From an uncultured archaeon (GTDB lineage: Archaea > Asgardarchaeota > Thorarchaeia > Thorarchaeales > Thorarchaeaceae), in contig CAYWJO010000009.1 in NCBI GenBank assembly GCA_964458565.1, positions 1 through 64,000 on the forward strand: DNA of 64,000 nt. Reading direction: 5' to 3'. The position numbers and the translations under genes are program-made. Below the pieces are notes generated by a model that worked only from the letters and a program-made list of their open reading frames with translations, ran no database searches and had not been told where the DNA came from. This document shows positions 1 through 64,000 of this stretch, in pieces. Numbering within the stretch: position 1 is the stretch's first letter; every line of letters starts with the position of its first letter.

Positions 1-120
1 TTTCGGAGTTCTGACTCCACGCTTCTCATCTGTTTGAAAGTCCATTCCCTTTCAGGATGACCTATGAATACATATTACCATTAGGATATTTGATGATAGG
101 TAACAGAAACCAACGGATGC

Positions 121-480
121 GTACTAGGATTCGGCATTTACGAAATAGAAAATTAGTTGTATTCAAAAATAGAAGTAATGAGTCGAGTGAAACCAATGAG
201 TGATAAGACCTACAGAGATACTCAAGGGTATTTGCGATTCAAGAATTCTGGAAAACTAGTCCATCGATGGGCAGCAGAGAAGAAGATGGGTCGCAAACTT
301 GCTAGGGGTGAAGTGGTTCATCACAGAAATAAAATCAAGACTGACAATCGGAAATCAAACCTTGAAGTTCTTAGCTCTCGACTCGAACATCGTGCAAAAC
401 ATGCAAAGAGATTGTGGGAGCAAAGCCGACGACCACGAAGTCTGAAAGGACATTAGATGTGTTCAAGCTGGTACTAGGAT
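121..480. repeat. 10-bp direct repeat GTACTAGGAT (121-130 and 471-480) flanking the HNH gene
   Basis: Exact match read at both positions; adjacent bases differ. Confidence 0.7.
157..456 (+). CDS. Free-standing HNH endonuclease (HNH_3-like); likely start ATG 178 or 196
   Basis: GY...VHRWAAE...GR...EVVHHRNKIKTDNRKSNLEV..H motif typical of phage/homing HNH nucleases. Confidence 0.85.
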   Translation: MYSKIEVMSRVKPMSDKTYRDTQGYLRFKNSGKLVHRWAAEKKMGRKLARGEVVHHRNKIKTDNRKSNLEVLSSRLEHRAKHAKRLWEQSRRPRSLKGH

Positions 481-493
481 GCTCAAAATAATA

Positions 494-2266
494 CTAATGA
501 AGTTCTTTCTCACATCCACTCACCATCATGTTCACAATTTTCGACCTAATCTCTTCATCACCAACAAGGCCTGTGAGTCTTTCCTCACAAATGTCGATAG
601 TTGGTAACCCTGGTAACTCATCTTCTGACACCCCTGAATCAGGATCATCAACGTGAATCAATTTGACGTGATGCTCTGTCATACCAAATTCTTCGAGGAC
701 ATCCATGAGTGTATCATAGACTGGTCCGCAAAACACACAATGTCCCGCCTTGTAGAATGTGATGCATGTATCTCTTCCACAGGGAAGAATCATACCTTCT
801 TGCCAGAGTGGAAGAACGACTACAAACTTTGCACCTTTGTTGAACTCTCCCTTGACTCTATCTTCAACCCAAATTCTTCCTCCAAGGTCTCTCACAACTT
901 TGTCAACAAGAGTTAAGCCTAGTCCTTTAGTGAATGCCCTTTTCCCATCACTTCCCGTTCTTCTAAAGATCTGCTCTTTGATATTATCCGGAATACCCGG
1001 GCCTCTATCGATGAATTCTATTCTGACCTCTCGACCATAATCTTCCTTTGTTGCATTCACTTCCATTTCAATGAGATTTTCTTCATCATGTAGTAGTGCA
1101 TTGTGAATTATGTTAAAGAATACAATCCAAAGGAATTGATGTCCTTGGACTTCAAATGCATCATCCTCAATATTTGCGCTAATGTTCAGTTTTTTCCACG
1201 GAAAATCTCTCGCAGCTTCTGTGCTCGCTCTCTTGAAATGTGGATAAATATCGGTTTTAACAGGTCTCGGGGGACTATTCTCCAATGTAATCAGCGTTCT
1301 GACATTGGCTATCATTCTTGCCGCTCTTTTAGTAGTAAGGGCTGATTCATTGACTACGGTTTGAATTTCCTCATTGAGTTGTGCCATGGTTCCTACTAGT
1401 TCTAGGGTATAAGCGGTGTTCTGATTGAATGTGTGCAGGTCTGTTGTCATTACTTCAAGATATAGATCTGCTCTCTCTTTTGCTCTATTCTCTCTATCTT
1501 CAGCGATTTTTCTTCTATGAACATCCAGTGCCATGAAGCCAATTTCTATTGGACGATCTCTATCCATTGCTAACGGACTTGCAGTTACATTGACCCAAAT
1601 TCTACGGCCATCCATTTGGACCATCTCGATTTCAACACCACGAATCACTTTTCCCTTCAGAGCTTCTCTTACTACTTGCTCTCCCGGATTATCTTCCTCA
1701 TCAGGCATGAAACTACTAATGTGCATCTTTACCATTTGGCCTTCTGTATATCCCAACAATTTTTCCGCTGCACTATTCACATCTTTGATGATTCCATCAG
1801 CATCTAGTGTAAAATATGCGATTGGTGAAGTTTCGTGTAACGCCTCAAATCTCGTTTCTGATTCAGACACTTGAGCTTCTAATGTCATGCTTTCCGTTAA
1901 ATCTCGAATTATCGCTACTACAGCTGGATAACCCTCATACTCAAAATCATTGGAACCCACTTCAACATTAATTATTTCACGATTTTTCTTCAGAAATCTT
2001 GTATGAAAATTCGCGCGTCCGGGTTTTTCAGCATTGAATATATCAAATTTCTCTGGACTAAACCTTTTCTCAAGAGGATCTATGATATCTTCAATAATCA
2101 TCCCGTTGAGTTCATCAGGTTCATATCCCAGCATTGTTGTTAAAGCTTGATTTGCATAGACTATTTCCTCATCTTGGATTACTAAAATCCCATCTTTTGC
2201 CATCTCGAGTATTCCACCAAGAAGCTCGTCACTTGTCGTGAGGAAATCAGGTTTCTTACTAGTCAT
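494..2266 (-). CDS. PAS-PAS sensor histidine kinase-like protein with C-terminal thioredoxin-like domain
   Basis: Two PAS repeats; HATPase N/G1/G2 boxes (NIIHNA, DRGPGI, GLGL); C-terminal CVFC...LPTI. Confidence 0.88.
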   Translation of the reverse strand: MTSKKPDFLTTSDELLGGILEMAKDGILVIQDEEIVYANQALTTMLGYEPDELNGMIIEDIIDPLEKRFSPEKFDIFNAEKPGRANFHTRFLKKNREIINVEVGSNDFEYEGYPAVVAIIRDLTESMTLEAQVSESETRFEALHETSPIAYFTLDADGIIKDVNSAAEKLLGYTEGQMVKMHISSFMPDEEDNPGEQVVREALKGKVIRGVEIEMVQMDGRRIWVNVTASPLAMDRDRPIEIGFMALDVHRRKIAEDRENRAKERADLYLEVMTTDLHTFNQNTAYTLELVGTMAQLNEEIQTVVNESALTTKRAARMIANVRTLITLENSPPRPVKTDIYPHFKRASTEAARDFPWKKLNISANIEDDAFEVQGHQFLWIVFFNIIHNALLHDEENLIEMEVNATKEDYGREVRIEFIDRGPGIPDNIKEQIFRRTGSDGKRAFTKGLGLTLVDKVVRDLGGRIWVEDRVKGEFNKGAKFVVVLPLWQEGMILPCGRDTCITFYKAGHCVFCGPVYDTLMDVLEEFGMTEHHVKLIHVDDPDSGVSEDELPGLPTIDICEERLTGLVGDEEIRSKIVNMMVSGCEKELH

Positions 2267-2348
2267 TTTTGACGCCTAACCATATGGTTGCAGAATTGTT
2301 GCTGTGTTTATCCTTATTCAACCTTTCATGTATCTGTTCAGAGCAGCA

Positions 2349-3194
2349 TTATTGGAATTTTGCTAATAGAATTACTCCTACTATACCCGTTAGCAAACCT
2401 ATACTATAAATTGGTAGATTTTGGATTATCTGTCCAAATATCAATATTCCACCAAGAACTGTAGCAAACATATTCACTGTTCCATTAATAGCGTTGAATC
2501 TTGCCGCTGGATTCTTTTGGAGTCCAATCGATACTGTGTATACTGCTGAGATTATCATAAAGAACCCCATGAACAGAAGCGGAATTACTCCTGCTTTGAA
2601 CCCATTGATTAATCCATCTGCTGCAAAGAGAACTAGAATAAACCATTGCGTGAATTGAGCAGCCAATGATTGGAGTAATGCAGAGATTGGAGACCACAAA
2701 ATTGGGACGCGTGTTGTAGCAACAAGCATAACCGCAGTAGCGGCCAATACTACTATCGAATAGATGATTAGACTGTCGTATACCACAAACATAACTGGTT
2801 CAGTAACATCTCCAAAAGCTATGAATACAGGAGTTAGAATCATCATGGAAATACCAATGATCGCAGGTTTGTCCATATTTTCATCAAGCCTGCGATAAGC
2901 AAGAAAGGCTAGGACCACCAATCCAACATTGATTAGTGGTTGAACTACTGCAATACCAGCTACTTGAATTGCTAGCATATACGCTACCCCCCCAATCAAG
3001 CCAAGAATCAGTCCAAAACACCATTTCTCGTCTGTGAATAATCCCTTAGTCGATTTCCAGAAACTCTTTGCTTCAATCGCTTCCATTTCTGCAAGAGCTT
3101 CCTTTTGGAGTAATGGGGCTATATTCCAGAAAAGGGATGCAGTTAGAGCTAAAATGATACCGATTAGACCAGCTGTTAGAATGATTTGTAGCAT
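2349..3194 (-). CDS. DMT/EamA-like multi-pass membrane protein
   Basis: About 9 hydrophobic segments; LQK and VVQPL motifs. Confidence 0.65.
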   Translation of the reverse strand: MLQIILTAGLIGIILALTASLFWNIAPLLQKEALAEMEAIEAKSFWKSTKGLFTDEKWCFGLILGLIGGVAYMLAIQVAGIAVVQPLINVGLVVLAFLAYRRLDENMDKPAIIGISMMILTPVFIAFGDVTEPVMFVVYDSLIIYSIVVLAATAVMLVATTRVPILWSPISALLQSLAAQFTQWFILVLFAADGLINGFKAGVIPLLFMGFFMIISAVYTVSIGLQKNPAARFNAINGTVNMFATVLGGILIFGQIIQNLPIYSIGLLTGIVGVILLAKFQ

Positions 3195-3300
3195 TGTTGG
3201 TCAAATACTGACAAAATATCCCCCTAATAGGTATGACGTCCAAAATATCCCATTTGCAAAAGGATATACTCTTTCATACTGACTGAAATTGGGGAATAGA

Positions 3301-3552
3301 ATGCTGGTTGCTTATGCGGCTATTAGTCTGGTGATAGTAACAACAATTGTTGCTTTAGCAGATAGACACATTCAGGATAATCGGAGACCAAGGTATTTTC
3401 AAACTTCATCCAACAATGCAGGTCGACGTAAGAATCCTTGGGAGCTTACTCAGCTTGATTGTGATTATGGTTGTGCCTGGCCACATACTTCAGGACCTGG
3501 TAGAACCCTTATTCTTAAAGACGAATTCAGACGACAGAAATCATCTGATTAG
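3301..3552 (+). CDS. Small hypothetical protein with N-terminal TM helix
   Basis: Hydrophobic N-terminus; ends 10 nt before the dehydrogenase ATG. Confidence 0.45.
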   Translation: MLVAYAAISLVIVTTIVALADRHIQDNRRPRYFQTSSNNAGRRKNPWELTQLDCDYGCAWPHTSGPGRTLILKDEFRRQKSSD

Positions 3553-3562
3553 GGGTAGAATA

Positions 3563-4603
3563 ATGAAAGCAACGGTTTTCCACGAACATGGTTCAAGTGA
3601 CGTATTATTGTATGAGGATATTCCAGATCCAGAGCCATCTGTAGGACAAGTTCTCATAGAGATCAAGGCTGTAGCATTAAATCATCTTGATCTATTTGTC
3701 AGGACCGGTTGGCCTGGTCTCCAGCTCGAGATGCCTCATATTTTGGGTAGTGATATTTCGGGTATTGTGAAATCTGTTACACCTAAGAACCCAAACAATC
3801 TGGAAGAAGGACAACATGTTGTTCTTAATCCAAGTATATATTGCAATAAGTGTGAATATTGTATTCGTGGTCAGCATTCACTCTGCGATCAGTACAAAAT
3901 TCTAGGTGAACATGTACGCGGTGGATATGCTGAATATATCGCCATTGAATCTGACAAGGTTATACCGGTGCCTGAAAGAGCACATCTTACGTTTACAGAA
4001 TCTGCAGCTGTTCCACTGACTTTTATGACTGCTTGGCGATTGTTAGTAACGAAGGGTAATTTGAAACCTGGTGATGATGTGCTGATAATTGGAATCGGTG
4101 GGGGTGTTGCCCTGGCGGCTTTACAAATAGCTCGAAATGCAGGTGCACGTGTATTTGTTACCTCATCATCTGATGAGAAATTAAAGAAAGCGGAAGAATT
4201 GGGAGCTCATCATGGAATCAATTATGTATCTACTCCTGATTACCACAAAGAAATCTATGCACAGACCAATCGCAGAGGAGTGGACATTGTATTAGACTCA
4301 GTTGGTCAGGCCACATGGGAAAAAAGCCTTCGAAGTCTAAGGAAAGGAGGGAAACTTGTTACTCCCGGTGCTACCTCTGGCCCAATAGCAAATACAAACG
4401 TAAATCTTCTATTCTGGAAACAACTTGAGATTCTCGGCTCAACGATGGCTAGTACTTCGGAACTGTACGATGTTCTCAAACTGGTTTGGAACGGGAATGT
4501 TCGTCCTATTGTTGACAGAGAATTTCCACTGAGTGAAGCTGGACGTGCTCATGACATCCTAGAGGCAGGACAACAATTTGGAAAAATCGTCCTAAAGCCT
4601 TAG
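3563..4603 (+). CDS. Zinc-binding alcohol dehydrogenase / quinone oxidoreductase (MDR family)
   Basis: MKATVFHEHG start, ALNHLD, CxxCxxC...C structural Zn site, GIGGGVA nucleotide motif; true start taken as 3563. Confidence 0.9.
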   Translation: MKATVFHEHGSSDVLLYEDIPDPEPSVGQVLIEIKAVALNHLDLFVRTGWPGLQLEMPHILGSDISGIVKSVTPKNPNNLEEGQHVVLNPSIYCNKCEYCIRGQHSLCDQYKILGEHVRGGYAEYIAIESDKVIPVPERAHLTFTESAAVPLTFMTAWRLLVTKGNLKPGDDVLIIGIGGGVALAALQIARNAGARVFVTSSSDEKLKKAEELGAHHGINYVSTPDYHKEIYAQTNRRGVDIVLDSVGQATWEKSLRSLRKGGKLVTPGATSGPIANTNVNLLFWKQLEILGSTMASTSELYDVLKLVWNGNVRPIVDREFPLSEAGRAHDILEAGQQFGKIVLKP

Positions 4604-4607
4604 TAAA

Positions 4608-5087
4608 TCAGTATCCTCTAGCTGAAGATCGCCAAACAATGAATTTCGCACATGGCTCACTGCGACTACATCCATAGTACGTGTAGTCATTGCATTCGAT
4701 ACAGGGTGATGGTTTATCAATCGCCACTCGAATGTTATCATCACCTTTACTTTTCGTTACTTCCTTCATGATATCGAATCGTTGACGATATCTACCTAGA
4801 GTTTGCAATGCTTCTTCAGCTTCAGAGGTTCTTCCTGTTTCCTCAAATAGAAGAGCCAGTTCAATAATAAAATGCGGAGGGGCTGAATTAATTTCTATAG
4901 CTTTTCGTAGAGCTCGTTCTGACTCATCGTATCTTTTCTGACGCCGTAGATGTGAGCCAAGATAGAACCATCCCTGAGCATCACGTGGAAACGTTGTAAT
5001 TCTTCTACGTAAGTCGTCCTCATAGACTGTCAAATATGTTCCAGATGATGTGTGTTCTCTTATCTGGTTGGATTCATTTCTCAGCAT
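4608..5087 (-). CDS. TPR protein with C-terminal Cys4 motif
   Basis: WFYLG..L...ALRKAIEIN TPR; C-terminal PCIEC-x7-C-x5-C; GGGAGG RBS. Confidence 0.75.
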   Translation of the reverse strand: MLRNESNQIREHTSSGTYLTVYEDDLRRRITTFPRDAQGWFYLGSHLRRQKRYDESERALRKAIEINSAPPHFIIELALLFEETGRTSEAEEALQTLGRYRQRFDIMKEVTKSKGDDNIRVAIDKPSPCIECNDYTYYGCSRSEPCAKFIVWRSSARGY

Positions 5088-5091
5088 TAAG

Positions 5092-5108
5092 TGTCCTCCC
5101 GGCGGACA
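5092..5108 (-). promoter_or_regulatory. Hairpin TGTCC-GCCGGGA-GGACA overlapping the RBS of the TPR gene
   Basis: 5-bp stem includes part of GGGAGG, 4 nt upstream of the ATG. Confidence 0.45.
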
Positions 5109-5210
5109 GCATCCAGTACTCTGACCTTACGAAGAAACTAATATACTATATGGAAATTTCTAGAAATGCTTCACATGTACGATTTATCGAAGACTAATGG
5201 CGCCATGTGT

Positions 5211-5939
5211 CTATTCGATTTCTAAATAGATCCTCTTGTTTATTGCTCCTTTGCTTTTATAGTCCACAAGTCTAATTTGACCAACATCTGCAGTTGAGTT
5301 CACATGTGTTCCTCCATCAGCCTGCATATCTAAGCCAATGATTTCTACAATTCTTATCTCACTAACTGCTTCCGGAATTAAATTGACTTTCGTCCTAATG
5401 AGATCAGGAATTCGTAGTGCCTCCTCTCGAGGTAGAATCTTTGTCGTAATTTTTCTATCCGCTTCAACTTCTTGATTACACTTCGACTCTATCTCAGTTA
5501 TCATCTCTTTGGAGAGATTCTCAAATTCGAAGTCCATTCTCCCCTTTCCTGGATCCATATTTCCCCCTGTTACACTGACATGGTGATCTCTCCAAATAAC
5601 TCCGCATAGAATGTGCATGGCTGTATGTGTTCGCATGATCCTATGTCTTCTCTCCCAATCAAGCACACCTCTGATATCTGAACCAGGTACAATCTTTGGC
5701 TCTAATTCTTCAATCACGTGCTTTATCTCAACCCCCTCTCTTCTCATTTTCATTAGAGCATATTTCTTGTCATTCCAATAGATTACCCCTGTATCAAAAG
5801 GTTGACCTCCTCCTCCTGGATAGAATGCAGTCCTGTCAAGCGTAATTGCCCTCTCTTCTGGGAAAACGGAAGTTACTCTAGCAATGAACTCTCTGATATA
5901 TGGGTCGTTATAATAGATTAGTTCAGTCATCTCTCTCAT
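5211..5939 (-). CDS. alaX: Alanyl-tRNA editing protein AlaX-M
   Basis: LDRTAFYPGGGGQPFD, HTAMH, DGGTHV. Confidence 0.92.
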   Translation of the reverse strand: MREMTELIYYNDPYIREFIARVTSVFPEERAITLDRTAFYPGGGGQPFDTGVIYWNDKKYALMKMRREGVEIKHVIEELEPKIVPGSDIRGVLDWERRHRIMRTHTAMHILCGVIWRDHHVSVTGGNMDPGKGRMDFEFENLSKEMITEIESKCNQEVEADRKITTKILPREEALRIPDLIRTKVNLIPEAVSEIRIVEIIGLDMQADGGTHVNSTADVGQIRLVDYKSKGAINKRIYLEIE

Positions 5940-5940
5940 C

Positions 5941-7155
5941 TCAAAATTCTCTGAACTTGAATGAAAAGAATTCTCTTATTTCATCAGAATGATCTCCCAT
6001 CAACAATACATGATGATTAGCCAAAGAATCATCCAGGAAATATTCCACAGGTTCAGATAGTTTCACTTTAACCTGTGTTCTACATCCGCACTCATTATAT
6101 TGATTCTCTACAATTACCCCGGATGATACCCAATAGTCACTCAAGTCTTTTCCAAATACTTTGAACACAGTGACAGGTTGTTCATCGAATATACCCTTCA
6201 CAGCTACTCCTTGGCCAGTTTCAAAGTGAGTAGTAATATCATAATTTGCGAGAATTTCAGTTGGAGATGTACAATGTGCTAGAACAACTGTGTTAGCCTG
6301 TTTATCCAATTCAACAACATTGGCCATGAATGCTGGCTCTTGGGTGAGTAATTTTGTGATTAATAGAGTAAATGTTGAAGGAATATCTCCCTCACATCCT
6401 GCAACTATATCATCAATGTCATTCAGTTGTGATAATGCTAAGCAACCTGTGACTTCAGTCTGTTCAAATAATGCGAAACACTGGACTGTGATTGCATCGA
6501 GATCATTAGAATTAACCACATCTAGGAGTGCCTGCGTAACATGACCAGCACTAACAATATCTGCTTCTTGAACATACATATCATTCGCTGATGCAATGAA
6601 TCGATCAATGTCAGATCGCGATTTCTCAGTAAGTTGTGATTTCATATTGCTAATGAGATCCTTCAATTGGTACTTTTCAATAATGACTCCCCATTCATTT
6701 CTGACAAGGTCTCGATCAATGTGTGATGCTATTAACCAAGATGAGGGTTCTCCTACAATTCCGATTTTTGATTTACTCAATTTTCCAAGTATATTCGCAA
6801 ATTTAGTCCAATCCCTAATTCGTGATGTTAAATCTGATAATGGTGCATGCATCACTCTAGCAGGTATTCCTTGGCTCTGAAGATAGGTTCTTGTTTCCAT
6901 TGCTGCTGGAAGTGAATTGCTGGATTCATGTGCCAAGAGTGTAATTGTATCTGAGATAGTTCGATCTTTTAGAAATTTGGCGATTTTTTCTTCGGTACCT
7001 CCAGAGCCCACAAAGAAATAGCAATGAGATATTTCATCGTCATAATTATCTGGACTAATGATATTCGCGCCAGATTGTTTCAATGTTTCAATCAGATCGA
7101 TGATCCTTTCCTGTGGGGTGATTTCGGAGAAGAATGTGATGACATTGACCGACAT
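5941..7155 (-). CDS. L-fucose/L-arabinose isomerase-like protein
   Basis: GCEGD, AHCT, THFETGQGVAV, CRTQ, NHH motifs. Confidence 0.7.
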   Translation of the reverse strand: MSVNVITFFSEITPQERIIDLIETLKQSGANIISPDNYDDEISHCYFFVGSGGTEEKIAKFLKDRTISDTITLLAHESSNSLPAAMETRTYLQSQGIPARVMHAPLSDLTSRIRDWTKFANILGKLSKSKIGIVGEPSSWLIASHIDRDLVRNEWGVIIEKYQLKDLISNMKSQLTEKSRSDIDRFIASANDMYVQEADIVSAGHVTQALLDVVNSNDLDAITVQCFALFEQTEVTGCLALSQLNDIDDIVAGCEGDIPSTFTLLITKLLTQEPAFMANVVELDKQANTVVLAHCTSPTEILANYDITTHFETGQGVAVKGIFDEQPVTVFKVFGKDLSDYWVSSGVIVENQYNECGCRTQVKVKLSEPVEYFLDDSLANHHVLLMGDHSDEIREFFSFKFREF

Positions 7156-7247
7156 ATTGAAGCCCCTGAAGTACTGACCATAGGGATGTACTCGGATTCA
7201 CCAAAAATGGTCTTCTTAAATGAGTTTTCAATTATGATATGATAATT

Positions 7248-7820
7248 CTATGTTTGAGTTTCAGTGCCTTTCTTCGCAAGGCACGAATCTAGCAGACGCT
7301 CTTGTTTTGATTCAGAGAAGCATTTTGTATAGCAATCCCATAAGGTCTGATTGTTGGGCGAATTTACCATCAATAAAGTTAGAGTGTCCATTGCTTGATT
7401 TATTGCACCTCTGGCAAGCTGAAGAAGTAATAGCTCGTATAGGGTATCCGAGTTATCTGGATGAAGCTCATGTGACATTCGTAAGGCTAGTTCTGCTTCC
7501 CTAAGTCTTCCAATCCTAATTAGAATATCTCCCCACAATCTCCAAGTCCATGGATTAGATGTGTCAATATCTAGAGATTCTTTTATGGCATCTTCTGCTT
7601 CCTCTAACCTTTCCAGAGTAAGAAATACAAGAGCCAGCGCATTCCACATTATAGGGTTTTTTGGATCAAGCATCAGAGATCTTAAGCTAGAAAGTTCTGA
7701 AACGTCTTCGAGTTTTCTCACTTCTTCTAACTTGTCAGACATCTTTTGGTTATACGCCTGAATTAGAACTTCCTTGTAATGTTGGAGAAGCAATGCATCT
7801 TTATCCCCACTACTCGCCAT
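7248..7820 (-). CDS. TPR repeat protein
   Basis: DPKNPIMWNALA, NPWTWRLWG, HPDN, SPNN repeat spacing. Confidence 0.8.
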   Translation of the reverse strand: MASSGDKDALLLQHYKEVLIQAYNQKMSDKLEEVRKLEDVSELSSLRSLMLDPKNPIMWNALALVFLTLERLEEAEDAIKESLDIDTSNPWTWRLWGDILIRIGRLREAELALRMSHELHPDNSDTLYELLLLQLARGAINQAMDTLTLLMVNSPNNQTLWDCYTKCFSESKQERLLDSCLAKKGTETQT

Positions 7821-7842
7821 GATTCCACCATCAGTTGCTCAT

Positions 7843-7968
7843 TTATGGTCCATCATACCTTACCTTGAGCCATTCATATCTAAGAAGGGATTCACCTGTG
7901 TCGTCCCATTCAGGCAGCTCAACGGCTTGGTCCTCCGTTTTTGCTACCTTTCTTGATTCAGTCGACAT
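7843..7968 (-). CDS. Small 41-aa ORF (MSTESRKVAKTEDQAVELPEWDDTGESLLRYEWLKVRYDGP), not in ORF track
   Basis: AGGAG RBS upstream; ends 22 nt before the TPR start. Confidence 0.55.
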   Translation of the reverse strand: MSTESRKVAKTEDQAVELPEWDDTGESLLRYEWLKVRYDGP

Positions 7969-8018
7969 TTTTCTTTGCACTCCTTGACATCACTGGTGTG
8001 ACTGTCTAAGATAATTAG

Positions 8019-8042
8019 TAGAGTCTAGGCCTTAGAGTCTAG
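8019..8042. promoter_or_regulatory. Tandem TAGAGTCTAG quasi-palindromes (8019-8028, 8033-8042), possible operator
   Basis: Exact 10-bp direct repeat with 14-bp period upstream of the small ORF/TPR unit. Confidence 0.35.
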
Positions 8043-8274
8043 CTCAAGACCAAGTTGAGTTTTTTAAACAATAATTTCTATAAATAGAACTAATATAGCA
8101 TCTCCCAATAACTTCTGAGCATTTATAATACTTTATTTAATTCCTTATGGCTATATCGGGTTAATTTCGATTCTAATTTAAGCCAAGAATCAAAGCTCAA
8201 TCGTTATTATCTCTTACAAATTCATCGTTCGGAATTGATAGGAAAAAATGAATATCTTAAATGTTGATAGTTTG

Positions 8275-8440
8275 AAAAGGTAGGCGGGAGTTGATCCCCG
8301 CCTGTATAACGAAGGTATCTTGCTCTTTGCGTATCCATGTTTCTCCGTTCAAGATATCCAAAGGTCGCCACATTGAGGAGGACACACCACACAGGCGATT
8401 ATCGTAATGCTACATTCCGAGGAATGTACCTCTTGTACAG
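8275..8440 (-). ncRNA. Candidate structured sRNA with anti-SD CCUCCUC loop
   Basis: TATA-like 8451-8474; stems TACATTCC/GGAATGTA, TCGCC/GGCGA and AGGCGGG/CCCGCCT followed by ACCTTTTC; strand inferred. Confidence 0.4.
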
Positions 8441-8600
8441 AGACACACGGTATATAATATGGTAATTATATATAGTAAAGGAATATCGTTCTCCGCAAAA
8501 TTCTGCTTGGATTGATTTATAGCGGTATAGCAATTTGATGTTAGAAATTTTATAAGCACTCCTGATGAAAAGATAACCCAGGGTTCAGGAGTAATACGCA

Positions 8601-9305
8601 ATGATCTCAGATGCACAAACCTCAGAGAAGACAAAAACTAGAGACATTCCCCCGTGGTTGGGACGAATTGGTTGGTATTTCGTCCATGGCTTTCTATATT
8701 CGCTTTTGACATCATTTCTTGGTGTCTTTGTATTCATAATTTTGTTTCCTATTGGAATAGCTTTCGCTGTCATAGGATTAATTCTTATCATTATCGTCCT
8801 ATTCCTTGTTGTCGGATGGGTTAACAAAACACTCTCAAGATTGCTATGGGATATTCACTGCAGTGGGTCTTTCAGGAGTATCTTTGGTCATGGGGTGATG
8901 CTTGTCATAGTCCTTTTTCTTTTCTTTATCCCTATTGCAGCTTATCAAACCGTTTTCCAAGAATCAGTAAGTGATCCAATTGTTTGGCTTGCTGTCCAAA
9001 TAGTTGCTATCATTCCATATTCTATAATCTATGGGTTTTTGGGACGGATTGTAGCTGAGCAATTCTTGGACTCAAAACAGTATATCGGTGGAAGTATGCG
9101 CCATCGTCGCGGATCAACTCTGGTTGACTTTGGTACTGTTGAACCAACACCCGTACAAGGTACATGTCCTCATTGCTCTCAGAAACATTGGTATGATGAG
9201 TCAGGGCTTTCGCAAGATCGATCAATTACTTGCAAGAATTGTGGTGAACGATATATCATTCCATTGGCTGATGGTCCTTCAGAGGATGATGGAGTGATAA
9301 GCTAG
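8601..9305 (+). CDS. Membrane protein (about 4 TM) with C-terminal zinc ribbon
   Basis: Hydrophobic segments; CPHC...CKNC. Confidence 0.75.
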   Translation: MISDAQTSEKTKTRDIPPWLGRIGWYFVHGFLYSLLTSFLGVFVFIILFPIGIAFAVIGLILIIIVLFLVVGWVNKTLSRLLWDIHCSGSFRSIFGHGVMLVIVLFLFFIPIAAYQTVFQESVSDPIVWLAVQIVAIIPYSIIYGFLGRIVAEQFLDSKQYIGGSMRHRRGSTLVDFGTVEPTPVQGTCPHCSQKHWYDESGLSQDRSITCKNCGERYIIPLADGPSEDDGVIS

Positions 9306-9325
9306 AAGTCAGAGAAATAGTGAGT

Positions 9326-9346
9326 GAAGGTGGTAACACCACCTTC
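9326..9346 (-). terminator. Hairpin terminator after metG
   Basis: GAAGGTGGT/ACCACCTTC 9-bp stem between convergent genes, pyrimidine tail on minus strand. Confidence 0.6.
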
Positions 9347-9353
9347 TTCTATT

Positions 9354-11423
9354 TTAAGCTGCTTTGCTTCCCGGAGGAAGATCCTCAAGAGTTACAGGTA
9401 TCCATTTACCGGGTTGATCTGCTTTCTCAACTGCAAGGATCATTCCTTTACTCTCGATTCCACCAATCTTCTTTGGTTCAAGATTGACTAAGAACAGTGC
9501 TGTCTTACCTCGAAGTTCTTCAGGTGTGTACTGATCTGCAAGACCTGTAACGATTGTACGGGTCTCATAACCAATGTCTACCTTCAGTTCTAGTAGTTTG
9601 TCCTTTTTTGGAACCTTTGTGCATTCTAGTATCAGTCCTGCACGCAGGTCTATCTTCTTGAATTCCTCGAATGAAACTGGCTCTTGTTCTGTTGGCACTT
9701 CAGTATCACCTCGCTCTTTGGCCTCAGCTGACTTCACTCTCTTTGAGATGATGCCATTAAGCTCTTCTAGTAATTTATCATCTATTTTATCAATCACAGG
9801 TTTTGGAGGTTTCAGCTTTGCACCTACTTCTGGGGGTACAAGCGCGTCATCAAGAACTGTATCATGAACTTCCGAACCATTGAATCCGAGCTGTGACCAA
9901 ATTTCCTCTGCCACACCTGGCATGAATGGATCAATCAACACTGCAAGCGCTTTGGTGAGAGCTATTGCATTATACAATACCTTTCCAGCTTTGTCCTTAT
10001 CTTCCTTAACAAGCTTCCATGGCTGGTTTGATTGGAAATACTCATTACCAATGGATGCTAGTCGTAGGACTTCGTCACTCACTTTCTTGAGTTCGTATTC
10101 ATTCACAGCTGTAGAGATGACCTCGATAGCATTTTCAATATCTTTCTTCAACTTCGGATCCAGCTCACCCTGTGGAACTACACTAAAATGTTTGTGGGTG
10201 AAATGGAGACCTCGATATATGAAATTGCCAAAGGTTGCAACGAGTTCGTTATTCACCTTGTCTGCAAGAGCCTCAAAACTAAAGTCAAGATCTTTCGTCT
10301 GACTCGTTCCTGCAGTTATGAAGTACCTGAGGTAGTCTGGATTTAGTCCTCTATCTAGATAGTCATCCTTGATCCAGACGACATAACCTCTACTCCGACT
10401 GAAGTTGTGGTTCTGAATCTTGACCATACCCGATGCAACGATTGCAGATGGAAGGTTGTATCCGCTAGCTTTTAGCATTGAAGGCCAGAAGATGCAGTGA
10501 TGGTGAACGATATCTAATCCTATATAATGGATTATCTTACTATTTCCAAGCTTCCAATATTTCTCCCATTCATCAGGTTTTCCTATTTTCTTCGACCACT
10601 GCTCCGTACTGGATATGTAATGAATAGGCGCATCAACCCAGACATAGAGAGTAAGGCTTTCATCGCCTGGGTACTTTATCCCCCATTCAAGGTCTCTAGT
10701 TATGCACCAATCTTTGAGACCCTCTTGCAACCAACCCAAAGCGAAATTCTTGGCATTCTTCGTTCCGTCAACATCTTGTAAGAATTTCTTAAGGAAATCC
10801 TCAAACTGACTAAGTTTGAAGTAGTAGTGGGTACGTTTGATTTTCTTTGTAGGAGCTCCACAGATTGCGCATCTTGGATTAAGAATCTCACCTGGTTCAA
10901 GATATCTGCCGCATCCTTGATCACATTCGTCACCACGGGCATCAGCATGACAATAGGGGCATTCACCACGCACAAACCTATCTGGTAGTGAGCGTTTGCA
11001 ATTTCCACAATATGGTGTTTCAAGCTCTTTGGGATAGATGTAATCATTCTTCTGCCATTCTTTCACTATCTGAATTGTTCTATCCACATTCTCTTTATCG
11101 TTTGTTGTCCCATAGTTGTCGAATAGAATATTCAGTTTTGGAAATATCTCTAGATAATGCTGATGATTTCTCGTGTAAAGTTCCTTTGGTGTGACGCCTT
11201 CCTGTTCAGCTGTGGTCAGGATTGGAGTTCCATGTGTATCTGATCCACAGACAAAGGTGACGTCCACTCGCATCTTCTTTAAGAGCCTGACAAAGACATC
11301 GGCTGGCACATATGTGCGGAGGTGACCGATGTGCATCTCCCCACTAGCGTAGGGTAGTCCGCATGTCACAAGTACTGGGTCTTTAGTTGGGTAATTACTC
11401 AGTTTTATCACGCTCCTCTGCAT
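9354..11423 (-). CDS. metG: Methionine--tRNA ligase with C-terminal tRNA-binding domain
   Basis: LPYASGEMHIGH, Zn knuckle, YVWVDA, FSRSRG (KMSKS equivalent), C-terminal OB fold. Confidence 0.97.
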   Translation of the reverse strand: MQRSVIKLSNYPTKDPVLVTCGLPYASGEMHIGHLRTYVPADVFVRLLKKMRVDVTFVCGSDTHGTPILTTAEQEGVTPKELYTRNHQHYLEIFPKLNILFDNYGTTNDKENVDRTIQIVKEWQKNDYIYPKELETPYCGNCKRSLPDRFVRGECPYCHADARGDECDQGCGRYLEPGEILNPRCAICGAPTKKIKRTHYYFKLSQFEDFLKKFLQDVDGTKNAKNFALGWLQEGLKDWCITRDLEWGIKYPGDESLTLYVWVDAPIHYISSTEQWSKKIGKPDEWEKYWKLGNSKIIHYIGLDIVHHHCIFWPSMLKASGYNLPSAIVASGMVKIQNHNFSRSRGYVVWIKDDYLDRGLNPDYLRYFITAGTSQTKDLDFSFEALADKVNNELVATFGNFIYRGLHFTHKHFSVVPQGELDPKLKKDIENAIEVISTAVNEYELKKVSDEVLRLASIGNEYFQSNQPWKLVKEDKDKAGKVLYNAIALTKALAVLIDPFMPGVAEEIWSQLGFNGSEVHDTVLDDALVPPEVGAKLKPPKPVIDKIDDKLLEELNGIISKRVKSAEAKERGDTEVPTEQEPVSFEEFKKIDLRAGLILECTKVPKKDKLLELKVDIGYETRTIVTGLADQYTPEELRGKTALFLVNLEPKKIGGIESKGMILAVEKADQPGKWIPVTLEDLPPGSKAA

Positions 11424-11666
11424 TCTTTAAGGGTCGAAAATTCTGCTTCGCGCTGAACTTGAAAGGTATGTAACAAGAAGGCAGGAGACCTATTCTGTAG
11501 AGTCGTCTGCAATAGTTCTTCTGTTGAAATTGTTGTTCTATCGTTACCTTGAAGCTTATTTCCCGCCTTAGAATGCTAGAAGTGTGCTTGAATCAATAGA
11601 ATATAACTGTTTGCTCAAGTATGTGGATTGTGTCTTTAAAGATGCCAAATTGCTCCTGTTTCTAAC

Positions 11667-11712
11667 AAATGCATACGCGAATTCAGATTTTATCCTGCAA
11701 TCGTATGCATTT
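11667..11712. repeat. 11-bp inverted repeat AAATGCATACG/CGTATGCATTT with 24-nt spacer
   Basis: Read directly in the metG/phosphoesterase intergenic region. Confidence 0.55.
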
Positions 11713-11737
11713 CTTGTTTTGTTTACATATCAAAGGA

Positions 11738-11761
11738 ATTTTGGAACACGTGTTCCAAAAT
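11738..11761. promoter_or_regulatory. Perfect 24-bp palindrome ATTTTGGAACACGTGTTCCAAAAT
   Basis: Exact self-complementarity in divergent promoter region. Confidence 0.6.
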
Positions 11762-11920
11762 AATCAATTCATTCCTATTAGTGAAATTCTGTTTTATAAA
11801 AGGAAACGCGGTGTGCTGATTCCCTTGTAGATGATGACATAATGAGAGGAAGAACTATATTGAACCTCTGGAATAGCTAGGTCTTAATAAGATGAGAGTT
11901 TCATAATTGAGGTCTTTCTA

Positions 11921-13054
11921 ATGCAAACATTTCAGAAAAAGATTGGGCTTATAGTTTTGATTGGAATACTGTCAACGCACTTTCTTGGATTCTATCCTGC
12001 AATAGCAAACGTTCCAGAAATCGCTGATGAGATGTCTTTCAACTTTATAGCTTATGGTGATACAAGAGGTGATGGGGTTCCAGTATCACCTCTCCACGAT
12101 GACATCATTGAAGACTACTTGGCATTCAATCCTGAACTCATAATTCATTCTGGTGATCTTGCATATCATGGTGGTGAATGGTATCAATGGTTGGAGTTCA
12201 ATGAATCAATGACTGCAGTTTGGGAATCTGGTATACCTTTCTATGTTGCACCAGGCAATCATGAGATGTATACGGATGACTGGGTGAATGACCCAACATT
12301 CACCAACTATACTCTGTATGTTGATTATGAAGACATTGCTGCAGCTTGTGGAGGAACAGAACTCTACTACTCTTTTGATTATAATGAAGTACACTTTGTA
12401 ATCCTCAACACAGAGCATGATTGGATTGACGGTGAATTCCAACTCTCATCAGAGCAAATGAGTTGGGTAGAAGCAGATTTGGGCAATGTAGAAAATGAAA
12501 CATTCGTAGTTGTTACCTTTCACCGTCCTGCATACTCTGCCAGAGGTGGTGGTCTCCCTTCGTCAATCCAGAAAGAGCTTCACGACTTCTTTGTTAGAGA
12601 AGATGTGGATCTTATTTTCAATGGACATGATCATATGTACTATCGGACAGAGAGAGATGGCATTTTCTATGTTGTGACTGGTGGTGGAGGTGCTCCACTA
12701 CATGATTATAATGATACTGGACTCACTTGGCAAGAGGGAGATTTTGCTGCAAAAGAACATCATTTCTGCAATGTAGAGGTTAATACGACCCATGTGGTAG
12801 TATATGCATATTCACTCAATGGGACTATCTTGGATTCCTTCTTCATCGAGAAACCGTTAATCTCTATATCAACTACAACTATTCCTTCTACAAGCACATC
12901 AAGTGAAACGACCGCAATTCAAACGACAACAACTACAACAACGAGCGAAACAATTTCGTCTCCAACAGGAAATATGGGGCTTATTTCGATACTAATTGCT
13001 GGAGGTATTATGTTAGTTCTCGTAGTCATTATCGTTATAAAAAAACGGTCGTAA
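11921..13054 (+). CDS. Surface-anchored metallophosphoesterase (purple acid phosphatase-like)
   Basis: Signal peptide; GD, GDLAY, GNHE, GHDH motifs; Thr/Ser linker, C-terminal TM and KKRS tail. Confidence 0.9.
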   Translation: MQTFQKKIGLIVLIGILSTHFLGFYPAIANVPEIADEMSFNFIAYGDTRGDGVPVSPLHDDIIEDYLAFNPELIIHSGDLAYHGGEWYQWLEFNESMTAVWESGIPFYVAPGNHEMYTDDWVNDPTFTNYTLYVDYEDIAAACGGTELYYSFDYNEVHFVILNTEHDWIDGEFQLSSEQMSWVEADLGNVENETFVVVTFHRPAYSARGGGLPSSIQKELHDFFVREDVDLIFNGHDHMYYRTERDGIFYVVTGGGGAPLHDYNDTGLTWQEGDFAAKEHHFCNVEVNTTHVVVYAYSLNGTILDSFFIEKPLISISTTTIPSTSTSSETTAIQTTTTTTTSETISSPTGNMGLISILIAGGIMLVLVVIIVIKKRS

Positions 13055-13159
13055 CATTTGTGAAAAGCTCTGAGTCCTCCTGCATCTCTATTAAAGCATC
13101 ATCTTCTCCATCATAAAGAATCTCATAGAACTATTTCGACTTTTTTTAAATCAAAGAAA

Positions 13160-13280
13160 TGAAGTGAGGAGGAGAGGTGTGGGTGGAGCCGGGGAGGACC
13201 ACCCACTGTGTCTCTGCCCTTGCCGGGAGGCGCTTGTGCGGAGACAGCAAAAACGACCTCATTGTGAAATGAGGAGCATA
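13160..13280. ncRNA. Candidate three-hairpin structured RNA with repeated GCCGGG(G)AGG loops
   Basis: Stems 13179-13206, 13209-13246 and 13257-13274; strongly GC-rich relative to surroundings; strand uncertain. Confidence 0.55.
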
Positions 13281-13285
13281 ATATT

Positions 13286-13426
13286 TCATGAACTAGCGTA
13301 TAAGGCTCTAAGACTCTGAGCATCGGAGTCAGTTGGTTCGCGATCGCTGTCTAGTAATCCGTATAGTACATGGAGGACTTCAGCATTTTTCTGAAGAGTT
13401 GAGGTCGGTCCTGCTTCATTGCTCAT
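13286..13426 (-). CDS. Small 46-aa protein (MSNEAGPTSTLQKNAEVLHVLYGLLDSDREPTDSDAQSLRALYASS)
   Basis: GGAGA RBS before ATG 13426; lies inside ORF 13286..13510. Confidence 0.5.
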   Translation of the reverse strand: MSNEAGPTSTLQKNAEVLHVLYGLLDSDREPTDSDAQSLRALYASS

Positions 13427-13658
13427 TTTCGTTCTCTCCGGATTGTACCCTTCTATTATGGTACAACTTACCTCTACTTCCACTGAATTTCTATATAAGG
13501 TTGCGTGCAATGCTAACCCTCTCTACGTAATATCCACAGGATATGGTGATATTCCTCTGGAAATATAGTAAAATAATACCTCTAAAGAGGGAATAGTCTG
13601 GTTTTACAACGCCTAATCAAAGTCGTTCCATAAGAACAGAAGGGGAGAGGGAGGTCAT

Positions 13659-16600
13659 CTAGAGTGAGTCTTCTTCCTCAAACAAACCCCAATCCACAGT
13701 ATCGTGAGTGTGTATCTCAGGATCTTGACAGGGTACAATTAGCTCTTGTTTTATTGCATCCAATATATTCAGACACGCCTCGGCTTCACTCATACCACAA
13801 TCTGTCATATTACGAGCAAGATGGATTGGTCGTGCACATTCTTGTATTCCAGTTTCAAGCATTACGGTTTCCAAACACCTGAACCTCTTAGGAAATACTT
13901 CTGCAGTCCCACGCTTGTAGTAATATAGTAAGTATCCATCCATAATGTCTTCAAAGTAGTCATCGAGCATCATTATACTTTGGCTATCTAGGGTTTCGTA
14001 GGGTGCTTCTTCGAGAGTGGAATCAAGTGTCACTCCCACTGATTTGGCATATTTCACCATTAGCTTCTCTTGAGCCATGGAAGCTGGAGAGATTGTAATG
14101 AATGCACAGATGAGATTCAGTGTGGGTACAATGCGGATAATATCTGAAATCGGGATCACTTCCCAAATCCAGTCCTCTTCAGATTTATCCAATTCTCCAC
14201 GAAAGTGAGTGATAGCTGTAATGAAGGCGGATATCATGCTCTCTTCAAATCCACCTTTGAGTATATTTGAATAGACTGCAAGACCACTCTTCTTATGTAA
14301 CACAATAATTCCAATCAAACTATCAACATCATCGAATCTCTTCTTAGCAGCCAGGGCTCTTTGGAATTTCTCAGCTTCTCTCTTTCTATAAACTCTGTAA
14401 CTTGAACCAACTACCAATCCAATGAAACCAATCAATGCTATTGGAGGTGTATATTGAGTGAGAATTACTTGTAGGGGATAATCAGGTGGATATCGTTGAA
14501 ATATTGGTTGACTGAACGCTGTTTCAAGGGTGTGGAATTGCTTATTCAGAGTGATGTTCAACCTATAGTTACTACCATCGGACCAAGCTGGTCTGATTTC
14601 TATTGTATAATTTCCCTCTAAGTCTGAATTCTCAGGAATAATTCCAGAATCTGCTTCAATTTGATTAACAAACAAACGATATGTCAGTATTGCCCCGGTA
14701 ACTAGATAGCCATTATCATCTTCAAGAGTCAGAGTGATTTTCAAAGGTTTGCCCCACTCCCACTCCAATGGATTCATCTCAATATAGACAGAAATTGGCC
14801 TGACACTGATTGAGAATGAAAACTTCCTATATTGATATCCCTCTTTGACAAATGTAATCTCAGGTGAATATGTTCCTATATCATAAGCACTAATGGTGAG
14901 ATTATAGTAGCCATTTCCTACGTCAACAACTGATACCCACTCAGAGAGAATTCCACTTATAGTCACTGCAGCTCCTACTATACCGCTCTCGTTTTCAGCA
15001 AATGAATACTTGAATTGCAGTATAGCTGATCTTCCATAAACTAAATCTGCATTGGAATCAAGTCGTGTAATAACAGCTGGTATTTGATTGACCTTAACGG
15101 TTAATTCAATTGTTTGAGTCTGATAATTTGGTTTTGTAAATTTAATAATCAAATCCCAGTGACCAATCATGTCACCAACAAAAGTAATGATATAGATGTC
15201 ATCTACAAAACGGATACTTGAACTAATATTCTCAAAAGTTAGGAAACTAATTCCAACAGATGCTTCTGAAATGTTGGCACCATTATCTATTCTTTCAAAT
15301 AATACTGAAATCTGGACACTACTAAGATATTCAATATTTGTATCAGGAAAACCACCAATTAGGGTGTATCTTGTTTCTATATTTGTCACCTGTAATGTGA
15401 ATGCAGCGGAAGCATCAAGATAATCATCTACAGTAGCCCTAAACACGATTTGGTATGAACCTATTTCATATGGTATAATATTGATTGAATACATTCCATC
15501 TCCAAGTTCTTGTAAACTTGAGAATCCTAGATTCTGTGGAACGTTAAGCGGTTCGATTGTTGCAAATTCTATCCCCCCATTCATTGCACTACTAAAATTA
15601 AAAACTAGATTGCATGTTTGGTCTATTGAAATGCTCGAGGGAGGTTCAATTATAGTCAAGCTAGATGCTATCTTTGGCGCGTTGATTGTAAACGGTATGA
15701 TCTGTTCTTGATGATTGAGCACCTCGGCTCTAGCTAATAGAGTGTAGGTTCCAGATGATGTAGGTGTTAAAACCACTGAATAATCTCCTTGTCCAACTTG
15801 GGTCACATTAGTGTAAATAATGCCTATACTGGGTGTCATGGAAATAACTGAGATTGTCGCATTCACAAGCCCTGAACCTGATGAATTCTCGTATCTTAAC
15901 ACGAGTCTGTAAGTCTGTCCTATTTGTGATAATCCTCCCGTTCCATTCAGAGAATAAAAGTCTGTTCCAATTTTTCCTACTGACAGGAAGAAACCATCTT
16001 CTGCTTCTTCGTAATAGTCCTTCCAAGCAGTGACTATTACCTCGTATGTTCCTGATTGGAGTGATGTTATGTTGAATGAATAAGTTCCAGGACCCGCCTG
16101 TTTAGGTTCATCTATGAATAATCCTTCTGGTTTTTCGGGAACCACAATAGAGATATTAGCATCATCAATACCGATTCCAAAACGATCCTTGTATTCAAAG
16201 GTTGCCTCGAATGTTGAAAACAGATTCATACCAGCTGAGGATTGAAGAAGTGTCAAGGAATTATCAATTAAATTAACAGTAATAGTAAATGTGCAATTTG
16301 CATAATCATAGTATGGAAGAGATGCATTCACCAGAGTTGTATATACACCCCCATCTGCAAGGTCAGTTTCAAAATCACCCTCCCATCTATTTTTAATTTC
16401 ATTAGGGCTGAATGGTACAATTGATCCAGACCAATTGGCTTGAATTGATGCATCTGGATTCATCAGATATTCGCCATTATCTGCATCTCTAAATCTAACA
16501 AATCCTGTTACCAATTCATCAATACCCGATTCTGCAAGTATGCTGGGATTTATTGCTTCGAGGTAACTTGCATGATATAGTGCAAATTGCGAGGAAGAAT

Positions 16601-18536
16601 ATCCTATTTCTGTTCCGTTTTTCCAAAATACTTCTACTGACCATTCACCCGCAGTTGTATTTGAAGGACCCAAGACATGTGCACTACTGTTTATCTCACC
16701 TTGGACTCCTCCATTTAGACTTTCTTGGACCCATATGGAGCTATTAGGGTATTTCCAGCTCACATTGACTGCATTGAGCGAAGAAGGTGTAGACGTTGCT
16801 GTACCAATAGAAATCGAAACTTGTGTGGTATTTGTACTTCTATACACACCTGCAATTTCCCATCCACCTAACGTGAGTTTTTGTGTTTGAATTGACTGAA
16901 CATAATTAGGTGCCTGAAAAGTTATGTCCCACCAACCCAAGCGTGACGTGAGACTCTGTGGTATCCAGACCTCACTATCTGAAATAATACACTGTGAGGT
17001 CACATCCATAAGAAATGGATCATATACTATAAGATTGGTCCAATCATGAGGATATCTTAGGGCTAGACTCAGATTCTCATACTCTCCAAGCGATCCAATA
17101 TAGGTGTGAGCTGACAATTCAGGAACATGATTACAGTCTATAATATACGCTACTCCATTCAATTGCTGTCTAGAGGTTGAGGACGAGTTGCTGAATCTAT
17201 GAGAACGTAAACGTGCTTCATAATTGAATGATACACTTGTGTTTGAAGTTATGTAAACTGTGATTGGACTCTCTCTCCAATATGATGCATTCACAATTGA
17301 TGCACTAAATTCCCCAGATACTCCCGTAATGGGTACAGTAGTAGATTCTACTGAGAACTCGAGTTCCACATCACTTGCATTAGGTGGAGTAGCTTTGATG
17401 AATGAAAATTCATCGATGAATACAGTGATGTACACTGCATTGCCTATACCATCTGCGAGGTGAAGTGGGTCACCATCATAATCATGTCTTATGTCAAGAA
17501 TCATGGTTTCATCAATAAACAATCCAAATTCGAGAAGAAATGAACTTGGAGCTCCGCTGATATGAATCGGGATATCCCCAGTATTCTCCCACAAACCTCT
17601 CTGTGTAAGTAGAAGTAAGCTCATGTTCCAAATAGAAGAACCATCAACCATTAGTTGTAGGGTGCAATTGCCCCCTGGAAATGGATCCAACCCGTATGGG
17701 CTATCAATCGGTCCCCTTAGATAGAAGTAATCCAGATTGAGCATGAAGTCCTCTGTATAGGGAGCATTGTCAATTGTTTGCGACCACGCTACATACGTTC
17801 CTGCAGTATGCCCAAACTCCTTTTGACCTACCTTACCTCCCTGATTCTCAACAATGATATATCGAGATCCCGATGTATCATATCCCGCAAGCTGTAATTC
17901 ATCTTCATAAATCCCTGATCTATCACTATCTGCATCCCATCCGAGTGGATGATAAGTAACATTACCCGCTGTTGGCATTAGATTTGAACCTGAAATACCT
18001 TCATCAAAGCTCCCATTAACCGCATAGAGTCTTTCTAAATTCCAAACATCAACTCCAGCTTGGCTACCCATCCAATCGTGAATGGTATCTATTGGCAAGT
18101 CAGTGCTTTCGAGTGGATTTGTATCGGTTTTTGCGCTAAGATTGCCAGATGTTACAAAAGCCTGTTGTTCAACTTCAATTGGGTCTAAGATTCCCGTCAA
18201 AATGTCTGATGATGTGAGGTATGAATTTGGATTATTTGGACCATTTGTGTTATCATAAAGAATAACAGAATCTAATTTCTTACCTAGAGTCATATCCTCA
18301 AGGCTTCCGGTAAATGATGGAACTGTAGCCACCATTACTAGAAGGGCAAGTGCAAGGATAATACGACCCCTCAAAGGTATATCTTGACTCCTTTCAGCTC
18401 TTTTCCTGTTATTCCTCAAACCCATGGAATATAGGCTTTTTTCTGTAGTGGCTTTTCTGGTAGTAAACGAGGTGAATCTAGTTATATCAATCTTCGTCAT
18501 ATGAATACAATTCGGAAAATCAATCTCCATTACCAT
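13659..18536 (-). CDS. Giant single-pass surface protein: beta-sandwich repeats, TM, cytoplasmic longin-like and winged-helix-like tail (start possibly 18425)
   Basis: Signal-like N-terminal helix, repeated G.Y beta modules, TM PPIALIGFIGLVVG, tail GIIVLHKKSGLAVYS...MISAFITAITHF. Confidence 0.8.
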   Translation of the reverse strand: MVMEIDFPNCIHMTKIDITRFTSFTTRKATTEKSLYSMGLRNNRKRAERSQDIPLRGRIILALALLVMVATVPSFTGSLEDMTLGKKLDSVILYDNTNGPNNPNSYLTSSDILTGILDPIEVEQQAFVTSGNLSAKTDTNPLESTDLPIDTIHDWMGSQAGVDVWNLERLYAVNGSFDEGISGSNLMPTAGNVTYHPLGWDADSDRSGIYEDELQLAGYDTSGSRYIIVENQGGKVGQKEFGHTAGTYVAWSQTIDNAPYTEDFMLNLDYFYLRGPIDSPYGLDPFPGGNCTLQLMVDGSSIWNMSLLLLTQRGLWENTGDIPIHISGAPSSFLLEFGLFIDETMILDIRHDYDGDPLHLADGIGNAVYITVFIDEFSFIKATPPNASDVELEFSVESTTVPITGVSGEFSASIVNASYWRESPITVYITSNTSVSFNYEARLRSHRFSNSSSTSRQQLNGVAYIIDCNHVPELSAHTYIGSLGEYENLSLALRYPHDWTNLIVYDPFLMDVTSQCIISDSEVWIPQSLTSRLGWWDITFQAPNYVQSIQTQKLTLGGWEIAGVYRSTNTTQVSISIGTATSTPSSLNAVNVSWKYPNSSIWVQESLNGGVQGEINSSAHVLGPSNTTAGEWSVEVFWKNGTEIGYSSSQFALYHASYLEAINPSILAESGIDELVTGFVRFRDADNGEYLMNPDASIQANWSGSIVPFSPNEIKNRWEGDFETDLADGGVYTTLVNASLPYYDYANCTFTITVNLIDNSLTLLQSSAGMNLFSTFEATFEYKDRFGIGIDDANISIVVPEKPEGLFIDEPKQAGPGTYSFNITSLQSGTYEVIVTAWKDYYEEAEDGFFLSVGKIGTDFYSLNGTGGLSQIGQTYRLVLRYENSSGSGLVNATISVISMTPSIGIIYTNVTQVGQGDYSVVLTPTSSGTYTLLARAEVLNHQEQIIPFTINAPKIASSLTIIEPPSSISIDQTCNLVFNFSSAMNGGIEFATIEPLNVPQNLGFSSLQELGDGMYSINIIPYEIGSYQIVFRATVDDYLDASAAFTLQVTNIETRYTLIGGFPDTNIEYLSSVQISVLFERIDNGANISEASVGISFLTFENISSSIRFVDDIYIITFVGDMIGHWDLIIKFTKPNYQTQTIELTVKVNQIPAVITRLDSNADLVYGRSAILQFKYSFAENESGIVGAAVTISGILSEWVSVVDVGNGYYNLTISAYDIGTYSPEITFVKEGYQYRKFSFSISVRPISVYIEMNPLEWEWGKPLKITLTLEDDNGYLVTGAILTYRLFVNQIEADSGIIPENSDLEGNYTIEIRPAWSDGSNYRLNITLNKQFHTLETAFSQPIFQRYPPDYPLQVILTQYTPPIALIGFIGLVVGSSYRVYRKREAEKFQRALAAKKRFDDVDSLIGIIVLHKKSGLAVYSNILKGGFEESMISAFITAITHFRGELDKSEEDWIWEVIPISDIIRIVPTLNLICAFITISPASMAQEKLMVKYAKSVGVTLDSTLEEAPYETLDSQSIMMLDDYFEDIMDGYLLYYYKRGTAEVFPKRFRCLETVMLETGIQECARPIHLARNMTDCGMSEAEACLNILDAIKQELIVPCQDPEIHTHDTVDWGLFEEEDSL

Positions 18537-19338
18537 TCACAACTAATTGCCCCTGAGCAATCACATCGTGTTTGTGAATACTCTCAAGAGACCTAGCTTC
18601 GGCATAAACCTCTAGATTTCTTTCTGAGAAAACTTCCTTCGCTCCTTGCAGAATATTCCTGCAGACATCCTCAACAAAAAGAGGATTTTCATGCATGGCT
18701 TTTGTAACATGAATCTCATCCTCTAGTTTGAGAATAGAATATGTCTTACTCGAAAATGAATTCTCTATGATCTCTATCATAGACCCATATGTAGGGATGT
18801 CCTGTGTTAATCCCACCACACGCAACGTTCCACACGCCCTCTGCATATGCGTATAACCATCGTTGTTCGCCATGCAATGAGGACAGACGGTGTTTCCAAT
18901 GACTTTCACAGATACATCATGTTTTATTGGGACATTCTCTACCATGAGTGTACTTGCTCTTACATCACAGACTTCCCAAGTACGTTTCTTCGAAACTGGT
19001 GTCTTGCTTGTGTAGCCAAATTCAAAATCAAATCGAATCTCTCCATGTTTAAATGCATGAAGTTTTTGAAGTGCATTGAGGATTTGTATCTGCAATTCCT
19101 CTATAGATTTGTATACACTGAATTCATCACTAATGACCTCAGTCATTGACTCAACCAGTCTTGACATGTGGATTCCCTTAAGGTCTGCGGGGAGATCGAT
19201 GGTCATCTCAATCGTTGGAATAATATGATGTCGAAGACCACTACGTTCGGTAATTATGAATGTCTTGAGATTCTTGACACCAACCCTCTTGAGCTGAATC
19301 CGATGTTTTGGAGTCTCATTCTGAGTATCTACAACCAA
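18520..19338 (-). CDS. mptA: GTP cyclohydrolase FolE2/MptA family
   Basis: VGV, GIHMSR, CPHC, HMQR, NPLFVEDVCR, ESIHKHD. Confidence 0.88.
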   Translation of the reverse strand: MVVDTQNETPKHRIQLKRVGVKNLKTFIITERSGLRHHIIPTIEMTIDLPADLKGIHMSRLVESMTEVISDEFSVYKSIEELQIQILNALQKLHAFKHGEIRFDFEFGYTSKTPVSKKRTWEVCDVRASTLMVENVPIKHDVSVKVIGNTVCPHCMANNDGYTHMQRACGTLRVVGLTQDIPTYGSMIEIIENSFSSKTYSILKLEDEIHVTKAMHENPLFVEDVCRNILQGAKEVFSERNLEVYAEARSLESIHKHDVIAQGQLVVNGNGD

Positions 19339-19341
19339 TCA

Positions 19342-19803
19342 TTACACCTCTGAATCAACTTCGAAACAACCATTTGAACCGATGCTCTCCGAAACACAGA
19401 TCTTTACTCTAACTCCTTCAGGAAAGCTTAGATTTCTAGCAACGTACTCTGCAAGCAATTCAGCAGTTGTTGCGATAAATGGGAGAACTACACAGTCTTC
19501 AATTGGAAAGCAATACCTTTTTCCTTGTACAAACACCTCAATGGATTCACCCTTTTCACTTACTTCAATGATATCTGATTCACCGGGTAAAAGAACACGG
19601 TGATCCAGGGTTTTACATAACGACCTCACTTTTTTCTTAACATCTCTGAAATCAACGAGCATTCCTAAATCATTAAGTTCACCAAATATTTCAACAGTCA
19701 CAAAATAATTATGCCCATGAAGGCTCTCACAGTATTCGGAACCCATAACAAAATGAGCTGCACTGAACGACATCTTCTCATCTTTTACCTGAATACTATG
19801 CAA
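19342..19803 (-). CDS. queD: 6-carboxy-tetrahydropterin synthase / PTPS
   Basis: FSAAHF, CESLHGHNY, LDHR, TAELLA. Confidence 0.9.
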   Translation of the reverse strand: MHSIQVKDEKMSFSAAHFVMGSEYCESLHGHNYFVTVEIFGELNDLGMLVDFRDVKKKVRSLCKTLDHRVLLPGESDIIEVSEKGESIEVFVQGKRYCFPIEDCVVLPFIATTAELLAEYVARNLSFPEGVRVKICVSESIGSNGCFEVDSEV

Positions 19804-19870
19804 TATTTCTCAACACCTACATTCGCAGCGCTCTGTCCCTCTTGTTAAAGTATCGGATATAGTCCCTCAT

Positions 19871-21628
19871 TCAACTTGCACGAGATGCTTGCAAATCAAA
19901 CATCTCAATTAAGTCTGAAACACTTGTTGCTTGGGTTGCGTCTTTGTCTTCTCTCCACCGACCTGTGAATCTGGGAAATCTAATAGCAAGTCCTCCCTCT
20001 TTCAATCTGTCTCTACCTGCAGGGTGAATTGGACTAAGTGTGATTTCATCCCCTAATACCTCAATCACCTCAACTGGATTGAACCAAACATCTGCCTCAA
20101 TATCTGAAATTACCCTCGGATCTCTAGTACTTAGAAGATGCTCATCAAGTCGTTCCTTAAACTCCACTAACATTTCATCTGTGAATCCTGTGCCTATTTT
20201 ACAGACTGTTGGGAACATATCGGTTCGTTCATCGTATGCTGCTGTCAGTATTGCCCCATACAATCCGGTTCTCTTTCCCCGGCCATGAATTGCACCTACG
20301 ATGACGAGGTCCACTGAATCTGACATGCCCTCTTTATACGATGCTTTCAATTTTATCCAAAGCCAGCTTCTTGCACCTGCCTGGTATGTTGATTTATCAT
20401 GAACAGCTTTTGCAATCACCCCTTCATGACCTGTGCTAAGTGCTTCATCAAAGATTGCATCCAACCTCTCTGGGTCTGAGGTCTCTTCACCAACCGTGAT
20501 ATGGACTCTATCATTAGTTTTAACAATCTTCTCAAGCATTTTTCTTCTTTCTAACATAGGATGGTCAGTAACATCTTTTCCCTCAAGGAAGAGTACATCA
20601 AAGAAGTATAATGCAGTAGGAACGTCTTTCATCATCTCTTCAATGTCGGTTTTTCTTTTACGTTTCATAAGTTCCTGAAAGGGTTTTGCGTTGCCTGTTT
20701 CTTTATCGATGGCAACAATCTCTCCCTCTATGATACATGTGTCAGCTTCTATATTGGATTTGATATAATCGACCACGTCCGGATACTGTTCCGAGATCTC
20801 TTCCTGTCTCCTTGAGTATAGTGTAACCTGTTGTTTATTCTTATGGACTTGAACACGCTCACCATCATACTTGAACTCCACAAGGACTCGATTACCCGCC
20901 TTCTCTAGGATTTCTATGGCACTAGTTAATTTCTTTGCAGCCATCATCCGAATAGGAATCCCAACTTGCGCATGAACTCTTTTTACTCCGCTCAACCCCT
21001 CATCAGCGAGTAACTGTGCTATACTCGCAAGGTCACTATTAACATTGAACGCATTTTCGATTAAGATACGATTGTTCTTGTCATCTGTGAACGCTATAGC
21101 GAGAGCGTCAATTATTGACATTTCTGCAAGACCTAATCTAAGGTCCCCTGTTACTGTTCGCATAATGTACTTCGATTCTCTCGGATTTGTATCAGAAAGT
21201 AGTCCAAGAAGCTTTGATATTTTTTCTTTATTACTTCCTTTACCTGATGTTTGAGAAACACTATCAAGAGTTTGATAAACTCTTGAAATTGTCGGGTCTT
21301 CAGCGAATAATGAGGCTTGAACACTACCAGCGAGTAGAGACTCTGCTGTGAGTCCAATATCTCCAGTTTTCCGGAGTTCTTCAGTTACTCTTTGTTCAGG
21401 AATCCCTGCGGCAAAGGCAATTACCTGCACTGCCATCTTCTCTGCTATACCTATCTCTGGTAATCCTTGCCAATCCGGGTGAAGCTTACCTATCGTCAAT
21501 GAAATTATCTTTTCAATTTCTGATGGTTCAATTTTTTTCAGAAGGTTGGCAAAGATGTCCACTTTCTCAAGAGTTCCCGATGTTTGCTCAATCTGCTCAT
21601 ATACTTCAGCAAGTTCATCGTATAACAT
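19871..21628 (-). CDS. lig: ATP-dependent DNA ligase
   Basis: EFKYDGERVQ, EGVIAK, WIKLK, GTGFTD, IRFPRF. Confidence 0.97.
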   Translation of the reverse strand: MLYDELAEVYEQIEQTSGTLEKVDIFANLLKKIEPSEIEKIISLTIGKLHPDWQGLPEIGIAEKMAVQVIAFAAGIPEQRVTEELRKTGDIGLTAESLLAGSVQASLFAEDPTISRVYQTLDSVSQTSGKGSNKEKISKLLGLLSDTNPRESKYIMRTVTGDLRLGLAEMSIIDALAIAFTDDKNNRILIENAFNVNSDLASIAQLLADEGLSGVKRVHAQVGIPIRMMAAKKLTSAIEILEKAGNRVLVEFKYDGERVQVHKNKQQVTLYSRRQEEISEQYPDVVDYIKSNIEADTCIIEGEIVAIDKETGNAKPFQELMKRKRKTDIEEMMKDVPTALYFFDVLFLEGKDVTDHPMLERRKMLEKIVKTNDRVHITVGEETSDPERLDAIFDEALSTGHEGVIAKAVHDKSTYQAGARSWLWIKLKASYKEGMSDSVDLVIVGAIHGRGKRTGLYGAILTAAYDERTDMFPTVCKIGTGFTDEMLVEFKERLDEHLLSTRDPRVISDIEADVWFNPVEVIEVLGDEITLSPIHPAGRDRLKEGGLAIRFPRFTGRWREDKDATQATSVSDLIEMFDLQASRAS

Positions 21629-21760
21629 TTTTTTCTCTCCGACATGTCAAAATGCATCAGAATATCCTATTTAACCCAACGAATGCTTCTCCATTGAACA
21701 AGCTTTATAAACTCAGCACGAGGGCTTGCTCTAACTACAGATTTACACGGTGAGTAGATA

Positions 21761-22003
21761 TTGGGTAGCATTCGACCAAGATACATCAAAAATGCAGCGA
21801 GAGCTCTTCTACAGTATTATCCGGAGGAGTTCACAACTGACTTCGAGACAAATAAGAGACTCGTTGAGCAGCACACAGATGTGAAAAGTAAGACTGTACG
21901 AAATAGAATCGCTGGCTATGTAGTTACCCTTGTCAAGATTGGTATTGCACGTGAAGTGGCTGAAGCTGCTGAACCAGATGAACCAATCGATATGGAGATG
22001 TAG
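21761..22003 (+). CDS. rps17e: 30S ribosomal protein S17e
   Basis: MGSIRPRYIK...FTTDFETNK...SKTVRNRIAGY. Confidence 0.96.
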   Translation: MGSIRPRYIKNAARALLQYYPEEFTTDFETNKRLVEQHTDVKSKTVRNRIAGYVVTLVKIGIAREVAEAAEPDEPIDMEM

Positions 22004-22038
22004 TTTTTTTCTTAATCTCACTTGTTTGTAAATAAGAG

Positions 22039-22064
22039 GAATTCAGGTTATATTACCTGAATTC
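22039..22064. terminator. Hairpin between convergent genes
   Basis: GAATTCAGGT/ACCTGAATTC 10-bp stem. Confidence 0.6.
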
Positions 22065-22069
22065 GTTGA

Positions 22070-24793
22070 TTAGATTACAAGTTGTTTCTTCTCTCTCGTC
22101 AGTTCTTGAGCTTCAACCATTGCTTCCTCATAGATGTCTATTGGGAACCTGTCATGTAGGGGCGATATTCGCGCTCCTAGTGCAACTGCCCCGTAGAATC
22201 TTCTAGCCATCCAGCCTACTCCTCTCATTTTCACCATTTTTGAGGCTCGATCAAACTCACCTAGTGTATTCTTATCCCACGAACCTGTTAGACCACTCAC
22301 AAATGAGAATACGTATAGTGATGGAACCACTGCAATGAAGAAGATTAGAGCTGATGATACAAGATCTCCGTCAACCCAAATCTGTTGAGCTAAAATTTCT
22401 AGAATAAGATAATTCACTATCGCTGCAAGTGCGGGTCCAATATAACTCTGCCACACGTAGAATTTTGGAGCTACGATGTATCGTCTAACCAAAACCCAAA
22501 CTGCAATATCTTTTACGAGTAATGCTAATGAATAGCCCATTATTATACCCGGCATTCCGCCAAGATATATTCCTAAAATCACAGGTTCAGTTATGACGAA
22601 ATAAGTCATGAATATCAATCTGAGGCCTTGTTCAAGAATCCAAACTGACGCAGCTAGTCCTGTCCGTTCTGCTCCTGCGAAAACCCAATCACCCAGCCAC
22701 GACCAAAATCCGATAACTTGGAAGACAAGGAAGAAACCTAAAAGCTCTGCCGCATAAGCCCATTCAGGTCCCGCAGCACCTAATATCGCACGTGCACCCA
22801 CAGCAGCAAGTCCTGATACGAACCAGAATGTGAAGAAGGCACCCCACTTTAGCCCAAGCGAATTGTATAATGCTGTAAGTTTTTTCTTCAGGTGTGAATG
22901 TGCCTCAGATATACCGCCTAGCATACCTTCCATGAAGAGTCCTACTACCGAAACCATGATAGCAAGATCCCAAGCTAGTTGGTATTGACCCTGTAGTGCA
23001 GACCAATTCAGTAAATTCGTACTTATCAGAATCATCTGATAAAACCAGACTAATGGTACCGCAGCGGCTCCAATAGTCCATTTTGTACCAAATTTCAGAG
23101 CTCTCTTCACTTGTTCAGACTTGAAATCTATTCTAAACAAGGTGTTCACACTGAATCCAAGTTTCTTGAACAAATATATTGAGATCACAAAAGTTAGCCA
23201 TTCACCCATATAGTAGCCAACAGCTTGACCTATGGCACCTCCTAATGCCTCACCAAAAACCGGATTCGATGCACCCCAGCCTCTGAAGATGAGAATTGGA
23301 ATGTAAGGTATAACGACCGTAAAGATTGCATAGTAGAGAATCTGCGTTATTTGCTGATAGTCAATCCTATTCATACCTCTAAACACGTGAACGAAAAGGA
23401 GTGTGAATCCAGGGAACTGGAATAAGGAATGACCAATGAAAACATATGATAGATGCGCTAGATATGTATGTGGAAACAGAATCGAACCTGCAAAGGCAAC
23501 GATTGAGATTTGGACTACTCCTGTAATGCATTGAAACCACACGAAAATCTGTGCGTATTTGATAGCTTCTTCTGGTTGACTTATGCGATACTCTGCGAAG
23601 TATTTTGCTAATGCAACACTCGTGCCTAGGTCAAAGACAGTCCATAGCCCAAGAAAGAGATTCACACTAAATGAGTACCATCCTACAGCCTGAGGAAATG
23701 GTAGAATGTATACTGGGTATACCATAATTGTAAGTACAACTCTAGGAATCACAATAAGAAGAGTGATGAAGAATTGAATGAGAAATCCACCAATCTGGCG
23801 ATGCATCCCAACTTCTTCCCAATCACTAATTTCCTCCTCGGTATCTACAAGCAGTTCTGCACGTTCTATCTCTGTGAGTACTTCCGTGTCTTCACGAGAC
23901 CTTCTTCGCATCCGTATGAATGAAACTCCAGTAGTTATTCCCACGAAGACAACGATAAGACCAATGATTACCTGCTCGTTGAAGTGAGGAACTGGTGAAT
24001 ATGCCCATTCTGCATAGGTATACATCTCCTCTCCGGCAAGGTACGTACTTGATGAATATAGGAAGTAGTTATAGTAAGGCCAGAGCACTAATTGTTGATT
24101 TGTTTGTAGTTCAGTATCTGTCATCAACCATGCTGTGTATGTGAAGATTTTTCCTGAATTTACAGTTGTTTCTACAAGTAATGGAGTTCCGTAAGTACCA
24201 AAGCCTGTATCGTTTGCCAAGAGAATAGTGGATTCAGATGCTAGCTCTGGTAATACGGACATATTCTTAGTCGGAGGTGCTGAAGACCAGTCTATGTTCA
24301 TTGCGGGATGACTTGTATCAACCATTCGTGTTACTGCATTCCCATCTGGTGATCCAATAAGATTATTCGATACTGTGACTCCCAATTCTTGGAATCCGGT
24401 AGCATTTGCTGTCATCTGCGGACCAAGCAGTATAAACAACCCTCCACCGCTATTGAGGAATGAATTCAAATCAGTAATATCCGCTGGACCCAGTGGCGTA
24501 TCGACAATCACCAGTGTATCTAAAGAGTCCAGCAATGCATCATGAACTGAGTCATAGCTAGCCAAATTAATTGAATTAGTGTCCAATTCCAAAGCAGTCA
24601 CAACCGTTGGTGTTGCATCTCCTCCGACAAGCCCAACAGTGATTTGGTCACCAATCTGCGAATCAGTAAAAGGTCCCCCGATGACAATCCCTGTAAGGGC
24701 AGCTGGAATTAGAAGTAATCCTACTATGAGCGCTACAATAGGAGTTTGTACTCTTCCCATAGATCTCATCCATCCTTGTAGAGGTATATGCAT
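22070..24793 (-). CDS. Extracellular class-I glutamine amidotransferase-like domain fused to MOP/flippase-like transporter
   Basis: Signal helix, LNSFLNSGGGLFILLG alpha/beta domain, then about 13 TM with DLGTSVALAKYFAE. Confidence 0.7.
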   Translation of the reverse strand: MHIPLQGWMRSMGRVQTPIVALIVGLLLIPAALTGIVIGGPFTDSQIGDQITVGLVGGDATPTVVTALELDTNSINLASYDSVHDALLDSLDTLVIVDTPLGPADITDLNSFLNSGGGLFILLGPQMTANATGFQELGVTVSNNLIGSPDGNAVTRMVDTSHPAMNIDWSSAPPTKNMSVLPELASESTILLANDTGFGTYGTPLLVETTVNSGKIFTYTAWLMTDTELQTNQQLVLWPYYNYFLYSSSTYLAGEEMYTYAEWAYSPVPHFNEQVIIGLIVVFVGITTGVSFIRMRRRSREDTEVLTEIERAELLVDTEEEISDWEEVGMHRQIGGFLIQFFITLLIVIPRVVLTIMVYPVYILPFPQAVGWYSFSVNLFLGLWTVFDLGTSVALAKYFAEYRISQPEEAIKYAQIFVWFQCITGVVQISIVAFAGSILFPHTYLAHLSYVFIGHSLFQFPGFTLLFVHVFRGMNRIDYQQITQILYYAIFTVVIPYIPILIFRGWGASNPVFGEALGGAIGQAVGYYMGEWLTFVISIYLFKKLGFSVNTLFRIDFKSEQVKRALKFGTKWTIGAAAVPLVWFYQMILISTNLLNWSALQGQYQLAWDLAIMVSVVGLFMEGMLGGISEAHSHLKKKLTALYNSLGLKWGAFFTFWFVSGLAAVGARAILGAAGPEWAYAAELLGFFLVFQVIGFWSWLGDWVFAGAERTGLAASVWILEQGLRLIFMTYFVITEPVILGIYLGGMPGIIMGYSLALLVKDIAVWVLVRRYIVAPKFYVWQSYIGPALAAIVNYLILEILAQQIWVDGDLVSSALIFFIAVVPSLYVFSFVSGLTGSWDKNTLGEFDRASKMVKMRGVGWMARRFYGAVALGARISPLHDRFPIDIYEEAMVEAQELTREKKQLVI

Positions 24794-24860
24794 GAAAACA
24801 ACCCTCTAATATTCGTGCCTGTTTTTAAAAACAAGAATCGAAAGGTATGATAACCCCCGT

Positions 24861-25919
24861 GTGCTTACTATTATCATGCCTGATTGGCGAAATATCCTCT
24901 ATCATAGTGATTGTCTAGATGTATTGAATGAACTAAAGCAATCATTAGAGGAGATGATACAGCTAATCTATATCGACCCTCCCTTCTTCTCTGGTTCAAA
25001 TTATAGTCTAAAGAAGAAGCATGTTAATGGGAACGATTCGGCTCCTACTCTATCTGAAAAACACACTTACACAGACTATTGGAAGGGTGGTCTTAATGAG
25101 TACTTAGATTTTATGAGACCACGTCTTAAATCTATGAGAGATGTTCTTGCGGACGATGGTACATTGTGGGTGCATCTTGACTGGCATGTTTCTCACTACT
25201 TAAAAGTCATGCTTGATGAGATATTTGGCTATTCAAATTTTATCAATGAAATTGTCTGGCGCCGCACAAACAGCCCAAAAAGCCAAACTAGTGGTTTCGG
25301 AAACCAGCACGATGTCATTCTACTATATGCTAAGGATGAATCTCAAGCAACATTCAACCCTATCTATAGACCACATGATAAACACTCTCTAAGACCTTAT
25401 AGCTATGAAGACGAGAGAGGTAGATTTCGCCTTATAGAGATTGAAGCTCAAGGTATTCAACGGACTGAGAATAGAAGGCAGTTTGAATGGCGTGGACGTA
25501 CAGCACCTTACCTCTATCGTCAGGAGCTTTTAGATCAGTGGCAAGGCCAAGGTCTGATCTATAAAAGCAAGAATGACCGTTATTCAAAGAAACAATATCT
25601 TACAGATGTTCCCGGTTTACCTGTATCTGATTTGTGGTTTGATATCGCTCCTATACAAGGTTCATCTAAGGAATATACAGGGTTTCTCACACAAAAACCT
25701 GTATCTCTCCTCTCTCGGATAATCGAGAGCGCCTCTGATGAAGGTGACCTCATAGCCGACTTCTTTGCAGGTTCAGGATCGACTGCTATTGCAGCTAATC
25801 AGCTAAATAGGCGGTGGATCCTTTCTGATATTTCAGATACTGCGATACAAGTAATTCAAAAACGAGTAACTTCCGAAAACGCTTTCACTTTGAAATGCAT
25901 TGCAGAGAGCGGTGCATAA
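24861..25919 (+). CDS. Site-specific DNA adenine methyltransferase (beta class, Mod-like)
   Basis: IYIDPPF, TQKP, DFFAGSGST. Confidence 0.92.
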   Translation: MLTIIMPDWRNILYHSDCLDVLNELKQSLEEMIQLIYIDPPFFSGSNYSLKKKHVNGNDSAPTLSEKHTYTDYWKGGLNEYLDFMRPRLKSMRDVLADDGTLWVHLDWHVSHYLKVMLDEIFGYSNFINEIVWRRTNSPKSQTSGFGNQHDVILLYAKDESQATFNPIYRPHDKHSLRPYSYEDERGRFRLIEIEAQGIQRTENRRQFEWRGRTAPYLYRQELLDQWQGQGLIYKSKNDRYSKKQYLTDVPGLPVSDLWFDIAPIQGSSKEYTGFLTQKPVSLLSRIIESASDEGDLIADFFAGSGSTAIAANQLNRRWILSDISDTAIQVIQKRVTSENAFTLKCIAESGA

Positions 25920-25922
25920 CAG

Positions 25923-26393
25923 ATGAGCGAAGAGATACATGGCGCTTGTGGTGAGCTATATCGTTTCGCAAGAGGGGCAAGAAGTTGGTTTCTAGCACAT
26001 CTTGAAGATGATAAGGACATTATGACCTGAATGCCTCCTGAAGGTGAACGATCAGCAGCAGATATTGTCAGTCACGTCTGCTGGACATTATCAGCTGTTT
26101 CTATGAAGATTGCAGATGATCTGGGTATCAAGATAAATTCCGAACAAGAGCCAACAAATGATTTTATTGAGGGATTGAATCTAGAAATTGATTCAGCCTA
26201 CAACATCTTTGGGAATCTGGTTCGTGGAATGTCTGATGACGATCTAGAACGTACAACAACCCTTCCACCCCCTGCTAGAATTAGGGAGGGCTCAATTGAA
26301 CGAGTGCTCAGAATCATGGCTGGGTATCATGTAGTACATCACGCCGGACAGATAGCACATATCATTAAACGCGCAAAACGAGACATTGACTAG
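25923..26393 (+). pseudogene. DinB-family protein interrupted by in-frame TGA at 26028-26030 (pseudogene, sequence error or readthrough)
   Basis: ATG 25923 is in frame with 26031; MT*MPPEGERSAADIVSH...YHVVHHAGQI DinB motifs. Confidence 0.7.
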
Positions 26394-27136
26394 TGTGATT
26401 GGTCGACTGCCTGTTTGATTTTCCTTATTGCTGCCCCCGGTGCTACTCCTTTAGGACAGACTTTGACACAATTCATTATCAGGTCACATAAAGCTGCACC
26501 TTCTGGAACACTCGCTGCATCGATATATCGTGATGGATTTGTGCTTCGTGAATCTTTAAAGAATCTGTAACTCTTTGCCAAAGCTGCAGGTCCAAGATAT
26601 TCTTCTTTCTCAGCATTTATTGGACAAGATCCAAAACACAGTGCGCACATTATACAATTTACGTACCTATCAATTAGTTTTCTCTCAACTGGACTTTGTA
26701 GCCGTGGTTTTTCTCCTTCAACGGGGTCTGCCCATAGTTTCATGATTTCCAAAGTTTTGTAGAATTTATCCATATCTACAACTAAATCTTTCAGGAGTGC
26801 AAAGTTCGGTAATGGTTCAATGAGAATCTCATTTTCCCTATCCCATTCGATTTCAGAATTATCTGCTAGGGCTTCGAAAAGTTTCAGATTTGATTCACTC
26901 ATCTTTATTGATTGAAGTTGGGTCCGACAAGCGAGCATCGGTACTTTGTCTATTAGCATTCCACAACTCCCACATACAGCTCCTCTACATGAATATCTGA
27001 AAGATATCGATGGATCAAGGTGGTCCTGAATGTAGAATAAGGCATCTAGAACTGTCATTCCCGGAGTCTGTTTGATTTCAAATACATCATAGTGCGTGAT
27101 TCCCGCGTGGGACCCTCTGGCTACTCTCAGTTTCAT
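26390..27136 (-). CDS. sdhB: Succinate dehydrogenase/fumarate reductase iron-sulfur subunit
   Basis: SCRGAVCGSC, CIMCALCFGSCP, CVKVCPK. Confidence 0.93.
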   Translation of the reverse strand: MKLRVARGSHAGITHYDVFEIKQTPGMTVLDALFYIQDHLDPSISFRYSCRGAVCGSCGMLIDKVPMLACRTQLQSIKMSESNLKLFEALADNSEIEWDRENEILIEPLPNFALLKDLVVDMDKFYKTLEIMKLWADPVEGEKPRLQSPVERKLIDRYVNCIMCALCFGSCPINAEKEEYLGPAALAKSYRFFKDSRSTNPSRYIDAASVPEGAALCDLIMNCVKVCPKGVAPGAAIRKIKQAVDQSH

Positions 27137-28815
27137 TAGTAACTCCTCTCCTTTACTTCAAATTGTCCAAGGTTGACATTCAGATATTCAATGCTTATCT
27201 CATCATCAATAAGAAATGCTAAAGTATGTTTTAGGAATTTAGCATCATCTCTCAATGGATAGTCTATCCGCGTATGTGCGCCTCGACTCTCTTCTCGCAT
27301 TAAGGCTCCAAGTGCAACAGCTTCTGCAATATCTAAAAGATATCCTAGCTCCACAGCTCTGATAAGCGCATAGTTGAATGGTTCATCCATCTGTCCTACT
27401 GCAACATTTCTGTATCGCTTACGTAGTGCTCTGATTTCCTCCACAGCTTCCTCGAGTTCCTTCGCCGTACGAAAAACACCAACTTTCTTATCCATAATAC
27501 TGTGCATTGCCTTTCGAATTTCAAACGGCGACTCGCCTTCCTTCTTTACACAAATCTCGTGAAGCTGTTCTCTCATTTGAAAAGCTGCTCTATCAACAGA
27601 TTCCAAATTTGGATTATTTGCAGTCTTTGTAAACTGTCCAGCGCGTTCTCCTACAATTCTTCCAAATACCAATGTTTCAAGAAGGGAATTACCACCGAGT
27701 CGATTTGCACCATGCACACTCATACAAGATGCTTCACCAACTGCATATAGTCCTTCTAAGGATGTTTCTCCGTATTTGCTGCAATGAGTTCCTCCCATCG
27801 AGTAGTGATGTCCCGGTCTGACTGGAATTGGCTCATCAATTGGGTCTACTCCTGCAAAATACATTGATATCTCTCTGATTCCTGGAAGTCGCTCCATTAT
27901 CTTCTCTCCACCAAGATGACGTAAATCCAAGTGGACATACTGTCCGTTAATACCCCGTCCCTCATTAATCTCAGTCTGAATCGATCTCGCCACAATATCT
28001 CTAGGAGCTAACTCCATTTTATCTGGAGCATATTTCTCCATGAATCGTTTTTCTTCTGAGTTTACGAGATATCCTCCTTCTCCACGTGCACCTTCAGTAA
28101 TCAAAATACCGGAACCATGTAAACAAGTTGGATGAAATTGAACAAACTCAGCATCTTTCATTGGTGCTCCAATGCGTAATGCCATTGCACAGCCATCACC
28201 AGTGTTTATGAGAGCATTTGTTGATTTTCCATAAACCCAACCAAATCCCCCAGTGGCGATGATAACTGCTTTTGCAGCAATGCCTTTTACTTCACCAGAT
28301 GCAATCTCAAGTGCCGTTATACCCGCAATTTTGTCATGGTGTTTCACCAAGGATGTAGCAAACCATTCAAGGTAAAACTTCACCCCTTTCCTCACTGCTT
28401 GTTCGAATGTTGTGTGGAGTAAATTATGCCCAGTTTTATCCGCTGCATAGCAAGTCCGTGGAAATCCAGCTCCTCCAAAGGGTCTCTGAGCAATCCTTCC
28501 ATCATCTGTACGGGAAAAGACTGTACCCCATTGTTCATTCTCTATAACTGCTCTCGGTGCCTCTTTAGTCATGAGCTCTACAACATCTTGGTCCGCTAGA
28601 TAATCTGAACCTTTAACGGTATCAAAAGCATGAGCTTCCCAAGAGTCACCCTCTCCTAGTGATGCATTTATACCGCCTTGTGCAGCAACAGAATGTGATC
28701 GTAGCGGGTGAACCTTTGTGACAACAGCTATATCTAGATAGTCTGCAACTTCGATAGCAGCTCTCAATCCAGATAAACCTGCACCAATTACAAGGATATC
28801 GTGTTCTAATGGCAT
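27136..28815 (-). CDS. sdhA: Succinate dehydrogenase/fumarate reductase flavoprotein
   Basis: [34 protein letters not shown]. Confidence 0.95.
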
Positions 28816-28895
28816 GATTCTTCTCTTCCAGCTCCAGCCAGTTCAGATGTGTAATAAGTTCCTTAAAGGAGCTTTGCCACCCTCTAAAACGAATG

Positions 28896-30281
28896 TCAGA
28901 TCATCGAATTTGGGTCTAGGATTTCATCAAGATTTCCATCAATTTCAATTCCAAGGTACTGTATGGTCTCTCTGATCGTTCGTCCTGTTTCTTGAGCAAC
29001 TTTAGCTATCTTTGATGCTTCATCATAACCAATTAGTGGGGTCAACTTTGTCACAATCATCAGACTCCTCTCCAATTGACGTGTGATGTTTTGTGTATTT
29101 GGTGCCATTCCCTTCATACAGTTCTCTGTGAAGGAAACCAATCCATTTGATAGTATATTTATTGCATCTAACAGATTGACAATAATTAGTGGTTTAGTAA
29201 CATTGAGATCCAGCGTACTTCCAAAGCCTTCAGCAAATGCAATTGTATTATCATAACCTAATACCTGAATGCACACTTGAATCAGAGCTTCAGCTTGAGT
29301 CGGATTGACTTTTCCCGGCATTATAGATGAACCTGGTTCATTCTCAGGTAAAATGAGTTCACCTAGCCCAGCTCTTGGTCCCGAACCCATCCATCGGATG
29401 TCATTTGCCATTTTGAGTGCTGCCAATGCAATAGCCCGTATTGAACCACTCATTTTTACGAAAGATAGATGCGATGCAATTCCTTCTGCTTGTATCGCTC
29501 GTGCTCTATATGGGTATCCTGTGATTCTTGAAATCTCCAATGACACCTTTTCTGAAAACCCTGCTGGGGCATTTAATCCTGTACCAAGTGCTGTGCCACC
29601 TATGGGAAGTTCGTATAATTCGTCCAAGTCTTTCTTTATAGAGTGAAGTGCATTTTCGATTCCTTTGAAGTAAACCTGAAATTCAAGAGACAATGGTATA
29701 GGAACTGCGTCCTGTAGATGAGTACGTCCTACTTTCACAATACCTTGGAATTCTTCGATTTTCTTCCTGAGGGTATCAAGAACATTTTCAATTGCAGGAA
29801 TTAGTTTTTCAGTGATTGAGTGAACCGTCGCTAGATGCATTGCAGTTGGGATAACATCGTTTGATGATTGAGACCTATTCACATGGTCGTTCGGATGAAC
29901 TGGAAATCTCTTGCCTTTCGGATGATTGAGAATTTCAGCTGCTCGATTTGCCAGGACTTCATTCATGTTCATGTTCGTTTGTGTACCTGAACCGGTTTGA
30001 TAAATATCAACAGGAAATTGATCGAGCAACTTGCCCTCCAGAATTTCTTCAATACTCCTATCAATTGCATCTGCAATTTCCTTTGAGAAGAAACCCTGTG
30101 TGGTATTTACGATGAGACATGCTTTCTTTACTTTTGCTAGAGCTACAAGAAACTCACGTGGCATCTGCCTTCCACTGATTTGGAAATTTTGAATAGCTCT
30201 TTGCGTGTTTATCCCCCAATAAACATCCACAGGTACTTCAAGCTCACCAATTGCATCTTTCTCTAATCTCATTTCTGTCAT
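28896..30281 (-). CDS. fumC: Class II fumarate hydratase
   Basis: QTGSGTQTNMN, GRTHLQDA, GSSIMPGKVNP. Confidence 0.95.
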   Translation of the reverse strand: MTEMRLEKDAIGELEVPVDVYWGINTQRAIQNFQISGRQMPREFLVALAKVKKACLIVNTTQGFFSKEIADAIDRSIEEILEGKLLDQFPVDIYQTGSGTQTNMNMNEVLANRAAEILNHPKGKRFPVHPNDHVNRSQSSNDVIPTAMHLATVHSITEKLIPAIENVLDTLRKKIEEFQGIVKVGRTHLQDAVPIPLSLEFQVYFKGIENALHSIKKDLDELYELPIGGTALGTGLNAPAGFSEKVSLEISRITGYPYRARAIQAEGIASHLSFVKMSGSIRAIALAALKMANDIRWMGSGPRAGLGELILPENEPGSSIMPGKVNPTQAEALIQVCIQVLGYDNTIAFAEGFGSTLDLNVTKPLIIVNLLDAINILSNGLVSFTENCMKGMAPNTQNITRQLERSLMIVTKLTPLIGYDEASKIAKVAQETGRTIRETIQYLGIEIDGNLDEILDPNSMI

Positions 30282-30312
30282 TAACAGTTCCCCTGATATG
30301 CCAATGTGTATA

Positions 30313-31176
30313 CTAGATCCGATACTGCTCTACAATAGTCTGTAGCTTTTCCTTATCGGTTATGTGGTCTCGTAATTTCGCATCTGTTGGCAAAGCGAGA
30401 CCGGAAGCCAGGTCCGGTTTTTCTTCTCTATAGAGTAAACCAATTGGTACCTTCTCAAATTCCATAGCTTTCTGAATTGCTCCCGCCTTGTCAGATGAAT
30501 CGTGATTTGACTCCTCAAGAGAATATATCCGCTCGTTGAAGAACTTCCATGTCTGTTTTCTATTCCACGTAACGCAAGGCTGAAGGATATCAATAAACGC
30601 AAAACCTCGATGCTCAATAGCTCCTTTCATTAACTCGATGAGTTCCTTCTGTTTCCCTGAATACCCCCGGGCAACATATGTAGCTCCTGCAGTGATAGCA
30701 AGTGATGCCGCATTAACAGGGTCCATTGGAGCTCCTTGAGGTGGGGGTGATGTCTTTGAAATATATCCCCTTGGAGATGCGGGAGAGAATTGTCCTTTTG
30801 TGAGACCATTGACTCCATTGTTGTGCATGAATACTGCGATATTCACATTTCGTCGAGCCGCATGCAAGAAATGACCAAGCCCCTCGCCTAAACAGTCTCC
30901 ATCTCCTGTGTGAACGAATATTCTGAGGTCTGGATTTGCCATATGGGCTCCTGTTGCATAAGCGATTGGTCTTCCGTGTAGGGTATGGATGCTATTCACA
31001 TTGATATAATGGGGAATTTTTCCTGAGCAACCAATACCTGACACAAGAAATAGTTCATGATGCTGTATCTCCAGTTCAATCAGTGCCTTCCTTATCGCTG
31101 CATGTATTCCAAAGTTCCCACATCCTGTACACCAGGTTATCTCCTGAATCCCTTCAAGTTGTTCCTCTGAAATCAT
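30313..31176 (-). CDS. korB: 2-oxoacid:ferredoxin oxidoreductase beta subunit
   Basis: WCTGCG, SGIGCS, GDGD, LTKGQFSP. Confidence 0.9.
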   Translation of the reverse strand: MISEEQLEGIQEITWCTGCGNFGIHAAIRKALIELEIQHHELFLVSGIGCSGKIPHYINVNSIHTLHGRPIAYATGAHMANPDLRIFVHTGDGDCLGEGLGHFLHAARRNVNIAVFMHNNGVNGLTKGQFSPASPRGYISKTSPPPQGAPMDPVNAASLAITAGATYVARGYSGKQKELIELMKGAIEHRGFAFIDILQPCVTWNRKQTWKFFNERIYSLEESNHDSSDKAGAIQKAMEFEKVPIGLLYREEKPDLASGLALPTDAKLRDHITDKEKLQTIVEQYRI

Positions 31177-32888
31177 AGAAAATCACCCTCCTTCAGCTGG
31201 TCAATTATCCATTTTGCTGTCATGGGTCTTCCATCGTATCTATTCACATGATGATGAACATCGAGTCCCGTTTCCATACTCACTAGTTTGGCAAATTGTG
31301 AGGTTACGTTCTGTTCTACAGCAATCATCTTCTTTGATGAATTGAAAACTCCTCTTAGTTTTTCAGTCCTTAATGGATATAGATCACAGTAATGTAATTG
31401 ACTGATGGATACTCCTTCAGATGTAAGTATTTTCACAGCTTCATTGGCAGCACCCCATGTTGAACCCCATGTAAGAAGAGTTGCATCACTATTCTCATTA
31501 CCATAGATCTGAGGAGGATTCAACTCATCAAGAATCAAAGGAATTTTTTTGTAAAACTTCTCTACCATTGCATTCCTGTTATCAGGATCTTCAGTTATGT
31601 GCCCATCCTCTCGATGAACATTTCCTGAACCCACGACAACTTTACCAATATCTCCAGGAAATGCTCGGGGTGAGATTCCATTTTTCGTAAATTGGTATCG
31701 TTTGTATGATTGGGAATTTTCGTCAGCGAGTTTGCCTCTGTCTATCTCTATTGACTTTATATCGAATTCTGGAATGTTCATGATTGAATCAGCAAAGTAT
31801 TGATCGCCAAGGATTAAAACTGGTACTTGAAAACGGTCTGCAAGATTGAAGGCTCGATGTCCAACTTCAAATGCCTCAATAGGATTCTTCGGGGCTAACA
31901 TAATTCTAGGAAATTCGCCTTGGCTTGCATGAAGCATGAAGAGTAGATCTGACTGTTCCGTTCTGGTAGGAAGTCCAGTACTTGGGCCTGGTCTCTGAGC
32001 ATTGTAGATGACGACTGGTGTTTCAGTAATTGCAGCAAAGCCTAAACCTTCAACCATCAATGAGAATCCTCCTCCAGACGTAGTTGTCATAGCTCGTGCC
32101 CCAGCAAAGGATGCTCCTATAGCCATCGCAAGCCCTGCAATCTCATCTTCACTCTGTAGGGTCCCAATTTTCAAGATTTGAGAGTGTTCTACAATTTCCT
32201 GGAATGTAGATGTTGATGGACTCATCGGGTATGAAGAAATCCACTTCACATTACCTGCAATTGCACCGAATGCCAAAGCTTGATTACCATTCAGGATTAG
32301 ACAGTCTTCACAGGTTCCCCTCTCAAGCTCGCTCAGATTCTGACGACATGAGCCATCGAACTTTACAGATGCCAGATCATAGAGCGCTCTAGCCACGTTA
32401 ATATTTCCAGAAACTACTTTTTCTCCTTTTTTTGAGAATATATCCTTCAATGCCGCTTCTGCTAGATTAAATGGGAATTGGACAATGGACAGAACTGCAC
32501 CCATTGCAGCCGCATTCGTCATCTTGACATTTCCACCCACCGTTCGAGCTGTTTCAATTAGAGGTGTGGGAAAATGACATGCCTCAAGGTCTGGAAATTC
32601 AATTGAACTATCGAAAATAATTACCCCATTATCTGCGAGTTTCCCTCTTTGATTAGTTATTGCTTCTTTTGACAGTGCAACAATCACATCCACTTGATCA
32701 ACAGGTGCAAAGATTGGTTCATCTGCCACTCTGATCTGAGTGAAGTTGTAACCCCCTCTGATTCTCGATTCGTAGTCCTTTGTGGTAAATGTGTAGAAGC
32801 CAGCTTTAACGAATATTTGGGTTAGGAGGTCTCCAATAGTGTCAATTCCTTGACCAGCTTCACCTCCAACATTAAATGTGATGTCCAT
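31173..32888 (-). CDS. korA: 2-oxoacid:ferredoxin oxidoreductase alpha (gamma-alpha fusion)
   Basis: GGEAGQG, YPMSPST, EDEIA, QRPGPSTGLPT. Confidence 0.92.
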   Translation of the reverse strand: MDITFNVGGEAGQGIDTIGDLLTQIFVKAGFYTFTTKDYESRIRGGYNFTQIRVADEPIFAPVDQVDVIVALSKEAITNQRGKLADNGVIIFDSSIEFPDLEACHFPTPLIETARTVGGNVKMTNAAAMGAVLSIVQFPFNLAEAALKDIFSKKGEKVVSGNINVARALYDLASVKFDGSCRQNLSELERGTCEDCLILNGNQALAFGAIAGNVKWISSYPMSPSTSTFQEIVEHSQILKIGTLQSEDEIAGLAMAIGASFAGARAMTTTSGGGFSLMVEGLGFAAITETPVVIYNAQRPGPSTGLPTRTEQSDLLFMLHASQGEFPRIMLAPKNPIEAFEVGHRAFNLADRFQVPVLILGDQYFADSIMNIPEFDIKSIEIDRGKLADENSQSYKRYQFTKNGISPRAFPGDIGKVVVGSGNVHREDGHITEDPDNRNAMVEKFYKKIPLILDELNPPQIYGNENSDATLLTWGSTWGAANEAVKILTSEGVSISQLHYCDLYPLRTEKLRGVFNSSKKMIAVEQNVTSQFAKLVSMETGLDVHHHVNRYDGRPMTAKWIIDQLKEGDFL

Positions 32889-32964
32889 TGCAATATCCTC
32901 GATTAAGAATACAGTACAGCGAAATCAAAAACTCGCTATAACTGCTTCTCTAAAACATATTTGG

Positions 32965-33870
32965 TTATTGAATTCTCAGGATAATATTATCTCCCTTATT
33001 CGCTCCCAATGCTCTTGATATGTGGGGACATTTTCCTTTGAGTAGATAGTATGTTTCGACTTCAAGTTCTTCTTGAATTTCTGGGAACGTTTCTATATTT
33101 GCTTGACCTTTTGATATTACAATTTGGCTATCCGAAATGAGTTTGATGAACTCTTCGCTAACCCATTTCCGAGGAGTCCCATGCGCCCATGCTCCAGTTG
33201 TTCTTATGTCTGCAAGTTGATCGATTTCAGTACCTCGAACATCTTCTTCTGTAGCATCGTTAATCATTGGTTGTCCTTTTACTATATAGTAGATTTTCCA
33301 ACCCTTATCCTTCATTATCTGTAAGAGTGGGATATCGAAATAGGTTTCTCCTGCATTATCTGCGAGAAAGGATAGTGTTTCAGAGGATTCACCTAGTCTA
33401 TCCCATAGTGCTTTTGAGTCATCAATTCGAAAACCAACTTGAATTATTTCTTCAAATAATTTCTCTAATTCATCTAAATCTGGTTCATGTCCTGCGGTGT
33501 TATAATCAATAACATTCCCAGTAATTGATGCTGCAATTGCAGCTCGAAACTGCTCATAGCCCTCTAGTTTCTCTATCTTCATTTTTATGAATGGTGAAGC
33601 TTTCTTTGCAGCTTGGTTACTAATTTTTTTGAGCATTTGAAATGGATCCATGTTGTTAGCTGCAATGTATAATTGTTGGTATAGTTGGATTGAGAGTGAA
33701 GCAGGATCTTCCCTTTCCTCAAATCCCTGTGCTAGTCTTTTAAAGGCTGCTGAATATAATTTGAATTGAGTTTCTTTATCATCCGAGAGCAGAGGAATAA
33801 TTGTTTGTAGACTATCGATAATGCAGGTAGAACATTCTTGTGCTAAGGGAACTCTAATTGACTTCGTCAT
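32965..33870 (-). CDS. ARMT1-like / DUF89 damage-control phosphatase
   Basis: ECSTC, GNVID, DNAGE, INDAT, SKGQANIE; start refined to MTKSIRV. Confidence 0.88.
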   Translation of the reverse strand: MTKSIRVPLAQECSTCIIDSLQTIIPLLSDDKETQFKLYSAAFKRLAQGFEEREDPASLSIQLYQQLYIAANNMDPFQMLKKISNQAAKKASPFIKMKIEKLEGYEQFRAAIAASITGNVIDYNTAGHEPDLDELEKLFEEIIQVGFRIDDSKALWDRLGESSETLSFLADNAGETYFDIPLLQIMKDKGWKIYYIVKGQPMINDATEEDVRGTEIDQLADIRTTGAWAHGTPRKWVSEEFIKLISDSQIVISKGQANIETFPEIQEELEVETYYLLKGKCPHISRALGANKGDNIILRIQ

Positions 33871-34369
33871 TCGCTGATTCTTCCCCATTGTGTTCTGCGA
33901 CCATGAGGTATGCATCCTCTCCATCACGATAGTACCCCTTGAGAACTCTCTTAACTTCGAAGTCAAGATTCTCGTAAGCTTTGATTGCTGCGGTATTGCT
34001 TTTCCTGACTTCTAAAAATGACTCGGTTGCACCGTACTCTATCATTCCTGCAATTGCGCTTTCTATAAGCTTTGTACCATATCCCTTGTTTCTGACAGGC
34101 TCTGTTACGGCAACCGATACGATGTGACCTTTTTTTACCGGCTTGCGACCGAAACTCGAAATCCCTCTTTCTATCCTGCACATAATATATCCAATAACTA
34201 TCCCGTCTACTTCTCCAATTAAGAACGCTTTTGGGGCGTGTGCGTGAAGTCCAAGAAAGAATGATTCGGGGTAATTCTCAGGTAAGCAACTCTTGTTTAT
34301 TGCAACAACATCTGCAATGTCATCTTTAGAAAATTCCCTGATGACCAAGTTTGCGGTCACGTTCAACAA
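33854..34369 (-). CDS. rimI: N-terminal acetyltransferase (Ard1/RimI)
   Basis: LPENY, GHIVSVAV, LEVRKSN, YYRDGEDA. Confidence 0.92.
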   Translation of the reverse strand: MLNVTANLVIREFSKDDIADVVAINKSCLPENYPESFFLGLHAHAPKAFLIGEVDGIVIGYIMCRIERGISSFGRKPVKKGHIVSVAVTEPVRNKGYGTKLIESAIAGMIEYGATESFLEVRKSNTAAIKAYENLDFEVKRVLKGYYRDGEDAYLMVAEHNGEESANDEVN

Positions 34370-34432
34370 TGATTCACTCCAAGTTCGTAACCTTGGTACT
34401 TGTTCCTCTTTTATCAGTTATGTCGTGGAACA

Positions 34433-35095
34433 TTAATTTAGCAAGTCCCTCGCTATGCTGATCCAATATGTGGTCTTTTCATCTGAAATTGTATACTGTT
34501 CAGGAATTGGAATATTCTCCATCTCCATTCCAAGCAGGATTGTTTCTACAAGTGTATCAGGATCCGCAGCTGCTAACTCTTCAAGTGTTTTCAAACCTGC
34601 AACTTCATAGATTCCGCGAGAGTCTGTTATCCAATGTTCAGCTGTTTTAATATCAACGTCACACACATCGATAATTGATTCAGCTCCAAAGTAGATTAAA
34701 TCTGATATTGTAGAAACACCAACTCGCATGAGCGTTTCTATGTGTGTAGGAGTTGGTCCTTCAAGAACTTCAATGGGGATTTCGTGTGGTAGTAAACTTG
34801 GATCCATGCGTCCAGGAATGCGTCTCCTTTCCCTTTCCATCTCCTCATCAAATTTTCTTGCATACGAGCCTCTGCTACGTGGATATCCTGCCCTTGCCCG
34901 TGTTACTCGATCACTCATATCGACTGTACAACAGTTACACAGGATACCTAATACCAGAATTGTGGCAGCCATGAGTAGCAAAACTGCAATTACCGTGTTG
35001 GTCCACCATAAAAGTAACGCTCCGATACCAAGCATAATTGAAACGATGAATATCATTAAATTTGAACTTCGGCCCCGTGAAAACATACTCAACAC
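34433..35095 (-). CDS. Membrane-anchored protein with helix-hairpin-helix-like (DUF4332-like) domain
   Basis: 2 N-terminal TM; IEVLEGP..., AGLKTLEELAAADP. Confidence 0.6.
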   Translation of the reverse strand: MLSMFSRGRSSNLMIFIVSIMLGIGALLLWWTNTVIAVLLLMAATILVLGILCNCCTVDMSDRVTRARAGYPRSRGSYARKFDEEMERERRRIPGRMDPSLLPHEIPIEVLEGPTPTHIETLMRVGVSTISDLIYFGAESIIDVCDVDIKTAEHWITDSRGIYEVAGLKTLEELAAADPDTLVETILLGMEMENIPIPEQYTISDEKTTYWISIARDLLN

Positions 35096-35196
35096 CTGCG
35101 ATTATCAACCACTACAGGTTTTCGTGACTTATAAGGAATCTTGCATATGATGTCCTACGAAAGACCTTATTTACTAATCGTAGAACGATAGCACTC

Positions 35197-35769
35197 ATGA
35201 CTGCCCTCTTGATTGGTGGAACACCCGGTACAGGCAAGACAGAGATCGCTTCTCTAATTGCAAAAAATCTTGATGCGCAATTAATCTCAGTTAGTGATAT
35301 TGTAGAGAAATATGGTTGCATCGAAGAGCATGATTCTGATAGAGCGACAGATGTAATCAATGAGGATTGCTTCGTTGATGCTATAATTGATACGCTTGAT
35401 GAAATGAAAGGTAAAATTGTGATAGAGGGTCACTATATCGATTTAGTTCCACGTGAACATGTTTCTGATGTTTTTATTCTAAGGACACATCCTGCTATTC
35501 TGAAAATACGACTGATTGAGCGCGGTTACCCGGCTGAAAAGATCCAAGAAAATGTGGAGGCAGAAGTTATTGGTGTTTGTCAAATGGATGCTTTGGATTC
35601 TTTTGGGGAAGAGATAGTCAAAGAAATTGACACTTCTGAACTATCTCCAATGGATGCAGTCGATGCGGTTCTACGTTTGATTGGATCAAGAGATGGAATA
35701 TGCACTAGAATCGATTGGATGGACTCCCTTGAGGAAACCGGTCAACTTGATGAGTTTCTCTCAAATTAA
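35197..35769 (+). CDS. Atypical adenylate kinase AK6/Fap7 family
   Basis: GTPGTGKT, IEGH, RGYPAEKIQENVEAE. Confidence 0.9.
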   Translation: MTALLIGGTPGTGKTEIASLIAKNLDAQLISVSDIVEKYGCIEEHDSDRATDVINEDCFVDAIIDTLDEMKGKIVIEGHYIDLVPREHVSDVFILRTHPAILKIRLIERGYPAEKIQENVEAEVIGVCQMDALDSFGEEIVKEIDTSELSPMDAVDAVLRLIGSRDGICTRIDWMDSLEETGQLDEFLSN

Positions 35770-35773
35770 TCGG

Positions 35774-36346
35774 TTACTCTCTTTCTCTCATTCCAATAGA
35801 AAACAATCCAGTGACCGCAATCACAATCATAGAGAGCGGAGTTCCAGTTGCAGCAATTGCTGCATCAGGATCGAAAGCTAGTGCGAATGATACCAAGTAG
35901 TAAATCATAGCACCTGCCATAGCCATTAACATTGCAGGAAGGACTGAGAGATAAGGACCTCTTGAGTCGTAATATGAAACTATACCGATGATAATCATCA
36001 GGATTCCAGATATTATAGGAACCACAAAGAATAGGTTTCCATACTGTACGAATGCTGTGAAGAAACTATCAAATCCGATGTCAGGTGGACGAACCATGAC
36101 TTGAAGAAACTGTGTCCATATAGCCATCAAACCTGATATAACTAGAATTACAAGAGGCCATCGATACCTGAGTATGCCTAATTCTCGCTTTCGGAGCTGT
36201 TTTCGTAATTCTTGGGCTTTTTCAATTCTCTCTTGTTCTTTTGTGCGCTCTATTCGTCGCTCTCTAATAGTCAGGCCATCTTCCTCTTCTTCATCCTCAA
36301 TCGAATCTATGAGATCGTCAGCCACATCAGATGGTTCTTCAAACAT
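35774..36346 (-). CDS. Membrane protein with acidic/coiled-coil N-terminus and 4 TM
   Basis: Composition and hydrophobic segments. Confidence 0.7.
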   Translation of the reverse strand: MFEEPSDVADDLIDSIEDEEEEDGLTIRERRIERTKEQERIEKAQELRKQLRKRELGILRYRWPLVILVISGLMAIWTQFLQVMVRPPDIGFDSFFTAFVQYGNLFFVVPIISGILMIIIGIVSYYDSRGPYLSVLPAMLMAMAGAMIYYLVSFALAFDPDAAIAATGTPLSMIVIAVTGLFSIGMRERE

Positions 36347-36413
36347 GATAATTCCTACTCTTTGAATTCATATGTCGTTTATAAGATTCAGTATCTGAGA
36401 AAATATGGCTTGA

Positions 36414-38162
36414 TTATGATATTCTTGGAGATTGTGCAATGGATTTGACAATATCCGTTTCCAACACAGATTCAATTTCTTGCTTAAATTGATTGAGCAC
36501 CACATGAAGCTCGCATGGATTAGAAATAGATGATTCAATTATACAATCATGGAATTGACCCTCAAGATTTTCGATCTCATCGAAATATAATGAATAGATT
36601 AACGCATCAGCTGCATTCTCCAGAAATATCTTAACAGACTCCGAATATATTCTGTTTGTGTGGGCCTCCTGTAACATTACGAATAGGTTATTGAAAGGCC
36701 TAGGATACTTTGGTGAAACAATAGGTACTTCTTCGATGATTCCCGTGTTCAAACATGTGGTGAGTTCGGAGTAGTTAGTAAGGTACTTGATGCAGATGTA
36801 TTTCATGAGTTGTGAATTCAGAATCAACCCAATTGCCTCGTCAGGAAGATGAGAATCGTTTATCGCGATTTTTACGATTCCACCTCCATGAATCACACCC
36901 TTTGGTTTCATTACACATCGTGGATATGGATAATTCTTTGTAGCAACAAGAAACGAATTCGAGTACGATTCTGTCAACGCAGAGTCCCTTTTGAACCAAT
37001 CATTTGAGAATCTTAGATGTTCTTTGTCAATGAAATATCTCTTGACACTTCGACCTGTTGTGATATATGGTACCGAATAAATGGTGCTGGTTTTTTTTCT
37101 GACATTGCTATGTGGAATATCCCTGCCTCTACTTGCGTTAAGAAGCCCTCTGGTTCCTTTTTCAAGAATCTCGTCATATATCTGATCGTGATATATTGAA
37201 AATATCCTACCTGATGAAAATACATTAGATCGAACGTAGTCCGACATTGCTAAATCTTCACGTTTCGATTCAATGTTAATCAAATGGTTTCCTTCACTTT
37301 TCTCTGCCTTACAGAAAATGCTAACCATCTCAAGTGTTACATCTGTAAATGGATTTCCCTCGTCAGTAATTTTGTATAATTTCATTCTCTCAAGTATGAA
37401 TTCCCTTGTTTTTTGAAATTGGCCGACCCTGAGGACACTATTAGGTATTAGAAAACCCAGATGACCTCCAGCTCTAAGCAACTCCCACGCTCTCACTATG
37501 AACAATGCTGCAACATTCCATGTGCCTTTTCTATTCCCATAGACTGGATAGCTTAGCACATCTGCAATTTGCGCTCTTTCATTTTCTGATAACAAATTTC
37601 CATATGGTGGATTTCCAAGTACAATATCAAAACCCGGATTCTCTGTGTTGAATACTGAGGGGTATTGTTTTGCCCAGACGAACCCACTGCTTGGATTTCC
37701 TATCTCGCCCAAGAGACTATTTCCAACTCGGATGTTGCTTATATCAATGGAATTCGTTTCAAACTCTTCATCTTCGCCTTGAACCCAGTTAACTAAATTC
37801 TCCTTACATGCTCCTATAGCTGAGGATTGCAGATCGACCCCAAATAGAGATGACTCAACAATCTCCTTTCTGAGAGTGCACACTTCTGTAGTGTCTCCCA
37901 GATATTGTCGTAATTCCTGGAGCACGTGGCCTGCACTCACTAGGAATACACCATCGCCAACAGAAGGGTCCAGAATCCGGGCCTCTTTTAGTGATTTCAA
38001 AGGACAATTTTCTTTTTCAGACAACCACTCAGCAATCGTAGTCTGGGTGATTTCCCGCGCAATTGCAATCGGCGTGTAAAATGAACCTGTTTCCTTCAGT
38101 TCTGACATGGGTTGATTGTTTCTTGGTCCGTACTCATTTGCTGAACCAATACTAGAACCCAT
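36414..38162 (-). CDS. N6-adenine DNA methyltransferase, gamma class (TaqI/Eco57I-like)
   Basis: GSFYTP, ILDPSVGDGVFL, GFDIVLGNPPY; TRD-like C-terminus. Confidence 0.9.
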   Translation of the reverse strand: MGSSIGSANEYGPRNNQPMSELKETGSFYTPIAIAREITQTTIAEWLSEKENCPLKSLKEARILDPSVGDGVFLVSAGHVLQELRQYLGDTTEVCTLRKEIVESSLFGVDLQSSAIGACKENLVNWVQGEDEEFETNSIDISNIRVGNSLLGEIGNPSSGFVWAKQYPSVFNTENPGFDIVLGNPPYGNLLSENERAQIADVLSYPVYGNRKGTWNVAALFIVRAWELLRAGGHLGFLIPNSVLRVGQFQKTREFILERMKLYKITDEGNPFTDVTLEMVSIFCKAEKSEGNHLINIESKREDLAMSDYVRSNVFSSGRIFSIYHDQIYDEILEKGTRGLLNASRGRDIPHSNVRKKTSTIYSVPYITTGRSVKRYFIDKEHLRFSNDWFKRDSALTESYSNSFLVATKNYPYPRCVMKPKGVIHGGGIVKIAINDSHLPDEAIGLILNSQLMKYICIKYLTNYSELTTCLNTGIIEEVPIVSPKYPRPFNNLFVMLQEAHTNRIYSESVKIFLENAADALIYSLYFDEIENLEGQFHDCIIESSISNPCELHVVLNQFKQEIESVLETDIVKSIAQSPRIS

Positions 38163-38249
38163 ACCAATACCGCCAATAGCCTATTTATACGGGGTAAAAA
38201 ACTGATAAGTGAATGTTAGTATTATATTAGAACTGAGGATTGAATTCTA

Positions 38250-38540
38250 ATGGAATGGGAAAAATATACGAAAGTAACATCCAAGATGCATGAACACAAT
38301 GTAAAGCTCGATGTTGAAACGATGGAACGCTTCAGAGAGATACTGGAGAAGATGAAGGACAAAGATATTGCGATTAAATTTGAATTTCTAAAGAAATATC
38401 TTCGATTGCGACCAGATGATATGGAGGCAATGGAAGAGCTCAAGATAAAGATGAATGATATTGGTGATGTGACATATAGCTCCATCGTTGATGAAATCGA
38501 CCAGAAAATATACTTTTCATTCAAAACACCCGAAGAGTGA
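38250..38540 (+). CDS. Hypothetical charged helical protein
   Basis: 96-aa ORF with GAGG RBS. Confidence 0.6.
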   Translation: MEWEKYTKVTSKMHEHNVKLDVETMERFREILEKMKDKDIAIKFEFLKKYLRLRPDDMEAMEELKIKMNDIGDVTYSSIVDEIDQKIYFSFKTPEE

Positions 38541-38627
38541 TATCCTAGAATTGGATAAAACTCATCCTCTGACTTGCTCAAGGAAGCATCTAACTGAATC
38601 TGATTAGATATTGAATAAAGAAAGAGA

Positions 38628-38650
38628 TAGAGTGGGAAATACCCACTCTA
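38628..38650 (-). terminator. Hairpin TAGAGTGGG/CCCACTCTA
   Basis: 9-bp stem at the stop codon followed by pyrimidine tail. Confidence 0.6.
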
Positions 38651-40135
38651 GATTAAATAGTCATCACTCTGAGCATCGATAGTAATAGGTGGCGGTTTGA
38701 TTGGAGGCGGATTAGTCCCTCCTGAGAGTCTTGTCACTCTGATAGTAATGTCATAATAGTCTCCCGGATACTCCTGAACTCCATTACTTCCAATTAGACT
38801 TACTTTCACGTACATCGTTGCTATGGTAATCTTGTACGACACGTAGTAGTTATCTCCACGATAACTAGAGGAATCATAATCAATTCGATATGTAGATCTA
38901 TAAAAGAAGAGTATAAGCCTCCGATTTGACTTGAACATTGGTTGAATGAGTGGAAATTCAGAAAAAATCTTCATCAACCAATCTCGAGTTTTGTAATCAC
39001 ATATGATTTCAGTAGTAATGTCGTAGTGGAATCCAACACGCCCAAACCAGAAGAATGATACAAGCAACTCTTTCTCAACGAGTAAATTTCTTTTTTGTGA
39101 AATCTTCCTCTTGCTCAGGTGAACATTCTGTGCCTGGAGTTTACGAACCAAATCCTCGAGATTCATACGCATATCCACGCTGATTATTTCTTCAATGAGA
39201 AAATCAGAGAATGTGAGGTCTCTCATCAGACCATGCGCTTTTGTTATAGCTGAAAAGGGCTCATATCCCTTGGGAGGTTCGATTTTATCGTTTGTTATAC
39301 ACTCAGGAAGTTACTATTTTCCTTCATGTAGCAAAGAAGGATTGATGTAACACGCACTTCCTTCAAAAACATGAAGACTTGAATAATCAAATAATTGAGA
39401 GCTTACTTTTCTTACTCCTTTTTCAAATGATGACACGATTTCATCTGAACCGGGTATTATAAAGACTATTAGCGCATTATTACTGTTCGATACCTTGTGG
39501 ACTGATTTTAAGAATAGAAAATTGAACAATCGCTCTCTCAATGGTTCCCATTCTACAGAATCCTTTAACCTTGAAAAGAGGATACATGAACGCAAACCAA
39601 AAGCAGTTAGGTCGTTACGCGCCATCGTTCTAACCCAATGATGTGCTTGAAGGCGTTTGAATGCACCATAGACTGTGCTTCTATTGCGGTTCAGAGCTTT
39701 TGCCATCTCTGTGAAGGGTGTCATCGGATGTCTAATCATATAGCAGAATACCTCTGCATCTATTCCCTGTGGTGGGGTGTGTGGTCGCAATGAAGTCAAA
39801 GCATCTAATATCGCTGAATAAACACTCTCAGGATTTAGAACACGCTGTTTTCTGAGCAGCTTGATATTGTCAATAAGTTGCTCAATCATATCACTAGTCC
39901 AAAGTTCAGTTATATCATCAGTAGGATTTGTTGCATATCTAGGATGTCTGTGAAATTCCAGAGACATCAAATGTATCTGTCTTAACTGAATCAGGTCTTT
40001 GCTGAAAGCAACCTTGGCCTTTATGATATCCAAGAACTATTGAACCTCTGGATTTTCATGATGTAGAATCTCGTCATATTCAGTTGAGATTGTATCTAAT
40101 ATCTCACGTACAGTTGAAGGTCCTTCAAGATTCAT
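38648..40135 (-). pseudogene. Decayed multi-HTH (Lrp/AsnC-like) regulator with in-frame TAG 40037-39, TAG 39314-16, TAA 39311-13, fused to a foreign C-terminus
   Basis: Single frame from ATG 40135 (AGGAGG RBS) through ORFs 39314..40033 and 38648..39226; HTH FTEMAKALNRNRSTV. Confidence 0.75.
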
Positions 40136-40264
40136 TATGCTTACCCTCCTAAGAATGGAATTATGAAATTACTTCTTAATATGAGGATAAACCTTTCCCA
40201 CTTTTTAAAATGAAGGAGGTAGTTTGAAAATTTGTATTAGCTAAGACCAAAAAATAAGTAGAGT

Positions 40265-40284
40265 GAGTGGGAATATTCCCACTC
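40265..40284 (-). terminator. Perfect palindrome GAGTGGGAATATTCCCACTC after SPFH gene
   Basis: 20-bp palindrome followed by ACTCTACTTATTTTT on minus strand. Confidence 0.62.
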
Positions 40285-40293
40285 CCTGAATTA

Positions 40294-41169
40294 CTATCCT
40301 ACTTTAGTGCCACAGTTCGGGCAGAACTTCGCACCTTCAAGGCTAGTTCCACAGTTGGGACAGAATTTAGCTCCTGCAGGAGCAGTTCCTCCGCCACCAC
40401 CACCAGCCATTGATGCACCCATTGCACCCATCATCGCAGCACCAGCACCAAAGCCCGCACCTGGACTTTTGCCTAGTGAACCTGCGGCATCTCTCATGGT
40501 TTCTGAACCCATGACCTGCTGACCACTGACACCACCAGTTCTTAGCCAGAACAATCTCTCACGATACTTCTCGGTTGTGTCAATACCCTCAAACTTGAGG
40601 TCAACCAACTCAAGACCGATTCTCTCGAAAGCCATTCTGACCTTGGTCTTGACTTTCAATGAGGTTTCATCAAGTTGTGTGAAGACTGCCTGAAGATCAT
40701 AGTGAGCAAACTCATCAATGATGCGTTCGTTCATGAATGAGCGAAGATAGTCATTGATCTTATTGGTACTGAATGCATTTTGATTACCTACTACATCCTG
40801 TACGAAAATATTGCCTTCCTTGATCCTAAACCAAAAGTTTCCATGAAACATAAGTGGTGCTAGATCGCTTGTCTGACCTCTTCCACCGAATTTACCCTGA
40901 AATTGTGAGCGTGAGATGAAGACGCAAGTAGCCTCAAACACATCTCCCTTGATCTTCTTCTGAAGCCAGCCAACAAGACCGGGCATGCTGCTCGTGGTAA
41001 GTTTGTGGCGACCAGCAAGGAACGTATCAAGGGCTTTTCCATCTCTGTAAAAGATAGCAGCTTGATTTTCCATTACAATCAGCTGTGAGCCCCAATCAAT
41101 TCTGTTGTCGGGATAACGCCAGACGATTTGGTCTGGTCCAGCGTTTGTCCATTCAATCGCATCTGCCAT
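40294..41169 (-). CDS. SPFH/band-7 (YdjI-like) protein with C-terminal double zinc ribbon
   Basis: IVWRYP, GSQLIVMENQAAIF, Gly-rich linker, 2x KFCPNCGT. Confidence 0.88.
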   Translation of the reverse strand: MADAIEWTNAGPDQIVWRYPDNRIDWGSQLIVMENQAAIFYRDGKALDTFLAGRHKLTTSSMPGLVGWLQKKIKGDVFEATCVFISRSQFQGKFGGRGQTSDLAPLMFHGNFWFRIKEGNIFVQDVVGNQNAFSTNKINDYLRSFMNERIIDEFAHYDLQAVFTQLDETSLKVKTKVRMAFERIGLELVDLKFEGIDTTEKYRERLFWLRTGGVSGQQVMGSETMRDAAGSLGKSPGAGFGAGAAMMGAMGASMAGGGGGGTAPAGAKFCPNCGTSLEGAKFCPNCGTKVG

Positions 41170-41338
41170 AATTTTGACATCCCTGATATAATCTGGTTCT
41201 GATTGATACCTTACTCTTATTGGTTTTAAACGTTGACATGCCTTACTCCGCGCATCTGAAATGGTTAATTTTGATGAGATTGTGCTCTAATGCGCTTAGT
41301 TATTAGGAAACTCAAAGAGTTGACTCTGGGTCCAGCAT

Positions 41339-41791
41339 TTGACCGAAGATACAGAGCCTCTTCCAGAGGAAGAAACTTCCGACTCAAATGAAAAACAAAC
41401 TCAGCAAATAGTTCGAACTCCCTTCAACCCAATGCACAGCTATGTTGAGATGATTATTTTGATTGGTGCTGGCTATGGTTTGACAGGTCTATTCGGATAT
41501 TCCGCTCTTATAGCTGTGATGCTATTTGGGTTGGTTCTACTCTATCGTGAAACCCTCTTCGTTTTGAAGCACTACACGTACGGATTTGCTAGAAAAGCCG
41601 CTTACTTCAATGCTGGTCACTCGTCAATCTATTTCGTAATTCTTTTCATTAATAGCTATGCAATCACTCAGACAGGAATTCCCTACATACTTCCAGAGTT
41701 TGACCAGCTTACATTACTCTGCCCATTATTCATTGTTATGGGGTTCTATGGTTCAGCAAATATAAGAAGAATGTATCAAGCTCAGAAATAA
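41339..41791 (+). CDS. Hypothetical membrane protein
   Basis: 4 hydrophobic segments. Confidence 0.65.
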   Translation: MTEDTEPLPEEETSDSNEKQTQQIVRTPFNPMHSYVEMIILIGAGYGLTGLFGYSALIAVMLFGLVLLYRETLFVLKHYTYGFARKAAYFNAGHSSIYFVILFINSYAITQTGIPYILPEFDQLTLLCPLFIVMGFYGSANIRRMYQAQK

Positions 41792-41797
41792 GAATCC

Positions 41798-42556
41798 TCA
41801 TGAAAGTTCAAAGGACATGAGGTCCTCCCCCATGATTACTTCCGCATTTGTACGTCTACCAACAATTGAGATGACTTTCTCTTTTTGTTGGACAACATCA
41901 GGAGAAACGTGATTCAGAATTACTTTGGTAGGTTCAACATTCTCTACAATCTCAGTTAGTTCGCTTGGTGAGGTATGGACTCCTTCTGGATGTGCACCAT
42001 CAAGCCAGTTGCACTCGTGAATTAGAACATCACACTTCTTTGCTAGTTGGAGAATTTCTGGGCAGGGTGCAGTATCAGATGAGAACACTACGGACTTGCC
42101 ATTTGACTCAACTCGAAAGGCTCTAACATCCATCGTGCTATGAAGAGTCGGACAGAAACTGATTGTGATTGGTCCCTGTTGCATGGCTGCATTTTCTGGT
42201 AGCTCAGTATATTTTATTGCTAACTTTGAGAGGAGATACGGAAATGCAATCTCAGTTGTGCCTCTTGCCCATTCACGAAATGAAGGAGGAGCAAACACAT
42301 TCAAGGTTTCAGCATATCCAGACAACCACAGGCTCTGAACAAGAGTATGAAAATCAGAGCAGTGATCAATGTGAAAGTGACTGATGAATACAGCGGCTAG
42401 GTCCTTGAAACTCACATTAGTCTGAGTTAATCTATGTAAAACACCAGACCCAATGTCCAATAGCAACTTTGTTTTTTCTACTTCAATAAGCATACCCGAC
42501 TGTACTCGTGATGGATCTGGAAATGAAGTCCCTGTCCCCAGTAACGTAATTTTCAT
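41798..42556 (-). CDS. MBL-fold metallo-hydrolase (RNase Z-like)
   Basis: LLGTG, SHFHIDHC, SDT, HEC, HTSP, NH. Confidence 0.88.
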   Translation of the reverse strand: MKITLLGTGTSFPDPSRVQSGMLIEVEKTKLLLDIGSGVLHRLTQTNVSFKDLAAVFISHFHIDHCSDFHTLVQSLWLSGYAETLNVFAPPSFREWARGTTEIAFPYLLSKLAIKYTELPENAAMQQGPITISFCPTLHSTMDVRAFRVESNGKSVVFSSDTAPCPEILQLAKKCDVLIHECNWLDGAHPEGVHTSPSELTEIVENVEPTKVILNHVSPDVVQQKEKVISIVGRRTNAEVIMGEDLMSFELS

Positions 42557-42601
42557 CTTACTCGGCTTTCACCGGGCGATGATGACTAATCAGTCTTATG
42601 T

Positions 42602-42973
42602 CTAAAATGCAGGCTTTGGATTCAAGACATAACGGACCGTGTTAGAGAACAACCTCAAATCTCGGACAACTCTCATTCTATCAATACTGGGTGCACTAAG
42701 CTGGTTAGCAATATCTCTGCATGTTACATCTTTGATTGCTCTAAGCAGAGCAGTACTGTCTACTTTAATGATACCACTTTCCACTTTACCATAAAACTGA
42801 TTGACTGATTCGATAAAGTTATGATTTGCATCTCTCAGTTTTGAGATGTCCTCATTATTCATTAATATTTCAATAAGACCACTAATACGATATTGTAGTA
42901 CTTCGATGGAATCTGCAGGTACCTCGATTTTTAGAAATGTTCTCTCCTTTGTATCGTTGTACACTGAGTACAC
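42602..42973 (-). CDS. Hypothetical protein
   Basis: 123-aa ORF between clear genes. Confidence 0.55.
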   Translation of the reverse strand: MYSVYNDTKERTFLKIEVPADSIEVLQYRISGLIEILMNNEDISKLRDANHNFIESVNQFYGKVESGIIKVDSTALLRAIKDVTCRDIANQLSAPSIDRMRVVRDLRLFSNTVRYVLNPKPAF

Positions 42974-43116
42974 CGAGTTTTGCTTTAAGCACCCCTATTT
43001 AATTGATAAGAAAGAAAAAATAATCATTCAATAATTGAATATTACTCGTTTTCGAGTAAAACCGATACTCTTTAGAGGCTCTACCGCTATTTGGAATGCC
43101 ATAGGGTAAGGAATGT

Positions 43117-44184
43117 GTGATTATGGGATTGGATCCGGAGCGAAGGGGTAGCCTAATTGCTTTACGGATTCGTTTCGCTCTAATCCTCTTTATATTGTGT
43201 GCTGGATTTCTATTAGCTGTTTGGTATACAACTTTCCCTTTGAAATCAAACATCGAACCTTTCGAACTCGTGAGGAAATTACCAGTACTTATCCTAGCAA
43301 TATTCATCCTTATCGCAGTTCAGTTGGTTACAGATGATTTCCTAGGTTATTGTTTAATGATGACTGGACTTACAATATTCTTTCTAGCGCAGCTAGAGAA
43401 TTTTATGGATGAATTTTATAGGATAACTTACTTTTTTTCACCATTGGATATTGAAGATTTCACGACAGTAGGTTTGCTTCTAGCTGGTTTGGGCATTTAT
43501 CAATGGAGTCGGCTTCTCATTAGAACAACAAGAGAAATGAGTCAACAGCAAAAGGAGACTGACCTCTTTTCAACTATTTTAAGACATGACATAAGCAATG
43601 ATCTCCAGGCTCTTATGGGATATCTTGACTCGATACAATTACTTGATGCTTCTTTTTCCAACGAAGCGGTCGAATTACTTGAATCTGCCTCGGAGGCCGG
43701 TCGACGCATGTCCCGTCTCGTCAAAGTGTTCTCAACTATCGAATCGGATGAAAAGCGTGTTATACCTCTTTTAGAAGAAATCATAGAACAAGCTAAGAAG
43801 ACTCATCTTGGGATCGAAATACAACTCGAAGCTCCAGCAACAATTGGGATAATTAACAAAAGTGGTTCCACACTTTTCAGATATGTAGTTGAGAATCTAA
43901 TACGAAATTCATACGAATACTGTGGAGAGAATCCTACGGTCTTCATTCGGGTTTCAAGAATCGATACTGCTGCAGAATTGATGATTTGGGATAATGGTCC
44001 TGATCTACCCGAAGCTGTGAAATCACAGCTCTTTAAGAGAGGTATTACTTCTAGTGGCAGCGGTCTTGGCCTTTATCTTGTAAAGACAATCTGTGAAGCT
44101 TGTGGTGGGAGCATTGAGTACCTCGAAGATGAAAAGTACAGCGGTGCTACATTCAGAATACTCATCCCTCTAAAGATAACGTAA
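43117..44184 (+). CDS. Membrane sensor histidine kinase
   Basis: 4 TM, H-box ILRHDISNDLQ, ENLIRNS, DNGP, GLGL. Confidence 0.9.
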   Translation: MIMGLDPERRGSLIALRIRFALILFILCAGFLLAVWYTTFPLKSNIEPFELVRKLPVLILAIFILIAVQLVTDDFLGYCLMMTGLTIFFLAQLENFMDEFYRITYFFSPLDIEDFTTVGLLLAGLGIYQWSRLLIRTTREMSQQQKETDLFSTILRHDISNDLQALMGYLDSIQLLDASFSNEAVELLESASEAGRRMSRLVKVFSTIESDEKRVIPLLEEIIEQAKKTHLGIEIQLEAPATIGIINKSGSTLFRYVVENLIRNSYEYCGENPTVFIRVSRIDTAAELMIWDNGPDLPEAVKSQLFKRGITSSGSGLGLYLVKTICEACGGSIEYLEDEKYSGATFRILIPLKIT

Positions 44185-44240
44185 GTATGTATTGCTCAGT
44201 CTTATAGTTTATTTCGTCTTGAAAAAATTCGTGGTTATAG

Positions 44241-44519
44241 ATGAAATCTCAGCATGACGATATTTACGACCCGCGTGTCTTCCCCAATGTAACCGATGAA
44301 GCCATTGAAGAAATCACGAACTTCAGATCAGTGACTGAGAGTATCACTCAGGAGTCAACAAAAGGCACAATCACTTGTCCAAGCTGTGGTACATCCATCA
44401 ACTTCAAAGATCGAATTGAATGGTTTGGTCCTACATTTTTTGCTTGCACCGGTTGTCAAAGGATATTGCATATGAACATTATAGCTCAAGCTCTGAGAGA
44501 CCTCGGATACACTCAATGA
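44241..44519 (+). CDS. Small zinc-ribbon protein
   Basis: CPSC...CTGC. Confidence 0.7.
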   Translation: MKSQHDDIYDPRVFPNVTDEAIEEITNFRSVTESITQESTKGTITCPSCGTSINFKDRIEWFGPTFFACTGCQRILHMNIIAQALRDLGYTQ

Positions 44520-44599
44520 ATCATAATTCACTATAGTCCTGAAAAACTCACTAGTTCACGGTCCAATCGTTTTAGAAATACAGGAGTAGTATCGGTGAA

Positions 44600-44785
44600 A
44601 TGATGAAGACTATCAGCACGAGTGCTTGGCATTGGATTGTTATGTGTCGCAATCCTGGAAGTTATACTCAATTCAGCATAATCATTAGAAGAAGAGAACA
44701 TCTAATCATGATGGCTCATAATCGTGGTAATCATTATTATATTGCGTCGCTGATAGAAAAGGCAACAATGAATGAAGAATGTTAA
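44600..44785 (+). CDS. Possible small hypothetical protein
   Basis: 61 aa with GGTGA/AGGAG upstream; no motifs. Confidence 0.25.
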   Translation: MMKTISTSAWHWIVMCRNPGSYTQFSIIIRRREHLIMMAHNRGNHYYIASLIEKATMNEEC

Positions 44786-44841
44786 TGTATAACTCCTACT
44801 TCATTGTTATTGCAGATGATAATGAATAAGCTGGTGGCTAT

Positions 44842-45246
44842 ATGACTACTCTCTTTGATCTTATAGATAAATGGACTCTGGATTCATGGGACCGCGGGAA
44901 AATCGAGTCAACACTGGAACAGGTAGCATCACCCTTCTATGATCGTAAGAAGGTGTTACTCATCTTAGATGATTTCTGGGATCTTTTAGAAATCATCGAT
45001 GACCCATATGAGTTTATGACAGAAGATACGAAGAAACAGCAGGTTGAACTCTATCTCTCTGATGAATTCACTGAACGATGCGCTAAATCGATCAATCTTG
45101 AAGTAGTATCGGAGCCAGAGCTTCAGATCAGAGTCTTGAATGCGGATGAAATCGTAAATCAACATCCTGTTTGGTTCGATGAATATGACCCGATGACTTG
45201 GGATGAAGTGGAATCAACAATCAAGCGTGCGCTAGATGAAAAGTAA
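44842..45246 (+). CDS. Acidic hypothetical protein, paralog of the next gene
   Basis: Shared DL..WT...WD, EQ...PF..RK, HP.WF. Confidence 0.75.
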   Translation: MTTLFDLIDKWTLDSWDRGKIESTLEQVASPFYDRKKVLLILDDFWDLLEIIDDPYEFMTEDTKKQQVELYLSDEFTERCAKSINLEVVSEPELQIRVLNADEIVNQHPVWFDEYDPMTWDEVESTIKRALDEK

Positions 45247-45264
45247 GAGTGTGGTGTAGATAAA

Positions 45265-45672
45265 ATGAAAATATCTTTCTACGATCTATTAATTGAATGG
45301 ACCAAAAAACCTTGGGATGACCTATTGGCTTTGGATGTTATGGAACAGATTCTCACTCCATTCAATGAACGCAAATTAAACTTCAAAGCAATTGAGCCAA
45401 TTAGAAAGTTGATTGATGCTTTCTTTGATGGAATAGGACTCATCATGACTGACGAGGAAAAATATGCAGACCTCCTTAATCTGCTAGAAGACGAGGCTGT
45501 GAAACAAACTGCTGAGGCATTAATGCTTGATGTCAAAGATGGCCCTGACGTGAAGGTGACTGTTCTCACAATCGATATGTTCATTCAGGAACATCCGCAG
45601 TGGTTTGAGAAACCATCAGAAATGGACGATATGTTCTCAGATGTTATTGATTCATATAAAGGAAGAAAATGA
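45265..45672 (+). CDS. Acidic hypothetical protein, paralog of the previous gene
   Basis: Same shared motifs. Confidence 0.75.
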   Translation: MKISFYDLLIEWTKKPWDDLLALDVMEQILTPFNERKLNFKAIEPIRKLIDAFFDGIGLIMTDEEKYADLLNLLEDEAVKQTAEALMLDVKDGPDVKVTVLTIDMFIQEHPQWFEKPSEMDDMFSDVIDSYKGRK

Positions 45673-45762
45673 TTCAGTCTGTAAATTGGCTCACACTCAA
45701 TTAGCAATTTTTCTTTTTTTAACTTGATTCAAGTTATGCAATGTTAACTGAGAATAAGATAG

Positions 45763-45790
45763 AGAAGTCTGGGGAATTACCCCAGCTTCT
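45763..45790 (-). terminator. Hairpin AGAAG-T-CTGGGG/CCCCAG-CTTCT
   Basis: Stem downstream of the 45803 stop, tail CTCTATCTTATTCT. Confidence 0.55.
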
Positions 45791-45802
45791 TCCGCAAATG
45801 AA

Positions 45803-46363
45803 CTAATCTTGATACTCTTTCATGAAGCCCTCGCGTTGTTTCCATTTTTCTTCGAGGCGCTGCATGATTTGCCACATTCGATAGGTGTAGTTCCATGCTT
45901 CATCGAATTTTCCTTGATTCATTTCATCAAGGAACTCTTCAACAACATCATTGATAGCTCCGATGTCATCAATGATTACCGCATCGAATTCATAAACTCT
46001 ATCGAGTTCTCTCTCATTGATTTTTTCCTTGCTTCCCCATGCAGCATAACCATAATCTGCATAGCGAATAGCTGACTCAAGCTTGTCTGTTAGAGCAAGC
46101 ATCCGATCAAAGGTTTCCCAAGTCTTGGTGAGATTATAATCTACAACCATCATCTGCAGCTTCTCAAGGTCTTGTTTGACAAGCCTGAGCTGGTCCGCGA
46201 GGAATTCTCTGAGTACTTTATCTGCGGCACGACGTTCCTCCTTTTCCTGATAGCCATGCCATCCAGGAATATAGTGAGTAATAGTTCCAAAGAATCCGCC
46301 CTTGATGTCCCGAGCTGCTTTCTTGCGAATCCGTTTCGCAATTGGGTCAGTGACTTTGCCCAT
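45803..46363 (-). CDS. Conserved helical hypothetical protein (IPG..GY.EKE.RR.AD family)
   Basis: IPGWHGYQEKEERRAADKVLRE, YADYGYA, YEFD; AGGAG RBS. Confidence 0.75.
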   Translation of the reverse strand: MGKVTDPIAKRIRKKAARDIKGGFFGTITHYIPGWHGYQEKEERRAADKVLREFLADQLRLVKQDLEKLQMMVVDYNLTKTWETFDRMLALTDKLESAIRYADYGYAAWGSKEKINERELDRVYEFDAVIIDDIGAINDVVEEFLDEMNQGKFDEAWNYTYRMWQIMQRLEEKWKQREGFMKEYQD

Positions 46364-46557
46364 GTGCTGTTTCTCCTGAAAATATCTTCAACCCATATAG
46401 CGTAATACATGGGTTGTTCTAAGAGGATGTTGTCATGATTGCTTAAAAACAATCTGACTAAGTACGTCTTGTTATTGAGAGCGAAATATTTACTTAGAGT
46501 AAGTGATTTTTCTATTGAATGAGTTCACTTTCTTGACTCTTCTCATTCTACCAAGCT

Positions 46558-47424
46558 TTATTTCGCTAGATGCTTAAGAATTGGTTCTGCTGGAACCCGA
46601 TTCATTTCTAACCCAATATCACTCTCAGTCATTCCCAGTGTCAATGCAAGGATTTGTGGATAAAGTAGTATCGGTAAATCGTAGACTTCTCCATATGAAT
46701 CCTTCAGACCAAGTTGCTGTAAGTCCAGTTGGTTCGCACAAGCAGGACAAACAGTAGTTGCGAATACAGCTCCCGCATCTTTCATATCCTTGATTTTGTC
46801 TCGAGCGAGTCTGATTGCCAAATCCTCATTCACTGGGAGTACAGTCGCTCCGCAACATTGTTTCCATAGAGGATACTCGATTACTTTGGCTCCAGTCACC
46901 TGAACAAGATCCTGAAGCATCTCTGGATTAAACTCTGTAACATCATCCGGACGAAGAAGATGGCATCCATAATGAATAGCAATCCCAACTCCATCAAGTG
47001 GATTAGTCACTTTCTTGCGAATTTCTTCAAGACCAATGTCAGTATACAATGCTTCGACAAAATGCCGTGGTTTTACTGTGCCTTCAAAAGTTAGACTTTC
47101 CTTCTTCAATTCTGTATTTACAAAATCTCTCTGTTTGGAATCATGAAGTAATTGATGATAAACATCCTTTAGTGATCCGAAACATCCATTGCATGGTGTA
47201 ACAATGTCGTGTCCCTTTCTCTCAGCCACAGCAAGAGTTCTGGCATTAACAAGTAACCATCCATAATAGTCGATTGCTCTGAGATTCGGACTTCCGCAGC
47301 AAGAAACATCTTCCAAATACTCTAATTCCATACCGAACGCTTCAGCTACTTTCAGGACTGAAACCTCATAGTTGGGGTAGTTAGCAGGAACACTGCATCC
47401 CATGTAGAGACTATATGTAGGCAT
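46558..47424 (-). CDS. hdrB: Heterodisulfide reductase subunit B (copy 2)
   Basis: Two CCG domains: YMGC, CCG, CNGC, HYGCH, CCG, CPAC; start refined to MPTYSL. Confidence 0.92.
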   Translation of the reverse strand: MPTYSLYMGCSVPANYPNYEVSVLKVAEAFGMELEYLEDVSCCGSPNLRAIDYYGWLLVNARTLAVAERKGHDIVTPCNGCFGSLKDVYHQLLHDSKQRDFVNTELKKESLTFEGTVKPRHFVEALYTDIGLEEIRKKVTNPLDGVGIAIHYGCHLLRPDDVTEFNPEMLQDLVQVTGAKVIEYPLWKQCCGATVLPVNEDLAIRLARDKIKDMKDAGAVFATTVCPACANQLDLQQLGLKDSYGEVYDLPILLYPQILALTLGMTESDIGLEMNRVPAEPILKHLAK

Positions 47425-47425
47425 T

Positions 47426-47962
47426 TTACTCACTTCCTCCAACAAGCTTGCTAGTTTGTGTTCCTTTCAAAATCCGTTTAATTCCCTCTTTCGAAAGACC
47501 GGGTACTTCTGGTTCTAAGCCAAGGTCCTCTCTTTCCCAATCTGCAGTTACTTCGTATAATTGGCCCTTCTCGAGCAAGTCTTTTGCCAATCCAATGATG
47601 TTCTCAGGTACATGCCTTTCTTTGGCAGCTAGATTCTTGCAATCGAAAAAGATGTCAGTGACTCTGACCTTCTGAGGACACCTCTCTTGGCATTGAAAGC
47701 AGGTGAGACATAACCAGATTTCGTTTGATGATAGAACTTCTTTTCGCATGCCAAGTAATATCATTCGTATCAATTGATGGGGTTTATATTCCCACAGATT
47801 TGCGATCGGACAGGATGCAGTACATGATGAACAGGCGAAACAGGCGTTCAAATCTTCACCATTAGGCATGCTCTTTATTTCTCTCCTGAAATTTGGATCC
47901 AAATCTTTCATTCTAATTGGTTCAAGAGAAATCATTTGGGATTCATTTCTTTGTTCACTCAT
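47426..47962 (-). CDS. hdrC: Heterodisulfide reductase subunit C (copy 2)
   Basis: CFACSSCTASCP, WLCLTCFQCQERCP. Confidence 0.92.
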   Translation of the reverse strand: MSEQRNESQMISLEPIRMKDLDPNFRREIKSMPNGEDLNACFACSSCTASCPIANLWEYKPHQLIRMILLGMRKEVLSSNEIWLCLTCFQCQERCPQKVRVTDIFFDCKNLAAKERHVPENIIGLAKDLLEKGQLYEVTADWEREDLGLEPEVPGLSKEGIKRILKGTQTSKLVGGSE

Positions 47963-47968
47963 TATCTC

Positions 47969-50900
47969 TCACCTGCTCTCCGATGATTGAGGGGCTGCTT
48001 GTCTCCTTCGATATGCTGCAATCAGACCGAATATTTCTGATTCAATCTGCTCAGTCGTATAGTGTTTGCGACTTGCAGCTCCAGTTGGACAAATCACCTG
48101 ACATTTTCCGCAACCTGTACAAAGAAGTGAATTGACTTGGGCTAGTTGCGGTTGGTTTTCCCTATCCTGCAGAGTGATTGCATCGTACGGGCAGATTTTC
48201 ACACAGAGACCGCATCCGATGCATAATTCCTCGTTAATGGTTGCTTTATCCATTGATACTCTGACTTTCCCAGCAAGAACATGCGAAGCAGCTGCACTCG
48301 CTGCAGCTTTTCCTTGAGCCACACTTTGAGGAATATCCATTGGACTCTGGCAAGCTCCTGCAATGTAAACACCTCTTGCCTTTGTACTAACAGGTTCAAG
48401 TTTTGGATGGAGTTCTTTCATGAATCCACCCTCGCTTCGGTCTACGCCAAGATGATGCGCTAGTTCTGCTGTGCCCTTGGAGGGGTCTACTGCCATCGTG
48501 AGTACTACAAGGTCAAAATTAAGTCTCATGAGTTGACCTGAACCTTGGTCAAAGAGACTAAAGCTAATAGTTCCATCCTCTTCTTCGATCATTTCACTCG
48601 GAAATCCTCTAGCAAATCGAACACCATGTTCTCTCACTCTCCGATAGAATTGTTCGTACTCTTTCCCACCAGCACGAAGTTCATGGTAGATGATCCATTG
48701 CTCTACTTCATCGTGATATAATCTATCCGTCATTTCAGCATGTCTCAGAGTGTACATGCATCCAAAGTTGCAGCACCATGGTCTACAACCTTCATCTCGC
48801 GAACCAGCACAATTGATGTAAGCAATCCGTTTTGGTTTCTCCTTGAATTCTGGTGGAATAAGGACCTCTCCTCCTGTTGGTCCTACCAAACTCAATAAAC
48901 GGCCGTATTGTCCAGCTGTAATGACCCGCTTGAATTTTCCGCCTCCATACTCAGGTAATTCTTCCATACTAATCTCTTCAAAACCAGTGGCAGCAATTAT
49001 CGCTCCCACTGTAAGTTCCACAATTTCCTCTTTCATACTGTGATCGATTGCATCTTTTGGACACGCTTCTACGCAGAGTTTACATTCACAACAAATTGCA
49101 CATCCAAGACACCTCTCTGCTTCCTCTATTGCTGTTTTCTCTGAAAAGCCAAGCTCCACTTCATCAAATCCGCTGACTCTACTCTTCTTTGGTAATTTAC
49201 GCATATGATGACGGTTTCCACCTGGTAGCTCATTATCTTCTAACTCAGGTCTTGGAGCACGAGGTAGTACATCTGGTCTACCTTCGTATAGATCCAATCC
49301 CTGGATATACCGATGTATTGATTTCGCCGCTTCATTTCCCGCGCCAACTGCTTCTATGACACTAGCAGGACCAGTTACTAGATCTCCACCTGCAAATACT
49401 CCTGTAGTACTAGTCTGCATGGTGATTGGGTCCACTTCAGGAGTGCCCCATAGTGTAAGTTCAAGACCTGCATGCGGTCCTATTGCGCTAACCTTTTGCC
49501 CAATAGCAATAATGATGGTGTCGACATCCATATCGAAATCTGAATCAGGAATCGAAACTGGTCTTCGTCTACCAGACTCATCAGGCTCTCCGAGTTTCAT
49601 CCTTGAACATCTGAGACCGATAACACTTCCATTTGATGTTAAAACCTCAACCGGTTGTGTCAGTATCTGTAGTTTTACTCCTTCCTTTTCAGTATCATTG
49701 ACTTCTTCTTGGATTGCTGGCATTTCGGCTCTGGAACGTCTGTACACTAGACTCACTTTCTCAGCGCCTAATCTCACCGCTACACGTGCGGCGTCAACAG
49801 CTGCATTACCACCACCTATCACCGCAACTTTCTTCCCGATTGACACCTTCTCATCTTTATTCACTCGCTCGAGGAAATCTAGGGCATGATATACACCTTT
49901 AGAGTCCTCCCCTTTTACTCTCAGCTTTGAGCTTTCAAGAGCTCCAGTTCCTAGAAAGACTGCTTGGAATCCTTGTTTCATTAGTTCTTCTATAGATTCT
50001 ATTCTAGACCCTGTCTGTATCTGCACTCCGTGCTGCACTACTCTCTCAATCTCGTCCTGCAAAATCTTACGGGGTAATCGATGGTCCGGGATTCCAAATC
50101 TCATGAGTCCTCCTGCTTCTGAGTTGGCTTCAAAAATTGTGACCGGATATCCTAGAATGGCTAGTTGATATGCACATGCAATACCAGCAGGACCTGCCCC
50201 AACAACGGCTACACGTTCTTTCTTATCGATATTTGTTTCAACAGGTGCAATTTCTCCTGATTCTTGCTCATTGTCGTAAAGGAATCTATGCAGATTTCTT
50301 ATACTCAGACTCTCATCATAAGTACCTCTCTCACATTCCTCCTCACACGCACTGAAACATACTCTTCCCAGGGAACCAGGGAATGGAATTGCTTCTCTAA
50401 CAAGACTAAGTGCCTTCGCGTATTTCTTCTCATGAAGAAGAGTGATGAAACCTTGGCAACTAACATGGGCTGGGCATGAAATCTTACATGCTGCATGACC
50501 TAACTTCTCAATCGCAAATGTAGATGGTACTGCTTGAGGATATGGTTTGTAAGTAGCTTTTCGTTTAGAGAGTCCAAAATCGTGTTCATTTGGAGTAAGT
50601 ACAGGACAAACCTCTCCGCAGTCACCACAGGAGTTACACTTCTCAGAATCAACAAATCGTGGTCTTTTACGGACTTTTACTTTAAAATTACCATAATCCC
50701 TCTCAACATCTACTACCTCAGAACAGGCTAGTATCTCTATATTCTTGCTCCGGTCAACTGCAGAAAGTTTTGGCGAAAGAATACACATGGAGCAATCAAG
50801 GGTTGGAAATGTTTTCTCGAGCTTCGCCATATATCCTCCAATCGCAACATTCCTCTCAATCAAAGTGACCTTGATGTCTTTCTCTGCTAGGTCGAGAGCC

Positions 50901-51385
50901 GCTTGAATTCCTGCTATGCCCCCTCCAATGACTACGGCATTCTTTTCGACTGGATATTCCTCAAAACCTATGTCCTCTAGATGTTTTGCACGTTCGATTG
51001 CTCCAGTAATCAAATCGTATGCCACTTCGTAAGCTTCCTCTGGATGATCTCCATGAACCCATGTATCATGTTCTCTGAGGTTCGCCTGTGCCAAACGAAA
51101 TCTGTTAAGTCCGCTCTCCTCAAGGATTTCACGGAAAAGCTCCTCATGCAGTTTTGGTGTACAAGATGCGACAACTACTCCTGTTAATCCCTCTTCTTTT
51201 ATAGTATCAGCAATTTTGGTTTGACCTTCCTTTGAACAAGTAAACATGTTCCATGTTGACAATTCTACACCAGGATATTCATCAAAATCATGAGCGAGTC
51301 TATCGACGTCAATTACTCCTCCGATATTACTTCCACAGCTGCAAATGAACACACCAATCTTTTCTTTCTTCTCTTTGCGCGGCAT
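47969..51385 (-). CDS. hdrA: HdrA with inserted GltD/NfnB-like NAD(P)H-FAD module (HdrL-like)
   Basis: GVFICSCG, GGGIAG, TFPTLDCSMC; insert CKISCPAH, GAGPAG, GGGNAAVD, YRRSR, EAERCLGC; CAGSRD..CC..C; ferredoxins. Confidence 0.92.
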   Translation of the reverse strand: MPRKEKKEKIGVFICSCGSNIGGVIDVDRLAHDFDEYPGVELSTWNMFTCSKEGQTKIADTIKEEGLTGVVVASCTPKLHEELFREILEESGLNRFRLAQANLREHDTWVHGDHPEEAYEVAYDLITGAIERAKHLEDIGFEEYPVEKNAVVIGGGIAGIQAALDLAEKDIKVTLIERNVAIGGYMAKLEKTFPTLDCSMCILSPKLSAVDRSKNIEILACSEVVDVERDYGNFKVKVRKRPRFVDSEKCNSCGDCGEVCPVLTPNEHDFGLSKRKATYKPYPQAVPSTFAIEKLGHAACKISCPAHVSCQGFITLLHEKKYAKALSLVREAIPFPGSLGRVCFSACEEECERGTYDESLSIRNLHRFLYDNEQESGEIAPVETNIDKKERVAVVGAGPAGIACAYQLAILGYPVTIFEANSEAGGLMRFGIPDHRLPRKILQDEIERVVQHGVQIQTGSRIESIEELMKQGFQAVFLGTGALESSKLRVKGEDSKGVYHALDFLERVNKDEKVSIGKKVAVIGGGNAAVDAARVAVRLGAEKVSLVYRRSRAEMPAIQEEVNDTEKEGVKLQILTQPVEVLTSNGSVIGLRCSRMKLGEPDESGRRRPVSIPDSDFDMDVDTIIIAIGQKVSAIGPHAGLELTLWGTPEVDPITMQTSTTGVFAGGDLVTGPASVIEAVGAGNEAAKSIHRYIQGLDLYEGRPDVLPRAPRPELEDNELPGGNRHHMRKLPKKSRVSGFDEVELGFSEKTAIEEAERCLGCAICCECKLCVEACPKDAIDHSMKEEIVELTVGAIIAATGFEEISMEELPEYGGGKFKRVITAGQYGRLLSLVGPTGGEVLIPPEFKEKPKRIAYINCAGSRDEGCRPWCCNFGCMYTLRHAEMTDRLYHDEVEQWIIYHELRAGGKEYEQFYRRVREHGVRFARGFPSEMIEEEDGTISFSLFDQGSGQLMRLNFDLVVLTMAVDPSKGTAELAHHLGVDRSEGGFMKELHPKLEPVSTKARGVYIAGACQSPMDIPQSVAQGKAAASAAASHVLAGKVRVSMDKATINEELCIGCGLCVKICPYDAITLQDRENQPQLAQVNSLLCTGCGKCQVICPTGAASRKHYTTEQIESEIFGLIAAYRRRQAAPQSSESR

Positions 51386-51388
51386 TAT

Positions 51389-52303
51389 CTAACTCACCTC
51401 TAATCTTCCCCTAATGGGACTTGGTCCTAGTTTTCGAATTCTTTCAGTGAAATCTTCAACAATCTTGGCGAACTTAATTCCCATTGCTGCTGATGCTGAA
51501 TCAATATGGACTCTACCACCTAGCCCTATCTCTTCAAAGAGATCTGACCAGAATTTAACAAAGTCGTATTGCATGAAGTTACCTGCTTTGGGACTGTCAC
51601 CACCATAATGACACTCATTCAAGAGACAACCTGTGACCAATACACCATCAACCCCTTCCTCCATGGCTGTCATTATGTGGATTGGTTCTACTGCTCCACT
51701 ACACGGGACTCTGATTGTCCTTATGTTTGTTGGATAATGAAGATGCATCAATCCAGCGAGGTCTGCTGCAGCGTGGGAACATTCCCAGCATACAAAACAA
51801 AGTATGAATGGGTCCCAGTCCTTTAGGTCTTTAATTGGAGGGGGGCTTTCAACCTCGCCAATAATCTCCGGGAGTAAATACCTCTTTTCTAGTTCTAAGC
51901 AATCTTCAGGACAGGTATCAATACATTTGCTGCAGGCAATACATCTCTCAGCCGACCAGGAAATCGATCCGTATCCCGGAAGGTCTGTAGGAACTGGAAT
52001 TGCCTGGACATCACCACTAGTTTGCAATGTCTGGAGTAGTGTAACCAACGCCTCTCTATTTTTAGATCTGAAACCTTCCATTGGCACTGTTACTCTTAGA
52101 TAGTCAGGTAGTTGCATCGTCATGTCAAAATCCAATGCTAATGGCTCACAAGCTTCTATACATTTCTTACAAGCACTACATGTCTGAGCCGAATATTTTA
52201 TTGTTCCAAATCCTTCAACATTTTGAGGAACTTCAATATCTTTTGTTGGTGTCCTAACTGCAATATGACGTATTTTATTCAAGAGCTTTTCATGCTTTTC
52301 CAT
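51389..52303 (-). CDS. mvhD: Ferredoxin-MvhD fusion
   Basis: Two CxxCxxCxxxC(P/E); CWECSHAAADLAG, RVPCSG, GCLLNECHY. Confidence 0.88.
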   Translation of the reverse strand: MEKHEKLLNKIRHIAVRTPTKDIEVPQNVEGFGTIKYSAQTCSACKKCIEACEPLALDFDMTMQLPDYLRVTVPMEGFRSKNREALVTLLQTLQTSGDVQAIPVPTDLPGYGSISWSAERCIACSKCIDTCPEDCLELEKRYLLPEIIGEVESPPPIKDLKDWDPFILCFVCWECSHAAADLAGLMHLHYPTNIRTIRVPCSGAVEPIHIMTAMEEGVDGVLVTGCLLNECHYGGDSPKAGNFMQYDFVKFWSDLFEEIGLGGRVHIDSASAAMGIKFAKIVEDFTERIRKLGPSPIRGRLEVS

Positions 52304-52304
52304 T

Positions 52305-54251
52305 TTATGACACCTCCTCCTGTATCTTGTTTGGTAACGCTGCTATCATGTAAGTGACTTTTACACGGTTTGGGTCTTGTCCAATTTGCTCAAGCATATC
52401 TCTCGTTAGTTCAACCACCATGTCAGAAATTTTGTCACCTGTTTGATGATGACATCCCCCAGATTGGCAATGTGCGACGATGACACGTTCCGCTCCCACT
52501 GCGAGGCCTTTCAAAATTTCAATTGGTGAAACCATTCCTGCGCACGGAAATTGAAGGACATATGATCCTGTAGGATATTCTTTACCCGCGAAGCCTGCTT
52601 GGTCGATAGACGCATTTGCACACTCGCTACAAGCATATACCAGCGTAAAAGGGGTATCCTGTTCGAGTCGCTTGTGCGTTGTACCAATCATTTCAAGACG
52701 AGCAAACCAACTATCTTTTCCATGCGATTGAAACTCGATTGCTCTCGTAGGACAAACTGAAACACAAATTCCACAGAATTCGCAATGAGTTGGAATATGT
52801 TGTACTTTATCATCAACCAGACGTAATGCGTCATTAGGACAGGCTTCGATACATGCTTTGCATACATCGCAACTTTCCTCATTTATGACTGGTATCCACC
52901 CTTTTCGTTCAATCGGAGATCTGATAATTTTCAGAGATTCAAAAACCGCATTCTGAGCTGAAGAGATTGCATCATTGAGGCTCATTGGCATTTTCGTGTT
53001 TCCGGCTACGAATATTCCGCGACGTGATGTCTGTACGGGTTTCATCTTACTATATCGTGTTTTGATGAATCCATCAAGATCTAGTTCTAAACCTAGTTTT
53101 TCAGCGAGAGTATATGTTCCTTTTCTCGGTACTATGATTGGCTGAATAGCAATTATGTTAACATCAATTTCTCTGTCAACTCTCTCCAGAGTGTTTTCTA
53201 TGATGCAATTGAATCCATTGCCAATTTCGCTTATTCTTTTGAGAGCACCCCTGATGAAAATCACTCCTGCTTTACGAGCTGACCTATAGAGTTCTTCATC
53301 CTCGGTGTAGATGTCTTTGTGAACCACAATCACCGTGTGATTCCGTTTGGCTGCTATCCTTGAGACTCTAAGGATATCGCTACCTTCGACCTTCCTATTC
53401 ATATGTTCTGGATCCAAAGCAATCAAGATCTTACTATCTTTGAGATTTGCAATAACGTCCGTTAATTCCGATGTCAATATTACTCGTTCTGATTTTCCAT
53501 AATGAAATTTCTTAGCAATCTTTGGCTCTTTTCGCTCCGGATTGGAAGCAACGATAATCGCTCCGCATAGGATAATCTCTGGCGTTTCCGTGTCTGTATC
53601 AAGTGCTACCCTAAATCTACCAACATGTCCTTCAATCCCATTGATGTTGCATTGAATCCGTTTAGCTTTCTTGGTAGTTTTCAATAGCTTGTCGATTTCG
53701 GTTTTGAGTATTTCTTCATCTGCCATGAATTTACTATATTCCAGATAATTGTCATTTGTCCACTCAGGAGGTTCTATTAGAGTTACACCGATTCCTAGTT
53801 TCAGCAAATCCGAGGTGGCCTTTAGTCCTGCAAGACCGCCTCCTATTACGAGTACATCATTCAGGGTTTCATCTTTCACCTCAGTTTTTTGATTAAAGAA
53901 ATCTAAATGCGTAGCTGCATCTGATAATAGGACAACAGATTTGTTTGTAGCACCATCTGGATTGTCTGAATGTACCCACGCAACGTGCTCTCTTAGAGGC
54001 ACATATTCTATATACTCGCTTTTCAAGTGTCGAGAGATTGGAACTTCAATTATCTGTGATGTACAAGCACCTATGACAAGTCTATCCTCTGAATCGATTT
54101 CTTGTGCGAGTGATTTGAGCCCCTCCTCAAGACAAAGTGCATCTACAATTTTTACTTCATCAAAGAGTTCTTCTGTTTCTTTCAATATCTTCTCGAATTG
54201 TAGAACCTTGTCTATCGTTTTGTTGCATGTGCATAGATAGAGCTTCTTCAT
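52305..54251 (-). CDS. HdrA-like flavoprotein fused to ferredoxin and MvhD (QmoB-like architecture)
   Basis: LYLCTC, LREHVAWVH, GGGLAG, 2x4Fe-4S, C-terminal CSEC..FPCAG..CHH. Confidence 0.85.
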   Translation of the reverse strand: MKKLYLCTCNKTIDKVLQFEKILKETEELFDEVKIVDALCLEEGLKSLAQEIDSEDRLVIGACTSQIIEVPISRHLKSEYIEYVPLREHVAWVHSDNPDGATNKSVVLLSDAATHLDFFNQKTEVKDETLNDVLVIGGGLAGLKATSDLLKLGIGVTLIEPPEWTNDNYLEYSKFMADEEILKTEIDKLLKTTKKAKRIQCNINGIEGHVGRFRVALDTDTETPEIILCGAIIVASNPERKEPKIAKKFHYGKSERVILTSELTDVIANLKDSKILIALDPEHMNRKVEGSDILRVSRIAAKRNHTVIVVHKDIYTEDEELYRSARKAGVIFIRGALKRISEIGNGFNCIIENTLERVDREIDVNIIAIQPIIVPRKGTYTLAEKLGLELDLDGFIKTRYSKMKPVQTSRRGIFVAGNTKMPMSLNDAISSAQNAVFESLKIIRSPIERKGWIPVINEESCDVCKACIEACPNDALRLVDDKVQHIPTHCEFCGICVSVCPTRAIEFQSHGKDSWFARLEMIGTTHKRLEQDTPFTLVYACSECANASIDQAGFAGKEYPTGSYVLQFPCAGMVSPIEILKGLAVGAERVIVAHCQSGGCHHQTGDKISDMVVELTRDMLEQIGQDPNRVKVTYMIAALPNKIQEEVS

Positions 54252-55517
54252 TTAGTTCCCTCCCTCTAAATCAGTATATACTTGAAGCGCAATAGAATTC
54301 GCTTCTGCTATACTTGTTGGTATATCCATTGGTCCTGTTGCGGTACCACATGCGTAAATCTTCCCCCTTTCACTTGTTTGATTACTAAATCCATTTTGAC
54401 CATAGTATCTTTTCAATGCATCATTTTGAGGTCCAAGAGATTCCAGCGCCGACGCGAGAGCGACTATATCTGATTCTATCTCGATAAGTGATTGTGATTG
54501 AGTATCTTCAACTACAACCACGGGATGGTCATTTTGTATTCTAATCCTATCTGGTTTTCCTCTCACAAACTTAACTCCCATCTCCTGCGCTCTATGAAGA
54601 TATTGTCTACTTGAATGAGGAACTCGTAGGTCCATAAAACAGGCAGTGACCTCAATTCCTTTTTGTCTCAACAAGATTGCATGCTTCAGACTATAGGTGC
54701 AACATGCTTGAGAGCAGTACTCCATCGCGTTAAGGTCTCGACTACCTGCACACATTATCATAGTCACATGCTTTGCCTCCTTTCCAGTAGCAGTAACTAT
54801 TTTGCCACTTGTTGTACCAGTGGGATCAATTAACCGTGCCAGCTCTCTCTGTGTCATGACATCCTCTGAACTAGAATAGACATAACCTGGTAGATCAGAT
54901 GGATTTCGTTCATCTACACCCGTGGCCAATACAATTGCATCAGCTTTGATTGTTTTCGATTTTGATTTCTGTTCAAGGTCTATTGCATTAACTCCGCACA
55001 CCTCAATACACTTTCCGCATTTCGTACAATTCTCTATGTCAACGACGGGAGCTAAGGGTACACCTTGAGGTATTGGTCTGTAGATTGCTTTTCGCTTTCC
55101 ATTGCGAATGCCATATTCATCCTGTACTTCTACTTCACAGACCTTTATACATTCAAGACATACAACACATCTATCTAAGAGAACATATCGAGGATGAATG
55201 AAGAACGAAACCGCAAACAAACCGCCTTCCTCTGAAATCGAGGTAATCTCTGACTGTGTATATAAGTGGAGATCTTTCTTCTCTGTCAATAAACTTCTGT
55301 ATTGACATCTGCGATGGTGCCCGTCGAATATTTCTGTACAAGCATCAAGACATAATGCACAATCATCTGTTGGAAATACTCGACCAAGGTAAGTTGAGAG
55401 TCCTCCGACAATAGGTTTAGATTCAATCAGATGAACTGTAATTCCAAGATCTGTAAGTTGTTGAGCTACTTGAATTCCTGCAACACCTGCACCTATTACT
55501 ACCACTGTTTTTGCCAT
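54252..55517 (-). CDS. hdrA: Short HdrA-like flavoprotein (QmoA-like size)
   Basis: GAGVAG, FPTDDCALC, inserted ferredoxin, CAGSRD..YCSQACC. Confidence 0.85.
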   Translation of the reverse strand: MAKTVVVIGAGVAGIQVAQQLTDLGITVHLIESKPIVGGLSTYLGRVFPTDDCALCLDACTEIFDGHHRRCQYRSLLTEKKDLHLYTQSEITSISEEGGLFAVSFFIHPRYVLLDRCVVCLECIKVCEVEVQDEYGIRNGKRKAIYRPIPQGVPLAPVVDIENCTKCGKCIEVCGVNAIDLEQKSKSKTIKADAIVLATGVDERNPSDLPGYVYSSSEDVMTQRELARLIDPTGTTSGKIVTATGKEAKHVTMIMCAGSRDLNAMEYCSQACCTYSLKHAILLRQKGIEVTACFMDLRVPHSSRQYLHRAQEMGVKFVRGKPDRIRIQNDHPVVVVEDTQSQSLIEIESDIVALASALESLGPQNDALKRYYGQNGFSNQTSERGKIYACGTATGPMDIPTSIAEANSIALQVYTDLEGGN

Positions 55518-56420
55518 TTACTCCCCTCCCTTCAATTTTTCTAATAATGAATCTAACTTGACTCGATGATACCTCTTTGCATTATCAACTACGAGTTCTT
55601 CCATTCCCATGGCAAGACCAAGCATCTCTCCCAATGCTAATACAGGAATACTGTATTCTGAGTCGAATAATTCTGTAGCTTTCCTCTGCTGCATTTCCAT
55701 TTGAGTATAACATGTAGGGCAGATCATGACAATAGCATCTGCTCCAGCAGCTCTGATTTTTTGAAGTTTCTTTGCTGTAAGTTTGAAGGCTTTCTCTTCA
55801 TCAGAAGGACCAATGGGGGCACCACAACATGACATCTTGTCTTCATAATTCACTAAGGTTGCTCCTGTGGCCTCTATTAAATCATCGAACCACATTGGAT
55901 TCTCCGCATCATCCATATTGCTAGCTTCAAGTGGGCGAACCAGGTGACAACCATAATGAGGTGCAATCTTTATTCCAGTTAAAGGCCTGGTAACTTTGCT
56001 GCGGACCTGTTCGAGACCTACATCCTCATGAAGAACGTGAAGTATGTTTTTTACTGTGAGACTACCAGTAACCTCCATACCTGCTTTCTTAAGACGTTTA
56101 TTTACTCTTTCTTTAACTTCAGGGTCTTCATGTAATAGGTGATTAACCAAAGCGAGAGTATGGAAACATCCGCTGCAGAGAGCTACTGTGTCATGTCCTG
56201 TACTCTCACTTACTGCAATGTTTCTGGCAGCAACTGTGACCCAAGCTTCAAAGTCAACACCTGTGAAGGTTGTGGGTTCTGGGCAGCAAGAATGATTCTC
56301 GTTGGCCTCCAATTCGATGTTGAATAATTTGAGAACCTCTCGAGATGTCAATTCAAAATGAGGTAGTCTATAGGGAATCATGCATCCCGGAAAGTATGTA
56401 TATGTCTGCTTTTTACTCAA
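55518..56420 (-). CDS. hdrB: Heterodisulfide reductase subunit B (copy 1)
   Basis: YFPGC, CCP, CSGC, HYGCH, CCG, CPTC; start refined to TTG 56420. Confidence 0.92.
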   Translation of the reverse strand: MSKKQTYTYFPGCMIPYRLPHFELTSREVLKLFNIELEANENHSCCPEPTTFTGVDFEAWVTVAARNIAVSESTGHDTVALCSGCFHTLALVNHLLHEDPEVKERVNKRLKKAGMEVTGSLTVKNILHVLHEDVGLEQVRSKVTRPLTGIKIAPHYGCHLVRPLEASNMDDAENPMWFDDLIEATGATLVNYEDKMSCCGAPIGPSDEEKAFKLTAKKLQKIRAAGADAIVMICPTCYTQMEMQQRKATELFDSEYSIPVLALGEMLGLAMGMEELVVDNAKRYHRVKLDSLLEKLKGGE

Positions 56421-56952
56421 CAGTTTCTCCTCCATACTTTGATACAACTTTCTCAAGTCTCTCTTGGAGTCCCAAGTCCTCTAGCACTTTCGCGAGTTGT
56501 TCCATTGGTGGTGAACCTAAATCAGGAAGTCCCATCTTCTCTCTTGTCTTGATCATGGGAGTGCTTACCTCAATCGTGCGCCCCTGTGTTAGGATGGCGT
56601 GTGCTCTATCGAGGGCAGTTTGAGGAGTGTTACCTTCTGCGAGTCCTCTGACTTTTGCAAGAATCAACAACTGAGGTATTTTTACATGCTCAGGACACCT
56701 GACCTCGCATTGCTCACAGGTCAAACAGGTCCATACTAACTGATCCACTGTTAAGGATTCATCGGCAAGAAGAATCTGTTCTAAGAATTTTCGAGGATTG
56801 AATTTCTCATCTATCTCTGCTACTGGACATGCCCCTGTACATCTTCCACACTGATAGCAATTCAATAGAGTTCTTCCTTCTGGCTGGTGGAGTACCCAAT
56901 CACGAAAAACTAGGTCGGATACTATTTTTGTCGTAACCATTCCTGAATCCAT
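56413..56952 (-). CDS. hdrC: Heterodisulfide reductase subunit C (copy 1)
   Basis: CYQCGRCTGACP, WTCLTCEQCEVRCP. Confidence 0.92.
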   Translation of the reverse strand: MDSGMVTTKIVSDLVFRDWVLHQPEGRTLLNCYQCGRCTGACPVAEIDEKFNPRKFLEQILLADESLTVDQLVWTCLTCEQCEVRCPEHVKIPQLLILAKVRGLAEGNTPQTALDRAHAILTQGRTIEVSTPMIKTREKMGLPDLGSPPMEQLAKVLEDLGLQERLEKVVSKYGGETVE

Positions 56953-57156
56953 CCAATGTTGGTGCCGTAGTCTTTACATGTCATTTTTCCCGCGAAAATT
57001 ACTACGGAAACTTACTGTTCGCAGGAAATCCCTGTAATTAAGCTTTAGAAAATTACATACCCGATATAAACTTCGAGTTTCCAACTACTATTTTTCTCTG
57101 AAAAACATATCCTTATTCGTGGCTCTTAGATATTAACAAGAACTGAGGTTTTCGTT

Positions 57157-57342
57157 TTGGAATTGAAATGTAATAGCTGTGATGGAAATATATGGAACGT
57201 CACGATTTTCGAAATCAAGATTTTAGGACAAAATGTAATTTACAGTACCATCAAATGTGATGGCTGTGGAATGGTCTATCCCCTCGCCCAATTGGGAAAG
57301 AACCAGTCCAGAGGATCTGTCATGGAAATGCTAAGGGGATAA
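57157..57342 (+). CDS. Small zinc-finger protein
   Basis: CNSC...CDGC; GAGG RBS before TTG. Confidence 0.65.
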   Translation: MELKCNSCDGNIWNVTIFEIKILGQNVIYSTIKCDGCGMVYPLAQLGKNQSRGSVMEMLRG

Positions 57343-57380
57343 AACAAGGTCTTGTTATTTTCACTGCTTAGGGAGTCATA

Positions 57381-57410
57381 TTTATATAGTGTGCAAGTAC
57401 TTACTTACAT
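57381..57410 (+). promoter_or_regulatory. TATA box plus imperfect palindrome (likely TetR operator, leaderless transcript)
   Basis: TTTATATA 57381-57388, then GTGCAAGTACTTACTTACAT directly before the ATG. Confidence 0.6.
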
Positions 57411-58028
57411 ATGGCAGTTGAGGAAATAATAAAGAAGACAGCGAAGCAACGCCTCATTATTGCAGCAACGAATCTTCTTGTAAAACATGGTGCTCAGGCC
57501 ACAACAACAAGACAGATTGCAGAGGATGCAGATGTTAATGAGGTAACCCTCTTTCGGAACTTCAAATCCAAGGAGAATCTTCTTGATGAGGTCATCTGCA
57601 ATGTTGAGAAAAATGCTCTAGCGCTCCTCGATACCATACTTGATCTAGAACAGAATGTTGATGTAAAGACATTTCTACGCCTTATAGGTCAGAAACTGAA
57701 TAAATTTTCCAGAGATAAAAGAGATCTATGGATGCTGCAATATACTGTAGGTCTTCGAGACCGGTCTGTTGCTAAAACCCTCTCCTCCATTCCACAAAAA
57801 GTTCTGGCCTATCTCTCTGAATATTTTCAGGAGCAAATGAATAAGGGAACAATTCGTTCTCTTGATCCTAGAAGCACTGCTCTAATCTTCATGAGCTATA
57901 TTTCATACAGCCATCTAGCAGAGCAACTACTCAACAGCGGTTTCATCATAGATCGCGAATCTTCGTTTGAAAACTTTCTCGATGTCATAACCAGGGGAAT
58001 CCTCGCACCGGATGGATCAAAGTACTAA
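57411..58028 (+). CDS. TetR/AcrR family transcriptional regulator
   Basis: TTTRQIAEDADVNEVTLFRNFKSKENL. Confidence 0.93.
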   Translation: MAVEEIIKKTAKQRLIIAATNLLVKHGAQATTTRQIAEDADVNEVTLFRNFKSKENLLDEVICNVEKNALALLDTILDLEQNVDVKTFLRLIGQKLNKFSRDKRDLWMLQYTVGLRDRSVAKTLSSIPQKVLAYLSEYFQEQMNKGTIRSLDPRSTALIFMSYISYSHLAEQLLNSGFIIDRESSFENFLDVITRGILAPDGSKY

Positions 58029-58061
58029 GTGGATTTTGATTCTTGGATTCCCCACAATCTC

Positions 58062-59216
58062 TCATAGTGGTCTAGTCAGCACGAATTTTCTCATCTCATC
58101 CGATATCCTAACGCCTTCAACTGACGCATCAACTGACACACTCAAATCAAGATTCACTTGCTTGAAGGATTTCTTCAGATTTTCATAAGCATTTAGATCA
58201 ACTTCGAATTCCAGATTGAGTGCCTTGAGAATTCCGTATCCAAAACTTGTGATCCACAATGGGGTTAGGTCAATAGAACCACTATCATTATCGTAAAGGC
58301 TGGTTTCTTCAAATTCCATTTCTCTGCGCCTAAGGATTTTTGGTATTAGTCTTGCAGCATGGGTTCGCTTCATTTTTTCAATATCAAAGAAAGCTGTGAA
58401 TCCTCTTCCTTCTACTTGTTGTTCAACTAATATCACAATTTGCTCGTAGATATCATTAACAAAAGATTCCAAACCTTGGTTAGTGGAAGCATGCTTCACT
58501 ATCTCAAAAAGTGGATGATCAAGTCCAGCAAATTCCGGCATTCCTAATACTCTAAGTATATGAAACTGTCTTTCCATAAGACGAGTCTGAGTATCAAGCA
58601 TTCGTAGTAGTATTTTTTGCAGCTCTGAACAGTCTCCGGATTCAACTAAAGAATTGATCACCTCTGCTGCTGAAGAAATACTCTCCTTGAAAAGTTCAAT
58701 CTTACTTCTCACCATTTTTGCACCGTAGTGCTGTAGAAGATGATCTGCGATAATTTGAACGTCTGGTCCAAACGTAAGGTAGCCAAGTTGTGAGCAGAGT
58801 GCTAATGGTGTGATATCTAGTTGCTGAAACCCATTACCTCGAAGTATCAATCCTTTGAGCTTTTTGAAACCAACCAGAGGTCTGAGATCGATATCTGTAA
58901 TTCCATTTGATGCAAGATTCAAATATTCTAATTGCTTCAGTTCTCGAAGGGGCTGGAGATCAATAAAACGCAATCGATTTCCACTCAAGTCGATTCGTGT
59001 TATTTGAAAACATTCCTGAAGTGGTTGTAGGTTTATTGAATCAAGAGTACATGATTTTAGCGAAATCTCACTGAGTTGTTTACATTGTCTAAGCGGTTCC
59101 AATTCGATGGTTTCTATTGGTCGATAATCTAAAATTATTCTTTTAGTGTTGGTATGTAGTGGTACTGATTTGATATGTCCGCCTTTTGTTTTATAGTAAA
59201 GATCATTTCCACCCAA
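58062..59216 (-). CDS. Leucine-rich repeat protein
   Basis: Repeats LxxLxLxxNxIxxIDLxPL. Confidence 0.88.
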   Translation of the reverse strand: MGGNDLYYKTKGGHIKSVPLHTNTKRIILDYRPIETIELEPLRQCKQLSEISLKSCTLDSINLQPLQECFQITRIDLSGNRLRFIDLQPLRELKQLEYLNLASNGITDIDLRPLVGFKKLKGLILRGNGFQQLDITPLALCSQLGYLTFGPDVQIIADHLLQHYGAKMVRSKIELFKESISSAAEVINSLVESGDCSELQKILLRMLDTQTRLMERQFHILRVLGMPEFAGLDHPLFEIVKHASTNQGLESFVNDIYEQIVILVEQQVEGRGFTAFFDIEKMKRTHAARLIPKILRRREMEFEETSLYDNDSGSIDLTPLWITSFGYGILKALNLEFEVDLNAYENLKKSFKQVNLDLSVSVDASVEGVRISDEMRKFVLTRPL

Positions 59217-59333
59217 AGAGAGAATCAGCTCCTATTTTTGATATGTCCTCCTAGATTAATATCTAATCCTTTCAGATATCTATTAAAAAAAGAGAAAACA
59301 AGGCGTCTGAGAAGACGCCATGATTTGTATACT

Positions 59334-60533
59334 CTACCAGAGCTGATATTCTCGTTTGACAAAGCCTTGCCAAAGAGTTGGTAATTTTCCGATGACTTCT
59401 TCAACAATACTCTCAACCGAACTCATGACTTTGTCTAAATCGCAATCACCAAATAGTTCAACATTTACTGCCTTTGGTTCAGTAATTGGCGCACCAATCT
59501 GACTTACAAGGTAGCAATACACTTGTTCAAGATCTGGATGCTCCTTAACAACACGTTCAGTAATTTCACGTGCTGCAACATTGTAGGTCTTTCCTACGTG
59601 AGAAACAGGATTCTTACCACCTGCAGCTTCTAGTGTCATTGGACGATAAGGTGTAATGAGACCATTAGCACGGTTGCCTCGTCCTACCTGCCCATCATCT
59701 CCATGTTCAGCTGAAGTGCCGGTTACTGTAAGATAATACAGTCCTCGAGCTGGTTCATCTGCTGTGTTCACGCTCACTTTCGTATCGAGTTCTGTGAGTC
59801 TGGCTGAGAGATCACCGATGATTTGTTCGATATCAGTCATAACGCTCTGATATTCCTCTGCATCCTTAGTTTCAGTTGAAATTATAGCGGCTGCTATCTG
59901 AATGTGAAGTTCATCATTTACTCTCGTGCCCATGACTTTGATATCCTCACCTATCTGAGGCAGCTGCCTCTTTATGCGCTCACTGTTCAGAAGGTACTCA
60001 GATTCTAAGACAACCTGCTCAGTCGGGCTCAATGGTGCATATCCTACTCCGAAGCTAGTATCATTCGCTCGGGGGATACCTGTTTCAACATCAAAGTTGC
60101 CAACCAGATCAGTACTGCCTGCACGGATTTTATAATCAATAATGATATCCGAGTTAACATCAAGATGTGGTAGGTCCTTGTGTAGCCATTCCCTTGTGTG
60201 CTCTACTGCAAACTTACCAACTGGAACCTGCCTTTCATAGTCTTTGTCTACAACATCAACAGCACGTCCGCTGAGTAGAAGATAGATGGGTTCGATAACA
60301 TCACCGCCCCCGAATCGAGAATTTGATTGACCTCCGACGAGAAGTACTTTGTCAACATTATGATGTTGAACTCTACCAAATGTCTCTAGATAAAATTCAC
60401 TCAAACGTACAGACAATTCCTCTGCTGCTTTGTCACAAAGCGTGTCTGGGTGGCCCTTGCCTTTTCGCTCTACGATTTCCATGCTTCTCTTTGCTAAGGC
60501 TGGACCTTCGCCTCGTGTAACTTGTATATTCAT
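59334..60533 (-). CDS. mat: Archaeal-type S-adenosylmethionine synthetase
   Basis: EIVERKGKGHPD, ANDTSFG, GEDIKVMG, GKNPVSHVGK. Confidence 0.96.
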   Translation of the reverse strand: MNIQVTRGEGPALAKRSMEIVERKGKGHPDTLCDKAAEELSVRLSEFYLETFGRVQHHNVDKVLLVGGQSNSRFGGGDVIEPIYLLLSGRAVDVVDKDYERQVPVGKFAVEHTREWLHKDLPHLDVNSDIIIDYKIRAGSTDLVGNFDVETGIPRANDTSFGVGYAPLSPTEQVVLESEYLLNSERIKRQLPQIGEDIKVMGTRVNDELHIQIAAAIISTETKDAEEYQSVMTDIEQIIGDLSARLTELDTKVSVNTADEPARGLYYLTVTGTSAEHGDDGQVGRGNRANGLITPYRPMTLEAAGGKNPVSHVGKTYNVAAREITERVVKEHPDLEQVYCYLVSQIGAPITEPKAVNVELFGDCDLDKVMSSVESIVEEVIGKLPTLWQGFVKREYQLW

Positions 60534-60572
60534 AATTAATCATCTCTTAGACACAATCCCCAAGTAGAATAG

Positions 60573-61085
60573 TATATATGGATTGCTGATCTCATTGGGA
60601 AAACACAATCCTACATTGCCAGATTGGAGAGAGGTTCATTAAATCCTCCATTGTCAGTTGTTACAACAATTCTGGAAGCCACTAAAGGATGGAGTTCAAA
60701 AACATGTGGCGAGATAATGTCGAGAGACCCTGATACCATAGATGCGAGAAGTTCAGTAATGCAAGCGGTTGAGAAGATGAAAGCTGGTGATTTTTCACAA
60801 TTACCTGTCGTTCGAACAGGTCGAATATTAGGAGTGATTACCATCAAGGATGTGTTCAACAATCTTGAATTAGACTTGGAGGAAGTCTCTGTAGAAACCA
60901 TCATGAGTTCAGTAGGAGCTCCGATGGTGGATGAGAATACACTCATTACATCAATCATCCAACTTTTTAGAGATAGCCCTGCAGTCTTGGTTCAAAGGCA
61001 AGGTCGCCTTACAGGAATTATCACTAAATCTGATTTACCAAAGATTGGTGTTTTGAATCTAATCGAGATGGAGCTTGCACCATGA
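60573..61085 (+). CDS. XRE-HTH + CBS-pair regulator, apparently 5'-truncated
   Basis: Open frame from 60573 reads IADLIGKTQSYIARLERG (HTH helices), then two CBS domains; no canonical start before the HTH. Confidence 0.7.
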   Translation, partial: YIWIADLIGKTQSYIARLERGSLNPPLSVVTTILEATKGWSSKTCGEIMSRDPDTIDARSSVMQAVEKMKAGDFSQLPVVRTGRILGVITIKDVFNNLELDLEEVSVETIMSSVGAPMVDENTLITSIIQLFRDSPAVLVQRQGRLTGIITKSDLPKIGVLNLIEMELAP

Positions 61086-61543
61086 CCTCAAATTGATTGG
61101 AGTATATTATTCCGGGATTAACCTATCCCTGAAGAGTTCTGATCGTATCTTTATTTTGGAGTTGTGATAATCCAAACTTAGACACGCTAAGTATTTTGAA
61201 GATATGACAACACTCGACACATCTCTTGGTCAGGTGTTAAAGGCACTTGGTATAAGAGGTTTTAATGATGTTCAAAAAACCGCATCAAAAAACGAACTAA
61301 TGCACCGGCAAAGGCTGCAAATGTCCTGATGCCTTTGTTTACAGGCGATATTGTTGGATTGGCGACAGGTGGAATCGGCATGCTCCGTTTTGCTTCTGGT
61401 AGAGTAAGGAGTGTTGACACCTCTGGTCTGAAATGACTGAATAGAATAACGATACCTCCTTGATGGAAAATGGAATAAAAATCGTTCAAATGCAGTAGGA
61501 GAATGAGTTATAAACCGTAGAAAGAAGGTATAATCGGAGTATC

Positions 61544-62200
61544 ATGGCAGAATACCTCGACATTCTCGATGACTTGCGTGAGGGTATTGACACCTTCGTT
61601 GAAAGATGGTCTAAAATTCAGCGAAATTCTGTCAAATTCATTCAAGCAGTGATTAACACCATAGTTCAAATCGAACATCTAGATGGTTCTCTTGGCAACC
61701 TAAGTGGTTTTCAGAATATTCGCGAGAACACACGCGGCAAGCTGCTAGTGAATCTTTTCGATAAACTAGTACCATCACTGGAATCTTCCATTAAAGAATT
61801 TACAAAATTAATGACAATGTTCGAGAATCTCAGGCAAAAGGCATCCACCATAACCACACTAACCGAGTCACTCAGAGGAAGCCTAGATGAATTTCCGACC
61901 TTGGAAGACCTAGTTGGATTTCTTGATCTTGTGATGATGAGTGTGAGAGATATCCTATCTATGTTTGAATCTGAATTCCTTGTTAAGATTACGATTTTCA
62001 GAGACATCGAAGATGGTGTAGTAGATATGCAGATTGTAAGCAATTATCTCACTATCTGGACTGCAGAACCAAACATTGAACCACAGGCTTTGGAGAAACT
62101 CCTTAAGGATATGGATGAGCATATGGAGCTACTTCGAGACGTCTTTGATGGTAAGACTGGGCTCCGAATTCCTGACTTTCAGAGAAAAGTTTCCTTCTAA
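61544..62200 (+). CDS. Helical protein resembling eukaryotic C1orf109/CINP family
   Basis: W...S..IN..Q, L..F..I.E..R.KLL, PTL.D, E.LVK..I, W..EPNI pattern. Confidence 0.65.
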   Translation: MAEYLDILDDLREGIDTFVERWSKIQRNSVKFIQAVINTIVQIEHLDGSLGNLSGFQNIRENTRGKLLVNLFDKLVPSLESSIKEFTKLMTMFENLRQKASTITTLTESLRGSLDEFPTLEDLVGFLDLVMMSVRDILSMFESEFLVKITIFRDIEDGVVDMQIVSNYLTIWTAEPNIEPQALEKLLKDMDEHMELLRDVFDGKTGLRIPDFQRKVSF

Positions 62201-62210
62201 GTAATCCACA

Positions 62211-63836
62211 TTATTCCCACTGCCTTTTCCTATTTGAAATCTCTTCTATCTCTGCTTCAAGATGTCCTCTCTGGTCCTCAAATATGGTTTCGCTTAATTT
62301 TCCCTCTTCGTATTGTGTCTGGTAGTATTCTAATTTTGAACGGGCTATTCCTTCTCGGGCAGTCAGCTCATTCAACCTTGCTCTTCTTTCAGATACTAGC
62401 CTACGCAACTCATCATCTTGTTGAAATATCTCTTCTTCCAATTCTGATTTTAACCTGCTATACAGTCCAGAATCGAGTTTTCCTTCTGTATATTGGTCCA
62501 CTAAATTCAGTAAGGCTTTTCTTGTGGCGTCACGATGTGCTGTGATTTCACGTGCGACATCTTGTTTTTCAGTAAGTTCCAGTTTTTTTGCTAATAGTGG
62601 TGTGGTTAAACCCTGTAAAACAAGACTAATCATGACTACAAAAAAGACGATTGTATTGATTGTATCTATGAGGGAGGCTGGAATACCCGCTTCGTGACCA
62701 AGGATGCCTACTGCAATTGCCGCCAACGCTGCGCTTGCGACACCTTTTACACCAGCCCAACTGATTAGAAACCGTTCTCTCATAGACATATTTCTATTAG
62801 CCGCAGTCACAATGAAGACTGAACCCGGTCGAGCTACGAAAATAACAAGACCGGCTACCAATACACCCAGACCTGCAACAGCTGGATTAGTCACAATAAA
62901 TGTTGTATCAAGAGTGAAACCCAGTAAAATGAAAACAACTATCTCAAAAGCAAAGGAAGCATTTTTCATTGTCCCTCTCATTGATTGTTGTGGTAACGCA
63001 GAAAGTCCTATTCGTCTCGAATTTGCCATGAATATACCTGCAAAAACTGCGGCCAGCGCACCTGGATGTATGTCAATAAATATCCACTGTTTGAAAATGG
63101 TAAAAATCTCTCCTACTCCATATGCTAGAATGGGTGTTGTTGCTGTCAGAATGGATACGGTGGTATCTGCAACAGTTCGCAGCATTATCGTTCCTACCAA
63201 ATATGCAACTATAAATCCAATTCCTACTCCCAGAACTATACTGAGAGTGAATCCAACAATAACCGTGAGTAGTGATTGATTTTCTGCCAATGATGGAGCA
63301 ACAAATGGCAAAAAGACTGTTATCACAAGAATAACCGCGGTTGCATCATTAAATACTGCTTCACCCTCTAAAATTGTGAATAACTTTCTTTTTACACGTA
63401 CACCACCTGATTCGAGGATTGAGAATAGTGCTGCAGGATCTGTTGGTGATACAATAGCTCCAACGAGAAATGCTGTTAATGCTATGGTCGGTACAAAGAC
63501 GAGAATGGTTAAACCAGCTATAATAGATGTCAACAAGACTCCGAGTGTAGCAAGGAGTAAAACTGTAGTAAGCGAACCTCTTGTTTCACGTATGTTCATA
63601 GTCAATCCTGCATAAAAGAGAACAGCTGCAAGTGTTAATTGGGCAATAATATCTATTCCAAGTCCAGCATTTGTAAGATCTTCAAGAATTGCTTCTGCCG
63701 AAATGATTTGACCGAGAATTATACCTGCAGTAATTAGTACAACTGGATATGGAAATTTATATTCCTCAGCAATTTTTGCTAATGCAGCGCCACCTATCAG
63801 AATAATAGCTACAAGATATAGTCCCTCCGCTGCCAT
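62211..63836 (-). CDS. CPA1/NhaP-type cation:proton antiporter with coiled-coil tail
   Basis: SPTDPAA, EGEAVFNDA, GVKG, QGLT. Confidence 0.92.
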   Translation of the reverse strand: MAAEGLYLVAIILIGGAALAKIAEEYKFPYPVVLITAGIILGQIISAEAILEDLTNAGLGIDIIAQLTLAAVLFYAGLTMNIRETRGSLTTVLLLATLGVLLTSIIAGLTILVFVPTIALTAFLVGAIVSPTDPAALFSILESGGVRVKRKLFTILEGEAVFNDATAVILVITVFLPFVAPSLAENQSLLTVIVGFTLSIVLGVGIGFIVAYLVGTIMLRTVADTTVSILTATTPILAYGVGEIFTIFKQWIFIDIHPGALAAVFAGIFMANSRRIGLSALPQQSMRGTMKNASFAFEIVVFILLGFTLDTTFIVTNPAVAGLGVLVAGLVIFVARPGSVFIVTAANRNMSMRERFLISWAGVKGVASAALAAIAVGILGHEAGIPASLIDTINTIVFFVVMISLVLQGLTTPLLAKKLELTEKQDVAREITAHRDATRKALLNLVDQYTEGKLDSGLYSRLKSELEEEIFQQDDELRRLVSERRARLNELTAREGIARSKLEYYQTQYEEGKLSETIFEDQRGHLEAEIEEISNRKRQWE

Positions 63837-63846
63837 AATTCATCCC

Positions 63847-64000
63847 TTAGATATCCGCTATGATTTCTGCGCACTCTTTCAAGTAATCAGAAATATGTTC
63901 TAATTCTCTAACAATTTTCCTCAACATATAACAGATCCAATCACCTTCCCCTCCTGTGGCGACGGAAATCTGTCTGCATATAACGATATTATCTTCATCA
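63847..64000 (-). CDS. C-terminal end of a DUF47/PhoU-like protein (runs off the window)
   Basis: ...YMLRKIVRELEHISDYLKECAEIIADI*. Confidence 0.55.
   Translation of the reverse strand, partial: DEDNIVICRQISVATGGEGDWICYMLRKIVRELEHISDYLKECAEIIADI

Follow-up and report, generated by a model that had tools for sequence, protein, structure and literature searches.

The question raised by this locus is whether a short SD-like word in the leader of a TPR-repeat protein gene, and copies or complements of it in two structured elements of the same 64-kb stretch of DNA (hereafter the window), belong to a circuit of RNA-based translational control. The window derives from an Asgard archaeon, a member of the archaeal lineage closest to eukaryotes, and a limited literature search turned up no regulatory RNA described for the Asgard archaea. 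As their cultivation is difficult, such questions have to be approached mainly through conserved sequence signals. The features concerned are the following, in window coordinates.

4608..5087, minus strand: gene for a 159-aa TPR-repeat protein (Pfam TPR_2, TPR_1 and others) with a Cys-rich C-terminus, candidate target
5088..5110, minus strand: leader hairpin of the TPR gene, with stem UGUCC/GGACA and loop GCCGGGA
8270..8446, minus strand: element 2, a candidate stand-alone sRNA, with an AT-rich TATA region at 8450-8480
13175..13281, probably minus strand: element 1, a three-hairpin RNA of ~105 nt, described by covariance model R1
13179-13206, 13209-13246 and 13257-13274, plus-strand coordinates: hairpins H1, H2 and H3 of element 1, respectively
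13222..13230, minus strand: H2 apex, GCCGGGAGG on the plus strand and CCUCCCGGC on a minus-strand transcript
13286..13426, minus strand: gene for a 46-aa microprotein (MSNEAGPTSTLQKNAEVLHVLYGLL...LYASS, then stop), with its stop codon 4 nt before element 1
13427..13499, minus strand: promoter and conserved 5'UTR of the microprotein gene (CAGUGGAAGUAGAGGUnAGUUGUACCA...), with TATA-like CTTATATAG at 13491-13499

A structured RNA adjoining a microprotein gene

Comparative analysis revealed that element 1 is a real structured RNA of a previously undescribed family, confined to one Asgard family (Thorarchaeota). Model R1 detected one copy per genome in 64 of the 86 genomes of this family, matched 21 of 23 high-quality family genomes, and gave no match in 125 genomes from 26 other Asgard families. 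Compensatory changes affect 11 of the 24 base pairs, versus 3.8 ± 1.4 in shuffles (none of 500 reached the observed value), and 94.7% of the alignment cells are paired, versus 36-59% when the partners were slid. Among sequence relatives the loops of H1 and H3 are variable, the latter lacking GGA in most of them. An Rfam family, for which an earlier reading made from the DNA letters (the sequence-only reading) had suggested a search, did not emerge: the Rfam 15 covariance models yielded no match at the gathering threshold across the whole 64-kb window, an E-value search of positions 7800-13700 returned only chance-level matches (E 1.8-6.4), none of them over the elements, related loci gave no Rfam match either, and a tRNA scan detected nothing at the elements. 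A repeat or mobile element was likewise ruled out, elements 1 and 2 both being single-copy in the genome.

The proposal that a conserved RNA at 13179-13246 lies directly behind a small-protein gene holds well beyond the window, as 54 loci were examined and 50 of them have a microprotein orthologue next to the element on the same strand, its stop codon preceding the end of H3 by 0-10 nt. The sequence of the microprotein 5'UTR is also kept in most relatives. Homologues of the microprotein were found only among 'hypothetical' proteins of Thorarchaeota; there was no Pfam match at E<=0.01, DUF1127 was not found, and a Foldseek comparison with the PDB gave no match at E<=0.001. The AlphaFold2 model consists of two helices (pLDDT 83), and as to function Pfam, homologue names, the ESM atlas and Foldseek/PDB yielded only this two-helix hairpin. 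Pairing in cis within the microprotein mRNA, between a conserved 5'UTR box GAGGUG and the loop sequence CACCUC, was considered and rejected: one-sided changes are uncompensated in the window and in genus g10.

The fixed position of H3 just behind the stop codon also counts for transcription of the minus strand. In 19 of 53 loci, mostly of genus g6, a co-oriented 38-aa basic ORF is found beyond H1; what had appeared in g6 as a long gene starting just past H1 is actually this ORF. Its start lies 18-28 nt after H1 (17 of the 19 loci checked), too close for a separate promoter to fit in between. Among the intermediates of the H1 stem, 14 cells show A·C in the plus-strand reading, hence G·U on the minus strand, versus 2 cells with plus-strand G·U; in 44 of the 53 sequences the minus-strand version of H1 is the more stable one. 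H2 is better folded on the plus strand in 38 of 53, with mixed signals among lineages: U·G pairs are workable only on the plus strand in L093 and L066, whereas L094, L098 and L090 favour the minus strand. Folding energy as a guide to the strand proved ambiguous, the whole-element energies being tied at 27 versus 26. The plus strand of the window has TTTAAA upstream of element 1; no plus-strand TATA is conserved there among relatives, and many flanks are G+C-rich. Judged from this genomic setting, element 1 most likely belongs to a minus-strand transcript, the microprotein mRNA, whose 3'UTR it forms and from which it is possibly released as a small RNA.

The leader word and its recurrence

On the minus strand, the leader of gene 4608-5087 reads UGUCC-GCCGGGA-GGACA-C-UUA-AUG, and the word CCGCCGGGAGG, at 5095-5105, overlaps the SD. 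The hairpin noticed over this RBS in the sequence-only reading is borne out by relatives as well as by the strings themselves, since TPR orthologues from 10 genomes and 7 genera, with protein identity of only 38-46%, retain the word at 7-13 nt upstream of the start codon while the remaining leader varies. The leader of a conserved 89-aa gene keeps the word within a covarying stem (10 genomes, 7 genera), and a glutaredoxin-like gene is the third one to carry it over the SD. In the TPR and 89-aa genes, the word is located ~30-40 nt downstream of the TATA box, near the transcription start. Its interpretation as a longer SD matching an extended 16S tail was rejected: the 16S of a relative (the genome of the window has no assembled 16S) ends with CACCUCCU then ACGC, so that ordinary SD pairing gives no account of the GCC(G) part.

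The 11-mer is enriched only in the family Thorarchaeota. It has 298 matches in the 86 family genomes, versus ~85 for the reversed control, represents 17 of the 71 SSSSSGGGAGG words in five genomes (expected share 1/32), and occurs in 27 of 27 family genomes versus 13 of 93 genomes of other families, the latter corresponding to the control level. Genome-wide over-representation of the 9-mer was not observed: GCCGGGAGG occurs seven times in the 3.73-Mb genome, versus ~6.9 expected from base composition, and with up to one mismatch twice in the window, versus 3.0 expected; the enrichment is limited to the 11-mer and is family-wide. As to the earlier warning that 9-mers are weaker evidence than they look, these are at background frequency in both genome and window, and the possibility that the motif merely follows the SD background applies to the 9-mer in this genome and fails for the 11-mer across the family. 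A site in the window's own genome (C4:74255) is a chance coding occurrence, within a HEAT-repeat gene and on the opposite strand. The recurrence of shared strings within the window is at chance level; relatives give meaning only to the first pair, the H2 loop and the TPR leader, because both are conserved among them.

The H2 apex (13222..13230) is complementary to positions 5095-5103 of the leader word, and of 53 distinct homologues ~50 share the loop sequence GCCGGGAGG without change (alignments A2 and A4). On the minus strand, CCUCCCGGC is mostly preceded by CA, which results in the anti-SD-like CACCUCC, the usual context being CACCUCCCGGC. The motif had been reported from both main loops of element 1; both strings exist, with GCCGGGGAGG at 13189-13198 in the H1 loop, but only the H2 loop is conserved. 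The H1-loop copy is no conserved feature, a GGAG-like word being found there in 31 of 53 sequences, mostly of one genus, and absent in the other 22.

Element 2 had been assigned to the same circuit on account of an exact 9-mer. The minus strand of the region 8250-8450 gives a good fold (z -3.3). In element 2, UCGCC and GGCGA form an internal stem that encloses GUGUCCUCCUC, a GC hairpin at 8275-8300 near the 3' end precedes a U run, and GGAGGACAC is indeed present at 8377-8385. This string occurs 15 times genome-wide, versus ~14 expected, and twice in the window, versus 0.29 expected, where the query itself accounts for one of the two. A blastn search of 40 relatives returned no homologue of element 2. 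The match of element 2 to the TPR leader is most likely a coincidence of SD-like words, and its membership of the circuit is not supported, given the lack of conservation and the chance frequency of the 9-mer.

A second RNA, which forms the 5'UTR of a methyltransferase gene, was detected in 25 of 26 family genomes and in none of 125 others. It has a build like that of element 1 and the same apex in the CCUCCCGGC sense; the gene downstream of it and a conserved TATA located 25-30 nt upstream establish its orientation. This RNA carries the exact complement of the leader word, not the word itself. Since it is complementary to all 11 conserved leader bases in most genomes, while element 1 covers 9 of the 11, it may be the better partner of the word.

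Possible pairing with leaders and rival explanations

The reading favoured here, with a probability of roughly 0.45, is that element 1 acts as a minus-strand 3'UTR or 3'-derived RNA that pairs with SD-containing leaders. In the minus sense, the middle hairpin H2 would display CCUCCCGGC, a mimic of the 16S anti-SD CACCUCC and an exact complement to the core of CCGCCGGGAGG, the latter presented in a small hairpin over the SD of the TPR gene 4608-5087, the 89-aa gene and the glutaredoxin-like gene. First contact would take place between the leader hairpin loop (GCCGGGA) and the H2 apex, and would grow to a 9-bp G+C-rich duplex over the SD, which would block, or otherwise tune, translation initiation; both the pairing in vivo and the direction of its effect are predictions from sequence. 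The predicted hybrid has an energy of -19.4 to -22.2 kcal/mol, versus opening costs of 4.75 and 6.13 (~10.9 in total), with 3-4 of the 9 pairing bases within a short stem of the predicted minus-strand fold. When the 4461 start regions of this genome were ranked by the energy of their duplex with the H2 apex, the TPR leader came first and the 89-aa leader second, at ~5 sd under the mean, a ranking which is partly circular because the same word had drawn attention to both. RNA-target covariation is not observable, as the loop and the leader word are both invariant. Of the two alternatives put forward in the sequence-only reading, this complementary, anti-SD-like one appears the better supported. 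A wider and more tentative proposal is that of a family regulon, in which two single-copy RNAs showing CCUCCCGGC(GG), namely the microprotein 3'UTR and the methyltransferase 5'UTR, would pair with CCGCCGGGAGG leader hairpins over the SD of the TPR/Cys-rich, 89-aa and glutaredoxin-like genes.

It is less probable, though a serious competitor, that the hairpins serve the microprotein mRNA in cis only, in termination, 3'-end protection or processing, or by providing a platform to which the 46-aa protein or some other factor could bind, and that the complementarity to leaders is unused. The strict attachment of the element to the microprotein stop codon agrees with such a role, as do the conservation of the whole transcript unit, 5'UTR included, and the form of minus-strand H1, a G+C-rich hairpin then U runs in many genomes; in the CcsR precedent, moreover, the neighbouring small protein binds RNAs (PMC8034643). 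A terminator or stabiliser, however, needs no invariant loop sequence of 9-13 nt beside varying stems, and in 19 loci transcription probably runs on into the downstream ORF. Nor does a role in cis explain why the same apex recurs in a second, unlinked family-wide RNA or why its complement is conserved in leaders of this family alone.

Recognition in the same sense, where a protein or other factor would bind the GCCGGGAGG hairpin, the leaders being operators and plus-strand element 1 a decoy or competitor, is unlikely. The 89-aa leader hairpin UGCC-GCCGGGAG-GGCA does resemble the plus-strand H2 tip UGCC-GGGAG-GNGCA, so that a shared protein ligand would fit, and the better plus-strand folding of H2, the plus-only U·G pairs of some lineages and the TTTAAA of the window point the same way. 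The unconserved plus-strand TATA, the G+C-rich flanks and the co-oriented minus-strand ORFs on either side of element 1 argue against it, as does the structural context of the word, in which GCC is in the loop of the TPR leader but in the stem of H2; the methyltransferase 5'UTR RNA, furthermore, has the complement and not the word. A decoy of the CsrB/RsmZ type had been the second alternative of the sequence-only reading, and element 1 read on the plus strand shares GGA-containing loops with those RNAs; they have many such loops, whereas element 1 has one invariant GGGAG loop (H2). This variant finds no support in the promoter evidence, and CsrA (PF02599) was not found in the genome of the window, which is 93% complete, while control genomes gave matches.

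That element 1 has an unrelated function, with the TPR-leader match a chance overlap of SD-like words, would suit the background frequency of the 9-mers in genome and window and the lack of conservation of element 2, yet is quite improbable when both element 1 partners are invariant across the family beside diverged flanks, and when the extended word is enriched 4-8x over SD words of matched composition, an excess confined to the family with the RNA. Slightly more remote is a DNA-level operator, CCGCCGGGAGG being the site of a family-specific transcription factor just downstream of start sites and its presence in element 1 incidental: the position relative to the TATA box and the occurrence of the word in both orientations in genomes are compatible with it, but the word is non-palindromic, overlaps the SD in every case and keeps a fixed spacing to the start codon, is flanked by covarying hairpin arms indicative of RNA-level selection, and in elements 1 and R2 occupies the apex of covarying RNA stems.

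Comparison with known systems and implications

In Rhodobacter sphaeroides and other Alphaproteobacteria, the CcsR ('cuckoo') sRNAs are associated with the small DUF1127 protein CcaF1; they are made from the 3'UTR as tandem repeats, with loops that each contain CCUCCUCCC, two per RNA (PMC8034643, PMC4615179). Element 1 resembles them in the succession of a small-protein gene and a hairpin RNA, probably on the same strand, with a C-rich anti-SD-like loop, and in the conservation of the module as a unit in one clade, so that the analogy drawn in the sequence-only reading is apt as a description of how element 1 might work. It differs in having CCUCCCGGC instead of CCUCCUCCC, one invariant loop instead of two, a single copy, an archaeal (Asgard) host, and a neighbouring 46-aa protein with no DUF1127 or other Pfam match. 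An archaeal counterpart is sRNA41 of Methanosarcina mazei (Buddeweg et al. 2018, as summarised in PMC5867862), an experimentally supported sRNA that is encoded between genes, has a promoter to itself, and has been proposed to cover the ribosome-binding sites of a small number of particular mRNAs and so repress their translation. Measured against that account, element 1, known from its sequence alone, is comparable by functional class, as an archaeal RNA with putative RBS masking; it differs in being attached to a coding gene and in having monocistronic hairpin leaders as candidate targets. The anti-RBS trait in element 1 is a stretch of 9 nt that perfectly complements the word, SD included, in the leaders of the TPR and 89-aa genes. 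By analogy, element 1 may work like CcsR/cuckoo or sRNA41, yet it is a member of neither.

The leaders themselves recall SD-sequestering hairpins, such as RNA thermometers and translational operators, in that a short stem takes up half of the SD in both the TPR and the 89-aa leader. They differ in that the loop sequence itself is conserved across genera and common to unrelated genes, which is more suggestive of a ligand acting in trans than of a simple thermosensor.

The analysis has brought to light two RNA motifs, both new and family-wide, together with a conserved microprotein and a short word which ties them to the RBSs of specific genes. Should the pairing hypothesis fail, two RNA families and a leader word would still be in need of explanation. 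If the two-RNA regulon is true, Asgard archaea would have their first defined RNA-target network, and, if element 1 acts as proposed, control by 3'UTR-derived anti-SD RNAs would have arisen independently in the archaeal lineage closest to eukaryotes.

Shared strings and the candidate sRNA at 8270-8446

The strings from which the sequence-only reading assembled a shared translational control circuit were all found where it had placed them:

Before 4608-5087, minus strand: leader of the TPR gene, reading UGUCC-GCCGGGA-GGACA-C-UUA-AUG
13189-13198: GCCGGGGAGG, hairpin loop in element 1 (the three-hairpin RNA at 13175-13281)
13222-13230: GCCGGGAGG, loop of another hairpin in element 1
8377-8385: GGAGGACAC, in element 2 (8270-8446)

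Across both strands of the 3.73-Mb source genome, GCCGGGAGG and GGAGGACAC occur 7 and 15 times against about 6.9 and 14 copies expected from composition, respectively. Within the window, GCCGGGAGG with at most one mismatch gave 2 matches versus 3.0 expected, and GGAGGACAC gave 2 versus 0.29, the query itself being one of the two. The 9-mer recurrences inside the source genome are not above chance, so the caveat attached to the original proposal, that SD-like words are over-represented, was justified, and the case must rest on cross-genome comparison.

On the minus strand, element 2 looks like a stand-alone sRNA gene, a candidate with an AT-rich TATA region, a fold z of -3.3, an internal loop containing GUGUCCUCCUC and an end formed by a G+C hairpin followed by U residues. 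It is single-copy in the genome, matches nothing in Rfam and has no homologue among 40 relatives. Since, in addition, the 9-mer that matches the TPR leader is no commoner than background, its membership of a shared circuit is not upheld; nothing ties it to element 1, and it is therefore treated as a separate candidate. An unlisted 42-aa ORF (MSTESRKVAKTEDQAVELPEWDD...), with GGAG upstream, lies at window positions 7840-7968 on the minus strand, between the TPR gene at 7248-7820 and element 2.

Element 1, its microprotein gene and its strand

Element 1 is single-copy in the genome, without an Rfam match at either threshold used and without a tRNA in a tRNA scan. Its relatives, located by blastn and then aligned, share three hairpins: H1, variable in sequence within a conserved GUGGG.../...CCCAC frame; H2, with a GUCUC/GAGAC stem and the invariant apex UGCCGGGAGGUGCA; and H3, CCUCAU/AUGAGG, followed by AGCRURA. 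The alignment of 53 distinct sequences has 94.7% of its cells paired, a share that drops to 36-59% with the partners slid, and compensatory changes occur in 11 of 24 pairs versus 3.8±1.4 in shuffles (0/500). The covariance model of element 1 found exactly one copy in 64 of the 86 genomes of the family (21 of 23 in the high-quality subset), which the protein names of homologues place in Thorarchaeota, and no match in 125 genomes from 26 other families of the phylum. On this comparative evidence, the existence of element 1 as a real, new RNA family is near certain.

In 50 of the 54 loci examined, a distance of 0-10 nt separates the H3 side from the stop codon of a microprotein gene on the minus strand (13286-13426). 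The 46-aa product is 67-98% identical to its aligned homologues, which are only "hypothetical" proteins from Thorarchaeota; it has no Pfam family, its predicted structure is a two-helix hairpin, and a structure search returned no significant neighbour of that predicted fold. Conservation extends upstream of the gene:

13427-13499, minus strand: microprotein promoter and about 60 nt of 5'UTR, conserved at the nucleotide level family-wide (CAGUGGAAGUAGAGGUGAGUUGUACCAC...)

The whole transcript, beyond the ORF alone, is thus under constraint. On the microprotein strand, 19 of 53 loci (mostly of genus g6; L054-L080 and L082) have a conserved and very basic 38-aa ORF (MATTENTKLARSKGTSSLLRKHRLQAERTLRRRLK..) after element 1, which starts 18-28 nt past H1 in the 17 loci whose distance was checked; this ORF was not found in the window's genome.

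Element 1 is probably read on the minus strand, as suggested by its fixed, co-oriented place directly behind the microprotein stop codon, by a plus-strand upstream flank without a conserved TATA and G+C-rich in many loci, and by the co-oriented 38-aa ORF, which begins too near H1 for a promoter of its own. H1 also favours this strand: among intermediates between G-C and A-U pairs, plus-strand A·C (minus-strand G·U) accounts for 14 cells versus 2 for G·U, and in 44 of 53 sequences H1 folds more stably in the minus-strand sense. Counted against the minus strand are the higher plus-strand stability of H2 in 38 of 53 sequences, for much of which invariant G·U pairs account, the H2 signals of individual lineages, which go both ways, and whole-element folding energies, which are tied.

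The leader word and its complement in the family

The TPR protein orthologues share only 38-46% identity and most of their leader varies, but the 11-mer CCGCCGGGAGG is kept 7-13 nt before the start codon in all of them (10 genomes, 7 genera), inside a short stem, GUCC/GGAC or, in one genus, GGCC/GGUC. This word has 298 matches, spread over 83 of 86 family genomes, versus about 85 for the reversed control, and makes up 17 of the 71 SSSSSGGGAGG words in five good genomes, where 1 in 32 would be expected. Phylum-wide, all 27 family genomes contain it (about 3.5 copies per genome), against only 13 of the 93 from other families, whose 16 matches in total equal the control level. The enrichment is specific to the family, so that the word and element 1 coincide in their distribution. 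In G013 the count is inflated by a 15-nt unit that includes CCGCCGGGAGG and is present eight times in tandem (contig 113, 42559-42674), probably a coding repeat.

In one relative the 16S rRNA ends in CACCUCCU followed by ACGC, so that ordinary SD pairing accounts for GGAGG but not for the preceding CCGCC. The 16S genes of two relatives, L115 (G019) and L117 (G004), carry an insertion, perhaps an intron, directly ahead of the terminal GAUCACCUCCU; the G009 end is uninterrupted.

The word, or its complement, was also located at the following sites:

G000 contig 2, 157728-157856 (L100:929-1054), plus strand: structured RNA of about 125 nt in the 5'UTR of a class-I methyltransferase gene
G000 contig 53, 14505-14515 (L101), and L128-L130, L141, L147, L152, L157-L159: leader of an 89-aa protein gene, carrying CCGCCGGGAGG
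G000 contig 2 near 215564, and L135, L161: leader of a glutaredoxin/thioredoxin-like gene (..YLITQDNCVNCPAAKA..), with the start codon about 30 nt downstream of the word
L132, L137, L143, L146, L153, L163 (relatives): "type 4" compact hairpin RNA of about 65 nt, GGCGUCC...CCGCCGGGAGGACGA...GGACGCC
L121, L160: further hairpin type, ending in CGAACCUCCGAC

In 8 of 9 loci the word and the methyltransferase gene are on opposite strands, and a conserved TATA (CCTATAAAT, read in reverse) stands 25-30 nt upstream of its 5'UTR RNA in the gene sense. Together these indicate that the RNA is transcribed displaying the complement, CCUCCCGGCGG, and hence that transcripts with the word and transcripts with its complement both exist in the family. 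This RNA starts with a UAUGCUC box, followed by a small hairpin and a long hairpin with apex CCUCCCGGC(GG), and element 1 on the minus strand has the same order, its long hairpin also with a CCUCCCGGC apex; in an RNA of similar architecture whose orientation is known, it is the complement that is displayed. With its own covariance model, this RNA was detected once each in 25 of 26 family genomes and in none of 125 from other Asgard families, and Rfam gave no match. An intron-containing tRNA gene (37-nt insert; L100:694-800, plus strand, G000 contig 2) lies about 130 nt before this RNA.

No Pfam family matches the conserved 89-aa protein (MMMFxRMLRRQGFYRVKN...). Its leader was seen with the word in 10 genomes from 7 genera: a TATA box precedes the word by about 30 nt, the start codon follows 9-14 nt after it, and a covarying GUCNN/NNGAC stem encloses it. 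The glutaredoxin-like leader of the source genome retains the 9-mer only, not the full 11-mer. Several genera conserve the "type 4" hairpin, for which Rfam gave no match. An occurrence on contig 4 of the source genome falls inside a HEAT-repeat gene and was set aside as coding or chance; such cases are few.

Proposed pairing and its alternatives

In the minus-strand reading, UGC/GCA closes an 8-nt loop, ACCUCCCG, at the apex of H2, and the TPR leader exposes GCCGGGA in a 7-nt loop. A loop-loop contact between them could extend to a 9-bp duplex, CCUCCCGGC/GCCGGGAGG, covering the SD of the leader. The likely outcome would be repressed initiation, as with CcsR-type RNAs (PMC8034643) and with sRNA41, described as an archaeal RNA masking ribosome-binding sites (PMC5867862); activation through opening of the leader hairpin is also possible. 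The computed hybrid energy is -19.4 kcal/mol (-22.2 with flanks) and the opening costs are 4.75 and 6.13 kcal/mol, leaving a net of about -8.5 to -11 kcal/mol. When 4461 start regions of the source genome are ranked by duplex energy with the H2 apex, the TPR leader comes first and the 89-aa leader second, a ranking with some circularity, since it was the word itself that had led to these leaders. RNA-target covariation is impossible, both partners being invariant. Of the 11 conserved word bases, only 9 find a complement in element 1, against all 11 in the methyltransferase 5'UTR RNA of most genomes. Judged from sequence and computed energies, regulatory pairing of element 1 with the leaders may be given slightly less than an even chance (about 0.45).

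A purely cis role in the 3'UTR, in termination, stability or microprotein binding, is a plausible alternative for an RNA placed directly behind a stop codon. The likeness between the H2 tip, read on the plus strand, and the hairpin of the 89-aa leader makes a protein ligand common to H2 and the leaders possible, although a search of the genome found no CsrA.

If the pairing holds, the CcsR-like logic suggested by the sequence-only reading would survive in its architecture: as in CcsR/cuckoo and CcaF1, a 3' RNA that bears an anti-SD-like loop comes after a small-protein gene. The details depart from it, since the loop word differs, a single loop is invariant and the microprotein is not a DUF1127 protein. 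With sRNA41, element 1 would share the covering of ribosome-binding sites by an archaeal RNA. These differences, together with the lack of an Rfam model match, make element 1 a member of neither the CcsR/cuckoo nor the sRNA41 family. In a lineage, the Asgard archaea, for which a limited literature search found no description of a regulatory RNA, element 1 stands as a new regulator candidate resembling known kinds.
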